From the IMG/VR virus record IMGVR_UViG_3300013835_000025: a stretch of 5,020 bases of DNA; one strand, 5' to 3'. Below the pieces are notes generated by a model. The model saw nothing but the letters and a program-made list of their open reading frames with translations. It was not told the DNA's origin and did not search any database. The stretch is from a virus (Duplodnaviria > Heunggongvirae > Uroviricota > Caudoviricetes). Shown here piece after piece: positions 1-5,020 of the stretch (within the stretch, counting starts at the first letter, position 1; the number at the start of each line of letters is the position of its first letter). The position numbers were made by a program, and so were the translations under genes.

Positions 1-146
1 CGATGGTTGCCGGTGTTGTTCTGGTGCAGTTTCCTGACCTGTCACTGCCTGCGGTGTGCGGCATCGGCTCCATGCTGGGTATCGCCGGTTATCAGGTGAT
101 TGAGATTGCCATTCAGCGCCGTTTTAAGGGCAGGGGGAAACCGTAA
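1..146 (+). CDS. 3' end of a holin-like gene (5' truncated by the window edge); position and hydrophobic C-terminus fit P2 gene Y
   Basis: Open frame from the window start to TAA at 144-146, translating ...VAGVVLVQFPDLSLPAVCGIGSMLGIAGYQVIEIAIQRRFKGRGKP*: a hydrophobic segment followed by a short basic tail. Its stop overlaps the endolysin start (TAATG). Holin assignment rests on position immediately upstream of the endolysin. Confidence 0.55.
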   Translation, partial: MVAGVVLVQFPDLSLPAVCGIGSMLGIAGYQVIEIAIQRRFKGRGKP

Positions 147-643
147 TGCCGGTAATTAACACGCATCAGAATATCGCCGCCTTTCTCGACATGCTGGCCG
201 TGTCCGAAGGGACGGCGAATCATCCGCTGACGAAAAACCGGGGCTATGACGTGATAGTCACCGGACTGGACGGGAAGCCGGAAATTTTCACCGACTACAG
301 TGACCACCCGTTCGCGCATGGCCGACCGGCGAAGGTGTTTAACCGTCGCGGTGAAAAATCCACGGCCTCCGGTCGCTATCAGCAGCTTTACCTGTTCTGG
401 CCGCACTACCGCAAACAGCTTGCCCTGCCTGATTTCAGTCCGTTGTCACAGGACAGACTCGCCATTCAGTTGATCCGCGAACGCGGTGCACTGGATGACA
501 TCCGGGCGGGACGCATTGAGCGCGCCATTTCACGCTGTCGCAATATCTGGGCGTCCCTGCCGGGTGCCGGTTACGGTCAGCGTGAGCATTCACTGGAAAA
601 ACTGGTCACCGTCTGGCGTACCGCTGGCGGCGTACCGGCTTAA
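146..643 (+). CDS. K: Phage endolysin, lambda R / P2 gpK family (165 aa)
   Basis: Translation begins MPVINTHQNIAAFLDMLAVSEGTANHP..., and contains ...GYDVIV...FTDYSDHP...SGRYQ...DFSP...RCRNIWASLPGAGYGQ, closely paralleling lambda R endolysin (AFLDMLAWSEGT catalytic Glu region, NIWASLPGAGYGQ) as I recall it. Strong Shine-Dalgarno AGGGGGA 8-14 nt upstream of the ATG. Confidence 0.92.
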   Translation: MPVINTHQNIAAFLDMLAVSEGTANHPLTKNRGYDVIVTGLDGKPEIFTDYSDHPFAHGRPAKVFNRRGEKSTASGRYQQLYLFWPHYRKQLALPDFSPLSQDRLAIQLIRERGALDDIRAGRIERAISRCRNIWASLPGAGYGQREHSLEKLVTVWRTAGGVPA

Positions 644-657
644 ACGGAGTAAACACC

Positions 658-1083
658 ATGAAGAAATTATCCCTTTCACTGATGCTGAACGTGTCGCTGG
701 CGATGATGCTGGCACTGTCCCTGATTTACCCGCAGAGCGTGGCCGTCAGTTTTGTCGCCACCTGGGCGATTCTGGCGACGGTTATCTGTGTGGTTGCCGG
801 TGGTGTCGGCGTGTATGCCACGGAGTATGTACTGGAACGCTACGGGCGGGAGCTGCCGCCGGAATCGCTGGCCGTGAAGATTGTCACGTCGCTGTTTTTG
901 CAGCCGGTGCCGTGGCGCAGACGGGCGGCGGTTCTGGTAGTGGTGGTGGCGACGTTTAGCTCGCTGGTCGCTACCGGGTGGATTTTTACCGCGCTGATTT
1001 ATCTCGTGGCATCGGTGTTCTTCCGGCTGATACGTACGGCCTGCCGTCAGCGTTTTGAGGGGCGGGAACCATGTCAAAGCTGA
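658..1083 (+). CDS. lysA: LysA-like lysis-timing membrane protein (141 aa, multi-pass hydrophobic)
   Basis: ATG at 658 preceded by GGAG; protein is dominated by hydrophobic stretches (LMLNVSLAMMLALSLIY, WAILATVICVVAGGVGVYA, AAVLVVVVATFSSLVATGWIFTALIYLVASVFF) consistent with about four transmembrane segments. Position directly after the endolysin matches P2 lysA. Confidence 0.8.
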   Translation: MKKLSLSLMLNVSLAMMLALSLIYPQSVAVSFVATWAILATVICVVAGGVGVYATEYVLERYGRELPPESLAVKIVTSLFLQPVPWRRRAAVLVVVVATFSSLVATGWIFTALIYLVASVFFRLIRTACRQRFEGREPCQS

Positions 1084-1496
1084 TGATTGTGCTGGTTGTG
1101 TTGTTATCACTGGCGGTGGCGGGTCTGTTTCTGGTGAAACACAAAAATGCCAGCCTGCGCGCTTCGCTGGACAGGGCAAACAACGTCGCCAGTGAACAGC
1201 AGGCGACCATCACCATGCTGAAAAACCAGCTTCATGTTGCACTCACCAGGGCAGACAAAAACGAGCTGGCGCAGGTGGCACTGCGTGAGGAACTGGAGAA
1301 CGCCGCGAAGCGTGAAGCACAGCGCGAGAAAACCATCACGAGGTTACTCAATGAAAACGAAGATTTTCGCCGCTGGTACGGTGCTGACCTGCCTGATGCT
1401 GTGCGCCGGTTGCACCAGCGCCCGGCCTGCGCAGACGCCAGTGATTGTCCACAACGCCTGCCCGAAAGTGAGCCTTTGCCCGATGCCGGGCAGTGA
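1071..1496 (+). CDS. lysB: LysB, Rz-like inner-membrane spanin (141 aa)
   Basis: N-terminal transmembrane anchor (MSKLMIVLVVLLSLAVAGLFLV) followed by a charged, helix-prone periplasmic domain (ELAQVALREELENAAKREAQREK). Start overlaps the lysA stop by 13 nt; GAGGGG lies upstream. Confidence 0.85.
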   Translation: MSKLMIVLVVLLSLAVAGLFLVKHKNASLRASLDRANNVASEQQATITMLKNQLHVALTRADKNELAQVALREELENAAKREAQREKTITRLLNENEDFRRWYGADLPDAVRRLHQRPACADASDCPQRLPESEPLPDAGQ

Positions 1497-1641
1497 CCCG
1501 GAGACGAACGGCGATTTAAGTGCCGATATCCGGCAGCTTGAGAACGCGCTGGCACGCTGTGCCAGTCAGATAAAAATGATTAAACACTGTCAGGACGAAA
1601 ACGATGCTCAAACCCGACAGCCTGCGCAGGGCGCTGACTGA
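1351..1641 (+). CDS. lysC: LysC, Rz1-like outer-membrane lipoprotein spanin (96 aa), partly embedded in the +1 frame of lysB
   Basis: Internal ATG at 1351 within the 1234..1641 ORF gives MKTKIFAAGTVLTCLMLCAGCTSARPAQTPVIV...: a signal peptide with a lipobox-like LCAGC, then a Pro-rich mature region typical of Rz1-type o-spanins. GAGG precedes the ATG. The gene overlaps the lysB 3' end and extends beyond it into R. Confidence 0.8.
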   Translation: MKTKIFAAGTVLTCLMLCAGCTSARPAQTPVIVHNACPKVSLCPMPGSDPETNGDLSADIRQLENALARCASQIKMIKHCQDENDAQTRQPAQGAD

Positions 1642-2071
1642 TGCCGTCACGGTGCTGAAAACTAACCCCGATATGCTGCGGATATTCGTGGATAACGGGA
1701 GTATTGCCTCCACACTGGCGACGTCGTTGTCATTCGAAAAGCGTTACACGCTCAATGTGATTGTGACCGACTTTACCGGTGATTTTGACCTGCTCATTGT
1801 GCCGGTGCTGGCGTGGCTGCGGGAAAATCAGCCCGACATCATGACCACTGACGAAGGCCAGAAAAAAGGCTTCACATTTTATGCAGACATCAACAATGAC
1901 AGCAGCTTTGATATCAGTATCAGCCTGATGCTGACCGAGCGCACGCTGGTCAGTGAGGTTGACGGTGCGCTGCATGTGAAGAATATCCCGGAACCTCCGC
2001 CGCCGGAGCCGGTCACCCGCCCGATGGAGCTGTATATCAATCGCGAACTGGTGAGCAAGTGGGATGAATGA
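1604..2071 (+). CDS. R: Tail completion protein R (155 aa), P2 gpR family
   Basis: ATG at 1604; 155-aa product MLKPDSLRRALTDAVTVLKTNPDMLRIFVDNGS... Length and position after the lysis cassette match P2 gene R. Overlaps lysC 3' end and the S start. Confidence 0.85.
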   Translation: MLKPDSLRRALTDAVTVLKTNPDMLRIFVDNGSIASTLATSLSFEKRYTLNVIVTDFTGDFDLLIVPVLAWLRENQPDIMTTDEGQKKGFTFYADINNDSSFDISISLMLTERTLVSEVDGALHVKNIPEPPPPEPVTRPMELYINRELVSKWDE

Positions 2072-2522
2072 GTTTAAGCGTTTTGAAGACCGGCTGACCG
2101 GACTTATTGAGTCGCTGTCACCGTCAGGGCGCCGGAGACTGGCGGTAGATATTGCGAAGAAGCTGCGCCAGCGCCAGCAGCAGCGAATTAAATTACAAAA
2201 AGCCCCGGATGGTACGCCGTATGTACCGAGAAAAAACCAACCAGTACGAAATAAGAAAGGCCGGATAAAGCGGGAAATGTTTGTGAAATTACGCACTAAC
2301 CGGTTTATGAAAGCAACAGGTAGCGAGAGTGCGGCTGTGGTGGCGTTTGCCAGCGGAGTACAACGAATTGCGCGGGTACATCAATTAGGGCTTAGGGATA
2401 AGCCGGGGCGTAACAGTGCTGTGGTGGAATATCCTGTTCGTGAGTTATTTGGTTTTGACAAGGAATCTATACAATTGATAGAAAGGGAGTTATTAGTGAT
2501 TCTATCGAAAGATGTTATATGA
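2064..2522 (+). CDS. S: Tail completion protein S (152 aa), P2 gpS family; the last ~25 codons lie in AT-rich sequence
   Basis: ATG at 2064 overlapping the R stop (ATGAATGA); product MNEFKRFEDRLTGLIESLSPSGRRRLAVDIAKKLRQRQQQRIKLQK... Position and size fit P2 gene S. Base composition falls from about 2440 onwards, so the C-terminus (...FDKESIQLIERELLVILSKDVI) may be of different origin. Confidence 0.8.
   Translation: MNEFKRFEDRLTGLIESLSPSGRRRLAVDIAKKLRQRQQQRIKLQKAPDGTPYVPRKNQPVRNKKGRIKREMFVKLRTNRFMKATGSESAAVVAFASGVQRIARVHQLGLRDKPGRNSAVVEYPVRELFGFDKESIQLIERELLVILSKDVI
2455..2484 (+). promoter_or_regulatory. Candidate sigma70-like promoter inside the 3' end of S, reading toward the cargo gene
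   Basis: Perfect -35 hexamer TTGACA at 2455-2460; after an 18-nt spacer, TAGAAA at 2479-2484 is a weak -10 (4 of 6 matches to TATAAT). Weak overall, and the region is AT-rich, so chance matches are expected. Confidence 0.18.
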
Positions 2523-3274
2523 GACGGGTGTTTGTGGATAAAAAGTTTTCCATTTTGAGAAAAAGAGTAAAGCATTCTCAAAAGAAAGTTATGGATTGTA
2601 TTATTGCCGACCATAATGCTGATATATGTGTGTTATGCGGGAGTTCTGACGATATTACTCGTGAGCACATTATTCCTCAGTGGGCCTTTGAGTCAAATGC
2701 TGAAAAATCTTTAATTAATAAAAAGAATAATCAGTCAACTCATTACATTAAAGCCACTGTACCAGCATGCAGAGTGTGCAATTCTGATTTGCTGGGAGTG
2801 TTTGAGTATAACCTGAAGAAATTTCTTACGGAAAAGAGGGGGGATGAGTTAACAGATTATGAATATGATTGCATCATATGGTGGTTGCAATACATGGGCT
2901 TTAAGTTGCAATTAATGGATTTACGGACCCGCTTTCTCAGGTATAAAGGGGGTGATTATATCCCTTTCCTTGCAAACTTCCCGGTTGCAATGTTTTGGGG
3001 GAATGTCGATACGACGCCGGGGGATGTCTTCAGGATTATACGAAAATCGCGACGCAATCTGATGTCGAAATGGAAGGATAAAAAACATAATTCTTTGATG
3101 GTTTTTGAAACATCAAACAAGAGTTTTCATTTCTTTCATAAGGTTGATGAATTTATTTTTATTGAAATGCCTCAGGTTAAGAAGGCGTTTTTCTTCTTTT
3201 TTAATAAAGAATTTGACAGCCATGATTTAGCTCATGAGGAGTGTATGAAGATTATAGAGAAGTGTTACAACTAA
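2519..3274 (+). CDS. AT-rich cargo gene: HNH-motif (zinc-ribbon ββα-Me) nuclease-like protein with an uncharacterised C-terminal domain (251 aa)
   Basis: Single uninterrupted ORF in the S-V gap. Motifs seen directly in the translation: C37-V-L-C40-G, R-E-H50-I-I-P, Asn-rich linker, C84-R-V-C87-N88, i.e. CxxC...H...N...CxxC as in HNH endonucleases. Start ATG overlaps the S stop (ATGA); an alternative in-frame ATG is at 2591 (MDCIIADH...). Codon usage is strongly A/T biased, unlike its neighbours. Confidence 0.75.
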   Translation: MRRVFVDKKFSILRKRVKHSQKKVMDCIIADHNADICVLCGSSDDITREHIIPQWAFESNAEKSLINKKNNQSTHYIKATVPACRVCNSDLLGVFEYNLKKFLTEKRGDELTDYEYDCIIWWLQYMGFKLQLMDLRTRFLRYKGGDYIPFLANFPVAMFWGNVDTTPGDVFRIIRKSRRNLMSKWKDKKHNSLMVFETSNKSFHFFHKVDEFIFIEMPQVKKAFFFFFNKEFDSHDLAHEECMKIIEKCYN

Positions 3275-3283
3275 TATTTATTA

Positions 3284-3302
3284 TGTTGTGTCACGGCTGA
3301 CA
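3284..3302 (+). promoter_or_regulatory. Inverted repeat TGTCA-CGGC-TGACA in the cargo-V intergenic region; possible activator site for a V-operon late promoter
   Basis: Perfect 5-bp arms TGTCA/TGACA with a 4-nt spacer at 3288-3301, nested in a TGT...ACA context (TGT 3284-3286, ACA 3300-3302). P2-family late promoters are described as carrying a TGT-N12-ACA partial dyad near -55 that is recognised by Ogr/Delta-type activators; here the spacing is N13 or N10, not N12, and the dyad is only about 50-65 bp from the V ATG, so the geometry is imperfect. Confidence 0.25.
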
Positions 3303-3351
3303 GAGTCCTCCATGATTGCTGCTGGTATCGTCCGGCGGCATCCTTCCCGTT

Positions 3352-3987
3352 ATGAACACTCTCGCAAATATTCAGGAACTCGCGCGCGCACTGCGCAACA
3401 TGATTCGCACCGGCGTTATCGTCGAAACCGACCTTAACGCCGGTCGCTGCCGTGTGCAGACCGGCGGCATGTGCACCGACTGGCTTCAGTGGCTGACCCA
3501 TCGTGCCGGGCGTTCGCGCACATGGTGGGCACCTTCCGTGGGGGAACAGGTGCTGATTCTGGCCGTGGGCGGTGAACTCGACACGGCGTTTGTTCTGCCG
3601 GGGATTTATTCCGGCGATAATCCCGCGCCGTCTGCGTCGGCGGATGCCCTGCATATCCGTTTCCCTGACGGGGCGGTGATTGAGTATGAACCCGAAACCA
3701 GTGCACTTACGGTAAGCGGAATTAAAACGGCCAGCGTGACGGCTTCTGATTCTGTTACTGCCACGGTGCCGGTGGTCACGGTGAAAGCATCAACCCGCGT
3801 CACCCTGGACACACCAGAGGTGGTCTGCACCAACAGGCTGATTACCGGCACGCTGGAAGTGCAGAAGGGCGGGACGATGCGCGGCAACATTGAACACACC
3901 GGCGGTGAACTCTCATCAAACGGTAAGGTACTGCATACCCATAAACACCCCGGCGACAGCGGCGGCACAACCGGGAGTCCTCTATGA
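3352..3987 (+). CDS. V: Baseplate central spike protein V (211 aa), P2 gpV family
   Basis: ATG at 3352 in frame with the 3316..3987 ORF; product MNTLANIQELARALRNMIRTGVIVETDLNAGRCRVQTGGMCTDWLQWL... matches my recollection of P2 gpV. The C-terminus (KVLHTHKHPGDSGGTTGSPL) has a His-rich apex. The track's 3316 start is a TTG with no Shine-Dalgarno. Confidence 0.88.
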   Translation: MNTLANIQELARALRNMIRTGVIVETDLNAGRCRVQTGGMCTDWLQWLTHRAGRSRTWWAPSVGEQVLILAVGGELDTAFVLPGIYSGDNPAPSASADALHIRFPDGAVIEYEPETSALTVSGIKTASVTASDSVTATVPVVTVKASTRVTLDTPEVVCTNRLITGTLEVQKGGTMRGNIEHTGGELSSNGKVLHTHKHPGDSGGTTGSPL

Positions 3988-4331
3988 CAGCGCGTTATCT
4001 CGGAATGAATCGCAGTGATGGCCTGACGGTCACTGACCTTGAGCATATCAGCCAGAGTATCGGCGATATCCTGCGCACGCCGGTCGGCTCACGGGTGATG
4101 CGTCGTGATTACGGCTCGTTGCTGGCGTCAATGATTGACCAGCCGCAGACCCCGGCGCTTGAGTTGCAGATTAAGGTCGCCTGTTACATGGCCGTGCTGA
4201 AATGGGAACCCCGCGTCACCCTGTCATCCGTCACCACTGAGCGCAGTTTTGACGGGCGAATGACGGTCACGTTAACCGGTCAGCACAACGACACCGGCCA
4301 GCCACTTTCGTTAACCATCCCTGTGAGTTGA
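3984..4331 (+). CDS. W: Baseplate wedge protein W (115 aa), GPW/gp25 family
   Basis: ATG at 3984 overlapping the V stop (ATGA), with GGGAG 7 nt upstream. 115-aa product MTARYLGMNRSDGLTVTDLEHISQSIGDILRTPVGSRVMRRDYGSLLASMIDQP...; size and position match P2 gene W. Confidence 0.88.
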   Translation: MTARYLGMNRSDGLTVTDLEHISQSIGDILRTPVGSRVMRRDYGSLLASMIDQPQTPALELQIKVACYMAVLKWEPRVTLSSVTTERSFDGRMTVTLTGQHNDTGQPLSLTIPVS

Positions 4332-4335
4332 AACC

Positions 4336-5020
4336 ATGCCGATTATCGACCTGAACCAGCTACCCGCACCGGATGTGGTCGAGGAGCTGGACTTTGAAAC
4401 CATTCTTGCCGAACGCAAGGCGACACTGATTTCCCTTTACCCGGAAGACCAGCAGGAGGCGGTCGCCCGTACCCTGACGCTGGAATCCGAACCTCTCGTC
4501 AAACTGCTGGAGGAAAATGCTTATCGTGAGCTTATCTGGCGTCAGCGTGTGAATGAGGCCGCACGGGCGGTGATGCTGGCCTGTGCCGCCGGTAATGACC
4601 TTGATGTGATTGGTGCCAATTACAACACCACGCGCCTGATTATCACCCCGGCAGATGATTCGACCATCCCGCCGACACCGGCAGTGATGGAATCTGACAC
4701 CGATTATCGTCTGCGTATTCAGCAGGCGTTTGAAGGTTTAAGCGTCGCCGGGTCGGTGGGTGCCTATCAGTATCATGGCCGCAGTGCCGACGGGCGTGTC
4801 GCGGATATCTCTGTCACCAGTCCGTCTCCGGCCTGCGTCACCATCTCTGTGCTGTCACGTGAGAATAACGGTGTGGCATCCGAAGACCTGCTGGCTGTGG
4901 TACGTAACGCCCTTAATGGCGAGGATGTCAGGCCGGTGGCCGACCGCGTGACCGTGCAGTCTGCCGCCATCGTTGAATACCAGATAAACGCCACGCTGTA
5001 TCTTTACCCTGGTCCCGAAA
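4336..5020 (+). CDS. J: Baseplate protein J (3' truncated by the window edge), P2 gpJ family
   Basis: ATG at 4336, 5 nt after the W stop; the frame stays open to the end of the window (absent from the ORF track because no stop is reached). Translation MPIIDLNQLPAPDVVEELDFETILAERKATLISLYPEDQQEAVARTLTLESEPLVKLLEEN... fits baseplate J. Confidence 0.85.
   Translation, partial: MPIIDLNQLPAPDVVEELDFETILAERKATLISLYPEDQQEAVARTLTLESEPLVKLLEENAYRELIWRQRVNEAARAVMLACAAGNDLDVIGANYNTTRLIITPADDSTIPPTPAVMESDTDYRLRIQQAFEGLSVAGSVGAYQYHGRSADGRVADISVTSPSPACVTISVLSRENNGVASEDLLAVVRNALNGEDVRPVADRVTVQSAAIVEYQINATLYLYPGPE

What the first reader, a model, noticed from the sequence alone, without database searches (positions are those of the whole stretch)
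2519..3274. Low-GC single-gene cargo with an HNH nuclease signature in the S-V slot of the P2-like late operon
An 851-bp AT-rich segment interrupts an otherwise GC-rich, tightly packed lysis/tail/baseplate operon and encodes one 251-aa protein. The protein has an unmistakable HNH zinc-ribbon signature (CVLCG ... REHIIP ... N-rich ... CRVCN) in its first ~90 residues, then ~160 residues with no motif I can place. The S-V gap is the position of orf30 in P2, a known low-GC slot in P2-like phages. Prophage-borne nucleases in such slots commonly act as superinfection-exclusion or abortive-infection effectors, so this is a candidate compact, single-protein anti-phage system. Alternative: a freestanding HNH homing endonuclease, selfish rather than defensive. 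I cannot tell from memory whether this protein is identical to P2 Orf30 itself.
Basis: partly seen in the sequence, partly recalled or inferred. Interest (0 to 1): 0.8.

Follow-up and report, generated by a model that had tools for sequence, protein, structure and literature searches.

The report
Orphan HNH nuclease in P2 hotspot
A P2-like prophage of E. coli carries, between tail genes S and V, one AT-rich gene for an uncharacterised zinc-dependent HNH-type nuclease; the same slot holds known anti-phage systems in sister prophages, so it is a good but untested candidate for a new single-protein defence gene.

Summary

It is not P2 Orf30. Its CxxC...EH...N...CxxCN residues are invariant across relatives down to 26% identity, and 18 of 21 diverse members hit Pfam HNH_5. 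Residues about 106-251 match no Pfam family or solved structure. The whole protein is under strong purifying selection.

No PADLOC, NCBIfam or literature entry describes it. It is PHROG 10503 (unknown function) and the "ORF16 moron" of phage R18C.

Three lines of context favour a defence or conflict role:
- The S-V slot is an exchangeable cargo hotspot that elsewhere holds Pycsar, AAA+TIR, RelA/SpoT and AAA ATPase genes.
- Distant homologues (Vibrio, Flavobacterium, CPR bacteria) are solitary, low-GC genes with no conserved partner.
- Those homologues often sit beside Abi, TIR, toxin-antitoxin or restriction genes.

Homing is disfavoured.

Caveat: in P2-like phages the gene abuts the S stop codon and the P_V promoter, no promoter of its own was found, and expression in the lysogen is unproven.

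Verdict: a real feature and a plausible new single-gene nuclease defence; the function is untested.

The parts
2064..2522 (+). Gene S (tail completion / virion morphogenesis). Divergent 'S2' allele from position 2182 onward, 55% aa identity to P2-type gpS.
   Evidence: Pfam Phage_tail_S E 2.5e-29. Homology to P2 and L-413C DNA stops at 2181. BLASTP 55% identity. The S2 allele is present in 79 E. coli genomes and the cargo in 77.
2182..3314 (.). Exchanged module relative to cargo-less P2-like phages: the 3' two thirds of S plus the cargo ORF. It replaces 364 bp of L-413C.
   Evidence: blastn of the window against L002 (P2) and L003 (L-413C).
2428..3287 (.). AT-rich segment, 860 bp, GC 0.355.
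   Evidence: Maximal-scoring-segment calculation and composition profile.
2519..3274 (+). Cargo ORF, 251 aa. The ATG overlaps the S stop codon as ATGA. The alternative, homologue-supported start is GTG 2534 (246 aa), = WP_225104067.1, = R18C gp15/ORF16, = PHROG 10503.
   Evidence: dN/dS is 0.07-0.17.
2627..2833 (+). HNH (beta-beta-alpha-metal) core, residues 37-105. Zinc ligands C37/C40 (2627-2638) and C84/C87 (2768-2779); E49-H50 (2663-2668); N70 (2726-2728); N88 (2780-2782).
   Evidence: These residues are invariant in alignments A1 and A2. HNH_5 is hit by 18 of 21 members. Relative P0123 is above the Pfam cut-off. PDB 4H9D aligns on both motif halves. The AF2 model has strand 46-50, strand 80-84 and helix 85-105.
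2834..3271 (+). Residues 106-251: helix 113-138 (invariant W122, K129), a low-confidence loop 140-164, and a C-terminal alpha/beta region 166-251 (four strands plus helices). No known family or fold.
   Evidence: dN/dS is 0.05 for residues 111-165 and 0.09 for residues 166-251.
3284..3302 (+). Conserved TGT-N13-ACA dyad (TGTTGTGTCACGGCTGACA). This is the presumed activator-binding element of the late promoter P_V. It begins 10 nt after the ORF stop and is retained downstream of every cargo class.
   Evidence: Alignment A4 and pattern search. The P_V identity is inferred from knowledge of P2 late promoters and was not tested.
3352..3987 (+). Gene V (baseplate spike), first gene of the next late operon.
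   Evidence: Pfam Phage_spike and Phage_base_V. Homology to P2 resumes exactly at 3352.

Best explanation
The ORF encodes a stand-alone, zinc-stabilised HNH nuclease carried as exchangeable cargo in the S-V hotspot of P2-like prophages. It most likely serves as a single-protein anti-phage or anti-mobile-element effector. Proposed mechanism: the basic N-terminal core (residues 37-105) cuts nucleic acid, with H50 as general base, N88 (with E49) holding the catalytic metal, and C37/C40/C84/C87 holding structural zinc. The conserved remainder (helix 113-138 and the C-terminal alpha/beta region) restricts that activity to foreign or infected-cell nucleic acid. It could do so in two ways: by recognising a feature of invading DNA, as the prophage-borne type IV enzyme McrA does, or by holding the nuclease inactive until infection is sensed (abortive infection). 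Because there is no partner gene anywhere in the family, self/non-self discrimination must be built into this one protein. Shown: the gene, its HNH residues, their conservation, purifying selection, the hotspot position, and the conflict-type neighbourhoods. Inferred: nuclease activity, gating by the C-terminal part, the anti-phage role, and expression in the lysogen.
For: HNH core: C37, C40, E49, H50, N70, C84, C87 and N88 are invariant in 21 sequences of 26-41% identity gathered by an exhaustive HMMER search. 18 of 21 hit HNH_5, best E 3.1e-5, and no other family is hit by more than 2. Relative P0123 passes the Pfam cut-off (30.8 against 27.5 bits). The best PDB sequence match is HNH endonuclease 4H9D, collinear on both motif halves (E 0.096). 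The AF2 model (pTM 0.80) has strand-strand-helix at the right residues. Functional constraint: dN/dS is 0.17 (close pairs) and 0.07 (diverged pairs), and 0.05-0.09 in all three regions. Hotspot: among 78 P2-like contigs with both S and V, the gap is empty in 54, orf30-type in 16, this gene in 2, and other cargos in 6. All cargos are 33-39% GC. They include Pycsar (PycC 1.5e-128, PycTM 8.5e-29), AAA+TIR, RelA_SpoT/PDC-S33 and AAA/PDC-S59. Cargos also stack with an orf30 homologue. Single-gene module: no conserved neighbour in 78 non-P2 loci. Gene GC is below flank GC in 71 of 73. Neighbourhoods: Mrr/type IV REase, Mokosh, Lamassu, GajB, bSEFIR, PD-Lambda-3; AbiJ_NTD4 (twice), Fic (twice), RES-Xre, SymE, TIR_2+nSTAND1, integrase+relaxase, and a second HNH_5 gene. 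pI is 9.07.
Against: There is no match to any PADLOC 2.0 model for this protein or 10 relatives, none in NCBIfam, and none in the literature searched. No experiment exists. In P2-like phages the gene starts within about 0-20 nt of the S stop and ends 10 nt before the P_V element. No sigma-70-like promoter or terminator was found. It may therefore be made only late in the lytic cycle, which is not what a lysogen-protecting gene needs, although the Pycsar cargo is packed the same way, 15 nt after S. The neighbourhood enrichment is not formally quantified, and PADLOC models also hit non-defence helicases and methylases. The commonest cargo of the slot, orf30, has no known function. Part of the locus set was retrieved with patterns built on the EH..P.W motif, so the figure of 129 of 133 intact motifs is partly circular.
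Confidence: 0.5

Rival explanations
1. It is a lytic-cycle function of the phage itself. As the last gene of the late P_O operon, it would be made late in infection and act for the phage. Possible roles are degrading host or competitor DNA, attacking P4-like satellites, or processing branched DNA before packaging, as T4 endonuclease VII (also a zinc-bearing beta-beta-alpha-metal enzyme) does.
For: The ATG overlaps the S stop (ATGA), and in all 54 P2-like loci the gene follows S within about 20 nt in the same orientation. No own promoter or terminator was found, and the P_V element starts 10 nt after the stop. The virulent phage R18C keeps the gene intact.
Against: Only 77 of 1530 E. coli genomes with P2-type S/V flanks have it, and most P2-like phages have an empty slot, so it is dispensable. 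Most family members are solitary chromosomal genes far from any phage, with about 160 nt of their own upstream DNA. The plus-strand Pycsar defence system has the same tight packing.
Confidence: 0.2
2. It is a free-standing HNH homing endonuclease: a selfish gene that cuts cargo-less S-V junctions and copies itself in by repair, dragging the adjacent S sequence with it.
For: The distribution among close relatives is sporadic at one fixed site between conserved genes. There is near-perfect linkage to a divergent S allele, which could be a co-conversion tract. The layout of an N-terminal catalytic domain, a flexible linker and a basic C-terminal domain resembles phage homing enzymes. The weak BFVD matches include an 'HNH homing endonuclease'.
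Against: The gene is not more conserved than its flanks: its identity exceeds that of gpV in only 5 of 35 diverged loci, so there is no sign of recent sweeps. The same AT-rich S2-type allele accompanies three other unrelated cargos on either strand, so it marks recombination with a lower-GC phage lineage and not co-conversion by this gene. The slot exchanges many non-nuclease cargos. Outside P2-like phages the family is chromosomal, single-copy and in conflict-type islets, not in phages, introns or inteins. All regions are under strong purifying selection.
Confidence: 0.1
3. It is a non-catalytic zinc-finger protein, for example a regulator or DNA binder, in which the HNH-like residues are structural only.
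For: The Pfam score is below the cut-off for this protein. There is no significant structural match to any HNH enzyme. N70 lies in a low-confidence loop of the model.
Against: The general-base His (H50), the preceding acidic residue (E49) and the metal-binding Asn (N88) are invariant down to 26% identity, along with the four Cys. A purely structural zinc site would not need them. HNH_5 is hit by 18 of 21 members.
Confidence: 0.07

Closest known systems
Pfam HNH_5 (PF14279) endonucleases; solved example Geobacter metallireducens HNH endonuclease, PDB 4H9D
   Same: Same motif order: CxxCG...LT(E/D)H.vP...N...vPAC..CN, with zinc ligands flanking the His-Asn-Asn catalytic set. 18 of 21 family members hit HNH_5, and 4H9D aligns on both halves.
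   Different: This protein scores below the Pfam cut-off (16.2 against 27.5 bits). It has an insertion of about 29 residues between the two strands, an N-terminal helical hairpin, and about 145 extra conserved residues with no counterpart.
McrA of E. coli (e14 prophage; type IV, modification-dependent HNH restriction enzyme). The comparison is from my own knowledge.
   Same: A prophage-borne, single-polypeptide HNH nuclease of similar size (about 250-280 aa) with no partner gene; a precedent for how such a protein can defend without harming its host.
   Different: McrA has its HNH at the C-terminus behind an N-terminal DNA-reader domain, whereas here the HNH is N-terminal. No sequence or fold similarity to it was detected in the PDB searches. 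Modification dependence was not tested.
Other cargos of the P2 moron slots: orf30 (S-V), old/tin, Z/fun, and the Pycsar, AAA+TIR and RelA/SpoT cargos found here in S-V
   Same: Same slot, same low GC (33-39%), same exchange by recombination in the flanking core genes. This gene can sit next to an orf30 homologue in one slot.
   Different: Unrelated in sequence (against Orf30: E 0.91). Unlike Pycsar it matches no known defence family.
Free-standing phage HNH homing endonucleases (e.g. I-HmuI, T4 MobE). The comparison is from my own knowledge.
   Same: N-terminal HNH plus a basic C-terminal part, an intergenic position between conserved phage genes, and a patchy distribution.
   Different: There is no sign of spread faster than its flanks, the family is mostly chromosomal, and no known DNA-binding module (NUMOD, AP2, HTH) was detected.
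Single-protein defence nucleases with variable sensor domains (Shedu; CBASS Cap5 HNH effector)
   Same: One conserved nuclease core joined to differing non-catalytic domains. Here, proteins of about 300-360 aa share only residues about 30-140 with this family, and one sits in tandem with a family member.
   Different: There is no homology to Shedu (a PD-(D/E)xK enzyme) or to SAVED-HNH Cap5, and no cyclase or other signalling partner nearby.

Membership tests
HNH / beta-beta-alpha-metal nuclease superfamily (Pfam HNH_5-like) | Catalytic His at the end of strand 1, a structural Asn, and a metal-binding Asn or His at the start of the helix | tested here: met
   H50, N70 and N88 are invariant in A1 and A2. 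The model has strand 46-50, strand 80-84 and helix 85-105.
HNH / beta-beta-alpha-metal nuclease superfamily (Pfam HNH_5-like) | Two CxxC pairs flanking the motif (structural zinc) | tested here: met
   C37/C40 and C84/C87 are invariant. They are intact in all complete copies.
HNH / beta-beta-alpha-metal nuclease superfamily (Pfam HNH_5-like) | Profile score at or above Pfam's gathering cut-off | tested here: inconclusive
   The query scores 16.2 bits against a cut-off of 27.5. 18 of 21 members hit at E<=0.05, best 3.1e-5. Relative P0123 scores 30.8 bits. P0248 has a precomputed HNH_5 hit.
HNH / beta-beta-alpha-metal nuclease superfamily (Pfam HNH_5-like) | Significant structural match to a solved HNH enzyme | tested here: not met
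   [not shown]
HNH / beta-beta-alpha-metal nuclease superfamily (Pfam HNH_5-like) | Metal-dependent nuclease activity | not testable with these tools
   Needs purified protein.
Known anti-phage defence families (PADLOC-DB 2.0) | Profile match to a defence-system protein | tested here: not met
   The best hits are E 0.033-0.036 and not significant. There are no hits for 10 relatives.
Anti-phage defence gene (functional class) | Location in a hotspot or island that holds validated defence systems | tested here: met
   Pycsar, AAA+TIR, RelA_SpoT and PDC-S59-like cargos occupy the same S-V slot. Distant homologues sit next to AbiJ, TIR+nSTAND, type IV REase, Mokosh, Lamassu and TA genes.
Anti-phage defence gene (functional class) | Protection against phage when expressed | not testable with these tools
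   Needs plating-efficiency and liquid-infection assays.
Free-standing homing endonuclease | Presence/absence polymorphism at one fixed site between conserved genes | tested here: met
   All 54 P2-like loci have it in S-V. 77 of 1530 E. coli genomes with S/V flanks carry it.
Free-standing homing endonuclease | Evidence of spread independent of the flanks (the gene more similar than the backbone) | tested here: not met
   Identity exceeds that of gpV in only 5 of 35 diverged loci.
Free-standing homing endonuclease | Cleavage of the cargo-less allele | not testable with these tools
   Needs an in vitro cleavage or co-infection experiment.
P2 Orf30 | Sequence similarity to P2 Orf30 and the same strand | tested here: not met
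   Orf30 is on the minus strand and 261 aa. BLASTP E is 0.91.
Type IV (modification-dependent) HNH restriction enzymes, McrA-like | A recognisable modified-base reader domain (SRA, SBD, McrA N-domain) joined to the HNH | tested here: not met
   No Pfam, PDB-sequence or fold match for residues 106-251. A novel reader domain is not excluded.

The most novel reading that the evidence does not exclude
The gene is wired into the late operon of the helper phage, with no promoter of its own, abutting S and P_V. It would act during P2's own lytic cycle as a weapon against P4-like satellites or co-infecting phages, a phage-side nuclease analogous to the anti-satellite nucleases of vibriophage ICP1. It would have been recruited from a widespread cellular family of single-protein HNH immunity genes with a previously unseen C-terminal fold.
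Probability: 0.1. Interest if true: 0.75.

Novelty: new variant of a known kind. Interest (0 to 1): 0.45.

Why it matters
If the gene protects against phages, it would add a compact (about 250 aa) one-protein nuclease system to the defence catalogue. The family reaches from E. coli prophages to Vibrio, Flavobacteriia, Desulfobacterota and CPR bacteria, and its non-catalytic half has no known fold, so it could reveal a new way of gating or targeting an HNH nuclease. The analysis also shows that the S-V slot of P2-like phages is a working cargo hotspot holding Pycsar, TIR, RelA/SpoT and ATPase genes. Until now this slot has been known mainly for the unexplained orf30 and passed over in the recent hotspot surveys I read. 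It could be mined in the same way as the old/tin and Z/fun loci. If the gene proves to be a late lytic function, it would be a rare example of a tail-operon-embedded nuclease in a temperate phage.

Tried and rejected
(1) Identity with P2 Orf30: rejected.
(2) Known defence family: PADLOC on the protein and 10 relatives, and NCBIfam, gave nothing.
(4) PDB sequence search with the single protein: none. With the profile, only a weak HNH hit.
(5) A conserved partner gene or operon in distant loci: none.
(6) A promoter or terminator around the ORF: none convincing. A perfect TTGACA at 2455-2460 has no acceptable -10 at 16-18 nt, and S 3' ends show no conserved non-coding-like motif.
(7) Co-conversion reading of the divergent S allele: rejected, because the same allele type goes with Pycsar, AAA and 'PCRF' cargos on either strand.
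(8) Strong co-divergence of the gene with the phage backbone: not supported; Spearman rho is only 0.16-0.42, so I do not claim it.
(9) Literature: no paper mentions WP_225104067. Rousset 2022, Vassallo 2022, the iLund4u preprint and NAR 2026 gkag898 do not describe S-V as a defence hotspot, and the last paper's 'downstream of GpL / within tail genes' may or may not include it.
Full report
**1. What is in the window.**

**2. The observation.**
- The maximal AT-rich segment is 2428-3287 (860 bp, GC 0.355 against 0.563 and 0.586). ORF GC3 is 0.41, against 0.65-0.69 in K, R, V and W.
- The low-GC stretch begins inside gene S. DNA homology to P2 and to the cargo-less phage L-413C stops at 2181, about codon 40 of S, and resumes at 3352 and 3315 respectively.
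- The gpS encoded here is only 55% identical to P2-type gpS, while R, V and W are 98-100% identical.
- The exchanged module is therefore 2182-3314, which is larger than the ORF.

**3. Not Orf30.**
P2's own gene in this slot is on the opposite strand, is 261 aa long, and is unrelated (BLASTP E 0.91). The R18C authors already noted the present ORF (their ORF16, 741 bp) as a moron of unknown function replacing ORF30, with no PSI-BLAST leads (PMC6823313). It is PHROG 10503, 'unknown function'. RefSeq annotates it as hypothetical protein WP_225104067.1, starting at GTG 2534.

**4. Is it an HNH nuclease?**
- For this protein alone, Pfam gives only sub-threshold HNH_5 (E 0.0099, 16.2 bits against a cut-off of 27.5).
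- An exhaustive HMMER search found 136 cluster representatives. About 25 are full-length relatives of 30-41% identity. Many are proteins of 300-360 aa that share only residues about 30-140.
- In an alignment of 21 full-length members (26-41% identity to the query apart from one close relative) the invariant residues are C37, C40, E49, H50, P53, W55, N70, C84, C87, N88, L92, W122 and K129. That set includes the two zinc CxxC pairs and the His-Asn-Asn catalytic set.
- 18 of the 21 hit HNH_5 (best E 3.1e-5), and no other family is hit by more than two.
- One longer relative passes the Pfam cut-off, and another family member carries a precomputed HNH_5 hit.
- A family profile finds HNH endonuclease 4H9D as its best PDB match, weakly (E 0.096) but collinearly on both motif halves.
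- The AlphaFold model (pTM 0.80, mean pLDDT 75.8) places strand 46-50, strand 80-84 and helix 85-105 as a beta-beta-alpha unit.

I conclude that the N-terminal module is an HNH_5-like nuclease core with a long insertion between the strands. Catalysis itself is inferred.

**5. The rest of the protein.**
- Residues about 106-251 have no Pfam, PDB-sequence or fold match.
- This part is not junk. Many residues are conserved, and dN/dS is 0.05 for residues 111-165 and 0.09 for residues 166-251, as low as in the HNH part.
- Both the HNH part and the C-terminal part are basic; the overall pI is 9.07.

**6. Distribution and position in P2-like phages.**
- Among 50,697 phage records only R18C has the gene.
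- Among 5426 complete E. coli genomes, 77 have it, while 1530 have the S/V flanks.
- In all 54 P2-like loci recovered from genome and viral collections (43-99% identity), the gene sits between S and V in the same orientation. This holds even where R, S, V and W are themselves only 52-65% identical.
- It starts 0-20 nt after the S stop. In E. coli the ATG overlaps the stop as ATGA.
- It ends 10 nt before a TGT-N13-ACA dyad (3284-3302) that is retained downstream of every cargo class. I take this dyad to be the activator site of the late promoter P_V.
- No sigma-70-like promoter or terminator was found around it.
- On these grounds it should at least be co-transcribed with the late operon. Expression in the lysogen is unresolved.

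**7. The S-V slot is a cargo hotspot with defence content.**
Of 78 P2-like viral contigs with both S and V, taken by closeness of gpV and not at random, the gap is:

| S-V gap content | Contigs |
|---|---|
| Empty (about 66 bp) | 54 |
| orf30-type | 16 |
| This gene | 2 |
| Other cargos | 6 |

Three more classes came from E. coli genomes. All cargos are 33-39% GC. They include:
- a complete Pycsar system (PycC E 1.5e-128, PycTM 8.5e-29);
- a 508-aa AAA+TIR protein;
- a RelA/SpoT-domain protein (PDC-S33-like);
- a 414-aa AAA ATPase (PDC-S59-like);
- a 483-aa protein with a weak LmuA match;
- two unknowns.

Cargos can also stack. This gene is followed by an orf30 homologue in L116-L118 and by a 347-aa membrane-like protein in L006/L119. 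The AT-rich 'S2-type' 3' end of S accompanies four cargo classes on either strand. I read it as the mark of recombination with a lower-GC P2-like lineage, not as something this nuclease causes.

**8. The wider family.**
- Homologues of 30-42% identity occur in Vibrio, Shewanella, Acinetobacter, Halomonas, Flavobacterium, Chryseobacterium, Pedobacter, Desulfobacterota and Gracilibacteria/Peribacteria.
- They have no P2 genes nearby and no conserved neighbour; the largest neighbour cluster occurs in 4 of 78 loci.
- They have about 160 nt of upstream DNA of their own, and gene GC is below flank GC in 71 of 73 loci.
- Immediate neighbours are a mix of housekeeping genes and conflict-system genes: Mrr/type IV REases, methylases, Mokosh, Lamassu, GajB, bSEFIR, PD-Lambda-3, Schlafen/AlbA_2 and NACHT-associated modules.
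- In eight pre-annotated neighbourhoods I saw AbiJ_NTD4 twice, Fic twice, RES-Xre, SymE, CyanoTRADDas_TM, TIR_2+nSTAND1, an integrase+relaxase element, and a second, 318-aa HNH_5 gene in tandem.
- This is the pattern of a solitary accessory gene in small variable islets, and not of a phage homing element.

**9. Weighing the explanations.**
- **Defence or conflict effector (0.5).** It fits the hotspot, the neighbourhoods, the single-gene modularity, the low GC and the purifying selection. It lacks any family match or experiment, and expression in the lysogen is an open question.
- **Lytic-cycle function (0.2).** It fits the operon wiring, but not the dispensability or the mostly chromosomal family.
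- **Homing (0.1).** It fits the fixed site and patchiness. However, the gene is not more conserved than its flanks (it exceeds gpV in only 5 of 35 loci), the linked S allele is shared with unrelated cargos, and the family lives mainly outside phages.
- **Non-catalytic zinc finger (0.07).** This is unlikely given the invariant H50, E49 and N88.

**10. Caveats.**
- Loci were retrieved with patterns that include the EH..P.W motif, so the count of 129 of 133 intact motifs is partly circular. The independent evidence is.
- The neighbourhood enrichment is descriptive, not statistical.
- The gap census is a biased sample.
- The P_V assignment rests on knowledge of P2 late promoters and on conservation, not on a test.

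**11. Verdict.**
This is a real, intact, selected gene for an HNH_5-like nuclease with an uncharacterised C-terminal half, sitting in a genuine defence-type hotspot. It is a sound candidate for a new single-protein nuclease defence: a new variant of a known kind. It is not a categorically new system, and its function is unproven.

Noticed in passing
L139 2842-4744 (E. coli ST2747, NZ_CP007393); also L209: A complete Pycsar system (PycTM effector plus PycC cyclase) sits in the S-V slot of a P2-like prophage, starting 15 nt after the S stop. None of the hotspot papers I read mentions this slot as a defence locus.
   Followed up: yes
L157 3392-4918; L214 3776-4876 (-); L138 2915-4159 (-); L140 2895-4346 (-); L175 4174-4917 (-): Further S-V cargos: a 508-aa AAA+TIR protein, a 366-aa RelA/SpoT-domain protein (PDC-S33-like), a 414-aa AAA ATPase (PDC-S59-like), a 483-aa protein that RefSeq calls 'PCRF domain-containing' (weak LmuA hit only), and a 247-aa unknown. 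All are 33-39% GC.
   Followed up: partly
L116 6846-7664 (-), L117 6873-7712 (-); L006/L119 6785-7828 (+): Stacked cargos. The HNH-like gene is followed in the same slot by a homologue of P2 orf30 (35% identity, E about 5e-52) or by a 347-aa protein with predicted N-terminal membrane helices and no Pfam match.
   Followed up: partly
L226 5866-6822 (Flavobacterium aquatile): A 318-aa Pfam HNH_5 protein lies immediately upstream of the 261-aa family member. It appears to be one of the longer relatives that share only the HNH core. This is two HNH_5 genes in tandem in one small islet.
   Followed up: no
L005 (MAG 'Sporobacter termitidis') and L006 ('Chryseobacterium sp. 18061'): These records carry an enterobacterial-type P2-like prophage segment; the cargo region compared in L006 is identical to that of IMG/VR locus L119. 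This is probably contamination or mis-binning, not a true host range.
   Followed up: no
window 1234-1641 (+), inside lysB/R: This ORF contains the embedded Rz1-like o-spanin LysC (lipobox-like ...LMLCAGCTS...), which overlaps lysB and the start of R. RefSeq annotates it in sister prophages.
   Followed up: no
[not shown]
   Followed up: no
L124 6294-6752; L127 6001-6609; proteins P0037, P0038: A few copies are truncated: the N-terminal HNH part is missing in L124, L127 has a 203-aa ORF, and there are clusters of 170-181 aa. Occasional decay does occur.
   Followed up: no
window 3316-3987: The mechanical ORF for V starts at TTG 3316, but homology to P2 and the annotated start are at ATG 3352. 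The 36 nt in between belong to the promoter/leader region.
   Followed up: yes
PMC6823313 (R18C paper): The paper calls P2 ORF30 'short, 261-bp-long', whereas the annotated P2 gene is 786 bp and 261 aa. This is probably a slip of units.
   Followed up: yes

What the first reader, a model, noticed from the sequence alone, without database searches (positions are those of the whole stretch)
2440..3290. Sharp compositional island whose left boundary lies inside the S coding sequence
Base composition switches from the GC-rich backbone to AT-rich sequence at about 2440, roughly 25 codons before the S stop, and switches back within about 15 bp after the cargo stop (near 3285-3290). The acquired segment therefore appears to carry its own version of the S C-terminus (...KESIQLIERELLVILSKDVI) plus the cargo gene, a recombination junction inside a tail gene rather than a clean intergenic insertion. 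This suggests cassette exchange by homologous recombination in S and V flanks. It also raises the question of whether the chimeric S C-terminus is still functional.
Basis: seen in the sequence. Interest (0 to 1): 0.5.

Follow-up and report, generated by a model that had tools for sequence, protein, structure and literature searches.

The report
Phage cargo cassette carrying its own S-tail
In this P2-like prophage of E. coli, an AT-rich accessory gene sits between tail genes S and V. It came in as one block with its own version of the last 21 codons of the essential S gene, which shows that such cassettes are swapped by recombination inside the flanking phage genes.

Summary
A maximum-likelihood change-point places an AT-rich island at 2428-3287, with GC 0.36 inside and 0.57 outside; the likelihood ratio is 137, against at most 20 in shuffles.

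The window is the late region of a P2-like (Peduovirus) prophage: K, lysA/B/C, R, S, cargo, V, W. The S-V gap is the known "orf30" moron site.

An E. coli prophage with a different cargo shares this S allele at 99% identity up to base 2457 and then falls to 34%. All cargo-free relatives have GC-normal S ends.

In 24 lineages the same cargo family (43-100% identity) always abuts S. It always comes with a related AT-rich tail of the form GFD..SIQLIE.

Of 26 cargo types surveyed, 13 carry their own AT-rich S tail and 13 are clean intergenic insertions. Left junctions cluster just after conserved S motifs (VHQ, GF). Right junctions sit at the activator site of the V-operon promoter, 69 nt upstream of V.

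The chimeric S works: the viable phage R18C has the same tail and cargo. The cargo is an uncharacterised protein with an HNH-like motif.

This is a new detail of a known kind of system. Why the tails are AT-rich remains unexplained.

The parts
2064..2522 (+). Gene S (tail completion / virion morphogenesis protein, 152 aa), a three-part mosaic
2064..2141 (+). S 5' segment of the P2/L-413C type
   Evidence: The ML change-point against L-413C/P2-type S falls at 2135-2142, with left identity of about 1.0. The blastn high-identity block against L-413C ends at 2221. L110 carries the P2-type sequence further, to about 2175.
2142..2457 (+). S middle segment: a divergent 'window-type' allele (GC 0.48, GC3 0.42) shared with E. 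coli prophages that carry other cargo
   Evidence: It is shared at 97-99% identity with L005 up to 2457, with L007 (Pycsar) up to 2384, and with the L006/L027 cargo type (L027 compared) up to 2349. It is only about 51-55% identical to P2-type S.
2458..2522 (+). Cassette-linked S tail: codons 132-152 (DKESIQLIERELLVILSKDVI) plus the stop; GC 0.28
   Evidence: Identity to L005 drops from 0.992 to 0.339 at 2458. The tail family co-occurs with the cargo family in 24 lineages. It is similar in register to backbone S tails (z=3.6, p=0.0002). The tail is identical in the viable phage R18C.
2534..3274 (+). Cargo gene: 246-aa protein of unknown function with an HNH-like CxxC...EH...CxxCN motif. An alternative ATG at 2519 overlaps the S stop.
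   Evidence: Start taken from PGAP and from homologues that begin MDKKF. Hits phrog_10503, function unknown. HNH_5 is below threshold at 16.2 bits against a cut-off of 27.5. C32, C35, E44, H45, C79, C82 and N83 are invariant in 19 homologues. No PADLOC or NCBIfam hit.
3275..3282 (.). AT-rich spacer; right end of the cassette
   Evidence: ML right boundary at 3287, support 3280-3317. The conserved backbone motif starts at 3283.
3283..3351 (+). V-operon late promoter region (pV), retained backbone. 3281-3308 is homologous to the activator-binding site annotated in P2. A GC-rich hairpin lies at 3317-3340.
   Evidence: The P2 record annotates the activator-binding site for pV at -69 to -42 from the V ATG. 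The same ATGTTGT motif sits at -71 to -65 in the window, its A two bases upstream of where P2's annotated site begins. GTTGT at about -69 is conserved in nearly all loci with or without cargo. High identity to L-413C resumes at 3315.
3352..3987 (+). Gene V (baseplate spike)
   Evidence: PF04717 and PF18715. 97-99% identical to P2-type V.
2428..3287 (.). Compositional (AT-rich) island as defined by maximum likelihood

Best explanation
The island is an accessory-gene ('moron', possibly defence) cassette at the known S-V (orf30) variable site of P2-like phages. That site is the boundary between the late O operon, which ends with S, and the V operon.

Shown:
- The exchangeable unit is not just the gene. 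It is a non-homologous block, 2458-3282. The block holds a cassette-specific AT-rich replacement for the last 21 codons of the essential gene S, an 11-nt spacer, the cargo gene and 8 nt of spacer.
- The replacement tail is a genuine, homologous S C-terminus that keeps the conserved residues. It works, because the viable phage R18C carries it.
- Tail and cargo have been inherited together across at least 24 lineages of Enterobacterales P2-like phages, while the rest of S follows the phage backbone.

Inferred:
- The block moves between co-resident or co-infecting P2-like phages by homologous recombination.
- Left crossovers fall just downstream of the most conserved nucleotide stretches of S (VVEF, VHQ, GF).
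- Right crossovers fall in or beside the pV promoter, beginning at its activator-binding site 69 nt upstream of V.
- In cargo-free phages the S stop codon directly abuts that site, so there is no neutral intergenic DNA. Once a divergent tail is linked to a cargo, no homology remains that could separate them.
- Repeated swaps with different left crossovers produced the stepped mosaic seen in this S: P2-type, then a divergent body, then the tail.
- The cargo starts 11 nt after the S stop and no terminator was detected between them, so it is probably transcribed as the last gene of the late O operon.

Not explained: why the tail stays AT-rich.
For: - Composition.
- Same S body with a different cargo and a different tail: L005, L007 and L006.
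- Cargo-free relatives have GC-normal tails. The 2x2 table is 13/13 against 0/13 (Fisher p=0.0014).
- The 13 cassette types with their own tail have the cargo ORF a median of 16 nt from the S stop. The 13 clean insertions have a median of 235 nt (p=3e-5).
- The cargo family always comes with the same tail family in 24 lineages. Backbones have GC 0.55-0.62 and tails 0.22-0.37.
- Mantel test: tail against cargo rho=0.74 (p=2e-4). The partial correlation is 0.63 given the S body. Tail against body given cargo is 0.29.
- All 13 cassette-specific tails are similar in register to backbone tails (z=2-5). The Pfam match runs to residue 144 of 152.
- Junctions cluster at 2349, 2384-2400, 2418 and 2451-2458, each just after a conserved stretch.
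- The right ends share GTTGT at -69, which matches the activator site annotated in P2.
- No flanking direct or inverted repeats.
- R18C is viable and carries the same tail and cargo (PMC6823313).
- Out-of-sample check: 3 of 3 S proteins chosen for AT-codon-rich tails had abutting AT-rich cargo, and 2 of 3 with ordinary tails were cargo-free.
Against: - No recombination event was observed directly. Junctions are inferred from present-day sequences. Their clustering could reflect selection for working chimeras rather than crossover preference.
- S body and cargo identities are themselves correlated (rho=0.49). Part of the tail-cargo correlation is therefore plain vertical co-descent.
- The compositional edge (2409-2448) lies about 10-50 nt upstream of the homology junction (2457). 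AT-rich sequence therefore begins in S sequence that is shared with other cargo types.
- Late-operon co-transcription is inferred from spacing only.
- Consensus scans found no conserved sigma-70 promoter in the tail. No embedded terminator was found for minus-strand cargo. No function is therefore shown for the AT-richness.
Confidence: 0.8

Rival explanations
1. Donor-phage relic. The tail, and perhaps the divergent S body, is a passively inherited piece of the S gene of a distant P2-like phage from an AT-rich host. The cargo was first captured in that phage, and the AT-richness has no function.
For: The tails are true S homologues. The stepped mosaic, with a body of intermediate GC (0.48, GC3 0.42), looks like successive imports. 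The cargo itself is AT-rich and also occurs on another kind of mobile element (L096).
Against: No S with an AT-rich composition along its whole length was found. This held among 121 close homologues, in the phage collection and in any of the 24 lineages. The AT-richness has persisted in GC 0.55-0.62 backbones over divergence down to 43% cargo identity. It would also need 13 unrelated cargo types to have arrived separately from AT-rich phages.
Confidence: 0.3
2. Functional coupling. The AT-rich tail is kept by selection because it holds signals for the cargo inside S coding sequence. Candidates are a translation-initiation region, a weak or regulated promoter, or a silencing (H-NS) nucleation site. 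On this reading tail and cargo are one functional unit.
For: The S stop to cargo start distance is only 5-19 nt in all 19 lineages examined. AT-richness is maintained over long divergence. Cassettes with their own tail are the ones that abut S. The same gene in a non-phage element has its own AT-rich upstream region with a palindrome instead of an S tail.
Against: No consensus sigma-70 promoter was found in the tail in the window, and none in 17 of 19 lineages. No embedded terminator was found for the tightly convergent minus-strand cargo types. Synonymous positions in the conserved SIQLIE codons do vary.
Confidence: 0.2
3. Selection on S itself. The S C-terminus is hypervariable because it is targeted, for example by host or satellite defences. 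On this reading the cargo linkage is incidental hitchhiking.
For: There are 91 distinct tails among 121 close S homologues, while the S bodies stay uniform.
Against: Tail diversity is tied to the presence of cargo. Cargo-free phages show only a few GC-normal tail families. The AT codon bias of the tails is not predicted by selection at the protein level.
Confidence: 0.07
4. An ancestral AT-rich S end with a clean intergenic insertion, or insertion by a transposon or integrase.
For: None beyond the fact that clean insertions do exist at this site: 13 of 26 cargo types, including P2 orf30.
Against: The tail differs between prophages that share the same S body. Cargo-free tails are GC-normal. There are no flanking repeats and no recombinase gene.
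Confidence: 0.03

Closest known systems
P2 orf30 locus: the S-V 'moron' site of P2-like phages, one of three classical variable regions alongside old/tin and Z/fun
   Same: Same position between S and V. AT-rich, non-essential, and variable among collinear phages (PMC6823313; PMC3091744). R18C's ORF16 is this very cargo.
   Different: P2 orf30 lies on the opposite strand, 72 nt beyond an intact backbone-type S end. It has a terminator annotated after S and its own AT-rich version of the pV promoter. In the window the cassette replaces the S end and keeps a backbone-type promoter.
Defence hotspots of P2-like phages and P4 satellites (Rousset 2022, PMC9122126; Vassallo 2022, PMC9519451; NAR 2026, PMC13586616)
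   Same: Rapid swapping of unrelated AT-rich cargo between conserved phage genes. A known defence system (Pycsar) occupies this same slot in another E. coli prophage.
   Different: Those papers concentrate on the gpA-Q (old/tin) and Z/fun hotspots. PMC13586616 mentions homologous recombination between flanking homologous genes only as one possible mechanism; term searches of these papers found no mapped junctions or discussion of them. This cargo matches no known defence model.
Tail-fibre module exchange in P2, Mu, P1 and lambda: the C-terminal part of fibre gene H moves together with the downstream assembly gene G (recalled from the literature, not tested here)
   Same: A mosaic junction inside a tail gene, with the C-terminal coding part and the next gene moving as one block.
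   Different: In the fibre case the two parts depend on each other (chaperone and its domain). Here no functional link between the S tail and the cargo is shown.
Classical morons of lambdoid phages (an independent gene with its own promoter and terminator, inserted between genes)
   Same: An atypical-GC extra gene in a late structural region.
   Different: No own consensus promoter was detected and the one terminator-like hairpin lies inside the cargo ORF, within the shuffle expectation. The gene abuts S and the boundary is inside coding sequence.

Membership tests
S-V (orf30) accessory cassette of P2-like phages | Lies between orthologues of S and V in an otherwise collinear P2-like late region | tested here: met
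   Gene order K-lysA-lysB-lysC-R-S-cargo-V-W. 95-97% identical to Peduovirus genomes on both sides.
S-V (orf30) accessory cassette of P2-like phages | Content varies or is absent among close relatives; dispensable | tested here: met
   In the first 89-locus survey, 32 loci were cargo-free and the rest fell into 26 cargo types. A second scan with P2-type S gave 69 more cargo-free loci out of 80. Present in 77-79 of 5,426 complete E. coli genomes.
S-V (orf30) accessory cassette of P2-like phages | Base composition atypical for the phage | tested here: met
   GC 0.355 against 0.573.
Anti-phage defence system | Match to a model of a known or candidate defence protein | tested here: not met
   The best PADLOC hits have E=0.03. 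No NCBIfam hit.
Anti-phage defence system | Occupies a slot that holds known defence systems in related elements | tested here: met
   A Pycsar effector plus cyclase sits in the same slot in L007.
Anti-phage defence system | Protects cells from phage infection | not testable with these tools
   Needs cloning and a phage challenge.
HNH (beta-beta-alpha-metal) nuclease, Pfam HNH_5 | Score above the Pfam gathering threshold | tested here: not met
   16.2 bits against a cut-off of 27.5.
HNH (beta-beta-alpha-metal) nuclease, Pfam HNH_5 | Conserved CxxC ... (E/D)H ... CxxC/N metal-binding and catalytic residues | tested here: met
   C32, C35, E44, H45, C79, C82 and N83 are invariant in 19 homologues down to 41% identity.
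HNH (beta-beta-alpha-metal) nuclease, Pfam HNH_5 | Fold match to solved HNH nucleases | tested here: inconclusive
Transposon, IS or site-specific insertion | Terminal inverted repeats, target-site duplication, or an adjacent recombinase | tested here: not met
   No repeats flank 2428-3287. The island holds no other ORF of coding quality.
Phage_tail_S family (for the chimeric S) | Full-length family match that includes the C-terminal segment, in a phage that makes plaques | tested here: met
   PF05069 covers residues 3-144. The tail is similar in register to backbone tails. R18C is viable (PMC6823313) and has an identical tail.

The most novel reading that the evidence does not exclude
The cassette-specific S tails are not passengers. 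On this reading they form a dual-use segment in which the end of an essential tail gene also carries what the cargo needs. That could be expression or silencing signals, or a tail-protein allele matched to the cargo, for example one that the cargo's own activity spares. Half of all cargo types at this site would then come with a co-adapted piece of phage structural gene.
Probability: 0.15. Interest if true: 0.7.

Novelty: new variant of a known kind. Interest (0 to 1): 0.45.

Why it matters
How defence and other accessory genes are swapped so quickly at phage hotspots is an open question. A recent large survey of P2 and P4 elements lists homologous recombination only as one possibility (PMC13586616).

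This locus gives base-level junctions:
- Crossovers fall inside an essential tail gene, at its conserved motifs, and at a promoter's activator site.
- The unit of exchange includes a working piece of that gene.

Three practical points follow.
- Hotspot boundaries drawn at gene edges will miss part of the cassette.
- The S C-terminus tolerates wide replacement, which is useful for engineering P2-like phages and tailocin-like particles.
- An AT-codon-rich S tail predicted an abutting cargo gene in 3 of 3 proteins chosen on that criterion alone.

The site also holds Pycsar and many unknown genes, so it is a source of candidate defence genes.

Tried and rejected
- Promoter in the S tail. The consensus scan of the window and my own scan of 19 lineages found none conserved. 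A perfect TTGACA at 2455-2460 has no usable -10 partner.
- Terminator embedded in the tail for minus-strand cargo. The hairpins are weak in the tightly convergent cases.
- Relic duplicate of the S end at the right flank of clean insertions. None found.
- Donor phage for the tail. A tblastn of the 36-aa tail against 50,697 phage records found only R18C. None of the 121 close S homologues has an AT-type composition throughout.
- Solved structure of S. None found by sequence.
- Rfam scan of the window. Only a chance-level osmY hit, E=0.54.
- A second viral scan with P2-type S returned only full-length identical S. That result is biased by design, so it added counts but no new tail types.
- The genome-contig scan returned three loci. 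Two are labelled Sporobacter and Chryseobacterium. Both have P2-like R-S-cargo-V context at GC about 0.55, so the taxonomic labels are probably contamination.
Full report
WHAT THE WINDOW IS

The ORFs and their family matches identify the late region of a P2-like (Peduovirus) prophage:

| Feature | Coordinates |
|---|---|
| lysozyme K | 146-643 |
| lysA | 658-1083 |
| lysB | 1071-1496 |
| lysC | about 1396-1641 |
| tail gene R | 1604-2071 |
| tail gene S | 2064-2522 |
| one extra ORF (cargo) | see below |
| baseplate spike V | 3352-3987 |
| W | 3984-4331 |

THE OBSERVATION

The GC drop is real and sharp. A two-state maximum-likelihood segmentation places the island at 2428-3287. The left support interval is 2409-2448 and the right is 3280-3317. 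GC is 0.355 inside and 0.573 outside. The likelihood ratio is 137, against at most 19.6 in 100 shuffles.

The left edge therefore lies inside S. The last 20 S codons have GC 0.28, and GC is low at all three codon positions. The right edge is 9-13 nt after the cargo stop.

WHERE SEQUENCE HOMOLOGY BREAKS

Against the cargo-free phage L-413C, high identity ends at 2221 and resumes at 3315. Against phages carrying P2's orf30, it resumes exactly at the V start codon, 3352. So much more of S than the AT-rich tail differs from P2-type S.

A search of complete E. coli genomes with 2222-2522 found prophages that share this divergent S allele but carry other cargo:

| Locus | Cargo |
|---|---|
| L005 | a PCRF-domain protein |
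| L007 | a Pycsar effector and cyclase |
| L006 | an ATP-binding protein |

L005 is 99.2% identical to the window through 2457, at the conserved Gly-Phe. Identity over the remaining 62 nt of S is 34%. L007 diverges after 2384 and L027 (same cargo type as L006) after 2349.

SURVEY OF 89 S-V LOCI

The loci came from IMG/VR, reference phages and E. coli genomes. Thirty-two were cargo-free, with a 66-68 nt S-V gap and an S tail GC of 0.45-0.57. The others fell into 26 cargo types, in two classes:

| Class | Cargo types | S tail | Cargo ORF distance from S stop |
|---|---|---|---|
| Clean insertion (includes P2 orf30) | 13 | backbone-type, GC-normal | 72-558 nt |
| Own tail | 13 | cassette-specific, GC 0.23-0.42 | -3 to 101 nt |

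An AT-rich tail was never seen without cargo (Fisher p=0.0014). The spacing difference between the two classes is strong (p=3e-5).

A second scan with P2-type S found 69 more cargo-free loci and three clean cargo types. That scan selected for intact P2-type S, so it could not have found new tail types.

THE TAIL AND THE CARGO ARE INHERITED TOGETHER

Homologues of the cargo at 43-100% identity were found in 24 distinct lineages of P2-like phages. The hosts include Escherichia, Klebsiella, Kluyvera, Kosakonia, Yersinia and Enterobacter. In every one of these lineages:
- the gene starts 5-19 nt after the S stop (checked in 19 of the 24);
- the S tail is AT-rich (0.22-0.37) in a backbone of GC 0.55-0.62;
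- the tail belongs to one recognisable family, GFD..SIQLIE.E.L.

Tail similarity tracks cargo similarity (Mantel rho=0.74, p=2e-4). The partial correlation is 0.63 after controlling for the S body. Tail against body controlling for cargo is 0.29.

S body and cargo are themselves correlated (rho=0.49). Part of the signal is therefore shared descent. The pairs that share a body but differ in cargo are the cleaner evidence.

A 62%-identical homologue sits on an Erwinia conjugative element next to traG, with no S tail upstream. The gene can therefore move alone between kinds of mobile element. The fusion to an S tail is specific to the phage context.

ARE THE TAILS REAL S ENDS, AND DO THEY WORK?

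All 13 cassette-specific tails are significantly similar, in register, to backbone tails (z=2-5 against shuffles). They keep the near-invariant Glu and the hydrophobic positions. The Pfam S model aligns through residue 144 of 152.

R18C forms plaques on several hosts (PMC6823313). It has the identical 21-residue tail and a 98%-identical cargo. P2's record marks S as essential. The chimeric S is therefore functional.

WHERE THE JUNCTIONS ARE

Left junctions between loci that share an S body but differ in cargo cluster at window positions 2135-2142, 2349, 2384-2400, 2418 and 2451-2458. From 2349 onward, each cluster follows one of the most conserved nucleotide stretches of S: VVEF, VHQ and GF (conservation was profiled only from about 2316).

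For this cassette, and for its homologue in another backbone, the junction falls at the same codon, at 2457/2458.

On the right, nearly all cassettes end at a conserved GTTGT about 69 nt upstream of the V ATG; window 3283. In the P2 record this is the first base of the annotated activator-binding site of the pV late promoter.

In cargo-free phages the S stop codon directly abuts this site, so no neutral spacer exists. Some cassettes, P2's orf30 among them, also bring their own version of the promoter.

No direct or inverted repeats flank the island.

Taken together, this fits exchange by homologous recombination with crossovers in S and in the pV region. The non-homologous block between them stays intact. 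The three-step mosaic of this S is what repeated swaps with different left crossovers would leave: P2-type to about 2141, a divergent body with GC 0.48 to 2457, then the tail. L110 shows yet another left crossover.

THE CARGO

The supported start is GTG at 2534, which gives 246 aa. The family is small: 44 clusters, almost all from Enterobacterales. It belongs to phrog_10503, of unknown function.

It has an invariant CxxC...EH...CxxCN pattern typical of HNH zinc-finger nucleases. It is nevertheless below the Pfam threshold. It has no defence-model, NCBIfam or PDB match. A confident model (pLDDT 80) gave no informative fold match.

I call it an HNH-motif protein of unknown function. It is plausibly a defence or exclusion nuclease, given what else occupies this slot.

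WHAT REMAINS UNEXPLAINED

It is not clear why cassette-linked tails are AT-rich and stay so.
- I found no conserved consensus promoter in the tail.
- I found no embedded terminator for convergent cargo.
- I found no donor phage whose whole S is AT-rich.

Among 121 close S homologues there are 91 different tails on compositionally uniform bodies. I then chose S proteins by tail composition alone and looked up their loci. All three with AT-codon-rich tails had abutting AT-rich cargo. Two of the three with ordinary tails were cargo-free, and the third had a unique tail with an abutting cargo.

COMPARISON WITH WHAT IS KNOWN

The S-V (orf30) site is one of the three classical moron regions of P2-like phages (PMC6823313, PMC3091744). 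Fast swapping of defence genes at P2 and P4 hotspots is well documented (PMC9122126, PMC9519451, PMC13586616).

I did not find three points described in the papers I could read:
- about half of the cargo types at this site carry a private, AT-rich copy of the end of an essential tail gene;
- that copy co-diverges with the cargo;
- the junctions sit at defined conserved motifs and at the pV activator site.

I could not read the older P2 literature in subscription journals (Nilsson and Haggard-Ljungquist), so prior description cannot be excluded.

VERDICT

This is a new variant of a known kind of system, and interest is moderate.

Noticed in passing
L007:2820-4722; L005:2873-4324; L006:2893-4137; L236:3462-4445; L237:3210-3908: The same S-V slot in other prophages holds a Pycsar effector plus cyclase, a PCRF-domain protein, an ATP-binding protein, a DUF4917 protein and an 8xMP membrane protein. 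This classical 'orf30' site therefore acts as a defence or accessory hotspot that recent hotspot papers barely cover.
   Followed up: partly
L036, L045, L048, L054, L063, L068, L073, L080, L084, L088: about 45 nt ending at -69 from V: Ten clean insertions with unrelated cargo share a conserved right-end element, 'catggatgtgtcaggtcaaatccgggctgatacagataac', just upstream of the pV activator site. It is absent from cargo-free phages and is not a relic S end. Its role is unknown.
   Followed up: partly
window 3317-3340: A GC-rich hairpin (TGCTGCTGG-tatcgt-CCGGCGGCA) lies inside the pV promoter region and is conserved in cargo-free relatives. P2's annotated O-operon terminator lies in its orf30 cassette. 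This hairpin could therefore serve as the O-operon terminator where no cassette is present.
   Followed up: no
L096:3923-4744: A 62%-identical cargo homologue sits on an Erwinia conjugative element beside traG. It has no S tail, and a 28-nt palindrome (tgtcaaaatattaatttatattttgaca) lies upstream. This shows transfer between kinds of mobile element.
   Followed up: partly
L011 / L137 (IMG/VR 2627853678_000002): The cargo is split into two overlapping tblastn pieces, and the S-V gap is 1 nt shorter. This is probably a frameshifted copy.
   Followed up: no
L092/L132 and L129-L131, between cargo and V: The cargo is followed by a second gene on the minus strand before the pV site, leaving 973-1179 nt between the cargo end and V. 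These are compound cassettes built on the same tail-plus-cargo unit.
   Followed up: no
window 2455-2460: A perfect -35 hexamer, TTGACA, is formed by the Phe-Asp-Lys codons exactly at the junction. No acceptable -10 lies at 16-18 nt (my reading of the sequence; the consensus scan reports no promoter there).
   Followed up: yes
L091 and L092 (genome contigs): Contigs labelled Sporobacter termitidis (a metagenome-assembled genome) and Chryseobacterium sp. carry enterobacterial-type P2-like R-S-cargo-V at GC about 0.55. This is probably contamination or mis-binning.
   Followed up: no

What the first reader, a model, noticed from the sequence alone, without database searches (positions are those of the whole stretch)
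2822..3274. Uncharacterised ~150-aa C-terminal domain fused to the HNH core
After the second CxxC, the protein continues for roughly 150 residues rich in aromatic and basic residues (DYEYDCIIWWLQYMGF, RIIRKSRRNLMSKWKDKKH, FHFFHKVDEFIFIEM, KKAFFFFFNKEF, DLAHEECMKIIEKCYN). I recognise no enzymatic or DNA-binding motif here. In single-protein defence nucleases, the non-catalytic portion is often the sensor or specificity module that couples nuclease activation to an infection cue; in homing endonucleases it is the DNA-binding domain. Either way, this is where any novel biology would reside.
Basis: inference. Interest (0 to 1): 0.55.

Follow-up and report, generated by a model that had tools for sequence, protein, structure and literature searches.

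The report
Unknown HNH nuclease in P2 prophage
The 150-residue tail is a real, conserved part of an uncharacterised ~246-residue HNH nuclease that P2-like prophages carry in a slot where sister phages carry anti-phage systems; it matches no known fold, but it looks like the body of the enzyme, not a bolted-on sensor.

Summary

The gene is a 36%-GC insert between tail genes gpS and gpV of an E. coli P2-like prophage. This is the orf30 position of phage P2. The gene is present in 77 of 5,426 complete E. coli genomes and in phage R18C, and every database calls it hypothetical.

The reading "domain fused to an HNH core" is only partly right.
- AlphaFold predicts one compact unit (pTM 0.85). The segment modelled alone scores worse.
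- The segment evolves at the same rate as the HNH part.
- It was found without the HNH only once, in a probable chimera.
- Its first ~115 residues are homologous to a larger ~330-aa HNH_5-like family.

Full-length relatives occur in many phyla as solitary genes with no conserved partner, sometimes next to restriction or defence genes. In sister phages the same slot carries Pycsar, AAA+TIR and RelA/SpoT cargo.

Best reading: a stand-alone anti-phage or inter-element nuclease whose C-terminal part is scaffold and DNA-binding surface (confidence about 0.45). The evidence weighs against a homing endonuclease but does not exclude it.

The parts
2534..3274 (+). Cargo gene: 246-aa HNH-type nuclease. 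An alternative ATG at 2519 overlaps the gpS stop and gives 251 aa. Residue numbers in this report use the 251-aa frame.
   Evidence: ORF list. The RefSeq CDS WP_225104067 starts at the equivalent of 2534. Homologues start at the aligned Met. GC is 36% against 57% for the rest of the window.
2525..2608 (+). N-terminal helical hairpin (residues 3-30), part of the helical platform.
   Evidence: AF2 secondary structure H3-19 and H21-30, pLDDT about 93.
2627..2833 (+). Zinc-stabilised beta-beta-alpha-metal (HNH/HNN) finger, residues 37-105. It holds C37xxC40, E49-H50, N70 and C84xxC87-N88, followed by the long helix 85-105.
   Evidence: These residues are invariant across 24 sequences down to 24% identity. 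There is a sub-threshold Pfam HNH_5 hit (E 0.0099, 16.2 bits against a 27.5-bit cut-off). 31 of 45 members of the sister family hit HNH_5, best E 2.8e-7. AF2 strands 46-50 and 80-84 plus helix 85-105.
2855..2926 (+). Long helix 113-136 (DYEYDCIIWWLQYMGFKLQLMDLR) with invariant W122 and K129. It belongs to the conserved HNH-proximal scaffold.
   Evidence: AF2 pLDDT above 90. W and K are invariant in A2. About 300-360-aa relatives match profile positions 25-130. hhalign aligns the region with the sister family.
2927..3016 (+). Loop region 137-166. It has lower model confidence, is variable among distant relatives and is shortened in some.
   Evidence: pLDDT 61-72 in the full model and below 50 in the segment-only model. 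25% identity in A2. P0071 lacks most of it.
3017..3094 (+). Basic helices 167-192 (RIIRKSRRNLMSKWKDKKHNS). R175, K186, K189 and S192 are invariant among close relatives. Candidate nucleic-acid-binding surface.
   Evidence: Invariant columns in A1. Majority-conserved R/K pattern in A2. AF2 helices. The DNA-binding role is inferred.
3095..3199 (+). Phe-rich four-stranded antiparallel beta meander, residues 193-227 (LMVFE / FHFFH / FIFIE / AFFFF).
   Evidence: AF2 strands 193-197, 204-208, 212-217 and 222-227, pLDDT about 90. It is as conserved as the HNH core, 71% and 37% identity. It aligns with the sister family up to residue 217.
3221..3268 (+). C-terminal amphipathic helix, residues 235-250, packing on the meander.
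   Evidence: AF2 H235-250.
2064..2522 (+). gpS tail-completion gene. This is a divergent allele whose 3' two-thirds travel with the cargo.
   Evidence: Pfam Phage_tail_S E 2.5e-29. It diverges from Wphi gpS after about nt 78. The allele is in 79 E. coli genomes and the HNH gene in 77.
3352..3987 (+). gpV baseplate spike gene, downstream border of the slot.
   Evidence: Pfam Phage_base_V and Phage_spike. RefSeq start. Homology with cargo-less phages resumes at about 3315-3330.

Best explanation
The segment is the C-terminal 60% of a single-protein, zinc-stabilised HNH (HNN-variant) nuclease that P2-like prophages carry as accessory cargo between tail genes gpS and gpV. I read the protein as a stand-alone anti-phage or inter-element competition nuclease.

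The 150 residues are not a detachable sensor. They are the body of the enzyme.
- Helix 113-136, together with the N-terminal hairpin and the HNH helix, forms a helical platform that holds the small catalytic finger.
- The basic helices 167-192 (R175, K186, K189), with W122 and K129, most likely form the nucleic-acid-binding surface next to the active site.
- The Phe-rich four-stranded meander plus the last helix forms a hydrophobic subdomain. It either closes the core or mediates self-association.

Shown: the gene, its conservation, the intact catalytic residues, the compact predicted fold, the absence of a partner gene, and the nature of the slot.

Inferred: nuclease activity, DNA binding by the basic helices, the defence role, and how the host's own DNA is spared. 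Candidates for the last point are a substrate feature such as modified or branched DNA, or gating by the C-terminal subdomain.
For: Catalytic set. C37, C40, E49-H50, N70, C84, C87 and N88 are invariant in 24 sequences down to 24% identity. The HNH_5 signal is sub-threshold in this protein and present in 31 of 45 sister-family members.

One compact unit. AF2 gives pTM 0.85 and pLDDT 83. The segment alone scores lower. N- and C-terminal halves evolve at equal rates. The architecture is shared with a ~330-aa family (hhalign 99.6%, residues 27-217).

No second catalytic motif. The only invariant C-terminal residues in A2 are W122 and K129, with S192 and F205 nearly invariant.

Defence-type context.
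- The gene is a 36%-GC insert in the P2 orf30 slot. Wphi has an empty slot.
- The same slot in sister E. coli P2-like phages carries Pycsar (PycC E 1e-128), an AAA+TIR protein and a RelA/SpoT protein.
- A RefSeq prophage has Pycsar 15 bp after gpS in the same orientation as this gene.
- The gene keeps this slot in Klebsiella, Kosakonia and environmental P2-like phages down to about 45% identity.

Solitary gene elsewhere. In about 77 loci from Vibrio, Shewanella, Flavobacterium, Pedobacter, Desulfobulbaceae, Gracilibacteria and others, no neighbour family recurs beyond close relatives. Immediate neighbours include Mrr/type IV restriction enzymes, GajB, LmuA, bSEFIR, PD-Lambda-3_B, BrxH, Schlafen/AlbA_2, relaxase and integrase genes.
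Against: - There is no match to any PADLOC v2 defence model and no experimental report.
- The gene follows gpS by 12 bp, or overlaps its stop, inside the late morphogenetic gene cluster. No credible sigma-70 promoter was found upstream. Expression in the lysogen, which a defence gene needs, is not shown.
- The enrichment of defence neighbours was not tested against a control. Many neighbours are housekeeping genes.
- No immunity or partner gene explains how a constitutive nuclease would spare the host.
- The roles assigned to the basic helices and the beta meander rest on a predicted structure only. Coordinates could not be inspected.
Confidence: 0.45

Rival explanations
1. Free-standing HNH homing endonuclease. 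The gene cuts the gpS-gpV junction of P2-like genomes that lack it and is copied in by repair. The C-terminal 150 residues would be its DNA-recognition domain.
For: - It is an HNH gene wedged between two conserved phage genes, co-oriented and tightly packed.
- It is sporadic: 77 of about 1,530 E. coli genomes with this gpV region.
- It has low GC.
- The flanking gpS allele is linked to the gene, as a co-conversion tract would be.
- It occurs in the viable phage R18C.
Against: - It has no NUMOD, IENR1, AP2 or helix-turn-helix type DNA-binding module, and no fold match.
- The same slot, and the same junctions inside gpS, exchange cargo that carries no nuclease (Pycsar, an ATPase, RelA/SpoT). Turnover of the slot therefore needs no homing.
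- The gpS flank differs by about 40% over about 380 nt. That is a different allele lineage, not a few immunity polymorphisms.
- Full-length relatives are solitary chromosomal genes outside phages in many phyla.
- Among 50,697 phage records only R18C has it. From my own knowledge, HNH homing genes abound in virulent phages, so this scarcity argues against homing.
- The protein stayed intact down to about 45% identity in the same slot, unlike the decay cycle typical of homing genes.
Confidence: 0.12
2. A nuclease used by the phage itself during lytic growth, transcribed with the late genes. Possible jobs are trimming branched DNA, degrading host or competitor DNA late in infection, or acting against satellites such as P4.
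For: - It has the same orientation as gpS, lies 12 bp after it, and has no detectable promoter or terminator of its own.
- It is retained in the viable phage R18C.
- The CxxC...CxxC-N pattern resembles the zinc HNN site of T4 endonuclease VII, a late-expressed debranching enzyme. This comparison is from memory and was not tested.
Against: - Most P2-like phages lack it: 52 of 72 sampled contigs have an empty slot. It is therefore not needed for P2 development.
- Relatives in other phyla sit in non-phage contexts with 100-300 bp intergenic gaps on either side, wide enough for promoters of their own.
- A bona fide defence system (Pycsar) sits in the identical position and orientation, so position alone does not imply a lytic-cycle role.
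Confidence: 0.15
3. Modification-dependent (type IV, McrA-like) restriction enzyme. The C-terminal subdomain would read modified bases such as hmC or glucosyl-hmC, which would explain why a solitary nuclease without a methyltransferase is harmless to the host. This is a special case of the defence reading but assigns the tail a different job.
For: - There is no methyltransferase or immunity partner: 1 of 131 immediate neighbours is a type II methyltransferase.
- Some relatives lie next to Mrr/type IV enzymes.
- From established knowledge, prophage-borne solitary HNH type IV enzymes exist (McrA of e14), and P2 already excludes T-even phages through Tin.
Against: - No aromatic-cage or flipped-base pocket could be examined.
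- The tail is not an independent domain.
Confidence: 0.1

Closest known systems
Pfam HNH_5 (PF14279), within the His-Me finger superfamily (groups 1 and 8 of Jablonska et al. 2017, PMC5714182)
   Same: CxxC...(D/E)H...N...CxxC(N/H) zinc-stabilised beta-beta-alpha-metal finger. The N-terminal 21 positions of the profile match this protein. 31 of 45 members of the ~330-aa sister family also match.
   Different: The score is below the gathering threshold (16.2 against 27.5 bits). About 30 residues (a beta hairpin, 51-79) are inserted between the catalytic His strand and the second CxxC. The finger is embedded in about 180 further residues that no Pfam model covers.
The uncharacterised ~300-360-aa HNH_5-like family found here (alignment A3: P0122, P0124, P0137, P0161 and others)
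   Same: It is homologous over residues 27-217 (hhalign probability 99.6%, E 1.4e-24). This covers the HNH finger, the WW-helix and the first beta strands.
   Different: It has about 130 extra C-terminal residues and lacks the terminal helix of this family. It is also unnamed in public sources.
PADLOC candidate component PDC-M01B
   Same: Weak profile similarity around the HNH finger. The window protein gives E 0.033. The sister-family member P0161 gives E 9.7e-6 over the second CxxC plus the following helix.
   Different: PDC-M01 carries PADLOC's PDC-M label, which I take from memory to mean a multi-gene candidate system. Here there is no conserved partner gene. The match for the window protein is not significant.
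Septu PtuB (an HNH nuclease paired with the ATPase PtuA)
   Same: A PARIS paper (PMC11464382) uses PF14279 to annotate HNH endonuclease domains among AAA15/21-ATPase defence proteins. That Septu PtuB is such an HNH_5-type defence nuclease is my own knowledge.
   Different: There is no ATPase neighbour in the window (the flanks are gpS and gpV) or as a conserved neighbour elsewhere. There is no PADLOC PtuB hit.
McrA of prophage e14 (type IV HNH restriction enzyme); comparison from established knowledge, not tested by alignment
   Same: A prophage-borne, solitary HNH nuclease without a methyltransferase, made of a catalytic finger plus a non-catalytic part.
   Different: In McrA the HNH is C-terminal. 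No sequence or structural similarity to any PDB entry was detected.
Free-standing phage HNH homing endonucleases (T4 MobA-E, I-HmuI class)
   Same: An HNH gene between conserved phage genes, with presence/absence polymorphism.
   Different: It lacks their DNA-binding modules, is absent from virulent phage genomes, has chromosomal non-phage relatives, and sits in a slot that also exchanges non-nuclease cargo.
P2 accessory genes (orf30 in the same slot; old, tin and Z/fun in other slots)
   Same: AT-rich non-essential cargo of P2-like phages. The R18C paper notes that this ORF replaces orf30 (PMC6823313).
   Different: No sequence comparison with P2's own orf30, old, tin or fun was made. The R18C paper gives orf30 as only 261 bp against 741 bp for this ORF, and its PSI-BLAST found no motif. 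The S-V slot is not one of the two classical P2 defence hotspots described in the papers read.

Membership tests
HNH / His-Me finger nucleases | Beta-beta-alpha-metal topology around the catalytic His | tested here: met
   The AF2 model has strand 46-50 ending in E49-H50, strand 80-84 and helix 85-105, with pLDDT above 90 for these blocks. This is a predicted structure, not an experimental one.
HNH / His-Me finger nucleases | Conserved general-base His preceded by an acidic residue, a structural Asn, and a metal-ligand Asn/His on the helix; two CxxC pairs in the zinc-bound subclass | tested here: met
   C37, C40, E49, H50, N70, C84, C87 and N88 are invariant across 24 diverged sequences. Assigning N70 and N88 to those roles is an inference.
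Pfam HNH_5 (PF14279) | Score at or above the curated gathering threshold (27.5 bits) | tested here: not met
   16.2 bits, E 0.0099, and only profile positions 1-21 of 56 are matched.
HNH / His-Me finger nucleases | Metal-dependent nuclease activity | not testable with these tools
   Requires purified protein.
Free-standing homing endonuclease | Dedicated sequence-specific DNA-binding module (NUMOD, IENR1, HTH, AP2, zinc-finger extension) | tested here: not met
   [not shown]
Free-standing homing endonuclease | Presence/absence polymorphism at one fixed site between conserved genes | tested here: met
   77 E. coli genomes carry the gene and about 1,450 do not. The slot is empty in Wphi and in 52 of 72 sampled contigs.
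Free-standing homing endonuclease | Cleavage of the gene-less allele and super-Mendelian inheritance | not testable with these tools
   Needs phage crosses and an in vitro cleavage assay.
Free-standing homing endonuclease | Confinement to phage, intron or intein contexts | tested here: not met
   Relatives at 30-41% identity are solitary chromosomal genes in Bacteroidota, Vibrionaceae, Desulfobulbaceae and others.
Known anti-phage defence systems (PADLOC-DB v2.0.0) | Significant match to a defence-protein model | tested here: not met
   The best hits are PDC-M01B at E 0.033 and Cas8c at E 0.036, both noise level. Newer DefenseFinder models could not be searched.
Known anti-phage defence systems (generic criterion) | Location in a hotspot that carries validated defence systems in sister elements | tested here: met
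   Pycsar, AAA+TIR (PDC-S59) and RelA/SpoT (PDC-S33) occupy the same gpS-gpV slot.
Known anti-phage defence systems (generic criterion) | Reduced plating of phages when the gene is expressed | not testable with these tools
   Needs efficiency-of-plating assays.
Type II restriction-modification | Adjacent cognate methyltransferase | tested here: not met
   The flanks in the window are gpS and gpV. Only 1 of 131 immediate neighbours of relatives is a type II methyltransferase, and no neighbour family is conserved.
Type IV (McrA-like) restriction | Recognisable modified-base reader domain | tested here: inconclusive
   No similarity to a known reader was found. A novel reader cannot be excluded from a predicted model.
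Septu (PtuAB) | PtuA ABC-type ATPase encoded next to the HNH protein | tested here: not met
   There is no ATPase in the slot and none is conserved near relatives.

The most novel reading that the evidence does not exclude
The protein is the prophage-borne representative of a widespread, unnamed family of single-protein HNH immunity nucleases. The family has about 35 full-length cluster representatives and 855 including the ~330-aa sister family, spread from Enterobacterales to Bacteroidota and Gracilibacteria. Its non-catalytic alpha/beta part would be a new fold that gates or targets the nuclease. The gpS-gpV slot would be a further, so far unlisted, defence hotspot of P2-like phages.
Probability: 0.35. 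Interest if true: 0.6.

Novelty: new variant of a known kind. Interest (0 to 1): 0.45.

Why it matters
P2-like prophages occur in roughly a quarter of complete E. coli genomes (1,530 of 5,426 matched this region), and their accessory slots have repeatedly yielded new anti-phage systems. This gene is an unannotated, well-conserved nuclease in such a slot, and it belongs to a family that no Pfam, PADLOC or NCBIfam model captures.

If it restricts phages, it adds a one-gene system of about 740 bp and a further P2 hotspot. Its tail would be an example of how a minimal HNH finger is controlled without a partner protein.

If it does not, the result still corrects the domain picture. The tail is enzyme body, not an add-on.

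Tried and rejected
- AFDB50 Foldseek. The library was not available.
- A second nuclease site in the tail (PD-(D/E)xK read from 'HKVDEF..IE..K'). Rejected, because these positions are not conserved in distant relatives and are replaced in the sister family.
- A conserved partner, antitoxin or methylase. All-against-all clustering of 653 neighbour ORFs from about 77 loci found no family shared beyond close relatives.
- Independent occurrence of the tail. P0098 (HARE-HTH plus the last ~72 residues) looked like a domain swap. None of its 211 relatives carries the module. The ~230-aa relatives have what looks by eye like a restriction-endonuclease-type C-terminus (not tested). I treat P0098 as a chimera or deletion fusion.
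- Own promoter. There is a perfect TTGACA at 2455-2460 but no acceptable -10 element. The scan shows no more sites than shuffled sequence does.
- Literature. Nothing was found on this protein, its accession numbers or its PHROG. The R18C paper only records it as a hypothetical ORF replacing orf30.
- Plasmids. No homologue.

Full report

**The observation.** Residues 102-251 of the cargo protein map to 2822-3271, and all quoted peptides are present. The ORF is real.
- A 251-codon open frame at this composition has a chance probability of about 2e-9.
- There are 44 close full-length homologues at 41-98% identity.
- A profile search of 1.84 billion representatives finds 855 relatives, about 35 of them full length.
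- The segment is strongly aromatic (19.3%, 19 Phe) compared with 4-9% in neighbouring proteins. Its basic content (15%) is ordinary.
- RefSeq, GenBank (R18C ORF16) and UniRef call it hypothetical. One UniRef entry says 'HNH endonuclease'.

**The catalytic part.**
- Pfam gives only a sub-threshold HNH_5 hit on the first CxxC-EH stretch.
- C37, C40, E49-H50, N70, C84, C87 and N88 are invariant in an alignment reaching 24% identity.
- AlphaFold2 places them on a beta-beta-alpha unit: strand 46-50, an inserted hairpin, strand 80-84 and helix 85-105.
- The pattern (an acidic residue plus His, then Asn, then CxxC-Asn) is the zinc-bound HNN flavour of the His-Me finger. This assignment is an inference from established knowledge of the superfamily (PMC5714182).

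**The tail itself.** The full-length model is confident (pLDDT 83, pTM 0.85) and forms one compact body. Its elements, in order:
- the N-terminal hairpin (3-30), the HNH helix (85-105) and a long helix (113-136, with invariant W122 and K129), which together form a helical platform;
- a lower-confidence loop (137-166);
- two basic helices (167-192);
- a Phe-rich four-stranded meander (193-227);
- a final helix (235-250).

Modelled alone, the segment keeps the same secondary structure but loses confidence (pLDDT 70.6, pTM 0.67), as expected if it leans on the N-terminal half.

**Is it a fused domain?** Four results say no.
1. N- and C-terminal parts evolve at the same rate: 66% and 66% among close relatives, 35% and 31% among distant ones. 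The meander is as conserved as the HNH core.
2. A larger family of ~300-360-aa proteins, themselves HNH_5-like (31 of 45 members), aligns with this family from residue 27 to 217 at 99.6% probability. The helix and the first strands are therefore ancient companions of this HNH.
3. All 44 close homologues, and the roughly 80 genomic relatives found, keep the whole architecture.
4. The single protein with the last ~72 residues on another N-terminus (P0098, HARE-HTH at E 5.6e-5) has no replicate among 211 relatives and is best read as a chimera.

No second catalytic motif is conserved in the tail.

**Genomic setting.**
- The gene sits where P2 has orf30. The R18C paper noted the replacement and found no motif (PMC6823313). 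Wphi has an empty 66-bp slot.
- 77 of 5,426 complete E. coli genomes carry the gene, always chromosomally, and a few carry it split.
- Among 50,697 phage records only R18C has it, and no plasmid does.
- Homologues in Klebsiella, Kosakonia and environmental contigs, down to about 45% identity, occupy the same gpS-gpV slot.
- The window's gpS diverges from the Wphi allele after about 78 nt. That allele is found in 79 genomes, against 77 for the gene.
- Genomes that share only the first part of the allele carry other cargo: a Pycsar operon 15 bp after gpS in the same orientation, or a reverse-strand ATP-binding protein.
- In a sample of 72 P2-like viral contigs, 52 slots are empty. 16 hold an unknown 261-aa (222 aa in one) reverse-strand ORF that looks like a membrane protein by eye. 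The remaining four hold Pycsar (PycC E 1e-128), an AAA+TIR protein (PDC-S59), a RelA/SpoT protein (PDC-S33) and an unknown 247-aa ORF.

The slot is therefore a cargo-exchange site that carries recognised defence systems. The reviews and surveys read here list old/tin and Z/fun as the classical P2 hotspots and mention others 'within the tail genes'.

**Relatives outside P2.** Full-length relatives at 30-41% identity occur in Vibrio, Photobacterium, Shewanella, Colwellia, Halomonas, Acinetobacter, Desulfobulbaceae, Flavobacterium, Chryseobacterium, Pedobacter, Sphingobacterium, Mucilaginibacter, Gracilibacteria and a Paraclostridium genome assembled from a metagenome.

They usually stand alone with 100-300 bp intergenic gaps. 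Clustering 653 neighbouring ORFs found no conserved partner.

Among 131 immediate neighbours are Mrr/type IV restriction enzymes, GajB, LmuA, bSEFIR, PD-Lambda-3_B, BrxH, Schlafen/AlbA_2, NACHT-associated restriction-endonuclease domains, a relaxase and an integrase. Many are ordinary metabolic genes. This suggests variable, defence-rich regions, but it was not compared with a control set.

**Interpretation.** The most economical reading is a stand-alone nuclease used in conflicts between mobile elements, most likely to restrict incoming phage DNA. The tail serves as scaffold and substrate-binding surface and possibly as a self-association or gating element.

Two points weaken this.
- No promoter was found for expression in lysogens. 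The gene is only 12 bp from gpS. Pycsar sits the same way, however.
- There is no explanation for how the host's own DNA is protected.

Three rivals remain.
- The evidence weighs against homing (0.12). Non-nuclease cargo swaps at the same junctions, relatives sit outside phages, homing-type DNA-binding modules are absent, and the gene is missing from virulent phage genomes.
- A lytic-cycle function of the phage itself (0.15) fits the gene's position but not its dispensability or its non-phage relatives.
- A type IV, modification-dependent enzyme (0.10) would explain the lack of a partner, but no reader fold was detected.

**Novelty.** The catalytic principle is known. The family, its non-catalytic architecture and its role are not described in any library or paper searched. 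I rate it a new variant of a known kind, of moderate interest, and cheap to test.

Noticed in passing
window 2064-2522 and 3275-3351; loci L141-L220, L221, L222: The gpS-gpV slot of E. coli P2-like phages is a cargo-exchange site. In 72 sampled contigs, 52 slots are empty. 16 hold an unknown 261-aa (222 aa in one) reverse-strand ORF that looks like a membrane protein by eye, with no Pfam or PADLOC hit. The remaining four hold Pycsar, an AAA+TIR protein, a RelA/SpoT protein and an unknown 247-aa ORF. The papers read here do not list this slot among the classical P2 hotspots.
   Followed up: partly
window 2140-2522 (gpS): The gpS allele diverges from the Wphi allele after about nt 78 and becomes AT-rich from about 2350. 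Genomes with other cargo share it only up to window 2348 or 2383, so recombination junctions lie inside the essential gene and each cargo brings its own gpS 3' end.
   Followed up: partly
P0098 (145 aa; two ~1.1-kb ENA contigs): A protein that joins a HARE-HTH domain (PF05066, E 5.6e-5) to the last ~72 residues (beta meander plus helix) of this family. It is unreplicated among 211 relatives and is probably a chimera or deletion fusion. If real, it would show that the terminal subdomain is portable.
   Followed up: yes
L003-L005, 5926-6576 (- strand), Klebsiella P2-like prophages: In Klebsiella the slot holds the HNH homologue plus an extra 216-aa reverse-strand gene with no Pfam or PADLOC match.
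   Followed up: partly
[not shown]
   Followed up: no
window 2455-2460: A perfect -35 hexamer (TTGACA) lies inside the AT-rich 3' end of gpS, about 75 nt upstream of the cargo start. No acceptable -10 follows at 16-18 nt, so expression signals for the cargo remain unresolved.
   Followed up: partly
window 2519-2536: There are two possible starts. ATG 2519 overlaps the gpS stop (ATGA), which would allow translational coupling. GTG 2534 is the start used by RefSeq and corresponds to the Met of most homologues.
   Followed up: partly
NZ_CP070152, NZ_CP133871, NZ_CP149553 (hits H83, H119, H120): In a few E. coli genomes the gene is annotated as two hypothetical proteins, which suggests occasional frameshift inactivation.
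   Followed up: no
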